From IMG/VR virus record IMGVR_UViG_3300045284_000563, positions 1-53,474 of that record: 53,474 nucleotides of DNA. The stretch is one strand, 5' to 3'. Numbering within the stretch: position 1 is the first letter of the stretch; each line of letters starts with the position of its first letter. This DNA is from a virus. Taxonomy: Duplodnaviria; Caudoviricetes. Shown here one piece after another: positions 1 to 53,474 of this stretch. The notes under the pieces are model-generated. The model was not told the DNA's origin. It saw nothing but the letters and a program-made list of their open reading frames with translations, and made no database searches. The position numbers and the translations under genes were made by a program.

Positions 1-1
1 G

Positions 2-505
2 TGGCAACGCGGCAACGTAGCCAAGCTTCGCGACTACCTCTCGGACGAGGACGATGAGTTCCGTCGAGAAGTACTCGGAGAAGAGGAAGAAGACGAGGAC
101 GAAGAGGAAGAGGAAGAGGAAGAGGAAGAGGAAGAGGAAGAGGACATCCCCGAAGCGGACGCCAAGGACATCCTAGAAGGTCTCGGCGAGTACCTCAAGC
201 ACGAGGGCCACGACGCGGCGAAGGAGTCCGCGCGCATCGCACGTCTCATCGCCGCTGCCGGTGACTCAAACAAAGTTGACAAAGTGCTCGAAGAAGTGAA
301 TCGCCTCGTCGACGGCTCCGGTGTCGAGGCGATCAACGGCGACTACCACGTCGACAACTTCTACCACGACATCGTCGCCCTCTACGTCAACATGGGCGAC
401 ACGTACAACACGACTCTTCTCTACGAGACCGACAAGGATCGCTTCCTCGTCACGAGTTGGGGCGATTGGGTCGAGCACAACGAGCGCAAGTACAAGATCT
501 CCTGA
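2..505 (+). CDS. 5'-truncated phage protein with poly-Glu/Asp tract
   Basis: Frame of ORF 284..505 is open to the window edge. It has an E-rich run (GAAGAG repeats, ~80-145), then GVEAI...YVNMGDTYNTTLLY...SWGDWVE. Confidence 0.7.
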   Translation, partial: WQRGNVAKLRDYLSDEDDEFRREVLGEEEEDEDEEEEEEEEEEEEEEDIPEADAKDILEGLGEYLKHEGHDAAKESARIARLIAAAGDSNKVDKVLEEVNRLVDGSGVEAINGDYHVDNFYHDIVALYVNMGDTYNTTLLYETDKDRFLVTSWGDWVEHNERKYKIS

Positions 506-517
506 AAGGAAAAAACG

Positions 518-982
518 ATGGCACACAGATTAGTGAACGCGAAACGACGAAGCTCCCCGAAGGGCAAAGGCGGGAGCTCCGGCGGCGGTAACCCGCGCAA
601 CGACGGACGCATCACCGAAGAGCAGCACGACGACGCGATGCGCGTTCTACGCGCCGAGTACTGGCAAGGCGTGCGCGGGATCGCTCAGAGCGTTGCCGAT
701 CGCGTCAAGGAAGGCGAAGACGAAAACGACGTGATCCACGAAGAGGTAGACGGCTCGTACTGGGTCATCTACACGCACGCGAACTTCCAGGTGCTCATGT
801 GCTCGGACCACCACGACGCCTACTCGGAAGACTTCGGTGAGCCGCCGGTGCAGGACTCGCACATCAACTGGGCAGCGCTCACTTACGCGGCGCTGGCGCG
901 TGATGTTGGAGAGCAAGTGCGAGTCGGCGTCGAGGAAGCTCAGCGGCCTGCACGTCGTCCGCCCCCGCGGAGACGCCGGTGA
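518..982 (+). CDS. Ocr-like (T7 gp0.3-like) acidic antirestriction/DNA-mimic candidate
   Basis: DVIHEEVDGSYWVIYTHANFQV resembles Ocr [21 protein letters not shown]. Acidic core with basic termini; RBS AAGGA upstream. Confidence 0.45.
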   Translation: MAHRLVNAKRRSSPKGKGGSSGGGNPRNDGRITEEQHDDAMRVLRAEYWQGVRGIAQSVADRVKEGEDENDVIHEEVDGSYWVIYTHANFQVLMCSDHHDAYSEDFGEPPVQDSHINWAALTYAALARDVGEQVRVGVEEAQRPARRPPPRRRR

Positions 983-2499
983 TCAACGTAGGCGACGCCG
1001 TAGTTGCCGAGTGGACGTGGGGCGGTCACCGGTTCCAGGCTACCGGCGTCGTCACCAAAGTCTCCGGCAAAACGGTCAAGGTTCGGCTCACAGAACACGC
1101 CGGTGAGCACTTCGCCCCCGGCTTCGTCGTGACAACCCAGGCGCAGAACGTGCGCAAAGAAGGCAACATGAAAACCGCAACCAAGCGCTCTGTTCAAGCG
1201 CCTCGCATGGACTCGTTCACTCGCGCGTATTTCGAAACTGCACTTTGGTCGTCGACGGACGAGTCAAACGACCAGGGCGGCGATCCGCTCGACGACAACT
1301 ACTCGATCGATGACATCTCGCCAGAGACACGCACTGAAATGATCTCGGACTGCGCCGACTTTCAAGAAAGGTACAGCAAGCTACTCGTCGAGAGCGGCAT
1401 GGATTTCTCGCGCGCCGGACACAACTTTTGGTTGAGTCGCAATGGACACGGGGCGGGCTTCTTCGACGACGATCAAGACGAGTTGCAAGAAGCGGCAAAG
1501 TCCTACGGCGAGTTCACCCTGTACGTTGGTGATGATGGGCAAATTCATGGAACACCGCTTAGCGGACACCGCGCAGTCCGCGCCCCCCGCGTCGTGCGCG
1601 ACTTCAACAAGCTCGATGATCTCGTCGCGCACGCCAAAAACGAGCTCGGCGCGACGCATATCGTTTCCTTGCTCATTCGAGGGACCGGCGAGGGCGAAAC
1701 AAAGCTCTACTTCCCCCGCGGTGGACAGTACCCATACGAAGAAGCGCGAGTGTGGCGCAAGGGCGGTTACTGGCACGCAGAAGGCCCCGGCGCGCGTACT
1801 GGAGTAACAAAACTCCCCGACAACGCCATGCCGATCGCGCAGTACGGAAACCCACGGCGATCATCCGGATACGCTCCGGGGCGAGCGGCCGAGCCTCGCT
1901 TCAAACTCGGCGCCCCACGCCCCGGCACGAGCGTCCGCGACTACGAGGCCGTCGACAACCGCGGCCGTCGCATCGCCGGCCCCTCCAAGAGCTACAGCGA
2001 CATGAAGCGTGCGGCGGGAACCGGCGGTCACGTCAAATTCGTACGGCCGGGGGCGAGCGAGGCGAAGCGAGGTGGCGACACCCGCGGGCTCAAACAAGCC
2101 GAAGCGGCCGGCAACAAGTACGGCTTCGAGCAGATCGAGAGCGACCACTTCCGCGACTGGGTTTTCGACCAGCTCATCGAGGCTAGCAAGATGGATCCTG
2201 ATCAAGTGCTCCCGCTAGAAACGAAGGCTGACGCGATGAAGATCGCCGGCAACATGCTCCAGCAACTAGGATGGGATACGAGACGCGATCTTCGGGCAAA
2301 CGACATCGAACGCATGGCAGGTAACGGCGACCCCGCCTACGCCGACGCATTCTACGAAGGCTTCGATCACGCGCTCGAATCGTCTAAGGACTGGCTCGCT
2401 GACGAGCTCCTAGAGATGAAATCTCAAATTCGATCTAGAACGAGCGAGGCTCGACGTCGCCCAAAAGCCAAAAGGTCGGCGCGCAAAAAGCAGCGCTGA
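979..2499 (+). CDS. Modular multi-domain phage protein (polyvalent-like)
   Basis: 506 aa: KOW/SH3-like N-terminus, FTRAYFETALWSS...AGHNFWLSRNGHGAGFFD module and further modules separated by basic linkers. GTG start overlaps the upstream stop. Confidence 0.7.
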   Translation: MINVGDAVVAEWTWGGHRFQATGVVTKVSGKTVKVRLTEHAGEHFAPGFVVTTQAQNVRKEGNMKTATKRSVQAPRMDSFTRAYFETALWSSTDESNDQGGDPLDDNYSIDDISPETRTEMISDCADFQERYSKLLVESGMDFSRAGHNFWLSRNGHGAGFFDDDQDELQEAAKSYGEFTLYVGDDGQIHGTPLSGHRAVRAPRVVRDFNKLDDLVAHAKNELGATHIVSLLIRGTGEGETKLYFPRGGQYPYEEARVWRKGGYWHAEGPGARTGVTKLPDNAMPIAQYGNPRRSSGYAPGRAAEPRFKLGAPRPGTSVRDYEAVDNRGRRIAGPSKSYSDMKRAAGTGGHVKFVRPGASEAKRGGDTRGLKQAEAAGNKYGFEQIESDHFRDWVFDQLIEASKMDPDQVLPLETKADAMKIAGNMLQQLGWDTRRDLRANDIERMAGNGDPAYADAFYEGFDHALESSKDWLADELLEMKSQIRSRTSEARRRPKAKRSARKKQR

Positions 2500-2765
2500 C
2501 CGACGACGCGATCCTCCAAGCGATCTACGATCTGGGCGATGCCGACTACGCCGCCGGATTCGGTCGTGCGAGCACGAAAGCGCTCGCGGATCACTTCGGT
2601 ATTGATCCGAAGACGATGCTAGGGCGCATGCAACGACTCGCCAAAACAGGAAAAGTCGTTCGCGTCCGAGATGTCGTACTAGGCCCCGGCGATCGCAAAG
2701 TGATCGGCTGGCAACAGTGGGAAATGACATGGGATCCGGAAAACGATCCTTACGCCACGCCGTAG
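2496..2765 (+). CDS. Winged-HTH protein lacking a canonical start (absent from ORF track)
   Basis: Reads LTDDAILQAIYDL...STKALADHFGIDPKTMLGRMQRLAKTGKVVRV...TAG. Only a CTG overlapping the upstream TGA, or a -1 shift, can start it. Confidence 0.6.
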   Translation: MTDDAILQAIYDLGDADYAAGFGRASTKALADHFGIDPKTMLGRMQRLAKTGKVVRVRDVVLGPGDRKVIGWQQWEMTWDPENDPYATP

Positions 2766-2977
2766 CCGCCCTACAGTTACTCCGATGCCCTGGGGCCCCG
2801 CACCGCTCCGGCACCGCTAAGCTCGACGACGGGCGCGTGATTTGTCTGGCCGCAATTTCGATCGCAAATCTCGACTCATTCGAAGACGCTCAGCATCGAC
2901 GCCCACGCTGTACCCCACGTAATACCCGGTACCGAACGGGACGAAAAACGCGAGAGCCGTAAGAAGCACCAGGGCTA

Positions 2978-3583
2978 TCATCCGCCACCACTCGGCAGGA
3001 GGAGCTTCCTGTACACGCTCGCGTACGTCATCCCTCGGTGCGAGTGCATTGGGAGCACGATCGCGTGACAGTCGTTCGAAGGTAGGTGGTACTCACTAGC
3101 GAGACGAGCACCCATCCACCACGAGTCGCCCTCGAACCGTATCGAGCACCGGCTCGCGTGGTACATCAAAATCTTGACCCCAGCGAGCGCGCACCGGTAC
3201 GTCGCTTCGGCATCGAGTCCGGGTAGGCTTTGCCACTCGTCCTCGGTGATTTGGTAGTCGGGGTCTCGAATCGCCCCGTGGAGCGTCACCCGGTGATTGA
3301 TCTGCGTGAGGCAGAGCTCGCCCCCGGGGCCCTTCTTCTCGCCCGCGTGGACGCCGCGCTCGAGGCCGCTCTCCCACTCCTCGACCATCGTGAGCGCCGC
3401 AAGGCAGCCGGCGAAGGTCCAGCCTCGAGCGAGCTTCACATCGTGGCACGCCCGCACGTCGCCGTCAGCGATGCGGCCGATTCGACCCTTGCGCTCGTCA
3501 CTGGTCTCACCCCAGTAGCGTTCGTGCACGCGGGTCGTGTGGTACTTCAAGAGGAGAACACTAAGAGCGGTTACTACGTCCAT
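2978..3583 (-). CDS. Lysozyme-fold / lytic-transglycosylase-like protein
   Basis: EWESGL...GELCLTQIN resembles the SLT ES...GlmQi motifs; hydrophobic N-terminus. Confidence 0.4.
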   Translation of the reverse strand: MDVVTALSVLLLKYHTTRVHERYWGETSDERKGRIGRIADGDVRACHDVKLARGWTFAGCLAALTMVEEWESGLERGVHAGEKKGPGGELCLTQINHRVTLHGAIRDPDYQITEDEWQSLPGLDAEATYRCALAGVKILMYHASRCSIRFEGDSWWMGARLASEYHLPSNDCHAIVLPMHSHRGMTYASVYRKLLLPSGGG

Positions 3584-3817
3584 TTACGTCACTCTAGCAA
3601 AGTATCGTTCGGCGTCTTCGACAATGACAGAGGCCGGAACAGCCAACTTCCGACTGATCTTTCGAAGATGCACCACCGTGGTTTTGGTTGTACCGCTCTC
3701 TAGCCGAGAAACCGCAGACACGGTCACCCCAAGAGCGTCGGCGAGATCCCCCTGAGACGCGCCACGAATTCGACGATTCGTGTAGATGGCGAGACCTACA
3801 GCCTCGTCATAGGTCAC
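3584..3817 (-). CDS. XRE-family HTH regulator
   Basis: RRIRGASQGDLADALGVTVSAVSRLESG; GTG start coupled to the upstream stop. Confidence 0.85.
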   Translation of the reverse strand: MTYDEAVGLAIYTNRRIRGASQGDLADALGVTVSAVSRLESGTTKTTVVHLRKISRKLAVPASVIVEDAERYFARVT

Positions 3818-4086
3818 GGACACTCCTTCATCGGCGTGCAGACGACCTCGATCATCCCCTGCCCGGCGCCTTGCTGGTAACAAAAGTAGAGCCCTAAGGG
3901 CGTGCTCTGCACCGAGAGGCCCCACGCGGCGACCTCTGCGGGGATGGTTTGGCACCGGCGGGCCGGCGGCGGTGGCGGTTCCTTCGTGCCGAATAACGGA
4001 AAAAACATGATCAGCGCGATCAACACACCGAAAGCGACAATCGTGAACGCGATGACGTCCGTCCTATCGAGCGCGTACCGTGTCAC
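3814..4086 (-). CDS. Small membrane protein
   Basis: N-terminal TM (VIAFTIVAFGVLIALIMFFPLF), poly-Pro linker, Cys-containing tail. Confidence 0.65.
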   Translation of the reverse strand: MTRYALDRTDVIAFTIVAFGVLIALIMFFPLFGTKEPPPPPARRCQTIPAEVAAWGLSVQSTPLGLYFCYQQGAGQGMIEVVCTPMKECP

Positions 4087-4355
4087 GGTCGCACCTTCCC
4101 GAGAATGCGGTGATGTTCCACTTCCCCGATGAGCTTTCCGAGCTCGCTGAATAGATTTTCGACCGGCGCCCCGCTGAGTATCTTGCCCGCTTCGTTCCTG
4201 ATTGCCATTGCGACAGCCGCCAGAGCCTTGTCTGTCGGCAATTGCTTGACCTCTTCGAGTTTCGCCGCCGCATCGACTATGTCCGCCGCTACAAGTAGAC
4301 TCTCGGCTCCGTCTTTCTGGATGAGAGCGACAAATTTATCTGACAACTCGCTCAT
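4083..4355 (-). CDS. Hypothetical protein
   Basis: Coupled helical ORF within the operon. Confidence 0.6.
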   Translation of the reverse strand: MSELSDKFVALIQKDGAESLLVAADIVDAAAKLEEVKQLPTDKALAAVAMAIRNEAGKILSGAPVENLFSELGKLIGEVEHHRILGKVRP

Positions 4356-4678
4356 GGTCGCACCTTTCGCATCGCGCTCGGGCGCGTGACGAGCTCGAGG
4401 CGTTTAAGCCGCTCGAACATTATGGGATCTCTATCGCGCAGCACGTCTTCTGCGTCGTTGTCGTGCGGGAGTGTTTTTTTCACTCTCGCCAGTTCGGCTG
4501 CCCACGCATCAGCGACATCGCAGGCGAGCTCCGACGCCTGAAGATCCATGACCTCGACCTCGTCGTCGACGCGCGCCTTACGCATGAGCTCGCGCGTCTC
4601 GGCGGCGCGATGATCGCCGTCGAAGGATCGTTTCTTGGCTCTTCTCAATCTGCCGGCGAGTTTAGCGCTCGTTTTCAT
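4352..4678 (-). CDS. Hypothetical protein
   Basis: Coupled ORF within the operon. Confidence 0.6.
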   Translation of the reverse strand: MKTSAKLAGRLRRAKKRSFDGDHRAAETRELMRKARVDDEVEVMDLQASELACDVADAWAAELARVKKTLPHDNDAEDVLRDRDPIMFERLKRLELVTRPSAMRKVRP

Positions 4679-5100
4679 CGCTTCCTCTTTTCCGCCTCGA
4701 GTTGCTCTAGTCCACGGTACGACGCCATCCTGAGTACCTCGACGCGCGTGAAACGTTTGCCAGGCTCAGATATTCTCTCGGCGATCCGATCGAGCTCCTT
4801 GACGAATGACTTAGAGTATCGAACCGCTGTCGCCACCCCTAGCTCCGAGTCTGGCGTATGATCCTGTCCGTGCGTTCGAATGTACTCGATCAGATCATCA
4901 GCCGGAGCAAACCACTCACCCTTCGGATTTAGCCGCAAATGCGCGAACTGCACGTGCATGGCGCGCTCCTCCGAACGGCCTCCCGGGATCGCTCCGAGCA
5001 ACTTAACGCCAGCCCCTAACCCGCTCATGCGAACCTTGACGCTCCGGCTGTGCCCGATCTTGATCGGACCATTGCCTCTCTGCGCAAAATACACGCTCAT
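4675..5100 (-). CDS. T5orf172/GIY-YIG-like domain plus C-terminal RHH-like domain
   Basis: VYFAQRGNGPIKIGHS...EERAMHVQFAHLRL..GEWF; tail VATAVRYSKSFVKELD...RVEVLR. Confidence 0.75.
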   Translation of the reverse strand: MSVYFAQRGNGPIKIGHSRSVKVRMSGLGAGVKLLGAIPGGRSEERAMHVQFAHLRLNPKGEWFAPADDLIEYIRTHGQDHTPDSELGVATAVRYSKSFVKELDRIAERISEPGKRFTRVEVLRMASYRGLEQLEAEKRKR

Positions 5101-5285
5101 CGACGTTTCTCCACCGGTCGTTGTTCCACTGCCACCAGCCCGAGACGGAGCAGCCACGTGCTGAGCCCGAGACCTTCGCCGGCAGCCGCAGCGTCTAGGG
5201 TCGCCTTTTGCTGCGTCGTCATGCGCACGTTGATGACCTCCTCTTTCGGAGCCCTGACGTTCTTCTTGTTTCGTTTGGTATTCAT
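5097..5285 (-). CDS. Ribbon-helix-helix protein (DUF1778/MobC-like)
   Basis: INVRMTTQQKATLDAAAAGEGLGLSTWLLRLG. Confidence 0.75.
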   Translation of the reverse strand: MNTKRNKKNVRAPKEEVINVRMTTQQKATLDAAAAGEGLGLSTWLLRLGLVAVEQRPVEKRR

Positions 5286-5560
5286 CTTTTTCTCTCCAGA
5301 GTTCTCATGGCCGCCGCGGCGTGATCGCGTGCGGCCCGAAACCGTTCCTTCGCCGAGCCAGGACGAATCGACTCCGAAACGCCGGAGAGGATCTTGTCGG
5401 CCCTGTTGAGCGCCTCAAGCCGTATTTCGGCGGACGCGAACAGTAGCGCATGCCGGATCTCGCTTGGGAGCTTACCCAGGCAGTTTCGACAGAACGACTG
5501 CCGGATCGGGATCGCCTTGCCGCAGCCGCGCGTACGGCAGGCGCTTTCGGTCGGGCTCAT
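5282..5560 (-). CDS. Small Zn-finger-like protein
   Basis: CxxxxC...CxxC; ATG coupled at 5560. Confidence 0.55.
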   Translation of the reverse strand: MSPTESACRTRGCGKAIPIRQSFCRNCLGKLPSEIRHALLFASAEIRLEALNRADKILSGVSESIRPGSAKERFRAARDHAAAAMRTLERKR

Positions 5561-6027
5561 GTGACGTCGTCTCCCATCACGAGTTCGTTTGGTACTTGAT
5601 CCGTCTTCTGTCGAAGCGGGTTGACGTTTTGCCAAAGCCCCTCCTCGTTCTCGTACGCAACGAAGCACGTCCAACTGCACCGGCCGTAACGCGCCAGAAC
5701 GAAGCGACATTCAATGCCGGCGCTCGCAGCGAGCACCATAACGAAGTAACAAGCTTCGTCCGCGTCCATTGGTTTGCGCAGGTCGGCAGACGCCGCTTCG
5801 TCCGGCAATATCGCCCGTATCATCTCCCCGTGGATGGGATCGGGCGCGTACACGCACCGGCGATGCAGTTCGTCGATGATCGCGTTCAACTTGTCTCGAC
5901 GGAGCGGTTTATCACCCGTCAATTTGTGGGCGAGATCACGAACGGCCGTCTTGGTGTGTTCGCGTGCGACGGCGATGTTGAGCGCTTTGATCGTCTTGGC
6001 GAGCCCGGTAGGAAATAAGTTCATCAT
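5557..6027 (-). CDS. Transglutaminase-like fold protein, catalytic residues apparently degenerate
   Basis: MDADEACYFVMVLAASAGIECRFV...W..VNP matches the GDCDD...GipaRfV...W...Dp pattern, with Ala at the catalytic Cys position. Confidence 0.5.
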   Translation of the reverse strand: MMNLFPTGLAKTIKALNIAVAREHTKTAVRDLAHKLTGDKPLRRDKLNAIIDELHRRCVYAPDPIHGEMIRAILPDEAASADLRKPMDADEACYFVMVLAASAGIECRFVLARYGRCSWTCFVAYENEEGLWQNVNPLRQKTDQVPNELVMGDDVT

Positions 6028-6224
6028 GAGTTTTTCGCCAGCATCTTGCGGTACTCGAGCAGGTCTCGCGCTCGGACGTCGAAACGCTCGCTCAGATCCA
6101 TCGCCAATTGAAAGTCCGGCGAGAGCAACGCGAACGAGCTCCGCAGCACTGCCGACACGAATGCCACGGCTTCCGCCTTGGTTTGAGGATTGCGCAAGGA
6201 GGCTACGTTGATTTCGGCTCTCAT
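6024..6224 (-). CDS. Hypothetical protein
   Basis: Coupled ORF. Confidence 0.55.
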   Translation of the reverse strand: MRAEINVASLRNPQTKAEAVAFVSAVLRSSFALLSPDFQLAMDLSERFDVRARDLLEYRKMLAKNS

Positions 6225-6466
6225 CGCTTCGTCCTCCGAGCGTCCCCGAGGAGCTCCAACGTGCGCTTGAGCACCGCATCGGCCTCGTCACCGTAGTGGC
6301 GAACGAGCACCTTCGCGATGGCGTGAGCGTCCGTGTCGTAGCCACGCATGTCGTCCCTCGAGTTCTTCTTGAGCGCCCGGTCGACCGCCGCGGGGGTGCC
6401 GGTTGGTTCGACGCCCGAATAGCGACCGTTTGGGCGTTTGGGCATTGGTTCTCCTGTGAAGGTCAC
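6221..6466 (-). CDS. Hypothetical protein
   Basis: Coupled ORF. Confidence 0.55.
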   Translation of the reverse strand: MTFTGEPMPKRPNGRYSGVEPTGTPAAVDRALKKNSRDDMRGYDTDAHAIAKVLVRHYGDEADAVLKRTLELLGDARRTKR

Positions 6467-6837
6467 AGTTCCCCCTCGAACCCCGCCTCGCGGTACAGAT
6501 TACAAATCGCGCCGTCGAGGAAGCCCCCGTCGAGCCGTCCGAGCTCGCCGTTCAAGAGCCCTCGGAAGCCGCGAAGGGCCGCTTCCCACTCCTTTCCGAG
6601 TACACCGTCTTCGGCGATCTTCGAGTCGTAGCGCGCCTCGTGGGCAGCTGCGTACGCGGCGAGGCTTCGGATGCCCAGAACGAGAGCACTTTCGAAGCCG
6701 TCAAACGGTGAATGCCACGCATAGTCGTGGCGGCTGATGTAACCGGTCGGATCGGCCGGGGTGCGTTTTCGCTGCTCGAGAACAGGGTTCCGAAGTGCGA
6801 GCGCGTAGTAGCGGGTTTGGATTTCATTGACGGTCAT
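6463..6837 (-). CDS. Hypothetical phage protein
   Basis: First gene of the leftward operon; globular composition (KIAEDGVLG...GLLNGELGRLDGG). Confidence 0.65.
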   Translation of the reverse strand: MTVNEIQTRYYALALRNPVLEQRKRTPADPTGYISRHDYAWHSPFDGFESALVLGIRSLAAYAAAHEARYDSKIAEDGVLGKEWEAALRGFRGLLNGELGRLDGGFLDGAICNLYREAGFEGEL

Positions 6838-6917
6838 GGCTAGTCAGACGAGCCTCGCTAATGTATATTCAACCGACCCCCATTGAATAACCTAACCGCA
6901 CCCCGCGTCTACCCCAT

Positions 6918-7457
6918 ATGCCCCTCGTGACCCTCCTTCTCGTGGCACTGAACGCGGCCGTTTACGCCCTCGAGCTCTCGAGCGGCGGGATGCCGGTCTG
7001 CGAGAAATTCGGCCTAGTTCCAGCCCATCCGGGCCTGGGCACGCTCCTCACCTACAGCTTTCTGCACGACCCTCGGACCCTCGTTCATCTGGGCTGTAAC
7101 ATGGCCTTTCTGGCCGTTTTCGGGACCGTGGTCGAAAGGGCCATCGGGGGCGCCCGGCTCCTCTGCCTCTACGCCCTCGCGGCGGTCGCCGGGGGCCTCT
7201 TGCATGGCGCGGTCGACCCGACGGCGACCGAAGCCTTGGTGGGCGCCAGCGGGTCGATTTTCGGGCTTATCGCATTCTCTGTCTCGATCAACCGTCGACT
7301 CGTCGGATTCGCCCTCGCGTTCGGCGCCATCAACGTCTGGTACGCGCTCGCCGGCACCGGCGGCAGTATCAGCTTCGGAGCCCACATCGGCGGCCTGCTC
7401 GTAGGCACCGTTTGCGCCCTCGTGCAAACGATCGTCGGGAAAGAGAGGTTTGCCTAA
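6918..7457 (+). CDS. Rhomboid-family intramembrane serine protease
   Basis: FLH...HLGCNM, GASG catalytic Ser motif, AHIGG catalytic His; multiple TM helices. Confidence 0.92.
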   Translation: MPLVTLLLVALNAAVYALELSSGGMPVCEKFGLVPAHPGLGTLLTYSFLHDPRTLVHLGCNMAFLAVFGTVVERAIGGARLLCLYALAAVAGGLLHGAVDPTATEALVGASGSIFGLIAFSVSINRRLVGFALAFGAINVWYALAGTGGSISFGAHIGGLLVGTVCALVQTIVGKERFA

Positions 7458-7460
7458 AAA

Positions 7461-7560
7461 CTTCGCAAAACTAAGCGCTGCAACCCCCGGCAGCGCAGCG
7501 CCGAGCGGCGCCGAGCAGGGCGCGCCTCCGCCACGCAAACCGAATCAAAGCTCACTTTTT
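7461..7560 (+). ncRNA. 5-nt-periodic tract 1 (candidate guide-like RNA)
   Basis: C at every fifth base from 7461 to 7551 (19 in a row), mostly as GC; ends GCAAACCGAATCAAAGCTCACTTTTT. Confidence 0.65.
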
Positions 7561-7578
7561 CACAAGGAGAACTCAATC

Positions 7579-8223
7579 GTGTCTTTTCAATACACAGAAA
7601 CTTGGATCGAAGGAACGATGCCGCTACTCATGGCGGCGTTCGGAACAGAAGCGGCCGAAAACGTACCCGGCGGTAGCGGCCCCAATACTCGACCGTCTAT
7701 CACAGCCGTCAAGCAGCTTACTCCGCGAGAGATCGCCGAGAAGAGCTGCTACCGCGAGAACGGGAAGCTCGACTCCCCACTCGTGTTCCCTGGCACCGGT
7801 GTACAACGCGCGATCGTCGAAGCCGGCGGCAACCACAAGGAGAAGGGCACCCGCAAGTCGATGAAGTATCGCGTGCCGGCCGCGGTACTCGTCCTCGACG
7901 AGCTTGCGCCGCTCTACAACGAAGACCGGAAAACGCGCATCACGACCTACGAAGTGGACAGTCGCCGGGTCGTCAATCCGAGCACGAAGGGCGCACTGCT
8001 CGCTCACCGTCCACGCATCGAACGCTGGACGTTGAAGTGCACGATTCGCATCAACGAGAACCTCATGGATCCGGCGTTCGTGAGACAGCTCCTCACTGAG
8101 GCCGGAGAACAACTCGGTATCGGCGCCTTTCGCCCCGAGAAGCGCGGACCATTCGGTCTGTTCCACGTCGTCGCGTGGGATTGCGTCGACGGGACGGCCG
8201 CCATGAAGCGGAAGGTAGCCTAA
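7579..8223 (+). CDS. Stand-alone RAMP / Cas7-like RNA-binding protein
   Basis: N-terminal strand IEGTMPLL, P..G..RAI helix, C-terminal Gly-rich loop GEQLGIGAFRPEKRGPFGLF. Likely start is GTG 7579 after AAGGAGA. Confidence 0.7.
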   Translation: MSFQYTETWIEGTMPLLMAAFGTEAAENVPGGSGPNTRPSITAVKQLTPREIAEKSCYRENGKLDSPLVFPGTGVQRAIVEAGGNHKEKGTRKSMKYRVPAAVLVLDELAPLYNEDRKTRITTYEVDSRRVVNPSTKGALLAHRPRIERWTLKCTIRINENLMDPAFVRQLLTEAGEQLGIGAFRPEKRGPFGLFHVVAWDCVDGTAAMKRKVA

Positions 8224-8230
8224 CAACTAA

Positions 8231-8343
8231 CGGCACAGCACGGCCCCGCGGGGCGGCGCATCGCGGCGCTCGGCCCAGCGCGCCCGAGCACGACGCCGCC
8301 GAGCACTGACTTGCCCCGCACACCAAATCAAAGGACCGTTTTT
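8231..8343 (+). ncRNA. 5-nt-periodic tract 2 (candidate guide-like RNA)
   Basis: cgGCa caGCa cgGCc ccGCg ggGCg gcGCa tcGCg gcGCt...; ends GCACACCAAATCAAAGGACCGTTTTT. Confidence 0.7.
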
Positions 8344-8345
8344 CG

Positions 8346-8563
8346 AACGTGCGTCGCCCAACCTCAAACAGAACTCCGCTGAGCGGTACGGTGCTCAGCA
8401 TGGCGCAACATCGCATTGCAAGGACGAGCAATGCTCGGCAAGTCTCGGCACCGCAGCGCCACGCACCGCTCAGCAAAGCAGCGCTCAGCAAAGCCACCCG
8501 AATCGGCGCGCCGCCGGGCTACGCATCGCTGCGCACAGCCGAGCAAACCAAAGGACACTTTTC
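8346..8563 (+). ncRNA. 5-nt-periodic tract 3 (long; candidate guide-like RNA)
   Basis: About 34 in-phase NN-GC-N units from 8376 to 8545; ends GCAAACCAAAGGACACTTTTC. Confidence 0.7.
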
Positions 8564-8569
8564 TCGCTC

Positions 8570-8875
8570 ATGAAATCGTCGAACACCCCCTTCCACTTCC
8601 CTCGCAACCGCGAGCGCTGGACCCCCGGCGAAGAGCGCAAGCTCCTCGAAATATACGCCTCAACCGGCCGCGTGTGGTGGTGCGGCTCGTGGCGTACGGC
8701 ACCGCGTTACCGGGCCGCGGAAGAGCTCGGACGATCGCCGTCAGCGGTGCAAGATCGTTTCATCGAGCTCCAGCGGTGCCGACAACGAGCGAGAGTTACG
8801 CCTACGCAGGACACACACGACAACACCGACGAGGACGGGTCGCCGCTCAACGCAGACAACGACCCGGACGCATGA
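8570..8875 (+). CDS. Myb/SANT-like HTH protein
   Basis: RWTPGEERKLLEIY...AAEELGRSPSAVQDRF. Confidence 0.65.
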   Translation: MKSSNTPFHFPRNRERWTPGEERKLLEIYASTGRVWWCGSWRTAPRYRAAEELGRSPSAVQDRFIELQRCRQRARVTPTQDTHDNTDEDGSPLNADNDPDA

Positions 8876-9390
8876 ACAATCAAGAAAGGAAACCATCCGT
8901 GAACGACGCCCCGCTTACCCGCTCGAAACACTCCTCGCCCCCTCGCCCCGCTCCCATGACGTCCGAGGACGTGATTCACGAGCTCGCCGAAGCGCTCCGC
9001 GACACCATCAACGAGATCGATGAGCTATACGTTCGAGCGAACCCTGAGAGCGCCTACCTCGATCTCGCGTGTAAGCTCATCTTCCGCATGAAAACGGTCA
9101 CCATCGTGCCTGTACACGCGCAGGTCGAATCTCGGGAAGCCGAGATACGCCAAGCCGAGGGCGAGGGTGCTGTGCGGATCTTCGAAGCGCTCGACCGGTG
9201 GCTTCTTGCGCGCGAGGCCGGCGCCCGATCCATCGAGACGGGCGTCAACGTCGCAGGTAGACGCGAAATCACGATGACCGAGGGTGCAAACACCAACTAC
9301 GAAGTGAAGGGGTTCTTTCAGGGCGAATCGCTTCAGGATGCCTGCGCGCAGGCGGCGCAGGTCTTGCTGTTCAACGGAGACGACTCGTGA
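8872..9390 (+). CDS. Hypothetical protein
   Basis: ATG 8872 coupled to the upstream stop; C-terminal part of ORF 8416..9390. Confidence 0.6.
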   Translation: MNNQERKPSVNDAPLTRSKHSSPPRPAPMTSEDVIHELAEALRDTINEIDELYVRANPESAYLDLACKLIFRMKTVTIVPVHAQVESREAEIRQAEGEGAVRIFEALDRWLLAREAGARSIETGVNVAGRREITMTEGANTNYEVKGFFQGESLQDACAQAAQVLLFNGDDS

Positions 9391-9578
9391 ACGCTCGAAA
9401 GGTCCACATCACTGGTTTGACAGGGCTAGTGGTCGTTCAGGGGTGCATTCTCGCATTCACGTGGGTTATCGTCGGCGTTCCGCACACTCGCGTCGCTGTT
9501 ACTTCCGCGATCGTGGCTCACGTGTTTTTCGTGTTGAGCGTGATCGGCACGTGGCGCGTCATTGACGACGAGCGATAA
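9387..9578 (+). CDS. Small 2-TM membrane protein
   Basis: Two hydrophobic helices; coupled start; overlaps the convergent ORF. Confidence 0.5.
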   Translation: MNARKVHITGLTGLVVVQGCILAFTWVIVGVPHTRVAVTSAIVAHVFFVLSVIGTWRVIDDER

Positions 9579-9788
9579 CGTCTTCCTTGGAGCGTATTTC
9601 CGCCTCTGCGTCTCCGACACGGCCATCAAAGCGTTGAGCCCTAGTGACCCCTTGAGCTCCTCGCACACCTGCCGCACCTTCGGAAGCTTCGATCCGCCGC
9701 GTACGTTCTCGAGTTCTTCGAGGAGCACCGCGGCCTCTGGACCCGTGAGGTCGATGTGGATGTAGCCGGTGGAGCGGTGGATTTTCAC
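9426..9788 (-). CDS. Hypothetical protein
   Basis: Coupled to the deaminase stop; 3' end overlaps the convergent gene. Confidence 0.5.
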   Translation of the reverse strand: MKIHRSTGYIHIDLTGPEAAVLLEELENVRGGSKLPKVRQVCEELKGSLGLNALMAVSETQRRKYAPRKTLSLVVNDAPRADHAQHEKHVSHDRGSNSDASVRNADDNPRECENAPLNDH

Positions 9789-10240
9789 TTGAAGCCCGCA
9801 TCATACGCCTGTTTGTCACGCGCCGCACGAACAGCGTCCTCGAGCGTGTGCGCCTGAACTCCCACACCCTGCAAGAGCTTCACGCCGCTCGGATCTCGAT
9901 ACGCCACCTCGTACACGACCTTCTTCACCCCCGCGTTGATGATGAGCTTCGCGCACATCCGGCACGGCGAGTGCGTAAGGTACAGGTGCTTCTCTTTGGG
10001 GTTGTTGAAGTCGAGCTTCACGAGCGCGTTCACCTCGGCATGAATGAAACCCGAAAGTCCCGGCTCGGGCGATTCGTGCTCGTGGGGACCACCGGCGTAG
10101 TTACCGTTGTAGCCACCCGAGAGCATCTGCGTGTTGTCGCTCGTGACGATGATCGCGCCGACCTTGAGACGAGGGTCGTAGGATCGCTCAGCGATGACAC
10201 GCGCGATCGCCATCCACGTCTCGGGCCAGGTAGGTCTCAT
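9785..10240 (-). CDS. dCMP deaminase (cytidine deaminase superfamily)
   Basis: RPTW..TWMAIA...RS...KVGA, HAEVNA, PCRMC zinc motifs. Confidence 0.92.
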   Translation of the reverse strand: MRPTWPETWMAIARVIAERSYDPRLKVGAIIVTSDNTQMLSGGYNGNYAGGPHEHESPEPGLSGFIHAEVNALVKLDFNNPKEKHLYLTHSPCRMCAKLIINAGVKKVVYEVAYRDPSGVKLLQGVGVQAHTLEDAVRAARDKQAYDAGFK

Positions 10241-10713
10241 AGACGGCGTTTCTCTTGCCACTCGCGTTTCTCCTCTTCTGTCATCGGTTGCGCCCATTCT
10301 TCAACATGACTCCCGCTCGTGCGACACGGACCGAAGTGCCCCTTCTGTCTATCGCACCGATTCCCCATCGGACTTATCCTTGCGCACCGCGCGACGCGGC
10401 GAAACTCTTCAACAGGACGCGCATTCTCCGCGTGCCACTCTCGAAAAAGTTCTAGCTTTTTCTTGCCCCGATCGAGCATCGCCCCTGATTCTTCGTCGGT
10501 GAGGTTCTTTTCCATAAAAAACGCAAGCGCTCCGCTCACATCGCCGAGCTCTTCGATGAGCTTCGGCTTGAGGTCGCCATCCCAGTGCTCGGTGCTCCCC
10601 GCGACGGCGATGAGCTTGCCTAACACCTGTTGAAGCTCGCCCATCTCTTCGAGAAGCTTCGAGGTGCCCGGCCAGACTTTGCTGCCGATCGAGAAGTCGC
10701 CGGAGCCTGTCAC
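10237..10713 (-). CDS. MazG-like nucleotide pyrophosphohydrolase
   Basis: KLLEEMGEL...LIEELGDV. Confidence 0.75.
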   Translation of the reverse strand: MTGSGDFSIGSKVWPGTSKLLEEMGELQQVLGKLIAVAGSTEHWDGDLKPKLIEELGDVSGALAFFMEKNLTDEESGAMLDRGKKKLELFREWHAENARPVEEFRRVARCARISPMGNRCDRQKGHFGPCRTSGSHVEEWAQPMTEEEKREWQEKRRL

Positions 10714-11006
10714 CGTCGTCTCCGCGCCTTGGCTGCCGCTGCGAGCCCCCCGAGCGTTTGCCCGAGACTCTTCAAATTGCCAACGAACTCAGGATTGGTG
10801 ACCACGTCGGCGACGTTCTTCACCGCGCGCACGGTTTCGTTCTCGAGAATGCCGTCGAGCGGGGGCGTGTCGAGCAGCTTGTACTTCCGTATGATGCGAA
10901 GCGCACGCCACGCCGAGTTGTCACCCTCTTCGCTGTCGGGGTTGTCAAACGCGAGCTCGATGAGCTTTTTCGCCTTCTGGCGCTTCTCTTCTTTCAAGTT
11001 CGCCAT
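10710..11006 (-). CDS. Hypothetical protein (DUF2786-like N-terminus)
   Basis: KAKKLIELA...EGDNSAWRALRIIRKYKL. Confidence 0.5.
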   Translation of the reverse strand: MANLKEEKRQKAKKLIELAFDNPDSEEGDNSAWRALRIIRKYKLLDTPPLDGILENETVRAVKNVADVVTNPEFVGNLKSLGQTLGGLAAAAKARRRR

Positions 11007-11258
11007 CTAGTCGTCCTCGTCGTCATCATCGTCCGCGTCACTCGCGCGACGACGCTTGGCGCCCCGGCGCCCCTTCTCGGTGTACCGCGCGTCCATGGCG
11101 TCGAGCATCGAGTCGGCGAACGTCGACGCGACCTCGACCATGCCGTCGATCACTTCATCCATGTCGTCGGCGTCGGCGACATCGGGGCTGTACGACTGCA
11201 TCGCCGCCACCGCGAACGCGGCCCACAGCTCTTTTTCTTTTGCGTCTCTAGTAGCCAT
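11007..11258 (-). CDS. Small acidic hypothetical protein
   Basis: FAVAAMQ...ADSML pattern; acidic tail. Confidence 0.6.
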   Translation of the reverse strand: MATRDAKEKELWAAFAVAAMQSYSPDVADADDMDEVIDGMVEVASTFADSMLDAMDARYTEKGRRGAKRRRASDADDDDDEDD

Positions 11259-11274
11259 TTTTACTTCGATCCTT

Positions 11275-11595
11275 TCACGTGCAACGTTCGAAAATCATGA
11301 TCGCTGTCAACACGAAGATCACGACCGCCAACAAACGCATGACGTACTCAGGCATGAGCAACGAAACGCGCGGCGACCCCGGTTGAGCCTCGACAATCCT
11401 CTGGTAGTCGTACACCCACTCGCGCCCGGTGAGCACGGTCTGTTTATTCGCTTCCGCTTCTCCGAAATCCATTGCCTCTGAGGCATCAAACGGTCCGGCC
11501 TCAAGCGTGAGGCGCTGTGGTGGACTTGTGAGAGTCCGAAGCGCGTAGCGATAGCGTGACTTCATCGACGTTCGACCTTCCGGCAAGAACCTCAC
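11275..11595 (-). CDS. Hypothetical protein with C-terminal TM
   Basis: Hydrophobic C-terminus; coupled start. Confidence 0.5.
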   Translation of the reverse strand: MRFLPEGRTSMKSRYRYALRTLTSPPQRLTLEAGPFDASEAMDFGEAEANKQTVLTGREWVYDYQRIVEAQPGSPRVSLLMPEYVMRLLAVVIFVLTAIMIFERCT

Positions 11596-11891
11596 GCGAG
11601 CCCCACCTTCTGCTTTCCAAAAATCCGGTCGTAGCCCTTCTTGTACGCGGGCGTCGCGACCTGCGGCGGCCCGCTAAGCGCCGGCTCAGGCGCGTAGATC
11701 GTCTCGACGTCGTGCCACTCGTCGTCTTCGTCGAGGGCGACCTTCACGATCTCTGCGCCGGTGAGAAGCGACTGCCCGTCTTTCATTGGCGTGAGCGTAC
11801 CGATGCTCGTGCGACCGTTCTTACGGCGCTCGACGAGCCTCGTGTTCGGGCCGACCTCTTGGCCGATGCGAATCTGATCCTTCTTACTCAC
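11592..11891 (-). CDS. Hypothetical protein
   Basis: GTG start coupled; ends GPPQVATPAYKKGYDRIFG. Confidence 0.6.
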   Translation of the reverse strand: MSKKDQIRIGQEVGPNTRLVERRKNGRTSIGTLTPMKDGQSLLTGAEIVKVALDEDDEWHDVETIYAPEPALSGPPQVATPAYKKGYDRIFGKQKVGLA

Positions 11892-12160
11892 GAGCCCTCC
11901 TTCGGCGCCTGTGCGAGATTCGCTTGGATGGCGACCGTGACGCGCACGTTCCGCTTGATGCAATCGTCGCAAGAGTCGGTTTCGACCAAATGCGTCGTGT
12001 GTTTGTACGATGGCGCCCAGTAAGCTCGGGTGTGCGCGCCCGGGTCGCGCTCGAGTGAGAGACGGCGCACCTCGAGCTTCACCTGACAAGTTGCCGGAGC
12101 ACCACAAGCGCACGGCGGGCGCGGGACATCGTCGGGATCTGTCTTTCGCGTTGCCATCAC
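11888..12160 (-). CDS. Small Cys-containing protein
   Basis: CACG...CDDC; coupled. Confidence 0.55.
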   Translation of the reverse strand: MMATRKTDPDDVPRPPCACGAPATCQVKLEVRRLSLERDPGAHTRAYWAPSYKHTTHLVETDSCDDCIKRNVRVTVAIQANLAQAPKEGS

Positions 12161-12495
12161 GTCCCTTCCTTCGGCGGCATGTGTTCGAGCGCCCATCGCA
12201 CGTAAGGGCTCTTCACCCCGTCTTTCTTCTTCTCCGGCGGGAGCCGCGCCTTGTACTCCTCGATGCACTTGCGGGCGTAACGCATCTGCGTCGCGTCGGC
12301 GACGAGCTCGTCGTAGATCTTCTTGTCGACAAGCACCAGATGACCGCGCAGAGCCGCGTCAATTTCTCGCGCGAGTTCGAGCCATGTGAAATCGTCCTTC
12401 CAGACGTGTCCGAGACCACTACGCGAGAGGTGGTTTCCCACGACCTTACGAAGGGCGGACGCGAGAACGGCGCCGACTGACGCGCGGGGGGTCAT
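12157..12495 (-). CDS. Hypothetical protein
   Basis: Coupled ORF. Confidence 0.55.
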   Translation of the reverse strand: MTPRASVGAVLASALRKVVGNHLSRSGLGHVWKDDFTWLELAREIDAALRGHLVLVDKKIYDELVADATQMRYARKCIEEYKARLPPEKKKDGVKSPYVRWALEHMPPKEGT

Positions 12496-12803
12496 CGGGC
12501 GCGCTCCGCTTGCGCGGCGAACTCAATGAGCGCCATAGCGATCTCGCGCGCTTTGCCCGGAGAAAACATGCCCGGAGATTCGTCTCTGCTACGTCCCGCG
12601 CAAAGGCTCACCCACTGTCCGGCGGCATTGACCTGCCACTGTCCCGGTGAAACCAGATGTGTCCCGCCGGTTTTACGACGAACACGCACGAGCTGTTCGG
12701 CATCCTCTTTCGGCACGATAGAGAACCCGCAACCGGACAACACGCGCGAGAATTCCTCCGGAGCGAGACCTGCGGCTCTCTCGATGGCTTGCTCCTTGGT
12801 CAT
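12492..12803 (-). CDS. Hypothetical protein
   Basis: Coupled ORF. Confidence 0.55.
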   Translation of the reverse strand: MTKEQAIERAAGLAPEEFSRVLSGCGFSIVPKEDAEQLVRVRRKTGGTHLVSPGQWQVNAAGQWVSLCAGRSRDESPGMFSPGKAREIAMALIEFAAQAERAR

Positions 12804-12985
12804 CGCTGCGCCTTGAGCCCTTGCTCGATGAGTGTGCGCACGGTCGACGAGAAATTGGTCTCGATCCCGTACTTGTCGCGTAGCTCCGTCTGGTACGCGC
12901 GAATGCGGGCTTCCAAGTCTTTGCTCATCCGAAGCATGCGCGGGACGCTGAAGTCATCCTGCTTCGGTTTCTTCTTCGACGTCAT
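12800..12985 (-). CDS. RHH-like DNA-binding protein
   Basis: PRMLRMSKDLEARI...NFSSTVRTLIEQGL. Confidence 0.65.
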   Translation of the reverse strand: MTSKKKPKQDDFSVPRMLRMSKDLEARIRAYQTELRDKYGIETNFSSTVRTLIEQGLKAQR

Positions 12986-13026
12986 GTGCTACGCAGAGTA
13001 ACAAAGAGCTACAAGCGAACGCAAGC

Positions 13027-13461
13027 CTATTCGGCGGCGCGCTGATCGCTCTGCTGGGCCGCCGCGGCCATCTCTTCGACGTGGGCGAGCGTGGCAGGCA
13101 TGCCGTCGCACCACTCGAGATCTTCGCTCGGAAGCGACAGCCCGAGATGCGTGAAGTCGACGATGAGCTTCGCCGCGCCGGCCTCGCGGAGCATGCCGCC
13201 CGAGATGCGCGGGCCGCAAAGGACCATGACGTCGCAGCGGCGGACCTGCTCACAGTCGGAGCGAAGACCGAGCTCGCGGTTCTCGAGGGTCTCCTCGAGT
13301 AGTTCGGTGCAGACGATCCACGAACACTCGACCGAGAAGCCTTGCCGCCAGAGCCACGCGGCCCACTTCTTCGCGCGAGCGCGATTCTCTTCGATGCCCT
13401 CGCGAGTGAGGGCGGTGAGCGGGTGGGCGCAATAAACCTGAATCATGTGGCTTCCTTTCAA
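13027..13461 (-). CDS. Nucleoside-deoxyribosyltransferase-like / DUF4406-like protein
   Basis: VYCAHPL...ENRARA...RCDVMVLCG..ISGGM..E. Confidence 0.6.
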   Translation of the reverse strand: MKGSHMIQVYCAHPLTALTREGIEENRARAKKWAAWLWRQGFSVECSWIVCTELLEETLENRELGLRSDCEQVRRCDVMVLCGPRISGGMLREAGAAKLIVDFTHLGLSLPSEDLEWCDGMPATLAHVEEMAAAAQQSDQRAAE

Positions 13462-13931
13462 TTCGGAATGAGATCGTTCACGTTGTTCCCGTCCGAAGCG
13501 AAGGTCTCTTCGTCGGCGTTCAATCGTTCATCGAGCTGCGCTTCTGTCTCGGGGTTCACATGCAGCCGCTTGCAGATTCGAAAGTAGAGGATCCGCCAAC
13601 GCGCGCTCGTGTTGATGTCGGGGTGCTTGTAACCGATCACCTCAGCCGCGTGCGCTAGGTGGAAGATGTAGTGAAGCGGATAGATGTCGAGCTCGCTCGT
13701 GAGCTCCTCGACCATGTCGGTGAAGACGCCCTCGTCGAACACTTGGATGAACGACCGAGACTTCCGAGGATCGCCGACGTGCGAATTCAGAACGTCGGCT
13801 CGAAGCTGTCGCGCGACGCGCTTGGAGATGTGATTCTTCTCGAGCCCGTCGCACCCGCGGATCGCCGTCATCAAGACGCCCTGGTGACGAAGTCCGAGTT
13901 TGCAGGCCCAGTCTTGAACGATGCTCTTCAT
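13458..13931 (-). CDS. Hypothetical phage protein
   Basis: SIVQDW..LGLRHQGVLMTAIRGCDG...HLAHAAEVIGYKHP; globular composition. Confidence 0.7.
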   Translation of the reverse strand: MKSIVQDWACKLGLRHQGVLMTAIRGCDGLEKNHISKRVARQLRADVLNSHVGDPRKSRSFIQVFDEGVFTDMVEELTSELDIYPLHYIFHLAHAAEVIGYKHPDINTSARWRILYFRICKRLHVNPETEAQLDERLNADEETFASDGNNVNDLIPN

Positions 13932-14157
13932 GTTCTACTCCCTCAACGGTTAAATTCGCAGTTGCAGAAACACCAACCGGAACAATCCTCGTGCTTGCCG
14001 GCGGAACACGCGCCGCAGAAACCTGGCATTGAGACCACGCCGGGCGATCGGCGCATCGTGTACACGAAGAGCTCCCAGTACACCCAGCCGCGGCAGAGGA
14101 GCACTTGCTTGGCGTAGTACACGCGGAGCTTCCAGAGATCGCGCCTCGAGAGGGTCG

Positions 14158-14436
14158 TCACGTCGAGACCCTTACGATGTAGACGGGGCAGCGGTGCGAA
14201 GGCGCGATAGCGCCGCAGTGAGGGCAGCACACGTGCCCTCTCTTGATCCTGGCAGCGACCATCTTCTTCCAGGACTCTTGGGTGTTGATGCCGGGGCCGA
14301 GCGATCTGGCGCGCGCTTTCGACTTCCGGGTGCGGGCCGGAAGCTCCCCGAAGTCAGCCTTGTACCGGCTGAGAGCCGCGGCACTCGCGAACGTCTCGAG
14401 GATGCCGATCTGGAGTTCTTCGGAGTCGTAGCTCAC
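14158..14436 (-). CDS. Hypothetical protein with Cys/His tail
   Basis: CCPHCG...HRCP. Confidence 0.45.
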   Translation of the reverse strand: MSYDSEELQIGILETFASAAALSRYKADFGELPARTRKSKARARSLGPGINTQESWKKMVAARIKRGHVCCPHCGAIAPSHRCPVYIVRVST

Positions 14437-14479
14437 GTGCCTACCGTCACCCGTCGGACGACCACTCGCTTCCGTTTCT

Positions 14480-14938
14480 TCACGCTGCGCGACGACCCGA
14501 GGTGGTAGCGCGTTTTCTGTTGAGCTTCTCTTCGAGAATCGCGCGAATGACGGCGCTCGTTTTTACTTCGGCGCCAGCGACTCGGCTCATTCGTCGCCGC
14601 TCTAGTTCGATAGCGTTTCGAAGTTTGCCCGGGAGGGCATGCACAGCCACGGGCAGAACGGCGTCATAATTATTAGGAGGAGGCAACCGGTTCAGGCGAA
14701 CGAACGAAAAAATATCTTCGTGGGGATCGAACCACTCTCCGGAAATGTGGTGCGCACGAAACCTGATATGGATATCAGTCTCCAGTCCCCGTATGTGTCC
14801 GATCAGGTACAACGGATCGGGGGAACTGATCTGAAGCGCCATTAATCGAGCGCGAAGGTTACCTGTGGTGGTTCCGATTTTGATCGGCCCGCTCGCTCCG
14901 CGTTGAACAAAGTAGACGATCTGCTTTTTTCTCATCAT
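14480..14938 (-). CDS. T5orf172/GIY-YIG-like domain plus C-terminal RHH-like domain
   Basis: VYFVQRGASGPIKIG...LQISSP..L...ETDIHIRF..HHISGEWF; paralogous to 4675..5100. Confidence 0.8.
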   Translation of the reverse strand: MMRKKQIVYFVQRGASGPIKIGTTTGNLRARLMALQISSPDPLYLIGHIRGLETDIHIRFRAHHISGEWFDPHEDIFSFVRLNRLPPPNNYDAVLPVAVHALPGKLRNAIELERRRMSRVAGAEVKTSAVIRAILEEKLNRKRATTSGRRAA

Positions 14939-15135
14939 GCCGCCCGATGATGACGACGCCGGACCGGTTTGTCCTCGAGTGTCGCCTCCTCGATCATTGC
15001 GCGCACGATAGCGCTAACACTGGGCTCGATACCCGTGAGTCGCTTTATCTCACGGCGACGTCTTTGGATTTTGACGTAGAGCGACCTATTGACGCGGGTG
15101 GCGATCATGATGTCGCTGTCGTTTTCCGTAGCCAT
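14935..15135 (-). CDS. RHH-like regulator
   Basis: IATRVNRSLYVKI...TGIEPSVSAIVRAMIEE; close paralog at 23081..23254. Confidence 0.75.
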   Translation of the reverse strand: MATENDSDIMIATRVNRSLYVKIQRRRREIKRLTGIEPSVSAIVRAMIEEATLEDKPVRRRHHRAA

Positions 15136-15178
15136 TTTTCGAGAAGATAACAGATGTTAACAAGTGGCACAAGTTTTC

Positions 15179-15208
15179 TTGACGAAGACCCGCACCGTCG
15201 CCTAGCAT
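15179..15208 (+). promoter_or_regulatory. Sigma70-like promoter of the primase operon
   Basis: TTGACG-18 nt-TAGCAT in an AT-richer divergent intergenic region. Confidence 0.5.
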
Positions 15209-15244
15209 CGGTTCCCCCTCGGCGTCTGGCAACAACGTGAGCCA

Positions 15245-15427
15245 ATGAACAACGTGCGGCTACAAAAATCGCTTCAACTGCTGCGCGACCTGAACCGGGC
15301 GCGCTCAGCGAAAGCCGCGCCGCTTATTTTGAAGTACGAGACGATCCTGCGTCAGCATGACTACGACGCGCGTGACAAAATCGATCCGAGGCAGCTCTCG
15401 ATCTTCGACCCGATCTTCAAAACATGA
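15245..15427 (+). CDS. Hypothetical protein
   Basis: Short ORF coupled to the primase gene. Confidence 0.5.
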   Translation: MNNVRLQKSLQLLRDLNRARSAKAAPLILKYETILRQHDYDARDKIDPRQLSIFDPIFKT

Positions 15428-18180
15428 TGAACGACGCGGCGCCGGTTCACATCTCGCTCCCTGACTCGCTGCTCACAGTCGAGTCCGTCGAGGCCGCAGT
15501 CGAAGTTTACTGGACCTCCGGGCTTAGACCGATCCTCATCCATGCTCCCACCGAAAACGGCGGATGCACCTGCGGCAAGGTTCACGACGTCACAGCGAGC
15601 GGGTCTTCGTCCACCGGCAAACATCCGATCCAGTCGAATTGGCAAAAGCAGCGGGATATTTCCTTCGATGAATTCAGAAACCAACTCGCTCGCCTGAAGT
15701 TCACTCCGAACATCGGTGTCGTGCTCGGCAAGCAACCAAACAGCAACGAGTACCTCATCGCCGTCGACATCGACGACGCAGAACGATTCGCAAGACTCGA
15801 GGAAGAGCTGGGGGCTCTTCCGGAAACACCGCGTTGCGACTCAGGACGAGGTCATCGACTCTTTTACAGTGCTCCGCCGGAGATCGATACGGACCGCCTC
15901 GGAAACGTCACCGGACTCGGTGGAGAGCCTGGCGTCGACATCAAGGTCGAAGGCGGCCAGGTCGTTGTCGCTCCCAGTCTCCACGCAAACGGTAAACGCT
16001 ACACGTGGACCGTCGTCGGCACCGTCACGCCACTGCCGCCGCAGTGGGCGATGCAGCTACTAAAAAAGCTCGAGGCACCCAAGTCCGTCGAGAAGTACAC
16101 GCCTGCTCAGATCAACAAACCTGGACACATACGAAACCGATTCGAGCGTTACCTCGAAGTAGCTGTCACGAACGAAGCAAGGTCGCTCGCCGCCTGCGGC
16201 CAGGGAATGCGAAACAACACGCTCTTCAAAAGCGCGTGTAACCTTTTCAGGTACTGCGGCGGGATGCATCTCTCCCACAAGTGGCAGTGGGTTCACGACG
16301 AGCTACTCCGCGCAGCCAGATCCGCCGGCCTCCCTGAAAACGAATCCCGCAAAACACTCTCGAGCGCAGAAAGAACAGTACGAGAGAGCGGTGAGGTTCG
16401 AACGCCGATGGTGCTCGCCGACCCGGCCCCGTCGGCGCCCCCCGGCTCCCCCCCGCCGGAGGCTACGCATGATGCGGCGGTCGAGACAGCATCGGCCCCA
16501 CCGAGCGACCCATGGCAACTAGCACCGAGTTCGCAAGGGCGACCGATCATCAAAGTTACCACCGAGCTCCACCTCAACGTCGACGAAGCGATTCGCGCCC
16601 TACAAGCCGACGAGAATCTCTACCAACGCGAGAAGAAGCTCGTGTACGTGACGCGCGTCTCACGCGAGCAAAGTAACGCCTCCGCCATCGTCATGGGAGA
16701 CGACGGAAAAGTTCATCGGCAGCTCGTCGAAGGAAGCCCGCAAATCTGCGAACTCGAAATGCCCACAACGCGCGAGCGCTTGACCGCTGCCGCCATTTTT
16801 CAAAAATGGGTCGAGAAGCGTCAGGAGTACGTGCGAATCCTGCCTACGGACGAAATAGTGAGCGCCGTGCACAAAAGAAAACAGTGGAATGGAATCCGGT
16901 CGATCGTCGGCGTCGTAGAGACTCCGACGATGCGACCCGACGGTATGATCGTGCAGACACATGGGTACGACCCGCTCACCCACTACTTGTACATGCCGAG
17001 TGAGAAGTTCCCTGAGGTCGTCGACAGCAACGCGACCCAGGAGAACGCGCGATGGGCGTTCGAATTTCTGAGTGAAGTGTTCGCGGACTTTCCCTATGTG
17101 AGTCCGGCGCACCGATCCGTTCCGGTTGCCGCTATTCTCACTCTGTTGGCGCGCCCGGCGATCTTGGGATCGATCCCTGCGTTCTTGTTTGACGCATCCA
17201 CTCGCGGTTCCGGAAAGACGCTCCAGACCGACGCTATCGCGACCGTGACGACTGGGCGCGGGGCGCCACGCATGAACTACACGATCGACGAGGTCGAGCT
17301 CGAGAAGATCCTCGCTGGGTACGCGCTTAAGGGTTCGACGTTCATCTGCCTCGACAACGTTCCAGCGATGCGCCCATTCGGTGGTGGTCCCATCGATCGA
17401 GTAATCACCGCTCGAGACGAAGTAGATCTGCGGGTACTCGGCGCAACGAAGGTGCTCACACTCCCTTGGCGAGCGCTTCTCATGGCGACCGGCAACAACA
17501 TGAGCCTCTACGGAGACACTGGTCGCCGAGTTCTCATGGCTAGACTCGAACCTACCGAGGAAAACCCGGAGCACAGAACGAAGTTCAAACACGACGATCT
17601 TCTTGAGTGGGTACGAACCCAGCGCCCCCGTCTCGTGTCGGCTGCGTTGCTTCTTCTTCGCGCGTACGTCCGAGCTGGGTTTCCAAACATGGGTTGCGCC
17701 CGCTGGGGCAGCTTCGAAGAGTGGAGTCGACTCGTTCCGCAAGCGATCGTGTTCGCCGGTGGCGCTGATCCGATGGGTGCTCGTCCCGAGTCGGAGGAAG
17801 AAGTCGACAACGAACTTAGAAGCATTCGGTGCATACTCACGAGGCTTCAACAGATTCTTGGTGAAGAGGACTTTCGAATCAGCTCTGTGATCGAGTTGCT
17901 GTACAAGTGCGAGCGCAAACGCGACGCACAAGGGAACATGCAAGAGGACGGGTTAGAAGACCTGCGAGACGCCATCGAATCGCTCGTGGGGCGTCGTGGG
18001 CTCAAGCAGGACGGTCGGAACACGGCTCCCGACCCGGTCGAGTTTGGAAGGCGCCTGGCGTCCTTCAAAGGGCGCGTCATCGGTGGCCTGAGATTGACCT
18101 CGAAAACTGGAGGGGGAGGGATCATGAGATGGCGCATTGCGTCGACAGCAAATCCGGATATAGTAAATTCAACTACTTAG
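15424..18180 (+). CDS. Bifunctional primase-polymerase with C-terminal P-loop helicase-like domain
   Basis: CTCG...GKHP, NIGV, AVDID, SGRGH, GGQVVVAPSLH..G..Y.W, GMRNNTL, GSGKT, LDN, ATGNN. Confidence 0.9.
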   Translation: MMNDAAPVHISLPDSLLTVESVEAAVEVYWTSGLRPILIHAPTENGGCTCGKVHDVTASGSSSTGKHPIQSNWQKQRDISFDEFRNQLARLKFTPNIGVVLGKQPNSNEYLIAVDIDDAERFARLEEELGALPETPRCDSGRGHRLFYSAPPEIDTDRLGNVTGLGGEPGVDIKVEGGQVVVAPSLHANGKRYTWTVVGTVTPLPPQWAMQLLKKLEAPKSVEKYTPAQINKPGHIRNRFERYLEVAVTNEARSLAACGQGMRNNTLFKSACNLFRYCGGMHLSHKWQWVHDELLRAARSAGLPENESRKTLSSAERTVRESGEVRTPMVLADPAPSAPPGSPPPEATHDAAVETASAPPSDPWQLAPSSQGRPIIKVTTELHLNVDEAIRALQADENLYQREKKLVYVTRVSREQSNASAIVMGDDGKVHRQLVEGSPQICELEMPTTRERLTAAAIFQKWVEKRQEYVRILPTDEIVSAVHKRKQWNGIRSIVGVVETPTMRPDGMIVQTHGYDPLTHYLYMPSEKFPEVVDSNATQENARWAFEFLSEVFADFPYVSPAHRSVPVAAILTLLARPAILGSIPAFLFDASTRGSGKTLQTDAIATVTTGRGAPRMNYTIDEVELEKILAGYALKGSTFICLDNVPAMRPFGGGPIDRVITARDEVDLRVLGATKVLTLPWRALLMATGNNMSLYGDTGRRVLMARLEPTEENPEHRTKFKHDDLLEWVRTQRPRLVSAALLLLRAYVRAGFPNMGCARWGSFEEWSRLVPQAIVFAGGADPMGARPESEEEVDNELRSIRCILTRLQQILGEEDFRISSVIELLYKCERKRDAQGNMQEDGLEDLRDAIESLVGRRGLKQDGRNTAPDPVEFGRRLASFKGRVIGGLRLTSKTGGGGIMRWRIASTANPDIVNSTT

Positions 18181-18200
18181 ACGCAGTTACAGTATTACTT

Positions 18201-18378
18201 TAGTTGGGGTAGATGGGGGTAGTGGGGGTTGCCTATAGCAGTCATTTCACTTTTTGAAACAGATCTCTATTTTCTTCGTCTCATCAAGAACGCCACAGAT
18301 CTCGAGCGTAGTGTCTTGGTGCGTTTTCCAAAACGCCTCCTAGGCAAAACCCAACCCCTCCCCCTCTACCCCCACTTC
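18201..18378. promoter_or_regulatory. Candidate replication origin: G-run/C-run inverted arms around an AT-rich core
   Basis: AGTTGGGGTAGATGGGGGTAGTGGGGGTTGCCTA ... TAGGCAAAACCCAACCCCTCCCCCTCTACCCCCACT, directly after the primase-helicase gene. Confidence 0.5.
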
Positions 18379-18392
18379 AAAAATAGTAAAAA

Positions 18393-19001
18393 ATGACTCA
18401 CTCTCACGACCGAACTCTGCTAGCGAGCCTGAGCTTTGGCGACCCAGACAAGCGAGAACCGCTTCACGATCTCGCCTGTGAGTACCTCGCCGAACCTATA
18501 CAGAGCCAGCGTCTGGTTCGGTTTGCCACCACATTCAAGGGTGATGTTTCCACAGTTTCCAAATCCGAGGTGGTGATCTCAAAGGGTGAAGGACGATACC
18601 GATCAACGATTGGGTTTTTGGATCTGATGATCGAATGGGAAGAGAATGCAACCGTGCCAAAAGACGAACACGGATGGGCGACACGTTCTCTTGCCAGGGG
18701 AATCGTGGTCGTTGAAGTAAAAATCAACCCGATCGGTATCGGGGATCTGCTTCGACAGATTGGTCTGTACCGAGAATATGTGGGGGGAAACCCAACCCCC
18801 TCCGAGAGACTGAGATTTTTGGAGACAGGAGAACAGGTCGGGCAGTTGTCTTGGGTGTTAGCTACTGCTTACGCGCTCGATGCTGGCCAAATGGATACGC
18901 TACGGCAGTCCTGTGTCCACTGCGTTCGTCTTGGTGACGGTTTCACAAAGTGGTTCGAGGAACGTCAAAAACGTCCGGCACCGAAGCTAGAAGAGTTTTG
19001 A
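18393..19001 (+). CDS. PD-(D/E)XK nuclease-like protein
   Basis: GFLDL...VVEVK...LLRQIGLY. Confidence 0.7.
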   Translation: MTHSHDRTLLASLSFGDPDKREPLHDLACEYLAEPIQSQRLVRFATTFKGDVSTVSKSEVVISKGEGRYRSTIGFLDLMIEWEENATVPKDEHGWATRSLARGIVVVEVKINPIGIGDLLRQIGLYREYVGGNPTPSERLRFLETGEQVGQLSWVLATAYALDAGQMDTLRQSCVHCVRLGDGFTKWFEERQKRPAPKLEEF

Positions 19002-19332
19002 GTTCCTCGCACCACCTCGAGACGGTTTGCTCAACCGTCTCGCCCTTCTCCGACCGAAGTACAGCGTGGGGCACGTCCCATTCTTTGCACCACGCCGCCC
19101 ACGCCCTCTGTTCGGGCGACAGCGGCTTCTTCAGTGACTTGAGCTCCACCTCGATGTGACGACCGCCGCGCGTGATGCCGTATAGGTCGCACTGTCCCGG
19201 GATCGCGAACCGCACCACAACGTCTCCGTGCATTCGGGCGGCGCCGACGTTCCTCCGAAAAAGACGCAACGCTGGCAAGCGGGCCGGCGCGGCGAGAAGG
19301 AGCTCGGTTTGAAGTTGGGACTCGAGGCTCAC
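18943..19332 (-). CDS. VRR-NUC-like nuclease / resolvase
   Basis: ESQLQ...FRRNVG...PGQCDL.G...IEVELK....LSPEQRAW. Confidence 0.8.
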   Translation of the reverse strand: MSLESQLQTELLLAAPARLPALRLFRRNVGAARMHGDVVVRFAIPGQCDLYGITRGGRHIEVELKSLKKPLSPEQRAWAAWCKEWDVPHAVLRSEKGETVEQTVSRWCEELKTLLASVPDVFDVPRTTL

Positions 19333-19538
19333 TTCGTTCCCACCCACCCGCACTTCCGACACTGCCCCCTCTTCTTGGGTCCAAGCACGAACTCGATCGC
19401 ACGACCGTAGTCGTCGTCGATGAGCCGGCACCCGCACCCGGGACACGTGTTGCGTATCCTGGTATCGAGCGGGAGCGCCATGAAGTGACGGCGATCCTGG
19501 AGAGCTTCGATCTCAGAAATCGATGTCGTCTTCGTCAT
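19329..19538 (-). CDS. Small Zn-ribbon protein
   Basis: CPGC...CRKC. Confidence 0.55.
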   Translation of the reverse strand: MTKTTSISEIEALQDRRHFMALPLDTRIRNTCPGCGCRLIDDDYGRAIEFVLGPKKRGQCRKCGWVGTK

Positions 19539-21171
19539 TCAAATGATCCATGGGGGAATAACCGACATCGATTTCGGTTTTTGCTTTCTCTCTCGCAGCC
19601 TTGATCGCGTCGATCTTGGCTCGAAGTTTTAGATGCGCCTCGAAGTTCGCTTGCCACTCCGGGTCGCTCGCGAACGACGCCTTTACTTCTTCGCTCCACG
19701 CCCACGGCGGCCACGTTCCGTATCGGCCTTTGTATTTTGCGCTCGCGAATCCGGGCTTGTAGCCTTTCAGTCGAGCCTTCTGCACCATCATGTTGAAGTA
19801 CATGCGGCGCATCTCTTCGGGTGAAGAAGCGAGCTGTCGCAGTTGGTCTTCGCTCTCTCTCGGAAGATCTTCAGACGGATCCGGTGGCGGCGCCTCGAGC
19901 CCGCAGTACGAGCAGAGTCGCTTGTACACCGGCAGGTAGGCGAAGCATCCCTTGCAGATACGAGTAGGCGTCTTCTTTTCAATCGGGCGTCCGCGAGCGT
20001 GAAGCTCCCAGTAGAGATCTTCGTGAGGGAACCCGAGTCGCGGAATGTTGCCGGCGTGATCGAGAAGGAGTGGCGGAACGCTCGGGTGTTCGGTGCAACC
20101 TGGCCGGCAACCCGGGTGCCATGGACGAAAAATGCGGCCCCCCGACTGTCGCCAGAGAACGAGTGACTGTGTCGGTCTCGCGTGCACGACACATTTCGCG
20201 CTGGGGACATCGACACCCTCGAGCAAGATCCCCACGTTGGTAATCGCGTCGAGATCTCCGGTTCCGAGAGCCCGCACAACGCGACGACGCTCGGTCTCTG
20301 TGGTGTTCGCGTCTAAGTGCGCGATGCGAACCCCTGCCTTCCAAAACCTGTCGCAGATGTCTATCGAGTGCTGAATGCTCACCGCGAAAATGAAAGTTCT
20401 GCGACGGGGGCCCTCGACGAGTCCGTTGGCTCCTTTTTCTCTTGGGTACATATGAGCGAGTTTTTCCCAATGCTCGAGGAGTCCACCCACGAGCGACTGG
20501 TCGCGCATCATGTCGCCGAGTACCTCTTCGTCGTAGTCGCCGCCGACGAGTCGAACACCGGAGAGATCGATCTCGGTCGGACCGCTGTAGCAATACGGCG
20601 CCACGATGAATCCGTCTTTGATGAGCGTCTCGTAGGTGCAGACGACCTCCAGGCATTCGAAGAGATCTCCGAGCGGGCGACCGTCGTAGCGCGTTGGGGT
20701 AGCAGTGAACCCAAGAATGATCGACTGCTTGTAGTGTTCGAGAAGTGCGAGGTAGCTGTCACTCACGGCGCGGTGCGCCTCGTCGATGAGTACGATGCCC
20801 GCGGGGGGCTTGTAGCGGCGCGCGAGCGTTTGGATCGACGCGACCTGTACGGTGGCGCTCGGGTTCGTGCGCGCATCGTCGGAACGGATGACGCCGACGT
20901 TCGTAATCCCGACTCTGTGGAGCTCTTCGACGCATTGGTCGATGAGCTCCATACGGTGCGCGACGAAGAGTACCGGAACCGACGAGGTTCGGATGACGCT
21001 CGCGATCATTGTCATCTTTCCACCTCCGGTGGGAGCCACGAGCAGGATGCGGCGCTTGCCGTCGCGTACGCGTTCTCGGAGGGTTTGGATCGCTTTGGAT
21101 TGGTAGGGGCGGAGCTTCGGCGACGGGGCCGAGAAGAGGGGGACGCGATCGAAGAGGGGGAGGGTGGACAT
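19513..21171 (-). CDS. SF2 (DEAH/ResIII-like) helicase with Zn ribbon
   Basis: LRPYQ, APTGGGK, DEAH, TATP, EGVD, QSGGR, CKGC..CSYC. Confidence 0.92.
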   Translation of the reverse strand: MSTLPLFDRVPLFSAPSPKLRPYQSKAIQTLRERVRDGKRRILLVAPTGGGKMTMIASVIRTSSVPVLFVAHRMELIDQCVEELHRVGITNVGVIRSDDARTNPSATVQVASIQTLARRYKPPAGIVLIDEAHRAVSDSYLALLEHYKQSIILGFTATPTRYDGRPLGDLFECLEVVCTYETLIKDGFIVAPYCYSGPTEIDLSGVRLVGGDYDEEVLGDMMRDQSLVGGLLEHWEKLAHMYPREKGANGLVEGPRRRTFIFAVSIQHSIDICDRFWKAGVRIAHLDANTTETERRRVVRALGTGDLDAITNVGILLEGVDVPSAKCVVHARPTQSLVLWRQSGGRIFRPWHPGCRPGCTEHPSVPPLLLDHAGNIPRLGFPHEDLYWELHARGRPIEKKTPTRICKGCFAYLPVYKRLCSYCGLEAPPPDPSEDLPRESEDQLRQLASSPEEMRRMYFNMMVQKARLKGYKPGFASAKYKGRYGTWPPWAWSEEVKASFASDPEWQANFEAHLKLRAKIDAIKAAREKAKTEIDVGYSPMDHLNDEDDIDF

Positions 21172-21172
21172 G

Positions 21173-22480
21173 TTAAACCAGGCAGGTCAGACGCTCAGAG
21201 GCGCGCGTGATTGCAGTGTACGCAAGACGTCTCGTATTCTCGTTCGAGTAATCCTGTCGCCAGTCCACGACGACGACCGCGTGTTTGAACTGGCTTCCCT
21301 GGCTCTTGTGAATCGTCATCGCGTAGCCGAAATCGAAAAGTCGACCCGCGTTTCCCATCGTGTGGACGTCGATCCCAGCCGCCTTCAACTCGTCGACCGA
21401 CGCGAACGGCTTAGCTCGGCGAAACTGATCGCGACAGATTTCGTGCTCCGTCTCTGGTAGACCCTCGTCTGGAAATTCGATCTTCGCGCGCATGAGCCAC
21501 CACTCCTCCTTGTACGGTGAGGTAGCTTCCTCGGTGAGAAGTCCGCGCATCCCGTTGTAGATCGGAGGGTAGTTCCGGAGCGCGATGAGCGGCTCGCCGG
21601 TTTGCGGTGGCTTGCCAGCGAAACCCAGATGCCCTCGAACGGTTCGGTTCACGTGCACCCGAGTGGCGTTGCGCCAGCACAAGACGGCGGCGCCGAGTTT
21701 GTTCTCCGTCAACATCTCGGCAAGCCTTGGATGCGTCATGTCGCGAGTATTGCCGAACCGAAGTTGGTCTCCGTCTGCAAGCTCTCTAGCTAACCGTCCC
21801 TCTTCGCGTAGTACGCGCGAGAGCTGAATGATTGGGCTGCCCTCGGCTTGTCGATGAATCTTCTCAAGGCGCAACATCGGGCGCGTGACGAGTGAGCCTT
21901 CGCTCATCACCGGCGGAAGCTGTCCGTGGTCGCCGACAGCGAGGATCCGAACACCGTGCTGTTGGATGTCCGCGACAATGCGGGCGTCCACCATGCTCGC
22001 CTCGTCCAGCACCACGAGATCGTAGTTCCGATCGAGCTCGATGCGTTTTTCCCAACCGAGGAGCTCCTCGGTCACGCTGTCGATGAACGGTCGATAGAGA
22101 AGTCGATGGATCGTTCCACAGAACGGACGCTCGGCTTCCTCGCTGCCTGACGAGTAAAAAAGATGTCCCCAGTGTCCGTCGAGCTTGCTGTCGTCGTCCG
22201 TGCAGATGCGACTGGTAGTAGAGACTCCGGAGCCGTTTAGCTTGCGACCGAGAACGCTCGAAGCGCGACCGGTGAAGCAGATGTACGCGACGCGCAGATG
22301 GCTCATCTCGTGAGCGAAGAGACCGAGCAGGGAACTCTTCCCAACTCCGGCGTAGCCTCCTACGGTCAGCAACGGACTGTTCGGTGTGCGTACCCAGTCG
22401 AGCATCGACTCGTAGACGCGGCGCTGATCGGGGGAGAGATCGGCGCGCGTGAGGCGGAGGTCGGCAGCGGCGCTGGTCAT
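21173..22480 (-). CDS. Dda/RecD-like SF1B helicase
   Basis: GYAGVGKS, TIHRL, DEASM, GDHGQLPPV, YAMTIHKSQGS, YTAITRA. Confidence 0.92.
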   Translation of the reverse strand: MTSAAADLRLTRADLSPDQRRVYESMLDWVRTPNSPLLTVGGYAGVGKSSLLGLFAHEMSHLRVAYICFTGRASSVLGRKLNGSGVSTTSRICTDDDSKLDGHWGHLFYSSGSEEAERPFCGTIHRLLYRPFIDSVTEELLGWEKRIELDRNYDLVVLDEASMVDARIVADIQQHGVRILAVGDHGQLPPVMSEGSLVTRPMLRLEKIHRQAEGSPIIQLSRVLREEGRLARELADGDQLRFGNTRDMTHPRLAEMLTENKLGAAVLCWRNATRVHVNRTVRGHLGFAGKPPQTGEPLIALRNYPPIYNGMRGLLTEEATSPYKEEWWLMRAKIEFPDEGLPETEHEICRDQFRRAKPFASVDELKAAGIDVHTMGNAGRLFDFGYAMTIHKSQGSQFKHAVVVVDWRQDYSNENTRRLAYTAITRASERLTCLV

Positions 22481-22659
22481 CGTCTCGCAATCTCGTGCAA
22501 TTCTTTTTTCGAAGGTCCCTTCGCTTCGCGCGCCTCCGCAATCACGTGTCCGTGCCCGAGCTCGCGAAGCGCCTCGATGACGTCGTGCCCGGTGAGGTCG
22601 TCCATTTTGAGCGCCATCGTCGCAAGCGTGACTAGCATTTCGTGTTCGGTGATCTTCAT
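22477..22659 (-). CDS. Hypothetical protein
   Basis: Coupled ORF. Confidence 0.55.
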   Translation of the reverse strand: MKITEHEMLVTLATMALKMDDLTGHDVIEALRELGHGHVIAEAREAKGPSKKELHEIARR

Positions 22660-23084
22660 CCGAGCGCCTCGGCGAGCTCACCCATGTTGGTGAGAATGAT
22701 CGCCTCGCGGAACATGAGCTCGGGTTCGGTGTCGTCGAACGCAACCACGTAGCCTTGTTTTCCTTGCCCCATCGCGTAGCCGAATTCGAACGACGCCGAG
22801 CGCCCGCATGGGAGCACGTAGACGATAGCCTCGCACCAGCGGACGTGACCGATGTCTGCCTCGTAGCTCTCGACAGCGCGCGGATGTTCGAGCATCTGTC
22901 GCCAAACATCCGGCGCGACCTTGTCGACGAATGCGGTCGGAGCGCCGACTTGTTTCCAGGTGAACCCGTCGTCGTCTTTCTTCGGGTGCCGAAAGTCGTA
23001 GACGTCATGACCGAACTCTCGAAGCGCGCTCACGATGGTGGGCTGCAACGGATTGCGCCAGGACGATGCAACGTAGATTTTCAT
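22656..23084 (-). CDS. Nucleoside 2-deoxyribosyltransferase-like protein
   Basis: KIYVASSWRN...GHDVYDF...LPCGRSASFEFGYA.G.GK. Confidence 0.75.
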   Translation of the reverse strand: MKIYVASSWRNPLQPTIVSALREFGHDVYDFRHPKKDDDGFTWKQVGAPTAFVDKVAPDVWRQMLEHPRAVESYEADIGHVRWCEAIVYVLPCGRSASFEFGYAMGQGKQGYVVAFDDTEPELMFREAIILTNMGELAEALG

Positions 23085-23254
23085 CGCTTCTTTCCGTTCT
23101 TCTCGGCGGCTTCCGCGAGCATGACGCGCACGATCGCGCTGACACTTGGTTCGACACCGGTTAGTTTTTTTGCCTCCTTCTGTCGCTCTACGATTTTTGC
23201 GTAAAGCGCCCGGTCGACACGTGTCGCGATCTGGACGTCGGTCTCGTTTTCCAT
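23081..23254 (-). CDS. RHH-like regulator (57 aa, not in ORF track)
   Basis: MENETDVQIATRVDRALYAKIVERQKEAKKLTGVEPSVSAIVRVMLAEAAEKNGKKR; paralog of 14935..15135. Confidence 0.75.
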   Translation of the reverse strand: MENETDVQIATRVDRALYAKIVERQKEAKKLTGVEPSVSAIVRVMLAEAAEKNGKKR

Positions 23255-23282
23255 GGATAATATCTAGCAAAACGTTTCAAGC

Positions 23283-23312
23283 TTGACAACTTGCTACGCG
23301 CCCCAGTACACT
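23283..23312 (+). promoter_or_regulatory. Sigma70-like promoter with overlapping palindrome
   Basis: TTGACA-18 nt-TACACT; TAGCAA...TTGCTA inverted arms span the -35 box. Confidence 0.6.
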
Positions 23313-23347
23313 CGGCGCAGAGAGTTTAGAGAGAGAAAGGAGACTGA

Positions 23348-24043
23348 ATGGACGACGCTCCCAACGCGAGCGCGCGGATTCGTTATTGCGCGCTCTTGGA
23401 TACAGAAACGACGGGGTTGAGTCCGGCTACCGATCGAACGATCGAGGTTGCCGTTGCGTTATTCGACCTCAAACACGCCGAAGTCGTGGCGAGTTTCGCT
23501 AGCCTCATCAAAGGCGAAGCGAAGAACGAATCGGAAGAGGCGAACAACATCCCGCCGACGATGCTCCCGGAGGCGCGAGAGCCGGAGCTAGTGTGGCGCG
23601 CGGCGCGTTGGATCATTGAACCGGCGCAAGTGGTCATCGCTCACAACGCCGATTTCGACAAACAGTTCACGCCAGATCTCGGCAAACCCTGGGTGTGCAG
23701 CGAGAACGATATCAAGTGGCCCGGCCGCGCCCGCGGCGGTTCACTCGTTCATCTCGCGCTCTCGCTTGGGCTCGGTGTCGCGCACGCGCACCGGGCAATG
23801 TCCGATGTTGACACGCTTGCGCGAGTTCTGACTCGGCTCGCAGCGCTCGGGCACGAGCTCGAACCGATCATCGTCCATGCGATGCGCCCAAAAGTCATGT
23901 GCCACTCACTCGCGCCGTTCGAACAGAAAGACGTCGTGAAGAACGCCGGTTTCCGATGGGACGGTGATCGAAAAGTTTGGTGGCGAAGAATGCCGCTCGA
24001 GGATACAGAAGCGCTGCCGTTCAAGGTGAGGGTGGTGCAGTGA
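23348..24043 (+). CDS. DEDDh 3'-5' exonuclease (DnaQ-like)
   Basis: LDTETTG, AHNADFD, HRAMSD; C-terminal KDVVKNAGFRWD..K.WW module. Confidence 0.9.
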   Translation: MDDAPNASARIRYCALLDTETTGLSPATDRTIEVAVALFDLKHAEVVASFASLIKGEAKNESEEANNIPPTMLPEAREPELVWRAARWIIEPAQVVIAHNADFDKQFTPDLGKPWVCSENDIKWPGRARGGSLVHLALSLGLGVAHAHRAMSDVDTLARVLTRLAALGHELEPIIVHAMRPKVMCHSLAPFEQKDVVKNAGFRWDGDRKVWWRRMPLEDTEALPFKVRVVQ

Positions 24044-24468
24044 CAAGAAAAGGACGTCCGCTAACGCACGGAATGAGCTACACGAGAACGTACCGATCGT
24101 GGAAGATGATGTGGAGTCGAGTCCGTGGATCGTCGGACGAACGACATACGCGAGATTGGTCGGAACGTGGAATCACGGTATGCGATAGGTGGATCAAGTT
24201 CGAAAATTTTCTCGCGGACATGGGGGAGCGTCCAGAAGGGAAAACACTGGACCGGATCAAAAATGAACTTGGGTATTCATTAGACAATTGCAGGTGGGCG
24301 ACCCCCTCAGAACAACAGCGCAACACTCGACGAACGAAGATGTTGACGCATCGAGGGATTACTCTTTGCCAAAAAGACTGGGCGAAGCGTCTCGGTATGT
24401 CGAGTCCTGGTTTGGGTGCTCGACTGAAGAAAATGACGGTTGAGGAAGCGTTATCGGTGGAAAAGTGA
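24040..24468 (+). CDS. HNH homing endonuclease
   Basis: HGMS.TRTYRSW..M...GITVCDRW..FENFLADMGERP...TLDRI.N..GY..DNCRWAT; lower GC. Confidence 0.85.
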   Translation: MTRKGRPLTHGMSYTRTYRSWKMMWSRVRGSSDERHTRDWSERGITVCDRWIKFENFLADMGERPEGKTLDRIKNELGYSLDNCRWATPSEQQRNTRRTKMLTHRGITLCQKDWAKRLGMSSPGLGARLKKMTVEEALSVEK

Positions 24469-25592
24469 AAGTCTATCTTCTTGAGACGAAAACCACCTCC
24501 GAGGATCTCGGCCCCGGCTCCACCTTCTGGAAACGCACCATCCTCGACCCTCAGCTCTCGCTCTATCTTCCTGCGCTCCGCAAGATGGGCCACGACCCTC
24601 ACGGGTGCGTCTACGACGTGCTTCGGAAGCCCGGACAACTCCCGTCAACCGTTGCTCTGCTCGATGAGCAAGGTCTCAAGATCGTACTCGACGCGAGCGG
24701 TCAGCGCGTAACCACCAAAGCCGGAAAATGGCGTCAGACCGGCGACGCTGATGCGGGCTATGTACTTCAGTCTCGTCCAGAGACTCCAGAGGAGTACGGC
24801 CTCCGGTGTCTCGAGGCCATCGCCGAGAACCCGGACCGGTACTACGCGCGTGGCGTCGTCGTGCGGCTCGAGTCTGACGAGCGCGAAGCGGCGTTCGACA
24901 CCTGGAACACGGCAACGCAGATGCGAGAAGCGCGACGCCTCAACATCTACCCTCGTAACCCTGATTCCTGCGTGAACTGGGGCCGCGAGTGCGACTACTT
25001 GAACGTGTGCGCCGGCATGGCGGACATCAACGACCCGCTGTTCTTTCGATTCGAGGAAGACGTTCATGAAGAACTCGCTGAGGAAGGCGTAGCTACGAAA
25101 CTGACCGACGACGCGAGCTTGCTCACGCAGAGCGCGATGCGCGCCTACCGGTCATGTCCGCGTAAGTTTCAGTTGCGATACGTGGCGAGAATTCGACCGA
25201 TCAAGAAACCTGAGACGCTCACCACTGGTCACAGTGTTCACGCGGCGCTCGATGCGTTCCGAAGAACCGGTGGAGATATCGACGCAGCGAAGAAAGCGCT
25301 CGAGACCGAAGATCTGTTCGTTCGCGCAAAGGAAGAGGCGATGCTCATGGGCTACGCCGCTCGCTGGGGCAAGCCCACCGGCGTTGTCGCAATCGAGCAG
25401 ACGTTCCGGATCCCTTTGATCAACCCCGACACCGGTGCGGCATCGCGCACGTTCTCGCTCGGCGGCAGAGTGGACGCGATCGTCTCTGCTGATTCGGCTC
25501 AAGAGCTCATGAGCGCGATGCCGGTAGTGCCGGCGGACAACTTGGAAGCGACGCTCGAGGCGTCAATCAAACAACTGGAAGGAGTCCCATGA
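24465..25592 (+). CDS. Cas4/RecB-like PD-(D/E)XK exonuclease, circularly permuted
   Basis: Order is ETKT-QLSLY-CxxxxxxCxYxxxC first, then SAMRAYRSCPRKF...GHSVH..L...E..F...GRVD. Confidence 0.75.
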   Translation: MKVYLLETKTTSEDLGPGSTFWKRTILDPQLSLYLPALRKMGHDPHGCVYDVLRKPGQLPSTVALLDEQGLKIVLDASGQRVTTKAGKWRQTGDADAGYVLQSRPETPEEYGLRCLEAIAENPDRYYARGVVVRLESDEREAAFDTWNTATQMREARRLNIYPRNPDSCVNWGRECDYLNVCAGMADINDPLFFRFEEDVHEELAEEGVATKLTDDASLLTQSAMRAYRSCPRKFQLRYVARIRPIKKPETLTTGHSVHAALDAFRRTGGDIDAAKKALETEDLFVRAKEEAMLMGYAARWGKPTGVVAIEQTFRIPLINPDTGAASRTFSLGGRVDAIVSADSAQELMSAMPVVPADNLEATLEASIKQLEGVP

Positions 25593-26497
25593 TCGATCCG
25601 AAGCGCATCACCGAAGGTAAACAGAAACGCGAGCCGCGAGTACTCATCTACGGAGGTGACGGCGTCGGCAAAACTCGCTTCGCCGCCGGGGCTCCGGACC
25701 CGTTTTTCATCGACGCGAACAGGGGCAGTCTCGAGTACGACGTCAAGCGTGTGATACCGGATACGTGGCCAGAGGTCCTCGAGCTGATCGATGCGGTCGA
25801 AAAAAACTCGATCAAGTGCAAGAGTCTCGTTCTCGACGCGGTCGGCGATCTCGAGCACATGGGTAACGCTGAGTTCTTTCCCGGAACGACGATCGACAAA
25901 TGGGACGGCGGCTACGGGCGCGGAGAAACGTACGCGCTCACACGTTGGCGCGAACTTCTGGGAGCTCTCGAGCGTGTGTGGACCTCCGGAAAGACCATCA
26001 TTCTAGTCGGACACATGCAAGTGAAACACTTCGACGACCCGACCGGGCCCGGGTTCGATCGGTTTGGAGTGGCCATGCGCGAAAGGATCGCTGGTCTCAT
26101 CCGACAGTGGTCGGACTACGTATTTTTTGCGCGTGAAGAGGTTTCTCAACAAAAGGTGAGCGGCGACATCAAAGCCGTAACCAACGGAACGCGCTGGATC
26201 TACACGCACCGTTGTCCGGCGTTCGATGCCAAGTCACGAGGCACAACTCTCTTTCCGGACAGAATCCTTCTCTCGTGGGACGAGTTTGCTAAATCGAGAT
26301 CCGCGGACGCAGAGCGCGCGGTCGAGCTCCGTAAAGAGATCGACTCGATGCTCGTCGAGATCGGGGACAAGAAGCTCGACGAAATGGTGAAGGAGTACCT
26401 CAGGGCGAACCCGGGGATGATCGTCGAGGCGCGCAACCGCGTGTCTGCTCGATTGGACGAGACGCGCGCAAGTGCGTCGCAACAGGCAACAAAGTAA
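25589..26497 (+). CDS. Sak4-like AAA ATPase (ssDNA-annealing protein)
   Basis: LIYGGDGVGKT, LVLD, GGYGRG, LVGH, AK.R. Confidence 0.85.
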   Translation: MIDPKRITEGKQKREPRVLIYGGDGVGKTRFAAGAPDPFFIDANRGSLEYDVKRVIPDTWPEVLELIDAVEKNSIKCKSLVLDAVGDLEHMGNAEFFPGTTIDKWDGGYGRGETYALTRWRELLGALERVWTSGKTIILVGHMQVKHFDDPTGPGFDRFGVAMRERIAGLIRQWSDYVFFAREEVSQQKVSGDIKAVTNGTRWIYTHRCPAFDAKSRGTTLFPDRILLSWDEFAKSRSADAERAVELRKEIDSMLVEIGDKKLDEMVKEYLRANPGMIVEARNRVSARLDETRASASQQATK

Positions 26498-26508
26498 AAG
26501 GAGAGATC

Positions 26509-26988
26509 ATGATCAACGCTGGAAACTACGAAGGCAAAGCGATCAAGGGGAAGGTGCAACTCGGAGAAACCCCGAACGGCACGCTCCAGATTGCGATCGA
26601 CATGGATCTGTTCGAGAAGGACAAAAACGAAACCATCGGTCAGATGACGACGTTCCTGTACTTCAGCGACTCGGCTGCCGTGTACTCCTACGAGCGACTT
26701 CGCTTGCTCGGGTGGAAGGGCAAGGGGCCGGAGGACATCGACAAGCTCGATGACATTTTCGACGTGAAGGTTCCGGTTCGGGTGACGGCTCCAGAGTCCT
26801 ACAAGGACAAAGACGGATCGATGAAGACGGGAACTAGCAAGCTCGAAATCATGGCCGGCGCGGGCACCGTCATTCTGAACAAGCCCCTCGACGCGAACAC
26901 GTTCAAGGCAAGGCTCCGAGCTATCGGTGGCGGCGGTGGCGGAAGCGCTCCGGCCGGCGGTGGGGGCGCGAACCCTCCCCCGTTCTGA
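26509..26988 (+). CDS. Putative ssDNA-binding protein
   Basis: Follows Sak4; beta-rich, Gly-rich tail ending PPF. Confidence 0.65.
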   Translation: MINAGNYEGKAIKGKVQLGETPNGTLQIAIDMDLFEKDKNETIGQMTTFLYFSDSAAVYSYERLRLLGWKGKGPEDIDKLDDIFDVKVPVRVTAPESYKDKDGSMKTGTSKLEIMAGAGTVILNKPLDANTFKARLRAIGGGGGGSAPAGGGGANPPPF

Positions 26989-27016
26989 TCCAAAAAAAGG
27001 TGTATAGCAGGTGAAT

Positions 27017-27045
27017 AGAAGGTGGGCGCCGGGCGTCCACCTTTT
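27017..27045 (+). terminator. Intrinsic terminator-like hairpin
   Basis: AAGGTGGGCGCC/GGCGTCCACCTT stem followed by Ts. Confidence 0.5.
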
Positions 27046-27071
27046 ACACATCGGGAAAAGGAGATCCCACC

Positions 27072-28499
27072 ATGACCAAGAAAAACTGGACCAAGTATCA
27101 GCTCGCGATTTTCAATAACGTTGCCACTGGAACGGGCCACACTGTCGTCAGCGCCGTCGCCGGTAGCGGTAAAACCACCACGATCGTCGAAGCCCTGACC
27201 CACATCCCGTCGGGCTGTACGACGCTCTTCGTGGCCTTCAATAAGAGCATCGCCAACGAGCTCGATAAGCGCGCTCCTCGCGGTGTTGAGGTCTCCACGC
27301 TGCATTCCTACGGTCTAAAGACCATCACCCGCGCTTTCGGGCGCCTCCGCATCGACGCCAAGCGAGTGGACGACATGGTGCGCGCCATGCACGGCGACGA
27401 GTCGAAAACGTTCGACTTTCGTCGTGACCTCGCGAAAACGGTCTCGCTCGCCAAGGGGATGCTCGCCAGCGACGAAGCCGAGATCGACGCCATCATCGAC
27501 GCTTTCGGTATCGAGTCGGCGAAGAACGGGTCTAGGGCAGCGTTCGTCGCGGACGTGCTCAAGATCCTGCTTCGGTGCACCGAGGTCTCTGAGGACGGGC
27601 GCATCGACTTCGATGACATGATCTGGCTCCCGGTCGTGTTGAAGCTCACGCAATTGCAGTTCGATCGCGTGTTCGTCGACGAGACCCAGGACCTGAACGC
27701 GGCTCAGATCGAGATGACGATGCGCGCGGTCAAGCCCGGTGGCCGTATCTGCGCGGTCGGCGACCCTCGGCAGGCGATCTACGGTTTTCGTGGTGCGGAC
27801 TCGAGCGCCGTTGACAACGTCGTGAAGAGACTCGACGCGACCGTGCTCCCGCTCAGTGTGTGTTACCGCTGCTGCAAAGCGGTCATCCAAACGGCGAAAG
27901 AGGTCGTTCCGGAGATCGAGTGGGCGCCGGACGCCGAGGACGGCATGGTGAGCGATGCGACGGTTCAGGAAATGAAGCAAGGAGCTCGCGCGGGCGACTT
28001 CATCCTGAGCCGCTCGAATGCGCCGCTGATTTCGCTTTGCATGTACTTCATCAGGGAAGGCCGCCCGGCGAACATTCAGGGTCGCGACGTCGGCGCGAGT
28101 CTCGCTGCGTTCGTCAAGAAGAGCAAGGCGAAGAACGTGGAGGCGCTCTGTGACTACGTCGAGGACTGGCGCGACAAGGAATGCGCTCGTCTCGCTGCGA
28201 AGCACCGCGACACCCAGGCGGTCGAAGACCGCGCGGAGTGCATTCTGGCGCTTAGTGAGGGTGCAGCGTCAGTCGCCGACGTCATCGAACGCATCGAATC
28301 GATGTTCGCCGACAAGGACGACCTGTCGAGGATCACGCTATCAACGACGCACAAGGCCAAGGGCCTAGAGCGAGACCGGGTGTGGATACTCGCATCGACC
28401 TACCGACGCCGGCCGGGCGCGGAAGAGGAAAATCTCTACTACGTGGCAGTGACTAGGGCCCGCAAGGAGCTCTTCCTCGTCGAGGGGAAGATCAAGTGA
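27072..28499 (+). CDS. UvrD/Rep-like SF1A helicase
   Basis: AVAGSGKT, AFNK, VDETQD, VGDPRQAIYGFRGA, THKAKGLE, YVAVTRA. Confidence 0.93.
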   Translation: MTKKNWTKYQLAIFNNVATGTGHTVVSAVAGSGKTTTIVEALTHIPSGCTTLFVAFNKSIANELDKRAPRGVEVSTLHSYGLKTITRAFGRLRIDAKRVDDMVRAMHGDESKTFDFRRDLAKTVSLAKGMLASDEAEIDAIIDAFGIESAKNGSRAAFVADVLKILLRCTEVSEDGRIDFDDMIWLPVVLKLTQLQFDRVFVDETQDLNAAQIEMTMRAVKPGGRICAVGDPRQAIYGFRGADSSAVDNVVKRLDATVLPLSVCYRCCKAVIQTAKEVVPEIEWAPDAEDGMVSDATVQEMKQGARAGDFILSRSNAPLISLCMYFIREGRPANIQGRDVGASLAAFVKKSKAKNVEALCDYVEDWRDKECARLAAKHRDTQAVEDRAECILALSEGAASVADVIERIESMFADKDDLSRITLSTTHKAKGLERDRVWILASTYRRRPGAEEENLYYVAVTRARKELFLVEGKIK

Positions 28500-28858
28500 A
28501 CCGATTCGTTGATGTCCCTGCCGCCGCCATCCGTGAAAGGTTGGCGGCGGCTGGTTTTCACCTACTACCCGCGGCGAGCGGAGAGGAAGTCTACGAGCGC
28601 CCACACGACAAAGACGGTCGGTATGTCGTCAAGGTGTACTCGTCGATTCAGCGCGGGTCGTCAGGCGTGCGCGAATGCGGAGAGGACGCAATCCGCGTGG
28701 TCGCGCTCCTCGTCACACCAAGAAAGACGTATCCGCTCTTCAAGTCGAAGCGCGTGTACCGGACAGGGAGCGTCGAAGCGGTACTCGGTCGCATGATTGA
28801 ACGCGCACGCGAGGGGTATGCGATCTGCAACGAACATCGAAAGAAGATGGCCGGGTGA
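28496..28858 (+). CDS. Hypothetical protein
   Basis: Coupled; R.CGEDAIRV...KRVYRT. Confidence 0.65.
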   Translation: MNRFVDVPAAAIRERLAAAGFHLLPAASGEEVYERPHDKDGRYVVKVYSSIQRGSSGVRECGEDAIRVVALLVTPRKTYPLFKSKRVYRTGSVEAVLGRMIERAREGYAICNEHRKKMAG

Positions 28859-29190
28859 CAGAGGAAGAAAAAGCCCCCGACACGATGCCCGTGCCGACAC
28901 CCCCGCTCGAGAGCGGCGTCGCTGCCGCCCCACGGCGAAAGCGCCCCGAGCCCGTCATCCGCCCGGTCGACGCGATGCTCGCTGAAATCGAGAAGCGCGA
29001 AGGCGTCGTCGAGCCAACGCTCGTGCTCGTCGTGCTCAAAGCGTACCGCTCGCTCGAGGCGACGAACCGCGCGCAGCGCGAGATCATCGAGAAACACGTC
29101 GAAATGATCTCTAGCTTGAAAAGAACGGACGAGCGTATGCGAGTGCAACTCAAAGCCGAGCAGAAAGCACGAAGGAGAGCATCGAGATGA
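28855..29190 (+). CDS. Hypothetical coiled-coil protein
   Basis: Coupled ORF. Confidence 0.55.
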   Translation: MTEEEKAPDTMPVPTPPLESGVAAAPRRKRPEPVIRPVDAMLAEIEKREGVVEPTLVLVVLKAYRSLEATNRAQREIIEKHVEMISSLKRTDERMRVQLKAEQKARRRASR

Positions 29191-29441
29191 GTGACGAATC
29201 AAAAGTAACTGACGAAGCTCACTGGCTCTTGTACTCGGCTTTCATTCCGCACACGGACGAGTGGTTCACGGTGGCTCAATGGCTCGATATACACAACAAA
29301 GCCAAATACAACTGGGCGGTCGAGAACCGTGATGTCGGACTGCTCTTGGCTGCTTTCGAACTGCTTGTTCGGACCGGACATCTTGAAGGGGGTACGGACG
29401 AGTTTGGTGCGCGTGTTTTTAGAAGGAGAATTTCAAGATGA
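29187..29441 (+). CDS. Hypothetical protein
   Basis: Coupled ORF. Confidence 0.55.
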   Translation: MSDESKVTDEAHWLLYSAFIPHTDEWFTVAQWLDIHNKAKYNWAVENRDVGLLLAAFELLVRTGHLEGGTDEFGARVFRRRISR

Positions 29442-29815
29442 ACTACAACGGAATGAAAATCGACATGCGAACGCAAACGGGAGTTCGAGATCAGGTACAC
29501 GCCTCGATGATGGCCCTCAAGGTGCAAGCGCGACAGATTTGGGGCGACAGACGGTACACGCTCTTCGAGGTTACGGTCCGGTTGATGGTCGGCGTTGGCG
29601 ATCTCGCTCGGCTCGCGCGCGATAGAGGGGCGCCGATAGCGCCGAACTTTGCGATAGATCAGGAGAGCTGGAATCACGAGCTCAAGAAAGAGCTCGGCAA
29701 CATCGTCTTCTCGACCATCCGCTGGATCGATGATCTCGGCCTAGACGTGCTCGAGTGTCTCGATCTCGCGATCGAGGCTCAGGAGAAGTTCGCGAACAGC
29801 GGGAGGCCGCGGTGA
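29438..29815 (+). CDS. MazG-like fold protein (degenerate)
   Basis: VGDLAR...ELKKELGNIVF...LGLD. Confidence 0.55.
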   Translation: MNYNGMKIDMRTQTGVRDQVHASMMALKVQARQIWGDRRYTLFEVTVRLMVGVGDLARLARDRGAPIAPNFAIDQESWNHELKKELGNIVFSTIRWIDDLGLDVLECLDLAIEAQEKFANSGRPR

Positions 29816-30129
29816 GCGCACGAAGAGATCGGATCGAGCAGCTTCGTGATCAGCAAAGGGCAATCGATGCGGAAATTAGAGTACTCGAGACTGAAGAGCG
29901 TCACGCGAATCAGATCGTTCAGCTCGAACAAAATCCGAACGTGCTCAAGGCTGAGCCCGGAGCCAACATCCGCGACTATTGCAACGATCTCGTGCTGCAC
30001 GCGAAACGGTTGAACTGCACGATACGCGGGGCTTTCAATCTCATGCCGCTAGAGGCTTCCCCGTCCACTGACGCGGCTGAATTGGTACTACGGGGCTACT
30101 ACGACAAGCTGCCGGTGAGGCCGCGATGA
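29812..30129 (+). CDS. Hypothetical protein
   Basis: Coupled GTG start. Confidence 0.55.
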   Translation: MSARRDRIEQLRDQQRAIDAEIRVLETEERHANQIVQLEQNPNVLKAEPGANIRDYCNDLVLHAKRLNCTIRGAFNLMPLEASPSTDAAELVLRGYYDKLPVRPR

Positions 30130-30329
30130 AAGGCGTGACGCAGGTGGTAGTCATGCGACGTGGTGAACGTTGGCGCGCGAAGGCTCTTGCGGCCCCTGGT
30201 TTGATGGCCGAAGGGACAACGAAAGCCGGAGCTATCGAGTCGTTGCGGCAACTTTTGATCTCAAACTTCAGCGATCTCGACGAAGTCGACGATGTGGATC
30301 TGTTGCTCGATGTGCCGTTCAGGGGTTGA
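30126..30329 (+). CDS. HicB-like small protein
   Basis: W.A....PGLMAEGTTKAGAIESL. Confidence 0.55.
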   Translation: MKGVTQVVVMRRGERWRAKALAAPGLMAEGTTKAGAIESLRQLLISNFSDLDEVDDVDLLLDVPFRG

Positions 30330-30336
30330 AAAACAA

Positions 30337-30675
30337 ATGCTCAAAAGCGAACGCACCTTCACAACGACCTACACCGGTGGCGCTCCGAACGGGATCGCAA
30401 TCCTTCGCACCGATGGCTCGCTACTCGTGCAGCCTGACCGGGGTATGAAGTTCGTCATCGACGGAGTCGCCGAGGCCGTGCTCGAAGAGAACGCCGCGTA
30501 CCTCGCGTGGCGTGAGTCTCAAGGCGGAACGCCGGGCACGCCGCCAGAGGATCTCGGAGAAGATCACGGGTACGTACCGCCACGCGAACCGTGTGATGAG
30601 TGTGACGGGAACGGGATCATACAGAAGAACGACTACGATTCTTTTACGTGTCCGAAGTGTAAAGGGGCCGGGTGA
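30337..30675 (+). CDS. Hypothetical protein with DnaJ-type Zn motif
   Basis: CDECDGNG...CPKCKGAG. Confidence 0.6.
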   Translation: MLKSERTFTTTYTGGAPNGIAILRTDGSLLVQPDRGMKFVIDGVAEAVLEENAAYLAWRESQGGTPGTPPEDLGEDHGYVPPREPCDECDGNGIIQKNDYDSFTCPKCKGAG

Positions 30676-31041
30676 ATGTTGATAGGTATCTCAGGTTTGG
30701 CAGGCTCAGGCAAAGACAAGTGCGCGGAAGAGAACTACGCGCGATATCGCAACTACATCGATCGTCGAAGTGCCAAGCACGCCAGCGAGCACGGGGGTGA
30801 GCAACCCAAGGGTATGGATCGGAAGCGCATCTTCGAGAGCGCGAGCCCGTATCTATCCCATGCTTGCGAGACGTCGTTCATATGGACGACGAACCCGATC
30901 GCGCTCGCGAAGATGTTCAAGGAGCGCGACAACGAAGCAGCCGATCTCGAGTACCTGCGACTCGCTCGAAAGTGGAAGCGGGTGTGCGTCAAGCGCTGGC
31001 CGAACCTTTTCCCTCAGCCGTGGATGCAAGGCGCGTCGTGA
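30676..31041 (+). pseudogene. Chimera: dNMP-kinase N-terminus fused to ThyX-like C-terminus
   Basis: MLIGISGLAGSGKD P-loop, then RKRIFESASPYLSHACETSFIWTTN..AL...ER....ADLEY..LA. Confidence 0.55.
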
Positions 31042-31439
31042 GCGATCGCACGATCGCGGACATGTCTCTAGAGGAGCAGATCCAGCGCCTCGTCAATCAG
31101 CGCAATGAACTGTGGCGTCTCTTGGACAGTTTTTCCTTCGAGTTCGGCGGCAACGCGGGAGAAGGGGGTTCGTGGATGCGTGACGACGATTACGTCTCGC
31201 CGGAGGCGCGCGTGGAAGTTGATGACGATGGCACCGTCGTCGTTGAAATCAAGAGCAACATGGAGGGGCTTTGCGCAGTCAGAAACGCAGCGGAGAAACT
31301 CTGGCACCAGGCGAGAGCAATCGTCGGCAACACGTATGTCGTCGAAGGATACAATCCTCACGTCGACGAAGCACTTCCGCAAGGCGAGCTGCCGAAGGGG
31401 CACGAGCTGTACTCTCGCACTACTACGAAAGCGTGGTGA
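31038..31439 (+). CDS. Hypothetical protein
   Basis: Coupled GTG start. Confidence 0.55.
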   Translation: MSDRTIADMSLEEQIQRLVNQRNELWRLLDSFSFEFGGNAGEGGSWMRDDDYVSPEARVEVDDDGTVVVEIKSNMEGLCAVRNAAEKLWHQARAIVGNTYVVEGYNPHVDEALPQGELPKGHELYSRTTTKAW

Positions 31440-31444
31440 GCAAT

Positions 31445-31888
31445 CTAGAGGTTCGCAGCGATCGTCACACGCTCGACGTCGACCTTGAGCACCCAGTGCC
31501 ACAGGCTTTGCGGAAAAACGATTAGCTGTCCGGCGCGATCCGGAACAACGACGTCCGGCTCGAAGTAGAGCGCGCTTTTGCTGTTCGTGAGGCACCACAC
31601 CGCTATCAGATCTCGCCCGATGCCGTGTCGGTGCTTCGTGTACTCCGCGCCCGGGGGCAGTATGGTGCCCCAGCAGGTACCGAGAGCGCTCTTGAAGCCC
31701 GCGCGTTCTAGGCGGCGCCACATGGCTTCTCCGAGCCAGTCCGTGCCGATTCGAAACCCGTGCGTCTGCCAGCCGCCGATGGAGTGGTTGGCGGTCTGCC
31801 CTACTGGATCTCGGGCGCGCTCGAGTTGAAGTCGCGCGACGAGATCGGCGCATCCGATCGCTTCCGAGTCGGAGTGGAGCTCAAACAA
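31445..31888 (-). CDS. 2OG-Fe(II) oxygenase-like protein
   Basis: W..ILPPG....KHRH...VW.L...GQLIVFP..LWHWV....R.TIA.N. Confidence 0.75.
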   Translation of the reverse strand: MFELHSDSEAIGCADLVARLQLERARDPVGQTANHSIGGWQTHGFRIGTDWLGEAMWRRLERAGFKSALGTCWGTILPPGAEYTKHRHGIGRDLIAVWCLTNSKSALYFEPDVVVPDRAGQLIVFPQSLWHWVLKVDVERVTIAANL

Positions 31889-33374
31889 AAGCGATCGTTG
31901 CCGGCGTGACGGGCACGCCCTTCATGGCGAGCTGGAGTGTTCGCGTGAAGAGTCCCGAGAGGAACGTCGGTACGGGCACCGTCGCGGGTGCTCCAGGCGG
32001 GTTCGGGGGCGGTGACGCGGTTTCCGGTGCTACGAACTGAGCGAGCGGCCCGGCGAGCTCGGTGTTGGTCGGCGGCGCTCCCGAAAGCGAAACGTCGCGA
32101 GCTCCGGTCCGTTTATTGATGACCTCGTCGCCGAGATTGCCCTTGGTGTGCACGCTGTTGTTGTTCGGGGTGTTCATGAGCCCGGTGTTGTTCGTGTCGA
32201 TCCCCGAGTACGCCGTCGTGAGCCGAATGATCTTGGGCGTCACTTGATCGACCGTGTAGAGCGTGCCCATCTGATCGGCGAACTCGATGAGATCGCCGTT
32301 GCTCACGACGCCAGTTTGATCCTCGGTCGTCGGTACGTCCTTTGATCCGGTCGTGACGAGGAAGTCACCCTCGAGCGCTGGCGTTGCCGCACCCTGTTGT
32401 GCGAGCGCGAAGTAGCTCGGCGGCAGGTACGCGAGGTGCCGCTCGATGAGAAGCTGCGCTTCGTCGGTGAGCACGAAGAACGTGCGGTCGCCCTGTCCGG
32501 CGCCGATGCCGGTACCTGGCGTCGCGTTCACAGGGATGTCGGGAAGGTCGTCGGAGAGCTCGCACAGCGTGATCTCGCCGAGGCTGTTGGCGAACCCGCC
32601 GACGCTCACGATGGCTAGGTTCACGATCACAGCGATGTCCGTTCCGAACGACTCGCCGAAGTCGAATAGTGCTGGGCGACGGCCTGTGAGATCGGCCTGC
32701 GCCGTGAACGGTCCTGCGCCGGACGAGTCCAAGTACGTGAGCTCGACCGTACGCGCGCCAGGTCCGGGGTCGATTGCCGGCGTCGTCGCCACACCGTTCG
32801 TGTCGTCGTCAGCGCTCGAATAGACCGCGGCGTGATCGAGCGAGCACGGAGCAGCCACCTCTTTGAACGCTTCCGAGTTTCCGCTCGTGCCGGCGTATGG
32901 CGCGGTGAGTGTGATCTCGGTCGCGTCGACGATCGCGAGCACTGTGTAGAAGACGCCTTCTTGAATCAGAAACTGAATGCTGTCGCCAGGTACGAGTGAC
33001 GCCACCTGCGTCAGCGCAGTCTTGACCGAGTTCGATCCATTCGAAACGAAGAAGCTTCCGGGGAGCGTCTTCGTTGAGCGAAGCGGGTACGGTAGCACGG
33101 GCGGCGTCGACGTCCGCGGCCGGCAAGGGAACGGCGGCGGCGCCGTGGGAGTGTTCTGTTCGTTCATGTTGAGCGTGAGCGTGCGCGTTGCGCTCGTCGC
33201 GTCGTTCGACATCGAGTCGTCGGCGACGGTGAGCCCGAAGATCTGCCCGAGCACCGGATCGGTCGTCGCGTCTTGGTAGAGTGCGACGGCTTGAAGGAGG
33301 GCTTTGGCTTGGAGGGGTCCGAAGGGGGTCCCTGCAACGCTGACGGTCCACGCGAGAACGATTTGGTCGGACAT
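31881..33374 (-). CDS. Putative virion structural protein
   Basis: T/G/P-rich beta protein with an internal duplication (G.F.V..GS..V.T...Q...GD.I.F...G..YTV...I.LT..Y.G). Confidence 0.6.
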   Translation of the reverse strand: MSDQIVLAWTVSVAGTPFGPLQAKALLQAVALYQDATTDPVLGQIFGLTVADDSMSNDATSATRTLTLNMNEQNTPTAPPPFPCRPRTSTPPVLPYPLRSTKTLPGSFFVSNGSNSVKTALTQVASLVPGDSIQFLIQEGVFYTVLAIVDATEITLTAPYAGTSGNSEAFKEVAAPCSLDHAAVYSSADDDTNGVATTPAIDPGPGARTVELTYLDSSGAGPFTAQADLTGRRPALFDFGESFGTDIAVIVNLAIVSVGGFANSLGEITLCELSDDLPDIPVNATPGTGIGAGQGDRTFFVLTDEAQLLIERHLAYLPPSYFALAQQGAATPALEGDFLVTTGSKDVPTTEDQTGVVSNGDLIEFADQMGTLYTVDQVTPKIIRLTTAYSGIDTNNTGLMNTPNNNSVHTKGNLGDEVINKRTGARDVSLSGAPPTNTELAGPLAQFVAPETASPPPNPPGAPATVPVPTFLSGLFTRTLQLAMKGVPVTPATIAFV

Positions 33375-33573
33375 GGGTGGAGAATACACCCTCTCCGGGG
33401 CCTGCTGGCGGCCCTCGTGCGGGACGTCGCCAGGACGACCTCTGGAACGGTCCGCACTCGAAGCCGCGTGGAAGCGCCGCGAGAAGCCGCTCGGAAGCCG
33501 GTCACAACGCGCAGGGGGGTCGCTCGCGCGTCGCACTGTGATCGCACATTGCGCGTTCCGATTGCGCGCCGAG

Positions 33574-33608
33574 CGCTTGTCCGGTATTGGTTCCCTACCG
33601 GACAAACG
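33574..33608. promoter_or_regulatory. lox-like palindrome (candidate recombination or operator site)
   Basis: CGCTTGTCCGGTA-TTGGTTCCC-TACCGGACAAACG: 13-bp arms (12/13 match) with an asymmetric spacer, 4 nt before the recombinase ATG. Confidence 0.6.
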
Positions 33609-33612
33609 TCGA

Positions 33613-34722
33613 ATGTCTTCCATTGAGAGTGCAAAAGACGCGGATGAGCCGACCGTCGAGGTGGTGCCCGCTGGCACCGAGCTCGTCTTGGCTCCGTCCG
33701 AGGCCCTCACGGCGGCTCGCCAGCGAGCGGACGAGTACCGGCGGCACACGAAGGCCAGCGAGACCCAGAGGGGCTACAAGGGTGACTGGGAGCGTTTTCT
33801 GGCCTGGGCGACGGCCAACGGGGCAGTGGCGCTGCCCGCCACCCCCGAGACCGTCTCGCTACATCTGGTGTGGCTCGCCGACAGGGGCCTGAGCGTCGGA
33901 ACCATCGAGCGTTTTCTGACGTCGGCGCGGCACTACCACCGCGCGGCCGGCCTCGACTTCCCTCGAAACGCCTACGTCGTTTCTGAGACCCTCAAGGGGA
34001 TTCGACGCACCGTGGGGGTGAAACGCACCAAGAGAGCCCCTCTCGGACTCAGGGCGCTTTCAGAGGCGTGCGAACGCGCCCTGCGTGAGGCCGAGCACCG
34101 TGGCGAACCGGACGTAGGACTGCAACGACGAGCGATGCTCACCGTTGGGTGGTGGTGCATGCTCAGAAGCGCCAACTTGGTGGCTATCCAACGCGAGCAC
34201 GTGCGGCTCGTGCGGGTCGAGGACGACGAGTGGGTTGACGACAGCGACCGACCCAACGGGCTCATCCTGCATCTTCCGGGTAGTAAGACAGACCAACTCA
34301 AGAAGGGGCGCGACGTCGCGGTTCATGCGCAGGCAGACGAATCGGTGTGCCCGGTGCGTGCGCTCGCCGCGTACTTTAACTCCAACCGGTTCGAGGCCGG
34401 AGAGCTCATTTTTCCAGTGAGTCCTCGCACGATCTCGCGGCTCATCAAACGACTCGTTGCGAACCCAGCTCATGGGCACACGACAATGCGTCAAATCGCT
34501 GAGTGCGAAGCGTGCGCGACGGCTGCTCGTAGATTTGCGAGCCACAGTTTGCGCCGGGGCTCGGCCACCAAGCTCTCGCGCGAAGGCGTTTCTGATCGTG
34601 AGATCATGCGGCAAGGCGGGTGGAAGAGCGAGAAGGTGATGCGGGGCTACGTCGAGGACGCGACGCTCTTCGAGAACAACCCGACGAAGGGGTTAGCGAA
34701 AAAGAAGGAAGAACCTAAATGA
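33613..34722 (+). CDS. Cre-like tyrosine recombinase
   Basis: SAM-like N-domain (T.RGY..DW..F..W), LRSAN, SKTDQ, SHSLRRG, GGWKS..M..Y. Confidence 0.92.
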   Translation: MSSIESAKDADEPTVEVVPAGTELVLAPSEALTAARQRADEYRRHTKASETQRGYKGDWERFLAWATANGAVALPATPETVSLHLVWLADRGLSVGTIERFLTSARHYHRAAGLDFPRNAYVVSETLKGIRRTVGVKRTKRAPLGLRALSEACERALREAEHRGEPDVGLQRRAMLTVGWWCMLRSANLVAIQREHVRLVRVEDDEWVDDSDRPNGLILHLPGSKTDQLKKGRDVAVHAQADESVCPVRALAAYFNSNRFEAGELIFPVSPRTISRLIKRLVANPAHGHTTMRQIAECEACATAARRFASHSLRRGSATKLSREGVSDREIMRQGGWKSEKVMRGYVEDATLFENNPTKGLAKKKEEPK

Positions 34723-35047
34723 AAAAACGTCTCAGCGCTCAGGAGGAAGAGGAGTTTTTTCGACACCTCGGGGGCGTCTCTTGGATCATCGTCGTCCGTT
34801 ATCTGCGGCACGTGATTATTTGCGTGTCAATCAACTCAAGGGAATGGATCGCGAGGCGAGTGAATTTCTCGTCGATGTCGCTCACGTGAGACAGAGTGGC
34901 GACTTTACGTTGGAGGATCTTTTCATCAAGTGGGGGCTGGTAGCAACCTGGCATCCCAGCGACAGTCTCGACGGCGACAACAGAGCGGCTGAAATGAACG
35001 TGCGGGTGGCGCAGTCGAGTCGCGATGCGCGAAAGGCGCCTCGATGA
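34719..35047 (+). CDS. Hypothetical protein, apparently frameshifted
   Basis: Coupled ATG 34719 frame (MKKRLSAQEEEEFF) joins the 34781..35047 frame only by a -1 shift at T6 or G5. Confidence 0.4.
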
Positions 35048-35301
35048 CCATGTTCCGCGATCTCACAACCCAGATTCGCATCGCGCTCGCGACGCATCCG
35101 AAGGTCACCATCAACCACCCCAAGCCGAAGCAGCTCTGGCGCTGGTTGAAGAAAGAGCTCCCGGTGTGCGACGTCACCTTCGACGACCACGCCGTGCACG
35201 TGACCTGGAAGGCCGGCGAAGGGGAAACGGATGAGGGTGAGAAGTTGATCCCGGGGCAGTACGTCGAGGTCGTCTTGGCGGAAGGGACGACTCGCCGATG
35301 A
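35044..35301 (+). CDS. Hypothetical protein
   Basis: Coupled ORF. Confidence 0.55.
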   Translation: MTMFRDLTTQIRIALATHPKVTINHPKPKQLWRWLKKELPVCDVTFDDHAVHVTWKAGEGETDEGEKLIPGQYVEVVLAEGTTRR

Positions 35302-35603
35302 ACGCTAGCCGATCTTGCCCCCATTGCGCCGCCAACGGCATCGTAGCGACGTTGGAGTTGACAACCACTGCACGTGGGCAGGTCGAACGGTGCTGGCAGT
35401 GCGGGGGCGAGTACGCCGGAGATGATTTGGTTTGGCCGAAGTTTTGCGAGTTATGCGTCGATCCGATCAACAAGCCGCACATCGACGAAGACGGTACGAG
35501 GCGTTGGCGTGCGTGTCCGAACCTAGCAACGAGGAAGGTTCTCGACGACAGCGGGCGAGAGCTCAACGTCTGTGAAGAACATTTTGGAAAGGAGGCACAA
35601 TGA
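35298..35603 (+). CDS. Cys-rich Zn-binding protein
   Basis: CPHC, CWQC, CELC, CEEH. Confidence 0.6.
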   Translation: MNASRSCPHCAANGIVATLELTTTARGQVERCWQCGGEYAGDDLVWPKFCELCVDPINKPHIDEDGTRRWRACPNLATRKVLDDSGRELNVCEEHFGKEAQ

Positions 35604-35881
35604 ACGCCAGTCGACGTCGAAAGAAAGTCGAGCGAAAGGTGCTCGTCGGTCTCTCGCGCGATGAGGCTATGAACCGCGCGCAGAAAATCGCCGATGCCGC
35701 AGCGAAGAAACTTCCGCGCGGCGTTCGCGTTGTTGTCGCCGTGACGGACGTTACAGGTGAGTGGGTCGGCGTCGGGAGCAACACGAACCCGAAGGACATC
35801 GAAGCAATTCTCAGATCCGCGCTGCTAGGTGTCGACAAGAGCGAACCGAAGATCATCGAAGTAGAAGGAGAAAGCACATGA
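35600..35881 (+). CDS. Hypothetical protein
   Basis: Coupled, RBS AGGAGG. Confidence 0.6.
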   Translation: MNASRRRKKVERKVLVGLSRDEAMNRAQKIADAAAKKLPRGVRVVVAVTDVTGEWVGVGSNTNPKDIEAILRSALLGVDKSEPKIIEVEGEST

Positions 35882-36552
35882 ACGTCGAACCGTTGAAAGC
35901 TAGCTACAGTGAGGCGAGGCGCGCGCAGCGCGAGTACGCAGCGTCGGTCCGGAAGTTGAGGCAAGCGCGTCTCGACAAAGCAGAAGGCAATCTCGCCCGT
36001 GCGCGTCTCGCCAAGACGGCGATCGAGCGCGAAGACGAGGCGCTCAAGAAGGCGTACGCAGCCATCGCTGCCGGGTGCCGTGTCTTCAACATGAACACGG
36101 TACTTCGGGACGCGGGGCTTTTCGAAGGCACGCACATGCCGAAGATCGCAATCGTTCGTGCCGATGCGCAGACCGTGCAATTCCGTCGAGCAATGGGCGG
36201 TGATACGTGTCGCTTTGTCGGCTCTCGTCGCGGATACCCGCATGACATCGAATCCAAGCACACGATGTTTGCGCAATCACTGTTCGGCGAGAAGGTCACT
36301 TGGGACTGGCGTCGAGCACACAACATCTGGCAGATCGAACAATACGAAGCCGTCGTGCCGTTCATCCCGCCGCGCTTTCGTCCGGCGAATCTCGAGAACT
36401 ACTTCGTCATGTGGGAGCCGATCTGGAAGAAGGTTCCACCGCAGCCCGACCCGTTTCTCTTGCGTCCGCTCGGTAGCAGGCTCTTCGCCGTCGTCGCGCA
36501 ATGGGACATGACGCCGCTCGAACAATCGATTCTCGAGGGCAGGATCGGATGA
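35878..36552 (+). CDS. Hypothetical phage protein
   Basis: P..AI.RAD...VP.IPP..RP...Y.VMWE..W...DPFLL......AVVAQWD.T.LE. Confidence 0.7.
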   Translation: MNVEPLKASYSEARRAQREYAASVRKLRQARLDKAEGNLARARLAKTAIEREDEALKKAYAAIAAGCRVFNMNTVLRDAGLFEGTHMPKIAIVRADAQTVQFRRAMGGDTCRFVGSRRGYPHDIESKHTMFAQSLFGEKVTWDWRRAHNIWQIEQYEAVVPFIPPRFRPANLENYFVMWEPIWKKVPPQPDPFLLRPLGSRLFAVVAQWDMTPLEQSILEGRIG

Positions 36553-36905
36553 AAAAGACCGCCATCGACGACCACCCCACCGTCCTCGAGCTCCGCAAAG
36601 ACACCGAAGCGTTGAAGCATCTCGCCGAGCTCGAGGAGGAAGTACGTATCCCGCCCGAGCGCGGGGGCTACCATTTCTCGGAGTGGGAGAAGAGTTTCAT
36701 CGGGAGCGTCCGCGAGCAGCACGATAGGACGCTCGACTTCACCGAAGCGCAGCGAGCCAAGATCAAAGAGATCTGGCAGGCGTCCGATCTCAAGAAGCGC
36801 GCGAGCCCGGACGAGAAGGTCGAGAACCTGTTTTCGGCGTTGAGTCCGGCGCGGCAGGCAGAACAACGCGCACGCGCGGCAAAGGTGAAATTTCCATGGG
36901 AATAG
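36549..36905 (+). CDS. Hypothetical protein
   Basis: SEWEKSFIGSV....T..Q...I..I pattern. Confidence 0.6.
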   Translation: MKKTAIDDHPTVLELRKDTEALKHLAELEEEVRIPPERGGYHFSEWEKSFIGSVREQHDRTLDFTEAQRAKIKEIWQASDLKKRASPDEKVENLFSALSPARQAEQRARAAKVKFPWE

Positions 36906-37309
36906 TGCTTTGGGCCTCGTTCGGTTTCTACTACGCGATCGGCTTCTTCATGAGTCTCTATGTCGTAGATAAAAACGGAGCACCCCCGTCGCTCTGGTAC
37001 GTACCGTTCATCGCGCTTGTGTGGCCGGTGCTTCTCATCATGAGCATGGATTGAAAGGAAACTGAGATGTCGAAGTCAAAAGTAAAAACTGGGCGTTTCT
37101 GGTTCGATCGAATTCGCAAGCAACCCGCGGCGCCGCCCCGTAAGCCGAAGAGCACGACGATACTGGGCAAGAAGAAGCCGGCGAAATGAACTGTCGTGAG
37201 CCACTCAGGACGGATCGCTGAGGCACTCGCGGTCCTGATTGTTTATGGTGTCGCCTTTTGGGCGATACTCAATGGGTGGCGCCCACCGGGCGCAGACTAG
37301 GCGAACGTC

Positions 37310-37588
37310 GTGACCTATCGATGCGGCATCAGCGGTTTCGGCGTGGAGCGGCCACCGACAATCACATGCGATGGGTGCGGTGTTCGCGTCGAGATTCGCT
37401 CGTTGCCGCCGAAGTGGTTTTTGGACGGCAAAGCAAAGCCCGGGTGGAAATTGGTGCGCCACGAGGAGAAACCGGGCGGCGGTTTCCGGATGCGCTCGGA
37501 CTATTGCCCGGAGTGCAAGGATAGAACCCCCAACCCCGCGAGCGGGGAGGAAGCAATGTGGCGCCTGCGCGGTGGTGGGCTCAACTGA
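37310..37588 (+). CDS. Small Zn-binding protein
   Basis: CDGC...DYCPEC. Confidence 0.5.
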   Translation: MTYRCGISGFGVERPPTITCDGCGVRVEIRSLPPKWFLDGKAKPGWKLVRHEEKPGGGFRMRSDYCPECKDRTPNPASGEEAMWRLRGGGLN

Positions 37589-37916
37589 ACGCGCCGACGC
37601 CGTGCCAGTCGTTGACGCCTTGCGGGGGCGGCGGCTCGGTCTTTGATTGATCGCCGGATAGGCGCCAGCCCGATCGAGCGCCCGCGAAAAGGGCCGTGGC
37701 GGCCGCGGCCGCGATCGCGAACGGGAACCAGCCGGGGAGATCGTGCTTCTTCCGAGCCATGCGTGTAGAATAACCGAACGACGATGGCGAAGGAACGGGC
37801 GATTTGCAAACGGTGCCACCGGCTACAGATCGTGGGATCGCACGTGGGGGCGAATCCTCTACTCAGGCCCGGTTACTGCGCGTCTTGCTCGGAAGCGATC
37901 AATAGCGCCGAGACAC

Positions 37917-39278
37917 CTAGGCGTGCGCGCTCATCTTCGGGTACGGCGGATAAACCCCGGCCCTCGCAGTAACCGTCGGTTTCGGAGCGACCCTCGGTGG
38001 CGGTGCGGTCACCACGACCGGCTTTTTCGCAGGCGTCGTCTCGTGAACCTGCACGAGATGCTTCGGCGCTGTCTTCGCTTTGATGTACGCAGCGAGCTGC
38101 TTCTGCTGATCGGGAGTGAGCCTTGCGAGTGCGATGTAGGCGATGAGGTCTTTTTGCTCTTGCGGCGTGAGCTTGGCGAGCTGCGCCATGGCGTCCGAGT
38201 TCTTCGCCGCCGTTACGGCCTTCGTCGCTGTGTTGACCGTCGCCTCGTTCGTGCCCATCCGTCTTGCGATTTCGGACGCCGCCAGGTTGGCAATCTCGGG
38301 GTGATTGACGATCGCCGTCGCGACGCGCGTTGCTTCGGGCGGTATCGATCTCGCGACCTCGGTGAGCATCGGCGGGAGCGCAATCTTGTTGAGCTGCCCC
38401 GCGGCAAAGCTCGCAGCCTCGTTGACGAGCGCTTGCTGCACGTTCTGGCCATGCGCGATGGCTGCGCCGACGTCGAATGCCTTTTTGGCTGCGTCGCTTG
38501 GAAGCGCTTCGCGCGCCGCGGCGAGGGCGATCTCGTCGAGGGGCTGACCGTTCGCCACAGCCTTGACCGCGCCGTAGGCGACATCGAAACCCTTCGAGGC
38601 GAGTGCACCACCCGGCAGGGCGTTCTTCGCACCGGCCACGATAGCGTCGGTGATGTTCTCGCCGTTCGCGAGCGCGGCGCCCGCGGCGATCGCTGCGTTG
38701 ACGCCCGTGCCGATGACGGGTACGAACGACATGACGGCTTGCACCGCTTTCGCGATGTCGGACGGAGACACAGACACGCTCGTGACGACGAGGCTCTGGT
38801 TTCCTGTCGCCGCCCTGGCCGCCGCCTGCACAACCTTCGTGGGGTTGAATACGTCGAGCGGAGACGACTTGTTCGCGTAGTAGGCGTTGACGCGCGCTTG
38901 CACGATGTTCGATGCACCCTTGAGCGCCGCTTCGGTCTCCGCCGTCGTGAGCGGCGCACCTTTCTTGATCATCGCGTCGAGCAAGTAGTGATGCATCTCG
39001 AAGAGCATCTGGTCTTGTTTTTGGAGCCCTTTGATCGCTTCGGTCACCTGCGTGCCGATGAGATCGAGCATCTGCTGCGACGGAAGCTGACCTGGATGCG
39101 CGCGGCTCCAGTCGGCCATTGCGACCCGTGTGGGGCGATACCATCCCTGTGGGATGGTCTGAAATGCAGGCTGCACGGCGCTTACCCCTAGCTCTGTGAA
39201 GCCGATATCGCCGAACGAGAGCGCTCCGAAGTCCCAGCCGAGCGCTAGCGCAACTTGTGACGTGTGTTGTGCGTGCAT
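37917..39278 (-). CDS. Ala-rich putative virion/membrane protein
   Basis: 453 aa, Ala-rich helices, VPVIGTGVNAAIAAG hydrophobic segment. Confidence 0.65.
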   Translation of the reverse strand: MHAQHTSQVALALGWDFGALSFGDIGFTELGVSAVQPAFQTIPQGWYRPTRVAMADWSRAHPGQLPSQQMLDLIGTQVTEAIKGLQKQDQMLFEMHHYLLDAMIKKGAPLTTAETEAALKGASNIVQARVNAYYANKSSPLDVFNPTKVVQAAARAATGNQSLVVTSVSVSPSDIAKAVQAVMSFVPVIGTGVNAAIAAGAALANGENITDAIVAGAKNALPGGALASKGFDVAYGAVKAVANGQPLDEIALAAAREALPSDAAKKAFDVGAAIAHGQNVQQALVNEAASFAAGQLNKIALPPMLTEVARSIPPEATRVATAIVNHPEIANLAASEIARRMGTNEATVNTATKAVTAAKNSDAMAQLAKLTPQEQKDLIAYIALARLTPDQQKQLAAYIKAKTAPKHLVQVHETTPAKKPVVVTAPPPRVAPKPTVTARAGVYPPYPKMSAHA

Positions 39279-39288
39279 GGTGTCCTTC

Positions 39289-39717
39289 TCAAAACCATTC
39301 GCTGATTAGCGATTCGATCTTCGCGAGAATCGTGACGCCGTGATGGTAACCCCACGGTCGTGTCTCGCCTCCAGGCGGATGGTAGTGTTGCTCTATCCAC
39401 GTCGCGTACGTTTTGCCGTTTCCAGCGATGAACGGCGCGAGCGCTCCGTACTGCATCGAGGTGAAGCCTGGTGTTGATCGAAGCACGTTCGCGCTAATCG
39501 CGAGCTCGGGCAGAGCCGAGACCTCGGAACCCGTTGCCCGACGCCAACCAGACGGAACCGAAAGTGGAACGATGGTGCTCTCGCCGTAGGTCGGTGATGG
39601 GGTCACCGGAGGTACTGGTGCTGGAAGCGCCTCTCGTGCTTTCGCATTTCGGCTCCATAGAAATATGCCCGAGGACGCTGCCAGAGCTCCGAGCGAGATG
39701 ACGAGCAACGTATTCAA
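39289..39717 (-). CDS. N-terminally anchored protein
   Basis: TM, Pro linker, E.HYHPPGG..RPWG.H.GVT. Confidence 0.6.
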   Translation of the reverse strand: MNTLLVISLGALAASSGIFLWSRNAKAREALPAPVPPVTPSPTYGESTIVPLSVPSGWRRATGSEVSALPELAISANVLRSTPGFTSMQYGALAPFIAGNGKTYATWIEQHYHPPGGETRPWGYHHGVTILAKIESLISEWF

Positions 39718-40277
39718 GGTTCATATCTCCTGAACATGGGGTAGGTCGGCTCCGGCGGCGGAAGTGGTCGCGGCTCGGGGCGCCCGGAGAGCCACCTATA
39801 GGCGCCGTAACCCGCTGCGGCGACAATTGCGAGCACCCCCACCGTTGCGGCCACCACCCTTCCGTTCTTTTCTCTTGGAATCGGTGGTGTCACCGGTTGC
39901 GGGATGATCGGAGGCCCCCCGTGGGGCGGATAGACGACGTGCGAGTACCACTTCAGATAAGATTCGTTCTTGAACGTAGACCACGGTTTCCATGTGACGC
40001 CGCCGTTAGAAACCGCCAGCGCCGCGCGTGCGTTGTACTGCGGATTAAGCAAGCTCAGCGGGTCGTACTGCGGGTTCCATGTCGTGTTGATCTGCCAAAG
40101 ACCGAAGCTCGTGCTAGTGCCGTTGAGCCTGTTGCACGGGTGCACGCCGATGTTCGGATCACCTTGTGCGCACGGGTTGCCTCCGCTCTCAGCCATCGCT
40201 ACCGCTGCTGCGAGCACTGGATCTGGAAATCCAGTTGCAGCGGCCAGATCTTGAAGGTCTTTCAGTGAGTAGATCAC
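39714..40277 (-). CDS. Lytic transglycosylase (SLT-like) with C-terminal TM
   Basis: AVAMAESGGNP.A, GLWQIN, L.NP..NA.AA...W.PWST. Confidence 0.88.
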   Translation of the reverse strand: MIYSLKDLQDLAAATGFPDPVLAAAVAMAESGGNPCAQGDPNIGVHPCNRLNGTSTSFGLWQINTTWNPQYDPLSLLNPQYNARAALAVSNGGVTWKPWSTFKNESYLKWYSHVVYPPHGGPPIIPQPVTPPIPREKNGRVVAATVGVLAIVAAAGYGAYRWLSGRPEPRPLPPPEPTYPMFRRYEP

Positions 40278-40849
40278 ACGGTTCTTTGCAGCGGCAAAAG
40301 ATCATTGCGGCCTAGCGTTTGTAATATTTCGTGCGCCCACGGCGCGTACGAAGTCGGGTGGAGTCCGTCGGAAGCGAGTGGTGTGTTGGTCGCCGGCACT
40401 GTCGGTATTCCGAGCGCAGCAATGGCTTTGCGTGTGGCGGGCGCGTTGACGGATGCCGGCGGCTCGATCCACACGGCGCGCGCCCCGATACCTTGAATGC
40501 CTCGCACCAGTGTCTGGTAGTGCCCGCTGTTCGGCGAAGATCCGTCGTTTACTCCGAGCGAGACGAGCACGATGTCGGGCTTGAACGTCGTGAGCCAATC
40601 GCCACAGTTTGCGCACGCCGCGTTGTGGTTGGCCCATTGCCAAGTGGTCGTGCCCACATGTCCTTCCGCGCGAAATTCAGGGAACAGTTTCGCGAGCTCG
40701 GGTCCAAGTCCAACTGCGTAAGAGTCTCCGATAAGAGCTACCCTAGGCGACGTCATGCCCTCCTGACGTCGTTTGACCCCAATCACGGCTACGCCGAGAG
40801 CGCCGAGCGCGAGCCCGCTGGCAGCGACGATTTTCCACGGAAAGCCCAC
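40274..40849 (-). CDS. SGNH/GDSL hydrolase with N-terminal anchor
   Basis: IGDSY, LGVND, DGLHP. Confidence 0.88.
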   Translation of the reverse strand: MGFPWKIVAASGLALGALGVAVIGVKRRQEGMTSPRVALIGDSYAVGLGPELAKLFPEFRAEGHVGTTTWQWANHNAACANCGDWLTTFKPDIVLVSLGVNDGSSPNSGHYQTLVRGIQGIGARAVWIEPPASVNAPATRKAIAALGIPTVPATNTPLASDGLHPTSYAPWAHEILQTLGRNDLLPLQRTV

Positions 40850-40898
40850 GGTCTCACGATTCTACTTGACTCTGATCTGTAGGTCGATGACGGCGTTT

Positions 40899-41150
40899 CT
40901 AAGGCCAGAATGCCGCGTATTTTTGCTCGCCAGCATGGACGTAGAGCGCGATCGCGCTGCGCTCGTCGTACTGCCATTCGAACCCGTTCCACATCCACCG
41001 GTAGAGCTTCGTGATGCCCGGCGTGCCGCGTTGCACGTCGTTTTCGTACTGCCAGAGCTGCTCGTCGGTGAGCTCTTGCATCGGCACCCACTGGCCGCCG
41101 TCGTGCATGCCGGGGCGTACCGCCCACCATATAAACCAGTGCGGGTTCAT
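40899..41150 (-). CDS. Trp-rich hypothetical protein
   Basis: ATG 41150 coupled to the upstream stop. Confidence 0.5.
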   Translation of the reverse strand: MNPHWFIWWAVRPGMHDGGQWVPMQELTDEQLWQYENDVQRGTPGITKLYRWMWNGFEWQYDERSAIALYVHAGEQKYAAFWP

Positions 41151-41785
41151 TGTTTGAAGATGGTCAAGGACCAGGTGAGCCCTTCGAGTAGTGTGTCGGC
41201 TTGCACACCGGCGAAAAACCGAGCTACCCAGGCGGGAGTAAGAACATCGCCGTTCGTCAGGGAGATCAACCTGATGGTCGTGAGACTCAGATTGAAATCG
41301 TCGACGATCGACGCACACACTTGGCCTGCCGCTATCGCGCCGGCACTGAACGCCGCTGTCGTCAAAACGTCTCCGTTCTTGTCGATGGCGAATCCGTAGA
41401 ACGTGACGGACGCGCCGTCGTCTTTCTCGACGGAGCTACCGCAAGTCGATAAGACACTCACGTTTGGACCTGTGTACGTGAGTGTTCCGTTCGCTCCGAG
41501 CGCGAACGATCCGGTCGCATCGGTTAGATCGAAGTCGGCTGCGACTGCGGTGACGGGAACGTAGACGTTGTCGTTTCCGTTGGTGCCTATGGTCAGATCG
41601 GCGTTTACCAGCCGTAACCACGCGGTGCCGATGACTCCTGTCGGTCCCGTCGGTCCAGTTGGCCCTGGCGGCCCTACGCTTCCGGGACCGGTCGGACCGG
41701 TCGGGCCGATTGTTCCCGACGGGCCAACGCCCCGCTCGGGGTATGTCTCTCGACCGCGAGAGTTTCTACCGATGACGTAGGGCAA
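41147..41785 (-). CDS. Collagen-like (GPT) fibre/decoration protein with beta C-domain
   Basis: GPTGPTGPG repeats; N-terminal IGR..RGRETYPE motif. Confidence 0.75.
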   Translation of the reverse strand: MPYVIGRNSRGRETYPERGVGPSGTIGPTGPTGPGSVGPPGPTGPTGPTGVIGTAWLRLVNADLTIGTNGNDNVYVPVTAVAADFDLTDATGSFALGANGTLTYTGPNVSVLSTCGSSVEKDDGASVTFYGFAIDKNGDVLTTAAFSAGAIAAGQVCASIVDDFNLSLTTIRLISLTNGDVLTPAWVARFFAGVQADTLLEGLTWSLTIFKQ

Positions 41786-41881
41786 GTGCGGATCCTTGAG
41801 GCCCTTCTAACCCCTCGGATTCTACTCGACAACGAGCGGGCGCAACCACTTTCGTTTGTATCTAGCGGATAGTAGAGACTT

Positions 41882-42589
41882 CTAGCGCCACGCGGATGTG
41901 TGTTTGCGCCAGAAAACGCCGGTCCAGTCGATGCGTGTGAGCGGCTCCGTGATCCCGTGCCTCTCCCGAAAATCGTCCGTAGCGGTGCGTGCACCGATGA
42001 GCGAGTAGTCGTCGACGATGACAAATCCGCCCGGTGAAACGCGACCGTAGAGCGCCTCGAGTGTTTGGATCGTCGACCCGTACATGTCACCGTCTAGTCG
42101 AAGGATTGCGAGTTGCTTCACAGGTCCCGGTAGTGTGTCTTTGAACCACCCCTTGAGAAATACGACGCGCTCGTCGAGCAAGTCGTATTTCAAGAAGTTC
42201 TTGCGCACTTCGTCGATGCTGACACGAAGGGCGTCGACCGTGTGGTGGCCGTCTCCTCGATCTACCGGGTAGCGATCTTGATCAGGTGGCGGGAGTCCGG
42301 CGAAAGAGTCAGCGACCCAGACAACACGATCTTCTTTTTCTTCGAGGTCGAGAAGCGCGCGCATGAAGATGCATGCGCCTCCGCGCCACACTCCGGCCTC
42401 TAAAAAGTCGCCCGGCACGTGGTCGGCGAACACGGCGCGGGCGCATTCTTCGATGTTGTCGAGGCGGACGTGGCCGATCATTGTCTCGGCCGTCTCAGGC
42501 CAGTCGCCGCCCCACATGCGTCGAAGTTTCGCTTCTCCTTCGAGTTGTGCGCTGTCGGTAAGGCGACCTTTGAGATCTTCCAGATCCAT
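41882..42589 (-). CDS. TylF/MycF/NovP-family sugar O-methyltransferase
   Basis: TMIG..RL, GDFLEAGVWRGG, ADSFAGLP, GWFKDTL, LRLDGDMY.ST, DDY. Confidence 0.93.
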   Translation of the reverse strand: MDLEDLKGRLTDSAQLEGEAKLRRMWGGDWPETAETMIGHVRLDNIEECARAVFADHVPGDFLEAGVWRGGACIFMRALLDLEEKEDRVVWVADSFAGLPPPDQDRYPVDRGDGHHTVDALRVSIDEVRKNFLKYDLLDERVVFLKGWFKDTLPGPVKQLAILRLDGDMYGSTIQTLEALYGRVSPGGFVIVDDYSLIGARTATDDFRERHGITEPLTRIDWTGVFWRKHTSAWR

Positions 42590-43831
42590 CTACTTGCGTT
42601 TCAGGATCGTGAGGCCGTTGTTGTTTCGGAAGCGTTCTACCACCTGCCACTCTGGGTGCGCGGCGACGAACTCTTCCACGGCGGTCCATAGCCCCGGCCT
42701 GGTGCTGTCCTCGCTCATGTCTCCGAAGACTTCGGTGTCGTGCATGATGATGTACTTCTTCGCGCACACTCCGTGCTTTTCTAGTTCAGCCTTGAGCTGC
42801 CGATAGACGTGGTAGGTGTCGATGAAGAGCAGATCGACGGGCTCGATCGTCAAGTCGAGCGTGTCTCTGCGCTCGAACGCGAGATCGGTTCCGGCCTCTT
42901 TCGCGAGTTTCCCTTGCAGTGCGAAGTCGGCGTCGCGGATGTCGTAGCAACGGAGTTTTTTCGGTCTGGCGCGCAGGAACGCCCAAGTGGAACGGCCGAT
43001 GCCGAATTCGGTCACGCTTTCACATTCTTTGGCGTACTTGCAGAGCGTCTCCATGTGCTCGTTGATGTCTGCGGGGGTGTCTCGAAAGAGTACGAAGTGT
43101 CGTTCGATTTCGTCCATGGTTCCGTTCCTGATCCCATCTCCGATGTTGTGGCAAACTTTTTCCAGGTAAGTGTCCCAAATTTCACGTTCGCGATTGACGA
43201 TAGGCGTCCGCTCGTGCACGTGTCCGGTGCTGACCCCACCACGGTGCCAGCAGACTAGATCGCGTAGTGTTACGCCGTGCCAACCGGCTTTTGACAAGAG
43301 CGTGTGGATCCAACCGTCGCCGTACCAAATGAGAAGCTCGGCAGGTACCGGGAAGGCAAGCTCGGTCGCTCTGCGCGTCATGGCGAAGAAGGATCCGCCG
43401 GTGCCTTGCGTGTCGGTCGGTTCAACGGAGGGGGTGTAGTGTCGATCGATCTCTTCGACGTTGTGAACAATGCGCCCGAACCATAACTCGTTTTCGTTGT
43501 TCTTTTTTGCCTGCTCGTAGCGCATCAACAGCGACTCCGCCCAACCAGGAGCCGTTGCGAGATCAGCGTTTGCGACCACGAAGATCTCGGCGCTCGAGGC
43601 GAGAAATCGCGCCGCGAGCTCGTTCCAGGCCGGGTAGACGTACACATTTTTTTCGTGTCGAATTATCGAAATCTCGTTCGACATCTCGTAGAGCGCCAGC
43701 TTCACATCGGTCGAGCCTCCGTTGTCGACCGCAACCACATCCACCGAGGGGTGTTGGAAAGAGCGCAACGCCTTGAGCAAGAGCTCGCGATCTTCTGCAA
43801 AGCAAGCGGTGCCCAGCATAATTCGCGTCAT
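42590..43831 (-). CDS. GT2-like glycosyltransferase fused to class I SAM methyltransferase
   Basis: VDNG, N..V..AWN, NAD, WYGD.W; then DINEH, EFG, DLLFIDT.H, HDT, NNNGLT. Confidence 0.8.
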   Translation of the reverse strand: MTRIMLGTACFAEDRELLLKALRSFQHPSVDVVAVDNGGSTDVKLALYEMSNEISIIRHEKNVYVYPAWNELAARFLASSAEIFVVANADLATAPGWAESLLMRYEQAKKNNENELWFGRIVHNVEEIDRHYTPSVEPTDTQGTGGSFFAMTRRATELAFPVPAELLIWYGDGWIHTLLSKAGWHGVTLRDLVCWHRGGVSTGHVHERTPIVNREREIWDTYLEKVCHNIGDGIRNGTMDEIERHFVLFRDTPADINEHMETLCKYAKECESVTEFGIGRSTWAFLRARPKKLRCYDIRDADFALQGKLAKEAGTDLAFERRDTLDLTIEPVDLLFIDTYHVYRQLKAELEKHGVCAKKYIIMHDTEVFGDMSEDSTRPGLWTAVEEFVAAHPEWQVVERFRNNNGLTILKRK

Positions 43832-45798
43832 GGTTTGATCCATTTCATGGCTTCGATCTCCTTGATGTCGACCTGCGATATCCACGCCTCTCTGTCGCGA
43901 ACTCCGTAGGAAAGAACGAGTTGTTCGTTGTCCAGGGCGAGACCGGCGCAGAACTCGATACCGAATCCGGCAAAGACCCACGCAGGGGAGACGGCGATCA
44001 CGCTGAACTTCTTGTCAAGTCGCACGAACCGATGAAGGTAGACCCGACTTTCGTCCGTTTCGATGGTCTCGTGTGTGACGCAAAGGTAACCGTCTTGCAG
44101 TGCGATAGCCGCTCCGCCACGTAGATGTTCGAGGGCGAAGGGACACTTTCGGAGCGGCCCGGGAAGAATTGCCGTCGGATCGAGTGAGTAAATCCACGTG
44201 AGCATGCCGTCGATAGCGAGCGGCATCCAATTCTTCTCGTGCATTTGGTTGGTTGGCTGCACCTCACGGCGCGTGACGTCACCCTCGTCATTGAAAAAGA
44301 GTCGTGCAATGAGCCGTCGATCTGTGTCGTGGTCACAGACCGTGGCACTCGCCCCAAGAACGTTGCCGTCCAGTTCGTCGAGCGAGACCAGCCGAATATC
44401 TTCGTACCCGACGATGCGCGACGGCACTCGAAGTGAACGATCTAGGTCTCGGATTAGCCTGTGGTCTACAAGTTCCACGTTGGGTGTGAGTTTGCCGAGG
44501 TAGTTCTCCGTACGCACGATGCCCTCAGGGTCGTGGACGGTGTATTCACGCCCGTTCAGTGAGTAGTTTACGGTCCGCACCACGCACCAGAGCTCGCCCT
44601 TGTGCCAGCAGATACTCGGGTTCATCGGATGCCATCCGTTTGGTGGCCTGAACGTGATCTCTGTGTTGTGCGCGGTTGGGCAGAAGCTCGAGAGAGCCGG
44701 TGGCCGGAGCATTGATCGGGCCTCGAATCGGCGGGGATTCGATTGCGTGATGCTGAGCCGGTCTAGTTCGTGATTATCCGAGACGCCAAGGCGGGCGCGT
44801 TTGGCAGCGTGAAAATCTAGCTCGGCTTGTGCGCGTTCAGGGCCGGGCGGGAGTACGAATCGAAGCACGTCGTAAGGGAGTTCGTAGAGCGCCGGCATAT
44901 GGCGGAACCAGTCGCGCTCGGGGCCACAGCCTTTGTAGCGCCCCACTGCCGCAGCCATTCGTGACCACGCAATGGCCTGATCGGCGCGTCCGAGTTTGCA
45001 CGCGCACAATCCTGCCATCCAAGCGCACTCCGCGAAATGGGCGTTCGCAGAAAGACCTCGTGCAGCGGCCACGATGGCCTCGTCGAACAATTCTAAATTG
45101 AAAAGTTGCTCGGCCTGTTTGTATGCGGCCCAGGCGGCTTCGTCGCCTACCTTTCGAAGCCCGACACATTCACCGAACGCTATGGCGGCGAGCTCCTTAG
45201 CGCCGATCCCTTCGTAAGACGCACCGAGATAGTAACGCCAACGTGGATCGTCTGGGTGTTTCTTGATGTAATCCGTGAGGAGTCTGATATCGCGTTCGAA
45301 CTTTTTTTGCGCCTGCTCGTGGGATTTGCCGAGCTCGTAGAAAGTTGCGCCTTCGAGTGTTTCGAACGACCTGACTATGAGTGTTTCGTGCGTCGGTCCG
45401 GTGAAGTACGCTCCCGACGAAGCGCGAACGATTTTTTCTTTCGGGTATGATCCGTCTGCCGCTTCGATGCGTATCGAATCGGCCCGCACATTAGAAAGCG
45501 TCGCACGGAGATCGAGATTTCCGAAGTCTAGGCGCTCGTCGGAGTCGACGATGAGTGTCCAGGTTGCCCCGAGCGCTTTGGCGGCTTTGAGTCCGGCGTT
45601 GCGCGCCGTCGAGAAGTCCGACCATTTGTGTTTGACGATTTCTAGCTTGTCGCCCGCGACTTCTTTCGCTCGTTCGACGGTGCCGTCTTTGATGCCGGTG
45701 TCGAGCAAGAGAACAAGGTCGACGTGATCTACGACGCTTAGGAGCGCGTCCGCGATTTCGTGTTCGCGACTGTCCGTGATGGTGACGCTGACGATCAC
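43828..45798 (-). CDS. GT2 glycosyltransferase + TPR + beta-propeller glycosidase-like domain
   Basis: DTG..DGT, W.DFSTARN, DSDE, HE; TPRs; NPSI, GYEDIRL, EKNWMP, LRGG, IEFCAGL, SYG..D. Confidence 0.85.
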   Translation of the reverse strand: MIVSVTITDSREHEIADALLSVVDHVDLVLLLDTGIKDGTVERAKEVAGDKLEIVKHKWSDFSTARNAGLKAAKALGATWTLIVDSDERLDFGNLDLRATLSNVRADSIRIEAADGSYPKEKIVRASSGAYFTGPTHETLIVRSFETLEGATFYELGKSHEQAQKKFERDIRLLTDYIKKHPDDPRWRYYLGASYEGIGAKELAAIAFGECVGLRKVGDEAAWAAYKQAEQLFNLELFDEAIVAAARGLSANAHFAECAWMAGLCACKLGRADQAIAWSRMAAAVGRYKGCGPERDWFRHMPALYELPYDVLRFVLPPGPERAQAELDFHAAKRARLGVSDNHELDRLSITQSNPRRFEARSMLRPPALSSFCPTAHNTEITFRPPNGWHPMNPSICWHKGELWCVVRTVNYSLNGREYTVHDPEGIVRTENYLGKLTPNVELVDHRLIRDLDRSLRVPSRIVGYEDIRLVSLDELDGNVLGASATVCDHDTDRRLIARLFFNDEGDVTRREVQPTNQMHEKNWMPLAIDGMLTWIYSLDPTAILPGPLRKCPFALEHLRGGAAIALQDGYLCVTHETIETDESRVYLHRFVRLDKKFSVIAVSPAWVFAGFGIEFCAGLALDNEQLVLSYGVRDREAWISQVDIKEIEAMKWIKP

Positions 45799-45974
45799 TT
45801 GTTGACCCGTCGTGCTTCCGAGAGCGCGAGCATGCGCACCCACGCCGAGGCGGTACCGATGCCCGTTCGTTGTGCAGCGCGGACGATCTCGCGTTTTTCG
45901 GCGCCGGAAACGCGGAAGATCAGTCGATCGTCTTTACGCTCGGATTCCGTTTTCTTGGGTCGACCTAGACGCAT
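45795..45974 (-). CDS. MobC/RHH-like regulator (59 aa, not in ORF track)
   Basis: MRLGRPKK...LIFRVSGAEKREIVRAAQRTG..SAWVRMLAL; coupled to the GT gene; TTGACG upstream on the minus strand. Confidence 0.7.
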   Translation of the reverse strand: MRLGRPKKTESERKDDRLIFRVSGAEKREIVRAAQRTGIGTASAWVRMLALSEARRVNK

Positions 45975-46018
45975 TCCGAGCGAGATAATGTACTAACGAA
46001 AAAAGTACGTCAAGCACG

Positions 46019-46872
46019 TCATTGCTTCTTGTAAAATCGCCCCAATCCTGTCGTGCTCCCGTCGACGTTGTTCGTGGCGATGTTGAAATATTGACTGTTG
46101 TCCGCATCGCCTGGGCCGATGCGGTACCAGGAAAAACGCTCTACGAAACTACGGCGATGTAGCCCGGCGACCATTTTCTGCATGAATTCGAATACGGTGT
46201 TGTCGGACGGGTTTGATGGGAGCGCGGTAAAGTTGATCACGGCGAATTCTTTGAGCCAGATCGGTTTGTGATATTTTTCCCAGATGGCGTCTAGGTTCGC
46301 AAGAATGGCGTTGGCGCCAATGGTCGGGTCCGGTTGAAGGGCGCTGTCGTAGTACTGATCGACTGGGATGAAATCGAAGTCAGGGCTACCGAGAAGTGTG
46401 ACGAACTGATCGAACCAGGCGCCCGGGGTCGTGATCAGAGTAGGAGTGCCCATCGTAGGCGCGCTGATGCGCATTCCTGTTGCACGAATTGAAGGCCAAA
46501 GCGCGGCAGCTTGTGCCGGCGTCATGTTTGCCTGGTCGGCGTGGTCAGGTTCGTTGAAAGTAAGCAACTCGCCTGTCGACGAATTCGCCTGTGCGAGTAC
46601 GAGATTTCCTGCCGAGTATTGAGATCCGTAGGCGGCTCCAGTGCTATCGCCGTAGATCATCGGAATGAAAGAGACCCCAGGCGGGATCGAGAACCCTTGC
46701 GCCAACGGATCCGTGGAGACGTAGTAGTTATACGTCCAGTGGATCGGGTTTAGCTCTGCTGCGACCTCGGCTTGAGACAGCCACGCGGCGTTGCCGGCAG
46801 CGACAGAGTTCCACTGCTGGTTTAGCGGATTCACAGGAGCGATTTGAAATACGCCACCTTTTTTGTTGGCAT
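46019..46872 (-). CDS. GH128-like glycosyl hydrolase (Glyco_hydro_cc); start frameshifted
   Basis: W.YNY, FIPMIYG, FNEPD..QANM, PIWLKEF, VERFSWY. The KKG N-motif lies upstream of the first in-frame start (46834). Confidence 0.8.
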
Positions 46873-46886
46873 TCGCGTTCAGACCG

Positions 46887-48320
46887 TCAAAAGTTCACGC
46901 GGGTCTGCTCGCCAGCAGAACCCGCACCTCCTGTCGATCCGCTGGCAGCGGTTCCTGCGCTTCCTCCGACGCCGAGCGCCGAATTGGCCGTTTGTGATTG
47001 CAGGTTGAATACGATTCCGAAACCACCAGCAGCTCCGCCTCCACCGTCACCGCCTCCAGCGCCTCCGCTGCCGGTGCCTCCAGTGCCTCCAGCGCCTCCG
47101 TCAATAGAGAGACCGCCTGTCACGGAGCCAATGATATTGCCTGCGACTACGATTCCGAAACCGCCACCACCGCCGGATCCTCCACCACCGCCGCCTCGAG
47201 CGCCTGCGGCGGGTGATCCACCGTTGCCGCCGGTTCCACCTTTGGCCGAGATGAAGCCGGCAGCCGCGCCTGTGACGATGAGCGTACGCGTTGCGAAAAG
47301 GAGGCCATGTCCGCCTTGCGCGCCGCCTCCACCTCCGCCGCCTGCTGTGCCGTCGCCTCCACCGCCACCGCCACCAGGACCACCGGCGCCACCGTTAAAC
47401 GAGAGCGCGCTACCAGTTACGCTGATGTTGACGCCGCGGTTGAAGATCGCCAACAGATCAAGGCGATGAGGGAGGTTGCCGCCGTCTCGAGTAACTGTGA
47501 TTCCCGCTCGCGTTGCGCCGCCCGGGTTTGCGCCCGCAGTACCGCCTTTGCCGGACGTACTTGTCGAGCCGCCTGACGATCCGTTTCTAGGTTGCGGTGC
47601 GGCAGCTTGATTGCCGCCTGCTGCGCCGCCCGCACCGCCTGCGGTGCCTAGACCTGCTGCGCTTGGAATGGTGAGCCCGTCTGCTTCGGTCGTGCCGCCG
47701 GCTGTGCCTGCTCCGCCGCCTGCGGCGCCGTTGCCTGCTGCTGCGCCCACACCGCGGAAGATCGTGTCCACAGGCATGCCTGTGAGATCGGTTATGCCGC
47801 TGCACCATAGCCGGAAGCCGGCGACGTCGATCTTTGCGGTTCCCGTGAGTGTGATCGACGAATAGTAGGTGTCGCGTGTGAGCGTCGTCGTGCCGCTTGA
47901 TTGACTCAGCGCTCCGTCGCTGCCATCCCCGAAGAGCGAGAAGAGCATGTACGAATTGACGAGTGCAGCGTTGGTAACGCCAGGTCCCGTTGGTCCAGTC
48001 GGTCCGGTGGGCCCGGTGGAGCCGCGTGGCCCAGTCGGTCCGGTGATGCCTTGAGCTCCACTAGGTCCGGTCGGTCCGGTGATGCTTACGCCGGCCGGAC
48101 CTGTCGGCCCTCCGGGGCCTGCCGATCCACCGGGACCCGTTGGTCCTGCTGATCCGCCTGGACCTGTCGGCCCCCCAGGGCCCGTTGGTCCACCTGGACC
48201 TGTTGGTCCTGCTGATCCGCCACCACCCGGGCCCGTTGGTCCCCCGGGACCTGTTGGACCGCTGCCGGAAGAGCCCGGCCCTGTGGGTCCTGTAGGCCCT
48301 TTGCAGATCAGAGGGATCAT
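46887..48320 (-). CDS. Collagen-like plus Gly-rich fibre protein
   Basis: GPTGPGG repeats, FGDGSDGAL, long GGGGG segments. Confidence 0.85.
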
Positions 48321-48321
48321 T

Positions 48322-49059
48322 TTACGGTAAGTTTGCTGCGACGAGTGTTGAGGGGCCCAATTGTTGGACTAGTGCGGCAGGGATCTGCCACACCTCGAGC
48401 GAGCAACTGGCGAATAAGCCGCTGTCGCCTCCAACGGTCAAGAACGGGCTACTGTCTAGGCCCACGTAGGTCATCGTGATCGCCGGATCGCCTCTCCCGT
48501 CTACTGCTGATCTTACTCTGATCGTCGCTCGTGTTTTTCCGGCAGGCACTGCGAAATAGCACGTCTGTGTAAGCGTAGCGTTGACAAGAGGAGGATCGGG
48601 CGCTTCGTTGTCTTGAACGACCTTAGCTTCTGTAGAGCTGTCGTTGACGTTGAACCATCCGGTAGGATAGGCGCCCACTGGATCGTCGAAGGATACAGCG
48701 ATCCACGCTCCTGTTGTTCCGCCGTCCGGCGGTGTCGCCGCACCTAACACGTTCAGAGAGTACGTACATCTGAGCACGGCGCCTGGAGTTAGTCCGGTTA
48801 GTACGACTTGCATCGGGTTGGCTGAAGCGTCGCGCATGACCTCCAGGCCGCCGGTTCCAGCATAGGCGTTGTTGGATGCGGTGTTCGTCTCTATAACTTG
48901 GTCGTATCCAAAAGGTCCGAGGCTCGCTGTGGGCGAGCCTGCCGGTCCCGTGGATCCCGACGAACCCGTAGGTCCTGTTGGTCCGCTGCTCGAGGGTGCG
49001 GAGGGTGGAGAGGGGTAGGTCTCTCGAGCGTACCGTCCTCTTCCGGCGATGTATGGCAT
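48322..49059 (-). CDS. Decoration/fibre protein
   Basis: [17 protein letters not shown]-motif, short GPT linker, beta domain. Confidence 0.7.
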
Positions 49060-49065
49060 TCGAAA

Positions 49066-49998
49066 TTACACTTCTGCAATCGTGCTGCTGATGAGTGTGA
49101 CTGCCGTTTGCGCGAGTGCTCGACCGTTGAGGGTCGCACCGGCTTGCATGGCGATGCCTGTTGCTCCGAGAATTTCTCCGTTGACTGTCACACCCGGGAA
49201 GATGGTGACTTGTCCAGTCACGGCCCAGAAAACGTTTTCAGGGAGAATACCGCCCACTAGAAGCACGTCTTGATGAATGTCGAGCGTTCCTTGGACTTGG
49301 ATGATGATGCCGTCTCCAGCTCCGCCGTTTATCGTCAACGGGCCCGCAGTGATGCTGGAGGCGCCCGTGTATCGATAGACGAACCCAGCCGTGAGTGGCG
49401 AATCGGCGGCGATATCGCCACCGGCTGACGAGGTGTCCGGCGTTCTCCCTATGGCGTCGTTGTACGCGGTGATCATGTCGGCGCTGGCGAGCACCACCTT
49501 GGCGGGTGCCGGCACCGCGTAGTCGGGCGCAAATACGTGTCCGAGTTGCGGGGGCACTCCAGGAAACACTTGCGAGGACGTGGAGAACTGACCTCCGCCG
49601 TCGAGTACGAGTGCGAATCCTGTGATGCTCGCAGAGGCCGCCGGGTTGATACCCATGTCGCCGTCGACTGTCGATCCGCCTGTGGTCGTGATGCCAGATT
49701 GCGCGAAGATGGCGAAGTCGCCGGCCGTGAGTAGATCGACGAATTCCGTTGGAGGAGTAGGTCCCGTTGCTCCCGTCACTCCAGTAGATCCGCTAGGACC
49801 GGTGGAGCCACCCATACTGCGGAGACTGATTGCTTGGTCACGAGGGCGCGACGCCCAACTCCAGCCGCCGTACTCGCTGTCGAAATGTGGGGCGCCGTGC
49901 CGACGCTCTCGATACGCCGCTTCGTCAATGAGCTGCCTCGGCGCGCCGTTCTCTGAATGGCCGCCTTTGTTCTTCAGATTTTTCAATTTGCGGCGCAT
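49066..49998 (-). CDS. DUF3494 ice-binding-like protein with basic N-terminus and collagen linker
   Basis: FAIFAQSGIT...GDMGI.P...ITGF...TAYNDA.GR...NVFWAV...GATLNGRALAQTAVTL. Confidence 0.9.
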   Translation of the reverse strand: MRRKLKNLKNKGGHSENGAPRQLIDEAAYRERRHGAPHFDSEYGGWSWASRPRDQAISLRSMGGSTGPSGSTGVTGATGPTPPTEFVDLLTAGDFAIFAQSGITTTGGSTVDGDMGINPAASASITGFALVLDGGGQFSTSSQVFPGVPPQLGHVFAPDYAVPAPAKVVLASADMITAYNDAIGRTPDTSSAGGDIAADSPLTAGFVYRYTGASSITAGPLTINGGAGDGIIIQVQGTLDIHQDVLLVGGILPENVFWAVTGQVTIFPGVTVNGEILGATGIAMQAGATLNGRALAQTAVTLISSTIAEV

Positions 49999-50078
49999 GA
50001 GGTATCCTTTTGTGTGAAATAGCCCCGCGTCGCGTCAACGACCGGGGCTCGGCTCGGCCTCAAACTAGGAGGCGAACG

Positions 50079-50777
50079 GTGACAGAGTATAGAAAAACCT
50101 GCGAGGTGTGTACCGTATGTTTTGTTACGACACATCCGGCGCAACGATCTTGCGGTCAGGTTTGTGGCTACAAACTTAGAGGCGCGGGCACAAGTGTCGC
50201 TGCGGCAAGAAGGCGCGTGGCTGTCGCGCCTCCGCCTGAGCCAGGCGTTCTGTTCATTCCGCTCACACGGGGCAAATTTGCGAAAGTGGACGAAGGGGAC
50301 TTCGTGCACGTATCTCAATGGAACTGGGCACACTACCGAGACAAGTACGGGCGAGAATACGCTGTTAGGGGTTACGGCATATTCCTTCATCGGCAACTCA
50401 TGCAAGCCGAGAGAGGAGAACAAATTGACCACAAAAATGGCAACGGACTCGACAACAGAAGAGACAACCTTCGCAAGGCTACTGCGACCGAGAACAACAG
50501 AAATCGCATGAAACTTCGTGCGCCGTGCGCATCGAAATATAAAGGAGTGTGGCGCCACTACGACAAATGGGGCGCCGCGATTTGGGACAAAGGTAAGAGC
50601 ATCAAGCTCGGACGATTTGATACCGAAGCGAAGGCTGCCGAAGCTTACGACGCAGCGGCCAGGCGACTGCACGGCGAGTTTGCCCGCGTCAACTTTCCGA
50701 TCAACGGGGAGCAGTCGGCGATTCATCGTTCGTTCCCTTCGACCGGTTCGCCGAGCAAGTTCACGAGCACTGCGTAG
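50079..50777 (+). CDS. HNH-AP2 endonuclease (mobile, antisense insertion)
   Basis: IPLTRGKFAKVD, IDHKNGNGLDNRRDNLR.AT..EN, SKYKGV...LGRF..E..AA.AYD.AA..LHGEFA..NF; RBS AGGAGG; GCCCCG..CGGGGC hairpin upstream. Confidence 0.9.
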   Translation: MTEYRKTCEVCTVCFVTTHPAQRSCGQVCGYKLRGAGTSVAAARRRVAVAPPPEPGVLFIPLTRGKFAKVDEGDFVHVSQWNWAHYRDKYGREYAVRGYGIFLHRQLMQAERGEQIDHKNGNGLDNRRDNLRKATATENNRNRMKLRAPCASKYKGVWRHYDKWGAAIWDKGKSIKLGRFDTEAKAAEAYDAAARRLHGEFARVNFPINGEQSAIHRSFPSTGSPSKFTSTA

Positions 50778-51010
50778 GCGAGTAGCGCTAAGAAGCTCGT
50801 GCCGGTGCCGGCGATGAATGTGTTGACGATGCGCCCGTGTCCGACGTCGAGAAGTCCGCTCACGCCAGCCGCTGCGCCGACCCAAAACCCGAAGCATTGA
50901 GCGCACCCGAGCAACGCAGGCCACAACTTTCGAATCGGCCTGAAGAGGGTGCTATCGACGACGATGAGTGTCGTGCCGACAGCCGCGCAGAGGACGAGGA
51001 ACTCACGCAT
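50723..51010 (-). CDS. Small multi-TM protein (DUF1360-like)
   Basis: Three hydrophobic segments; LLGCAQCFGFWVG. Confidence 0.65.
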   Translation of the reverse strand: MREFLVLCAAVGTTLIVVDSTLFRPIRKLWPALLGCAQCFGFWVGAAAGVSGLLDVGHGRIVNTFIAGTGTSFLALLAYAVLVNLLGEPVEGNER

Positions 51011-51565
51011 TTACGGCAATTCCATGACCGACAAGTTGGTGAACGCCAGTTGCACCAGCGCGTTGCCGCCCGCGACTTCCGTTAAAACTACTGCGATCAC
51101 GACAGGGACTCCGATTGGCAATGGCTGTGAAAATCCAGACGGCGTAAGGCTGCCGTCTGCATTACCGGCAAGTGCGGTGAGCGCCTCGACTCCGATCACA
51201 GGCGAGCCGATAGTTCCGCCAATGACGGGAGGCGTTCCGGAGCCTATTACCCAGCCGTTGGATGTGGTTTCGCCGCCCGAAACACTTAGACCTGTTCCGG
51301 GTATAATTTCCATTGCTAGTGCGTAAGTGTCGGCGCCCGCTCCGTTTTGTAAGAGGAGGTTCGACGATAGCTGAAGCACACCACTGACCTTTGGCGTGAA
51401 CAGGATCGCAGCGATGAGGCTGTTGGCCGGTGTAAAAGGCACCGTGAGTATTGTCGTGTCGGCGATATTTCGATTGCGCAGCGCCGCTACCGCTGCGCCC
51501 GCTGCCGCGGATCCTTCCGGGTACGTGCCGAATACGTTACGGCCTCTTCCTAGAATTCGTGCCAT
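51011..51565 (-). CDS. Decoration protein
   Basis: ILGRGRNVFGTYPE N-motif; beta-rich. Confidence 0.65.
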   Translation of the reverse strand: MARILGRGRNVFGTYPEGSAAAGAAVAALRNRNIADTTILTVPFTPANSLIAAILFTPKVSGVLQLSSNLLLQNGAGADTYALAMEIIPGTGLSVSGGETTSNGWVIGSGTPPVIGGTIGSPVIGVEALTALAGNADGSLTPSGFSQPLPIGVPVVIAVVLTEVAGGNALVQLAFTNLSVMELP

Positions 51566-51574
51566 CGGATCACC

Positions 51575-52219
51575 TCAACCTGGAGTTTCTAAAGCGAGCT
51601 GTCCGAGTGGACCTTGAAACACGGATCCGGCGGCGAGCTCGCTGCATTTCAGGATCGCGCCCGGAATTCCAGGCTCGTCCACAGATCCGTTCAGGAACAT
51701 GGTCGCAGTGGCGTCTGAGAAAAAGTAGTACACGCGAACGATCGGCGGCGCTGTGACGGGCGTTGTGCCAGGGATGCCGTCCACGACGACCGGCATCGGA
51801 TCGACGATCGTGATGGCGTCCAAGCTCCGCAGAAGGATCGACGGGTCGGCGATGACGGCAGTATCGACCCGATCGAGCGACGCCGACGGAACGAGCGTGT
51901 AGAAGGTCACGCCGCCGTCTACGCTCACCTGGATTGTGGTCGATACGTTGAGCTGTCCCGGCTCGTCCATGCTAACGCTCTGGGAGTTCAACCTGAAGTC
52001 GACCTCTAGCGTGTTGCCCATGGTGAAATCTGGGAACACGACCGACATCGGATCGAGCGCTGAGTTTCGAGGAAGGAACGGTGTGTTGGGCGTAAGCGAA
52101 TTTACGACCTCCATTTCATCGACGATCCCGTCGTACCCGACACGCACGAGCGCTCCGCTGCCGCCACTCGACGCTCTTTCGGGGTAGACCTCTTGCGATT
52201 TTCTGCCTGTGGTCTTCAT
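51575..52219 (-). CDS. Decoration protein
   Basis: TGRKSQEVYPE N-motif; beta-rich. Confidence 0.65.
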   Translation of the reverse strand: MKTTGRKSQEVYPERASSGGSGALVRVGYDGIVDEMEVVNSLTPNTPFLPRNSALDPMSVVFPDFTMGNTLEVDFRLNSQSVSMDEPGQLNVSTTIQVSVDGGVTFYTLVPSASLDRVDTAVIADPSILLRSLDAITIVDPMPVVVDGIPGTTPVTAPPIVRVYYFFSDATATMFLNGSVDEPGIPGAILKCSELAAGSVFQGPLGQLALETPG

Positions 52220-52404
52220 GGATTCTTCTTGTTCACTAGCTCGACGAGTCGAGCAACTTGCTCCGGTTCGAGCTTGATGTCTCCCACCGAACTTTTCTCG
52301 CTGTCGTTGTCGTAGATCCGCATTGACCCGTCATCGAACAGTGTCACCGTTGGACACCGCTTGTGCCCGCAGCACATCGTCTCCTGGTGAATGGCCTTGG
52401 GCAT
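52216..52404 (-). CDS. Small Cys-containing protein
   Basis: CCGHKRCP; RBS GAGGAG. Confidence 0.55.
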   Translation of the reverse strand: MPKAIHQETMCCGHKRCPTVTLFDDGSMRIYDNDSEKSSVGDIKLEPEQVARLVELVNKKNP

Positions 52405-52417
52405 TGATGCTCTCCTC

Positions 52418-52936
52418 TCAACCGGTCGCGGGTAACACTTCTTCGATCTCGATAGTCGAAGCGTCCACGTTCAGCGTGATCGCATCATTCACGGAAGCCG
52501 CCACGAGGACTTGAACGTTCACGAGAGTTCCGACTGCGAGCGGGATAGTGGTGAGCAACTCGAATGGGATGGCGGCGAGCCCGTTTCCGGTGACCGTTTC
52601 TTCGAGTATTGGCGGGACTACTCCCGCGTCGTCCACTTGCACTTCCAGAAGCACGTTCACCGGTGACAGTGAGTTGTTCTTGACGACCACCACGCCTTTG
52701 AAAAGAACGAGTCCGGTGACGCGGGGCGTGAACGGCACATCTTCATCTGGCGTAACTGCGCCGCTTTCGATGTAGTCCCAAGGGATCTGAGTTCCGCCGT
52801 CGCCTGCGGTGACGACGTCGATGGTCTCATTCGGGCCCATCGCGAAATTTCGCGCAATCGACAACGCTCCCGATCCCCGGGGTGTGTCCGGGTAGAAGTG
52901 GTGCGCGTATTTGCGGCCGATTCTGAATTCGCCCAT
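52418..52936 (-). CDS. Decoration protein, tandem paralog 2
   Basis: MGEFRIGRKYAHHFYPDTPRG. Confidence 0.75.
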   Translation of the reverse strand: MGEFRIGRKYAHHFYPDTPRGSGALSIARNFAMGPNETIDVVTAGDGGTQIPWDYIESGAVTPDEDVPFTPRVTGLVLFKGVVVVKNNSLSPVNVLLEVQVDDAGVVPPILEETVTGNGLAAIPFELLTTIPLAVGTLVNVQVLVAASVNDAITLNVDASTIEIEEVLPATG

Positions 52937-52940
52937 TGGT

Positions 52941-53447
52941 TCACCCGGTCGCGAATGGCTTCTCTTCGATCTCGAGTGTCGTGTTGTTCGTGCTCAAGAC
53001 GACGTCGACGTCCGCGGTGGCCGTGACTTGAAGTTGGATCTGTGCGGTGACGCCAACCGGGAGTAGCGCGAGACTCAAGATTTCGAAAGCGATGGCCGCC
53101 TCGCCGTTCGCATCGACCGTCTCTTGAACGAGCGGTACGAGCAGCGTGCTGCCGTTCACTTGGATCTGCACCTGTACGGTCACAGGCGCAGCGTCGTTGT
53201 TCGTGACCTGAACGACGCCAGAGAAGAGAATTCTTCCGGTGACGCGAGGGGTGATCGGTACGTTGACTCCGACAGGATCGCCGCTTTCAATGAAAGCCCA
53301 CGGCACTTGAACGCCGCTGGTATCGATGGTGGTGGGCGTTCCCGGGCCTTCTGCAAAGTTTCGCGCGAACGACAGCGCCCCTGCGCCTCTCGGCGTATCC
53401 GGGTAGGTGTGTTGCGCGTACCTCCGTCCAATCCTGAACTCGCCCAT
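52941..53447 (-). CDS. Decoration protein, tandem paralog 1
   Basis: MGEFRIGRRYAQHTYPDTPRG; RBS GAGGAG. Confidence 0.75.
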   Translation of the reverse strand: MGEFRIGRRYAQHTYPDTPRGAGALSFARNFAEGPGTPTTIDTSGVQVPWAFIESGDPVGVNVPITPRVTGRILFSGVVQVTNNDAAPVTVQVQIQVNGSTLLVPLVQETVDANGEAAIAFEILSLALLPVGVTAQIQLQVTATADVDVVLSTNNTTLEIEEKPFATG

Positions 53448-53474
53448 GTCAGCGCTCCTCGTTCTTGAAAATGT

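Follow-up and report, generated by a model that had tools for sequence, protein, structure and literature searches.

Organization of the locus

The window analysed here is the whole 53,474-nucleotide stretch of IMG/VR record IMGVR_UViG_3300045284_000563, which covers about 65% of the genome of a soil phage. Between a rhomboid protease gene and a Myb-like gene it carries a gene for a 214-amino-acid protein, named vipr below, and this gene is flanked by three tracts of 5-nt units, each followed by a constant 3′ tail. The features of the locus are as follows.

6918..7457, plus strand: gene for a rhomboid-family membrane protease (Pfam Rhomboid, E 7.5e-20)
7229..7273, minus strand: match site for the upstream guide of sister phage G001 (units 1-15 of that guide), in rhomboid codons 104-119 around the GxSG catalytic-serine motif
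7459-7473, plus strand: three weaker units before the vrRNA 1 repeats, directly after the rhomboid stop codon
7474..7533, plus strand: vrRNA 1 repeat region, 12 units of x-G-C-N-N
7534..7560, plus strand: vrRNA 1 constant 3′ tail (A-rich, CAAAG, 3-7 nt, T run)
7579..8223, plus strand: vipr gene, 214-aa Cas7-like RAMP, with G-loop GIGAFRPEKRGPFG
8232..8316, plus strand: vrRNA 2 repeat region, 17 units
8317..8343, plus strand: vrRNA 2 constant 3′ tail, with the tail motif of the clade
8377..8541, plus strand: vrRNA 3 repeat region, 33 units
8542..8563, plus strand: vrRNA 3 constant 3′ tail, with the tail motif of the clade
8570..8875, plus strand: Myb-like DNA-binding gene directly after the array (Pfam Myb_DNA-bind_6, E 7.3e-7)
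8875..9390, plus strand: downstream ORF with no assigned function, 88% identical with G001 and weakly shared with locus L082

The 214-aa ORF lies exactly where a preliminary description of this DNA had placed it; it starts with GTG, and an AAGGAG ribosome site is found 9 nt upstream. The Myb-like gene also matched PHROG 323, a transcriptional regulator (E 7.8e-5). Translation of the downstream ORF probably begins at the ATG at 8956; neither Pfam nor PHROG gave a family for it, and its Atlas clusters were unnamed and all below 0.9. No Rfam family was found within 7300-8700, and a sigma-70 consensus scan of the locus gave no promoter, with terminator-like sites at chance level.

The same description had reported neither a CRISPR array nor other cas genes beside this ORF. 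Both statements agree with our searches: Tandem Repeats Finder revealed no CRISPR array in the whole window, and comparison of 48 ORFs with PADLOC and 20 with Pfam revealed no core cas family, a result that applies to the record, about 65% of the genome. The cas-labelled PADLOC matches were generic, comprising a DEDDh protein (CAS-associated, E 9e-22) and helicase-domain matches to typeIV_DinG and typeIV_RecD, and a weak Cas4 match (E 6.4e-4) fell on a PD-(D/E)XK nuclease.

Pentameric arrays and guide tails

VIPR, a CRISPR-related RNA-guided DNA silencer, was first described in 2026 (PMC13142463, identical with bioRxiv 10.64898/2026.04.26.720920), and its structures have been reported (10.64898/2026.04.26.720927; PDB 36pp). 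Of the VIPR types I-VII, the experimental reference is type II, from Escherichia phage SUSP1 and a Pseudomonas fulva prophage (PMC13142463). Published guides have 9-16 units, each consisting of a G-G-Y/NN scaffold “or a related consensus”, and an invariant 3′ tail (PMC13142463).

Three tracts with GC every 5 nt had been noticed earlier at the present locus, and a scan of the whole window confirmed them and found strong 5-nt periodicity nowhere else in the 53-kb record. GC in one 5-nt phase in at least 8 of 12 was found only at 7452-7560, 8200-8328 and 8370-8568. In-phase GC occurred in 12 of 17, 15 of 19 and 28 of 41 units of tracts 1, 2 and 3, respectively, and none of 5000 shuffles per tract reached these counts, the shuffle maxima being 9, 10 and 15. 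Identity within the tracts was 0.47-0.53 at lags of 5, 10 and 15 and 0.17-0.40 at other lags, and it was flat within the ORF. The earlier count of 19 successive occurrences of C at every fifth base in tract 1 was exact (7461-7551); such runs reached 15 and 25 in the other two tracts, with a maximum of 11 elsewhere in the window. The tracts are not a simple microsatellite, as had also been stated, and Tandem Repeats Finder reported three short period-10 or period-15 pieces only.

When the 62 units were read as x-G-C-N-N, G was present in 53 and C in 60 of them, while the information at x, N4 and N5 was only 0.06-0.17 bits, and 14 different NN words were observed. The first scaffold position (A in 17 units, C in 23, G in 15 and T in 7) carried 0.11 bits. 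A constant G-G-Y scaffold is thus absent at this locus, where G is kept at the second position, Y at the third is C and the first position is free, and the “GC-core” proposed in the preliminary description is more precisely a scaffold of N-G-C-N-N. The 33-unit vrRNA 3 region probably holds more than one guide; the 17- and 33-unit arrays may each hold several, comparable to the staggered arrays described in the legend of fig. S18.

A 3′ motif was common to 10 of 10 guide tails in the clade of the window. These tails are about 25 nt long with a hairpin of at most 4 bp, and a small AAAG/CUUU hairpin was predicted in the tail of vrRNA 1. Compared with shuffles, the whole guide RNAs showed no better folding (z −1.3 to 0.1). 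The inverted repeats seen at the start of vrRNA 1 and vrRNA 3 were considered as a 5′ cap; folding z-scores gave this no support and the inverted repeats of vrRNA 1 also overlap units that match its putative target, so a 5′ cap is not claimed.

Fold and homology of the Vipr protein

Single-sequence structure prediction of the protein was useless (pLDDT 34.7), and an AlphaFold2 model built from 31 sequences reached a pLDDT of 81.9 and a pTM of 0.76. Structure prediction followed by Foldseek had been proposed as a check of the fold, and it pointed to a Cas7-type RAMP: there were 118 PDB matches at E of at most 0.001, those listed being Csm3/Cas7 of type III-A or Cas7 of type VII, with 6xn3_F the best among the matches listed (E 2.1e-7, TM 0.57). 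Cas7-family chains also ranked first when the model was aligned by VIA-align to 48,161 chains, of which 28 had Z of at least 8; the best three alignments had Z 11.3 (rmsd 4.5, 155 aligned), Z 10.9 (rmsd 4.1, 162 aligned) and Z 10.7 (rmsd 3.5, 153 aligned). In the predicted model, the RRM core, glycine-rich loop and thumb are present as in Cas7-type RAMPs.

At the sequence level, a profile of 31 homologues matched one PDB sequence only, 36pp_D, annotated as “SUSP1 Vipr protein” (E 1.9e-8), and the alignment of profile positions 4-192 to residues 2-185 of 36pp_D was nearly full length. The VIPR-type systems to which the preliminary description had likened the locus are real and were published in 2026, and the present protein is related in sequence to SUSP1 Vipr. 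Searches with the single sequence found no match among PDB chains and none by tblastn against INPHARED phages, and Pfam and PADLOC held no family for the 214-aa protein; it matched PHROG 4652, a family without known function. Within the protein family, the G-loop GxGxFRPEKxGPFG is nearly invariant.

SUSP1 Vipr was solved in complex with pentamer-repeat RNA (PDB 36pp). In this structure, G2 and Y3 of the scaffold are held by R138, W178 and R179, and G1 is read by H17 and D177 (PDB 36pp). According to the profile alignment, R138, W178 and R179 correspond to R144, F184 and R185 of the present protein, and the G1-reading H17 and D177 correspond to A19 and A183, both alanine. The absence of a constant G at the first scaffold base matches Ala at both G1-contact positions.

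Conservation among relatives

The flanks of homologues had been suggested as a check in the preliminary description, and period-5 tracts were present beside the gene at all 94 fetched homologue loci (80 of 80 from IMG/VR and 14 of 14 genome loci). Read along the gene's strand, the units of most relatives are NN-GGC or NN-GGT. We then compared the scaffold with the G1-contact residues, counting distinct loci only. Loci with Asp at the G-loop position had median first-G fractions of 0.87 for H+D (n=48), 0.63 for N+D (n=14) and 0.90 for R+D (n=1), with the exception of one Asp locus (L035) in which the first G was weak (0.26). In comparison, the first-G fraction was 0.02-0.17 in the four scored Ala loci (L001, L082, L030 and L038). 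Besides the lineage of the window, the other two lineages with Ala in the G-loop among the fetched loci also lacked the first G, and the Asp-to-Ala correlation extends over three lineages, for which a quick tree does not prove separate origins. Of 124 family representatives with a readable G-loop, 18 had Ala and 24 had Ser at this position.

Sister phage G001, whose locus is L001, has a complete genome of 80 kb. The vipr genes of the two phages differ at 38 of 645 nt, with 36 of the differences at third codon positions and one amino-acid change. In tracts 1 and 2 the units share G-C with those of G001 but differ at the three remaining positions, and the vrRNA 3 repeats are nearly identical in G001, with one whole-unit (5-nt) indel and 4 substitutions; G001 also carries one extra guide. 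This sequence comparison indicates that the vipr gene is under strong purifying selection while the guides turn over.

A rhomboid homologue lies directly upstream of vipr in G001, L082 and L083 and is a conserved neighbour in the clade. The IMG/VR search for relatives of the rhomboid gene, intended to widen the set of targets, returned G001 only. Contigs from four soil DNA runs likewise yielded the sister phage again and nothing else. VIPR loci “typically” contain a vap accessory gene (PMC13142463). No conserved accessory gene was found here: no common family appeared in 44 of 167 listed neighbour ORFs from 19 loci, nor did we find neighbours common to the window and more distant relatives. 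The Myb-like gene, absent from the sister phage, is a possible accessory gene of the vap kind.

Decoding of the guides

The variable dinucleotides had been proposed as a code for a target search, and part of this proposal succeeded. The upstream guide of G001, when its N4N5 positions were read with one skipped target base, matched the rhomboid gene of the window at 26 of 30 read positions, and the skipped bases were the third (wobble) positions of codons. The match had a −log10 p of 9.75 against a null mean of 5.22 and a null maximum of 7.92, and none of 1000 shuffles reached it. G001's own rhomboid allele matched the same guide at 21 of 30 positions. Among 20 combinations of read positions and skip, N4N5 with one skip was the sole non-trivial outlier. 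Of the two registers proposed in the preliminary description, this comparison supported xGC followed by the dinucleotide and did not support GCx. G-C read at skip 3 was also an outlier, a trivial one that finds the window's own period-5 arrays, and a three-base code that also reads x was rejected, x agreeing with the skipped target base no more often than by chance (5 of 14 cases).

The window's own guides gave no significant target in an unrestricted search. vrRNA 1, vrRNA 2 and vrRNA 3 (the last as a whole and as 3a and 3b) had no match above shuffles in the window, in the complete G001 genome or in the other fetched loci, and no self-target was found in the window. An exact gapped pattern of ten vrRNA 1 units had no match in IMG/VR, a search that accepts perfect matches only and is therefore weakly informative. 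Of 20 positions compared with rhomboid alleles, vrRNA 1 matched 17 in the allele of L083, 16 in that of L082 and 14 in its own. We tentatively take the L083 and L082 alleles as its putative target, a match that was an outlier in the rhomboid-restricted search only (0 of 200 shuffles).

Interpretation

Taking fold, homology, arrays and decoding together, we consider it highly probable that the locus is a phage-encoded VIPR system with a G-C-core scaffold. Rather than a new type of system, it is the known VIPR kind with a relaxed scaffold; the novelty implied in the preliminary description did not hold, since this kind is in the 2026 preprints, whose text already allows a consensus related to GGY/NN. 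By analogy with the published systems, the flanking tracts would be transcribed into three (or more) guide RNAs, on which Vipr would polymerise with one protomer per 5-nt unit. Vipr would hold the G and C of each unit, equivalent to G2 and Y3 of the published scaffold, and the next two bases would be displayed and pair with double-stranded DNA two at a time, every third target base being skipped. The filament, once bound, would block transcription of rival mobile elements. In this clade the first scaffold base is free, its readers in SUSP1 being alanines here, and in this phage family the rhomboid-adjacent guide seems to be directed at rival phages' alleles of the same gene, just upstream of the rival's VIPR locus.

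A free first base (0.11 bits) and the lack of a significant unrestricted target for the window's own guides would also be expected of a decaying or non-functional VIPR remnant, in which the guides eroded after loss of the G1 pocket and the arrays direct nothing. However, a remnant would hardly show 36 of 38 vipr differences to G001 at third codon positions with a single amino-acid change, nor retain G in 53 and C in 60 of 62 units despite wholesale replacement of the remaining positions between the sister phages. In addition, a G001 guide built on the same scaffold agrees with a natural target at 26 of 30 positions, and loss of the first G together with Ala recurs in two other lineages, so that we regard decay as improbable.

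It is very improbable that the tracts act as DNA, that is, as protein-binding arrays such as iterons, nucleoid-type sites or regulatory sites, with one site per half helical turn and no guiding role. The failure of the sigma-70 consensus to give a promoter-like site would agree with such sites, but in every case the arrays share the strand of the RAMP gene and are closed by a strand-specific tail that includes a T run, the homologous SUSP1 protein was solved in complex with such RNA, and the variable dinucleotides decode into a rival phage's coding sequence only under the published RNA-guide rule. As for an orphan Cas7 of CRISPR type with another role, such as a degraded type III/IV piece or an anti-CRISPR decoy whose periodic flanks are coincidental, we give it hardly any credence: the record has no CRISPR array or core cas gene, Vipr is the one solved structure that matches at the level of sequence, and arrays accompany the gene at 94 of 94 fetched loci, even though the best structural matches are Csm3, Cmr4 and Cas7 chains.

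A wider joint reading can be offered, which as a whole we consider possible but rather unlikely. Replacement of the G1-pocket His and Asp by Ala would have created a VIPR sub-code anchored by G-C alone, which may have arisen up to three separate times and may be common. The soil-phage family would be engaged in allele-specific warfare over a rhomboid-VIPR operon, the first guide of each phage being written against the rhomboid alleles of rivals and mismatched to its own, and the 33-unit array would be a multi-guide precursor with processing not yet described.

The locus offers a natural experiment for VIPR, which was first published only months ago. It points to Asp and His as the residues that set the first G in the constant part of the guide code, and it suggests that the first-G constraint can relax with the rule of two bases read and one skipped unchanged, which bears on the engineering of VIPR guides with fewer sequence constraints. 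It also suggests a second ecological setting, high-GC soil phages, in which the apparent target lies just upstream of the rival's VIPR locus. Anti-VIPR targeting has been reported for SUSP1-family phages (10.64898/2026.10.15.759431), and the apparent targeting of rhomboid genes seems to echo it.

Comparison with known systems

The locus resembles the VIPR systems of SUSP1 and P. fulva in having a small stand-alone phage-encoded RAMP of about 20 kDa, with guide genes on both sides of vipr and on the same strand. Its guides are likewise built from 5-nt units in tandem, in each of which two bases are hypervariable, and end in a constant 3′ tail; two bases appear to be read and one skipped, with the skips at codon wobble positions, and the apparent targets belong to rival phages, within or close to their VIPR loci. 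The G2- and Y3-holding residues of SUSP1 Vipr are conserved, and the link to that protein is by profile only, the single-sequence INPHARED search being empty. Unlike in SUSP1, the scaffold here is N-G-C rather than G-G-Y, with Ala in place of both G1-reading residues. Its guides have a short tail with no recognisable pseudoknot, whereas the type II tail is a pseudoknot of about 40 nt, and the 17- and 33-unit arrays exceed the published 9-16 units per guide. A conserved vap gene was not found, and the neighbours are a rhomboid protease gene and a Myb-like gene, the latter in this phage only.

In its predicted structure, the protein shares the RRM core, glycine-rich loop and thumb with Cas7-family backbones (Csm3, Cmr4 and Cas7 of types I, IV and VII), and by analogy its expected mode would be the same, with one protomer per fixed RNA step and periodic base flipping. 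In contrast to class 1 CRISPR effectors, it has no second RRM and is accompanied by no CRISPR array or other cas genes. Each step would span 5 nt, of which 3 bases are sequestered, compared to 6 nt with 1 base flipped in CRISPR, and the guides are hard-wired in the genome rather than acquired.

Period-5 tracts around the vipr gene

The record is linear, with 53,474 bases at 60% G+C, and about 65% complete according to CheckV. Replication genes of this phage include a primase-polymerase, several helicases, a PD-(D/E)XK nuclease, an AAA_24 ATPase and a dCMP deaminase. The features discussed here are the following.

6918-7457, + strand: rhomboid-family intramembrane protease gene, immediately upstream of the VIPR locus in each of the four clade members (the window, its sister phage, L082 and L083)
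7579-8223, + strand: vipr ORF, 214 aa, GTG start, AAGGAG 9 nt upstream
8570-8875, + strand: Myb-like DNA-binding gene, 101 aa, following the last guide tail and preceding the next conserved gene
42590-45843, - strand: two large ORFs that encode glycosyltransferase family 2 domains, with TPR repeats in one of them
46887-48320, - strand: 477-aa ORF without a Pfam family, with tandem repeats of period 15-24 and 63 at 47033-47376 and 48097-48221

Three non-coding tracts bracket the 214-aa ORF. When the whole window was scanned for GC in a single 5-nt phase, only 7452-7560, 8200-8328 and 8370-8568 stood out, and the in-phase GC counts were matched by none of 5000 shuffles for each tract. This confirms the period-5 GC flanks reported in the preliminary description and places no other such stretch in the window; its count of 19 consecutive C at every fifth base is exact (7461-7551), with runs of 15 and 25 in the other tracts and of 11 or fewer elsewhere in the window. 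Written as x-G-C-N-N, the 62 units had G in 53 and C in 60, and x, N4 and N5 were essentially free (0.06-0.17 bits). Tandem Repeats Finder detected almost nothing in the tracts, so the variable positions are non-repeating and, as had been proposed, this is not a simple microsatellite.

Within the guide repeats (vr1, 7474-7533; vr2, 8232-8316; vr3, 8377-8541), a 15-nt duplication of three units lies inside vr3 (8463-8494), 7-8-bp inverted repeats of G-C scaffold units open vr1 (7475-7496) and vr3 (8377-8400), and there is a GC palindrome in vr2 near 8244-8257. The inverted repeats and the palindrome may reflect chance in G-C-periodic sequence, or 5' structure; overall folding z-scores were non-significant.

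Family and predicted fold of the 214-aa protein

No family was found for the protein in Pfam or PADLOC, and PHROG 4652, of unknown function, matched it at E 2e-10. A word-indexed search returned 31 unnamed metagenomic homologues, and an exhaustive search returned 1444 cluster representatives at E<=0.001, 396 at E<=1e-10 and 28 at E<=1e-30. Folded alone, the protein gave a poor model (pLDDT 34.7); the model built with the 31-sequence alignment reached pLDDT 81.9 and pTM 0.76. With this model, Foldseek found 118 PDB matches at E<=0.001, and the matches listed were all chains of Csm3 or Cas7 (E 2.1e-7 and TM 0.57 for the best), in agreement with the RAMP-like identity earlier attributed to the ORF, as far as a predicted structure can indicate. 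VIA-align, which is independent of Foldseek, ranked Cas7-family chains first among 48,161 representative chains (Z 11.3, 10.9 and 10.7), with 153-162 residues aligned at an rmsd of 3.5-4.5. A single-sequence search of PDB sequences gave no match, and the family profile gave exactly one, 36pp_D, "SUSP1 Vipr protein", at E 1.9e-8 and nearly full length.

Tracts at homologous loci and in the sister phage

Relatives are encoded in 121 IMG/VR stretches, of which 80 were kept. All 80 had a period-5 tract within ~200 nt of the gene, while the same threshold gave two weak false calls in the 53 kb of the window itself. Tracts were also present at 14 of 14 genome-assembly loci, from MAGs labelled Chthoniobacterales, Phycisphaerae, Opitutaceae, Hyphomicrobium, Desulfovibrionaceae and Geobacter, so that the comparison of flanks suggested in the preliminary description came out positive throughout. 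On the gene's strand the dominant consensus was NN-GGC or NN-GGT. Because the relatives all carry tracts, mostly of these two forms, the family is Vipr with canonical guides. Some canonical relatives have very long arrays, up to ~1240 nt in L027 (L013, L014, L015, L027, L035 and L036 were noted for long or separate arrays), and in L015 and L035 several separate arrays are spread across 6 kb.

The window's own subgroup is rare and long-branched, with protein identities of 99% to the sister phage (fetched locus L001, genome G001), 91% to L082 and 83% to L083. G001 is complete, with 80,264 bases and terminal repeats. Its vipr differs from that of the window at 38 of 645 bases, 36 of them third codon positions, with one amino-acid change. 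In tracts 1 and 2 all three non-GC positions differ between the two phages and G-C is still in register; the third tract is almost identical, the differences being four substitutions and a deletion of exactly one 5-nt unit, and G001 carries one guide more. A common short tail follows the guides of the clade (10/10), A-rich at first, followed by CAAAG, another 3-7 nt and a run of T, with a 4-bp AAAG/CUUU hairpin predicted in the vr1 and vr3 tails. Whole guide RNAs did not fold better than shuffles (z -1.3 to 0.1), which would be expected of RNA held single-stranded. The tracts thus appear to behave as guides, for which transcription, processing and Vipr binding are predicted.

A sister-phage guide matches the rhomboid gene of the window

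In the published systems, the NN bases of the guide RNA (vrRNA) pair with double-stranded DNA, and one target base, usually a codon wobble base, is skipped per unit (PMC13142463). We compared the guides of all four clade members with the sequences of the window, of G001 and of every fetched locus at various skips, using shuffles of unit order as the null. Units 1-15 of the upstream G001 guide matched 26 of 30 read positions in antisense orientation at window 7229-7273 (-log10 p 9.75; null mean 5.22, maximum 7.92; 0/1000 shuffles). Among 20 combinations of two adjacent read positions with skips 0-3, only "two bases after G-C, skip 1" yielded such a non-trivial outlier; the sole other outlier, G-C at skip 3, trivially finds the period-5 arrays themselves. 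The site covers rhomboid codons 104-119, around the GxSG serine motif, and the skipped bases all fall on third positions of codons. The free base x agrees with the skipped target base in just 5 of 14 cases, so x is not read. This match fixes the register as xGC|NN, upholding the gapped two-base target code proposed earlier, here through a guide of the sister phage, and shows that the published read-two-skip-one rule holds in an N-G-C variant. At the homologous site of its own rhomboid allele, the G001 guide matches 21/30.

The window's own guides scored no higher than shuffles in the unrestricted search of the window, G001 and the fetched loci, and no self-target was found there. In a search restricted to the four rhomboid alleles, units 1-10 of vr1 matched L083 at 17/20, L082 at 16/20 and the own allele at 14/20, and 0/200 shuffles reached the L083 score; three weak units upstream of 7474 added no rhomboid matches. 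The first L082 guide matched the G001 allele at 16/20 (1/200 shuffles). Since the best rhomboid match is a rival's allele for three of the four upstream guides, these alignments suggest a conflict, specific to alleles, over the gene that lies immediately upstream of the VIPR locus in each phage. The rhomboid alleles of the clade are only 48-72% identical, compared to 83-99% for Vipr. Silencing at a rival rhomboid gene might also keep read-through from reaching the rival's vipr.

The first scaffold base and its pocket

In SUSP1 Vipr, H17 and D177 read the first scaffold base (G1), R138 and W178 hold G2, and R179 is part of the Y3 pocket (10.64898/2026.04.26.720927). We mapped these residues by counting along the HMMER alignment of the profile to SUSP1 Vipr and along family alignments. 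The counterparts of R138, W178 and R179 in the window protein, R144, F184 and R185, are kept, and A19 and A183 stand at the places of H17 and D177. As judged from the alignments, the pockets for the two bases conserved in the guide RNA are intact, and the pocket for the non-conserved base is without both reading residues; A19/A183 is a plausible structural cause of the N-G-C scaffold.

Scaffold frequencies were taken over distinct loci, with identical duplicates counted once. With Asp in the loop rich in glycine (G-loop), at the position of D177, the median first-base G was 0.87 with His at the beta-strand site (n=48), 0.63 with Asn (n=14) and 0.90 with Arg (n=1). With Ala, first-base G was 0.02-0.17 at the four scored loci (L001, L082, L030 and L038), and L038 has A as first scaffold base at 0.85. 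L035 is an exception, with Asp in the loop and first-base G of 0.26. A quick maximum-likelihood tree set three Ala lineages apart, needing three changes, but a single origin would also be compatible with its well-supported branches taken alone. Non-canonical scaffolds may be common in the family, because the 124 G-loops readable among the 150 best representatives had 76 Asp, 24 Ser, 18 Ala and 6 other residues. The closest homologues outside the clade (P0015-P0021 and P0032, 53-57% identity) have Ser at this position.

Neighbouring genes and other cargo

The Myb-like gene next to the array has no counterpart at this place in the 80-kb sister phage, suggesting a recent insertion or loss. A scan of 44 of 167 listed neighbour ORFs gave no conserved accessory gene; in distant relatives the neighbours were ordinary phage genes with nothing in common. 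Elsewhere, the repeats of the 477-aa ORF look collagen-like or Gly/Pro-rich, as in tail fibre proteins, and the glycosyltransferase ORFs are unusual cargo adjoining putative structural genes.

Comparison with published VIPR systems

The phage systems with GGY/NN repeats to which the preliminary description compared the locus are real and published (PMC13142463, bioRxiv 10.64898/2026.04.26.720920; structural companion 10.64898/2026.04.26.720927; also 10.64898/2026.10.15.759431). Each comprises a Vipr RAMP of ~20 kDa together with vrRNAs in which 9-16 YNNGG units precede a constant 3' tail; the targets lie in satellites and rival phages, the VIPR loci of rivals among them, and each of the seven types described has "GGY/NN motifs, or a related consensus" (PMC13142463). 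The window locus is a genuine VIPR locus, so the kind of system is already known and the idea of an undescribed one does not hold. It varies the published scaffold, with N-G-C in place of G-G-Y, and a natural target has been decoded within its family. Compared to the published 9-16 units, its arrays of 17 and 33 units are longer, and may comprise several guides.

Follow-up and report, generated by a model that had tools for sequence, protein, structure and literature searches.

A probable VIPR locus of an uncultured soil phage whose predicted guide RNAs share a short, unstructured 3′ tail

Introduction

Positions 7475-8563 of the 53,474 nt stretch of Caudoviricetes DNA analysed here (IMG/VR record IMGVR_UViG_3300045284_000563; hereafter the window) very probably constitute a VIPR locus of an uncultured soil phage, in which a Vipr gene is accompanied by three vrRNAs and the ending shared by three periodic intergenic tracts is the vrRNA 3′ tail. 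VIPR is already a known kind of system, and the locus is a further example of it. Particular to its clade are an xGC/NN repeat, which is the YNNNG variant of the VIPR preprint, and a short, unstructured tail that ends in a T-run and is not the pseudoknot of SUSP1. The clade may already be described in the supplementary figures of the preprints, among their types, repeat variants and tail structures.

VIPR (Viral Interference Programmable Repeat), a phage system of RNA-guided DNA silencing, was first described in 2026 (10.64898/2026.04.26.720920). According to that preprint, a VIPR locus consists of a Vipr protein and vrRNAs, each vrRNA carrying 9-16 YNNGG repeats followed by an invariable 3′ tail, and NNNGG, YNNNG and NNNNG repeat variants exist. 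It further reports that long intergenic regions flank vipr, that VIPR systems are mostly viral, that DNA targeting was shown experimentally, and that 667 VIPR systems were classified. In another preprint, an RNA that shares the consensus tail is counted as 'competent for Vipr complex formation' (10.64898/2026.10.15.759431). As the preprints present it, detailed study has so far covered only the SUSP1 and P. fulva clades; a structured tail (pseudoknot) is a feature of the SUSP1 clade and does not define the family, and the P. fulva complex in the structural preprint is also without a pseudoknot (10.64898/2026.04.26.720927). VIPR has been proposed to be a form of RNA-guided DNA recognition that is older than CRISPR and uses a gapped code.

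Results

Three intergenic tracts have a five-nucleotide period

In the window sequence, GC recurs at every 5th nucleotide in three intergenic tracts (Table 1). The GC dinucleotide stands in phase in 11/13, 15/18 and 28/34 units of the vrRNA1, vrRNA2 and vrRNA3 tracts, respectively, and the in-phase C in 13/13, 17/18 and 33/34. At a threshold of at least 8/12 in-phase GC per 60-nt stretch, these were the only three places found in the window, and the best value outside the locus (7/12, at 49998-50027) falls on a hairpin and not on a tract. The base preceding GC is A, C, G or T in 27, 39, 23 and 9% of cases, respectively, indicating that the first G of GGY is not conserved. The sense strand of the tracts is A-rich and T-poor, which gives them a strong strand asymmetry. 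Single-sequence RNA folding of the tracts with their tails indicated a stability not beyond that of shuffled sequences (z about -0.9; z=-0.86 for the vrRNA1 tract). The intergenic regions flanking vipr measure 121 nt upstream and 346 nt downstream, and a 34-nt spacer (8344-8377) separates the vrRNA2 tail from the vrRNA3 tract. This third tract contains the in-phase tail-like words AAGGAC (8420) and CCGAATC (8498), the latter occurring only three times on the + strand of the window, once in the vrRNA3 tract and once in tail 1 among them, and it also carries a 15-nt tandem duplication at 8463-8494 (TRF: period 15, 2.1 copies).

Table 1. Coordinates of the features in and around the probable VIPR locus of the window
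Feature	Position	Strand	Description
Rhomboid-family membrane protease gene	6918..7457	+	Pfam PF01694, E=7.5e-20; directly upstream of vrRNA1
vrRNA1 guide tract (predicted)	7475..7536	+	13 pentamers, form xGC/NN
vrRNA1 3′ tail (predicted)	7537..7560	+	AAACC GAATC AAAG CTCAC TTTTT
vipr gene, 214-aa Cas7-like RAMP protein	7579..8223	+	PHROG 4652, E=2e-10
vrRNA2 guide tract (predicted)	8233..8319	+	18 pentamers
vrRNA2 3′ tail (predicted)	8320..8343	+	ACACC AAATC AAAG GACCG TTTTT; no gene after
vrRNA3 tract (predicted)	8378..8544	+	34 pentamers
vrRNA3 3′ tail (predicted)	8545..8563	+	AAACC AAAG GACAC TTTTC; lacks one pentamer relative to tails 1 and 2
Myb-like DNA-binding protein gene	8570..8875	+	Pfam PF13921, E=7.3e-07; directly after tail 3

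The three tracts close with a common ending in repeat register

All three tracts close, in register, with A[AC]AYC-(RAATC)-AAAG-N5-TTTT, and the corresponding strings, GCAAACCGAATCAAAGCTCACTTTTT (7535-7560), GCACACCAAATCAAAGGACCGTTTTT (8318-8343) and GCAAACCAAAGGACACTTTTC (8543-8563), each follow directly on their tract. The original prediction had claimed a common 3′ handle on all three periodic tracts, and the exact strings confirm it: the summed pairwise local-alignment score of the three endings was 39, against a mean of 15.5 (sd 2.4) for random triples of window 26-mers, and was reached by 0/5000 random triples and by 0/5000 shuffles of the endings themselves. When both strands of the window were scanned with a regular expression for the ending, written post hoc, it matched three times, each time at a tract end, against a mean of 0.01 in shuffled sequence. 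Aligned by pentamers, the endings read AAACC GAATC AAAGC, ACACC AAATC AAAGG and AAACC (gap) AAAGG, and since this register is kept, the third copy lacks exactly one unit, as the original prediction had stated.

Looser patterns for the ending were less specific. The search of the window for CAAAGGAC-NN-TTTT that had been suggested as a way to find orphan units returned two exact matches; with two mismatches it returned five, including the third ending, 41969 on the - strand and 42948 on the + strand, which is not above chance because 10/100 shuffles give at least five. The tail pattern AAAYCAAAGGACNNTTT occurred in at least 119 stretches of viral contigs, and no upstream periodic tract was present among the matches listed, so that these are taken as chance matches and the pattern as too short for use. 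Comparison of flanks within 61 loci showed a weak difference in likeness between the 3′ and 5′ sides (mean 10.5 vs 9.0, random 5.7), which is confounded by tract calls that split back-to-back tracts. As to structure, RNAalifold found no consensus structure in the tail (energy -0.31 kcal/mol, with two invariant pairs, both outside the tail), which sets it apart from the SUSP1 pseudoknot, the only tail with a structurally seen role. A terminator scan called nothing at the tails because no hairpin precedes the T-runs.

The gene within the locus encodes a Vipr homologue

Vipr proteins are minimal RAMPs with a single RRM and a glycine-rich loop, and the 214-aa protein was assigned to them through its family. 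A profile of 61 relatives matched PDB 36pp, "SUSP1 Vipr protein", with E=2.5e-42 over profile positions 14-196, and the window protein matched the family HMM with E=5.4e-67. Used as a single query, the window protein had no PDB match at E<=1, so its relationship to SUSP1 Vipr depends on the family profile together with the fold. Its AF2 model has a pLDDT of 91.3, and the best Foldseek matches of the model are Csm3/Cas7 chains (E about 3e-7). Across the family, G176, G180, G182 and R185 of the glycine-rich loop are nearly invariant and G193 is invariant. No Pfam family was matched by the 214-aa protein or its 61 relatives, the phage GenBank collection gave neither a blastn match for 7400-8900 nor a tblastn match for the protein, and a search of genome contigs with the protein found no relative.

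The tail and the GC frame persist while the variable letters are replaced

Viral contigs were scanned on DNA alone with the pattern (GCNNN)x10, i.e. ten in-phase GC, which yielded 120 loci, 10 of them plain microsatellites. A Vipr homologue lay within 3 kb of 78/110 non-microsatellite loci, usually abutting the tracts (80/112 when the window and the related locus L001 are included). The tracts were always oriented as the genes are, with the tail on one side only. In many other loci, a ribosome-binding site and ATG begin within a few nucleotides of the tract end. Hairpin-plus-T-run terminators were read by eye after the tracts of L037, L040 and L043. At gathering thresholds, Rfam gave no match in the window, and 20 related loci gave one ordinary tRNA only.

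The clade was compared in four genomes, namely the window, L001, which is located on an 80-kb IMG/VR contig, L241 and L242, the Vipr proteins of the last three being 99.5%, 90% and 83% identical to that of the window, respectively. The tail motif was found in 10/10 units of these four genomes, bearing out the expectation in the original prediction that the handle would recur at homologous loci. The tail opens with one or two A-rich pseudo-repeats (AAAYC, RAATC), in which the in-phase C is kept and the G is lost; CAAAG, which is invariant, comes next and is separated by 1-6 variable letters from a run of 3-6 T. The original prediction had also read the handle as delimiting discrete RNA units. 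Its retention in every unit and its fit to the published vrRNA tail support this reading, except that the 34-unit tract with decayed tail-like words inside it means that some guide-length blocks are not closed by a tail.

Between the window and L001, the vipr coding sequences are 94% identical in nucleotides, and the variable positions agree at a near-random 13/36 in vr1 and 12/48 in vr2 and at 70/72 in vr3; the GC frame and the tail persist despite the turnover of letters in vr1 and vr2. The claim that arrays grow or shrink in 5-nt steps held up in this comparison. GAATC is present in the vr1 tail of the window and missing from the orthologous tail of L001, a 5-nt deletion at 8422 is found in L001 and in run X4, and, together with the 15-nt duplication, the three clear length changes are all multiples of 5 nt. 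Contigs of four soil DNA runs were included in the comparison and added only an L001-like 80-kb variant with the 5-nt deletion; the 1-3-nt indels encountered there belong to unrelated low-identity contigs.

Neighbouring genes and target search

The genes of the window include a phage primase/polymerase, helicases, an exonuclease and a tail fibre. A rhomboid homologue lies directly upstream of vipr in 4/4 clade loci, with amino acid identities to that of the window of 69% in L001, 49% in L241 and 48% in L242. A rhomboid protease is not DNA-interacting, unlike the predicted nature of the published vaps. The Myb-like gene is absent in L001, where tail 3 precedes a homologue of 8899-9390, and it had no homologue in any of the 242 loci; it is a candidate accessory (vap-like) gene that is not conserved. 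No conserved DNA-binding accessory gene was found beside vipr. Six neighbouring ORFs (5557-9390) compared with Pfam and PHROGs gave no match to a Cas family, and those that could be named were the rhomboid and the Myb-like gene.

DNA targets of the predicted guides were sought in 4.29 Mb (the window and 242 loci, both strands) under a rule of one skipped nucleotide and five other spacing rules, and none scored above shuffled guides; the best score for vr1 was 19/26 against a null mean of 19.1. The rule with three skipped bases, which served as positive control, recovered only the tracts themselves.

Discussion

Alternative explanations of the shared ending

It is very unlikely that the shared ending lies outside any RNA unit and instead directs translation of the gene that follows, as a ribosome-binding or standby site (AAAGGA), or its transcription, as a promoter element. 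AAAGGA is similar to the Shine-Dalgarno core, start codons lie just downstream of tails 1 and 3, and the tract ends seen close to a ribosome-binding site and ATG in many other loci point the same way; but tail 1, whose core is AAAGCT and not AAAGGA, stands 18 nt before the GTG start of vipr, which has its own AAGGAG ribosome-binding site, and tail 3 lies 14 nt from the ATG of the downstream gene. Moreover, tail 2 of the window and tails 2a and 2b of L001 precede another tract and not a gene, and because a 34-nt spacer and the next tract follow it, tail 2 is not a ribosome-binding site. A promoter would not fit into the 18 nt that separate tail 1 from GTG, and a sigma-70 scan found none at any tail.

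TRAP sites are laid out as a triplet with a two-nucleotide spacer, repeated through a 5′ leader. The triplet-plus-two period of the tracts resembles this layout, the tracts are unstructured and the T-run is terminator-like, so that they might be the sites of a TRAP-type ring- or filament-forming RNA-binding regulator, with the ending as attenuator or terminator and no DNA targeting. We consider this slightly less probable again: the gene beside the tracts encodes a Vipr-homologous RAMP and not a TRAP-like protein, no hairpin precedes the T-run, and near-identical phages differ wholesale in their variable letters, which is the pattern of guides and not of operator sites; the experiments published for VIPR, as the preprint reports them, show DNA targeting (10.64898/2026.04.26.720920). 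Just as improbable is that the tracts act as DNA, either as degenerate pentanucleotide satellites bound by a protein (e.g. Myb-like) or as an origin or partition site, the ending then being a decayed satellite edge. GC is self-complementary and so gives the periodicity on both strands, the tail opens with decayed repeats, and a gene for a Myb-like DNA-binding protein adjoins it. Against this stand the strong strand asymmetry of the T-poor, A-rich sense strand, the one-sided tail in an orientation that is always that of the genes, the CAAAG invariant in 10/10 units, which is unexpected under plain decay, the lack of the Myb-like gene in relatives that retain the tracts, and the terminators read after tracts in other loci. 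Rho, Hfq or CsrA sites, G-quadruplexes, primase sites, partition or terminase sites and Shine-Dalgarno-like standby arrays had been entertained before the protein match and were dropped. Literature searches on 5-nt or pentanucleotide intergenic periodicity in phage gave nothing relevant.

Proposed function of the tracts and of the tail

By homology with published VIPR, each 5-nt unit (xGC and NN) of the predicted vrRNAs would be held by one Vipr protomer, with the constant GC as the anchor between RNA and protein. In each unit, the two variable letters would pair with the double-stranded DNA of a competing mobile element, one base being skipped per unit, and this pairing would silence transcription of that element. 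[quoted passage not shown] Any of the roles offered for the handle in the original prediction, namely processing, termination or loading, may apply in this clade. With the pentamer as the unit, tracts and tails grow and shrink by multiples of 5 nt. In noting the common handle, the original, sequence-only reading had picked out the portion of the predicted guide RNAs that stays constant.

A wider joint reading is tentative and on balance doubtful. The clade would have an uncharacterised tail type, an unstructured in-register cap composed of one or two guanine-less pseudo-repeats (AAAYC/RAATC), the invariant CAAAG and the U-run, which Vipr would read as the filament end and the RNA release point; the upstream rhomboid protease would be a new, membrane-linked VIPR accessory; and the 34-unit tract, in which decayed tail words survive internally, would represent long or staggered arrays arising by tail loss between neighbouring units.

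With this locus, VIPR gains a clade of uncultured soil phage in which the constant motif is relaxed (xGC) and the tail is minimal and unstructured. Should such a tail suffice for assembly, it would narrow the 3′-end needs of the Vipr filament and could offer a shorter scaffold for reprogrammed guides. Replacement of guides with the tail and frame kept, as seen against the 94%-identical relative, is how a programmable system engaged in an arms race would be expected to behave. Furthermore, a plain ten-unit GC-period pattern recovers VIPR loci, as judged by the Vipr homologues near 78/110 of the non-microsatellite loci.

Comparison with known systems

TRAP sites share with the present tracts triplets at about 5-nt spacing and an unstructured leader, but the protein family is unrelated, attenuator hairpins are absent here, and the variable letters here are guide-like. 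The crRNAs of class 1 CRISPR, carried on a Cas7 filament, are likewise composed of a variable guide and a constant, repeat-derived handle, with one RAMP subunit per fixed number of nucleotides and a shared fold; their period is 6 nt with 5 guide letters, whereas the units here have a period of 5 nt and 2 guide letters each. CRISPR-type repeats and spacers of 28-37 nt were not found in the window, nor was acquisition machinery. Membership in class 1 CRISPR-Cas was rejected, as no such repeat family was found in the window, no Cas family was matched by the six neighbouring ORFs, and only the RAMP fold is common.

The YNNNG VIPR variants described in the Methods of the preprint (10.64898/2026.04.26.720920) have the same repeat pattern as the tracts here, C-NN-x-G. 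The VIPR of SUSP1, an Escherichia phage (type II, PDB 36pp; 10.64898/2026.04.26.720920, 10.64898/2026.04.26.720927), is, as described there, phage-encoded like the present locus. It too has a small RAMP, to which the protein here is homologous at profile level, units of 5 nt that combine a constant part with two variable letters, and a 3′ tail that is invariable among all vrRNAs of the locus. The layout is similar as well, with one vrRNA upstream of vipr and the others downstream (three in SUSP1, two here). As far as the preprints describe it, SUSP1 differs in having a constant part GGY (here xGC) and a tail of ~40 nt with a pseudoknot, whereas the tail here is ~19-24 nt, A-rich, unstructured, in repeat register and ended by a T-run. 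The neighbours here are a rhomboid protease and, in the window phage only, a Myb-like protein. Finally, the published tract length is 9-16 units against 34 in vrRNA3; the preprint (10.64898/2026.04.26.720920; legends of figs S17-S19) reports staggered and hammerhead-interspersed arrays as well as long arrays whose successive vrRNAs merge, and, by analogy, such merging of vrRNAs could explain the 34-unit tract.

A common 3′ tail on three GC-phased tracts

In each of the three predicted guide tracts, vrRNA1, vrRNA2 and vrRNA3, a GC dinucleotide came back in most units in one 5-nt phase up to the shared ending. Within the 53,474-base window, an in-phase GC of at least 8/12 per 60 nt was found nowhere beyond the three tracts, and the highest value outside them was 7/12, at a hairpin near 50,000. 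The tracts had no match in Rfam, and the fold stability of the tract RNA was nothing unusual (z = -0.86 and -0.94). The 5-nt phase of vrRNA2 carries on into vrRNA3 through the intervening tail and spacer (8233-8379), the last GC of the former lying 60 nt ahead of the first GC of the latter; an accidental phase match is expected in one case out of five.

Tracts, tails and neighbouring genes of the locus, with the tails written in pentamer register
Feature	Record	Position	Strand	Units	In-phase GC	In-phase C	Sequence
vrRNA1 (tract 1)	window	7475-7536	+	13	11/13	13/13	
Tail 1	window	7537-7560					AAACC GAATC AAAGC TCAC TTTTT
vrRNA2 (tract 2)	window	8233-8319	+	18	15/18	17/18	
Tail 2	window	8320-8343					ACACC AAATC AAAGG ACCG TTTTT
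vrRNA3 (tract 3)	window	8378-8544	+	34	28/34	33/34	
Tail 3	window	8545-8563					AAACC AAAGG ACAC TTTTC
vipr	window	7579-8223	+				
Myb-like gene	window	8570-8875					
Tail-fibre gene	window	46887-48320	-				
Rhomboid gene	window	6918-7457					
Rhomboid gene	L001	2350-2817					
Rhomboid gene	L241	1231-1707					
Rhomboid gene	L242	1910-2401					

The three ending strings named in the original prediction were recovered exactly in the window (7535-7560, 8318-8343 and 8543-8563), and the pentamer register of the tracts was found to continue through all of them; because this register is kept, the third ending is indeed shorter by exactly one 5-nt unit. The summed pair score of the three endings was 39, a similarity reached by 0/5000 triples of random window 26-mers (mean 15.5) and by 0/5000 shuffles of the endings. 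The tail starts with pseudo-repeats in which the in-phase C is retained and the G is lost. No consensus structure was predicted for the tail (energy -0.31 kcal/mol), and no hairpin was found ahead of the T-run at the window tails.

A conserved 3′ handle had been proposed as well, and 10/10 units of four genomes carried the ending motif (G/C)C-AAAYC-(RAATC)-AAAG-N1-6-T3-6, in which CAAAG is invariant. These units comprise the three of the window, four of its close relative L001, which lies on an 80-kb viral contig, and all three visible units of the metagenome contigs L241 and L242, whose Vipr proteins share 90% and 83% identity with that of the window, respectively. The tails of the nearest other Vipr clades (36-45% identity) are quite different, so tail type and Vipr clade correspond; specific recognition would account for this match, and so would common descent alone. 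A comparable layout, in which a final partial repeat leads into a T-rich run, recurs in several unrelated clades, such as ...ATGGC ATGG TTTTTTT in L060 and ...AACGC AACG TTTTT in L088.

Guide turnover and 5-nt steps

Between the window and L001, the gene between the tracts has 94% nucleotide identity, and the variable letters were identical at 13/36 positions in vrRNA1 and 12/48 in vrRNA2, with the GC frame and the ending retained; those of tract 3 were nearly unchanged (70/72 identical). The prediction that arrays change in 5-nt steps held for three clear events, a small number, all of them multiples of five. The RAATC pentamer is present in three tails and missing from the others, and the orthologous vrRNA1 tails of the window and L001 differ by it; 5 nt are missing at 8422 both in L001 and in an L001-matching 80-kb contig of sequencing run X4; and 15 nt are tandemly duplicated at 8463-8494. 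Tract 3 also contains, in phase, AAGGAC (8420) and CCGAATC (8498), otherwise words of the tail, and CCGAATC has only three + strand occurrences in the window. This composition suggests that tract 3 may be three units fused into one long or staggered array after two tails decayed.

A protein family beside the tracts

Viral contigs were scanned with ten GC at 5-nt spacing as the only rule, which returned at least 120 loci. Ten of the 120 loci listed were plain pentanucleotide microsatellites; the other 110 listed divided into 84 with a conserved GGC triplet plus two variable letters and 26 with another or weaker third letter (TGC, CGC, GCG, GCA or GC only), neither count includes the window and L001, which also belong to the latter kind. 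Many of the listed loci are arrays of tracts with a constant segment between them. Clustering every ORF located up to 3 kb from a tract gave one dominant family, consisting of homologues of the 214-aa window ORF at 7579-8223. A Vipr homologue lay near the tracts in 78/110 of the listed non-microsatellite loci, or 80/112 with the window and L001, and the 32 loci without it include short loci and contig ends.

Pfam held no family for the window protein or its 61 relatives, and PHROGs placed the window protein in family 4652, functionally unannotated. The profile of the 61 relatives (A2) strongly matched one solved structure, 'SUSP1 Vipr protein' (PDB 36pp, E = 2.5e-42); queried by itself, the window protein drew no PDB hit at E ≤ 1, and is thus a distant member reached via the family. 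Its AlphaFold model was confident (pLDDT 91.3), and the top Foldseek matches were to Csm3 (E about 3e-7, TM about 0.5), which serves as Cas7 in type III-A CRISPR complexes. In the family alignment, G176, G180, G182 and R185 are nearly invariant and G193 is invariant, residues that make up the RAMP-typical glycine-rich loop.

Several further features were observed among the scanned loci (L002-L121). The constant triplet varies by clade (TGC in L006, L024 and L057; CGC in L041, L020, L076 and L089; GCG in L014 and L094; GCA in L090; GC alone elsewhere), and the sense-strand variable letters are purine- and A-rich. Very long uninterrupted tracts occur in L012 (6332-6998, 133 pentamers in one phase), L047, L110, L041 and L098, and several loci hold >100 units in total, far above a 12-protomer filament. 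In L009, L017, L028, L031, L034, L039, L060 and others many tracts end 10-45 nt upstream of a ribosome-binding site and the start codon of the following gene, often vipr; a single transcript may thus give rise to both the vrRNA ahead of vipr and the vipr mRNA. By eye, an intrinsic-terminator-like GC-rich hairpin and T-run follow the tract in L037, L040 and L043. The post-tract constant segment of L034 (six units), L025, L005 and L030 bears a GGTTCGAnTCC hairpin resembling a tRNA T-arm, and ARAGORN called a 'tRNA-Ala(ggc)' across one L034 unit, where the Rfam tRNA model had no match. This hairpin may be a tRNA-like processing signal; a VIPR type with such a hairpin was not found named in the available portions of the VIPR preprints.

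Neighbouring genes

Immediately ahead of vrRNA1 and vipr, 4/4 clade members carry a rhomboid-family protease gene, which diverges faster than Vipr (48-69% vs 83-99.5% amino acid identity). The gene is a possible clade-specific accessory; its product is not DNA-interacting, as those of the published VIPR accessory (vap) genes are predicted to be. Directly behind tail 3 lies a Myb-like DNA-binding gene (Pfam PF13921) that, among the loci compared, only the window carries. L001 lacks it (about 4140), the same tail there being followed by a homologue of window 8899-9390; the two thus differ by an insertion or deletion the size of a gene that falls precisely on the tail boundary. The window is the entire assembly for this genome, and its remaining genes are phage-like (primase/polymerase, three helicases, exonuclease and tail fibre). 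Collagen-like 9-nt and 63-nt tandem repeats were located by TRF in the tail-fibre gene (between 47033 and 48221).

The tail as part of a VIPR locus

One alternative is that the ending is a ribosome-binding site or promoter; some tails precede another tract, for which this role is excluded, and the spacing also rules it out. Nor do the tracts and ending fit a TRAP-like attenuator, a reading at odds with both the protein family and the way the variable letters are replaced. A satellite acting purely as DNA would leave unexplained the asymmetry between strands, the invariant CAAAG on one side only and the apparent terminators after tracts in other loci.

Three 2026 preprints describe VIPR (Viral Interference Programmable Repeat) systems. 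Vipr is a minimal RAMP protein, and adjoining intergenic regions encode vrRNAs of 9-16 YNNGG repeats, in which constant GGY alternates with hypervariable NN before an 'invariable 3′ extension', the tail, for which the SUSP1 clade has a pseudoknot fold; pairing of the NN letters to double-stranded DNA, one base being skipped per unit, represses transcription, the natural targets being satellites and prophages (10.64898/2026.04.26.720920). The same text reports NNNGG, YNNNG and NNNNG variants at some loci, staggered and hammerhead-ribozyme-interspersed arrays, and a classification into seven types and six vap families (10.64898/2026.04.26.720920). Structurally, twelve Vipr protomers sit on the vrRNA with the pseudoknot capping its 3′ end, the 3′-proximal protomers are resolved first in assembly intermediates, and the P. 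fulva complex is without that pseudoknot (10.64898/2026.04.26.720927). Satellites encode 'solo' vrRNAs with the same tail, and the consensus tail is treated as making RNA competent for Vipr complex formation (10.64898/2026.10.15.759431).

No DNA targets of the window guides were found under six spacing rules in 4.29 Mb including the window, where the best matches equalled those of shuffled guides. On the + strand, the tracts read xGC-NN-xGC-NN... and then the constant ending, the same polarity as SUSP1 and published VIPR (GGY-NN...tail), and they lie on the gene strand. The base before GC is unconserved (A 27, C 39, G 23, T 9%), so the repeat is of the YNNNG variant. One vrRNA is upstream of vipr and two are downstream, an arrangement resembling that of SUSP1, and tract 3 has 34 units against the published 9-16. 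Because repeat pattern, polarity, strand and layout fit VIPR, the predicted 3′ handle is best read as a vrRNA tail, an identification supported by homology to the characterised system. Since this kind of system is already known from the April to October 2026 preprints, the evidence supports the locus as a further VIPR member, one set apart by its relaxed repeat and minimal tail.
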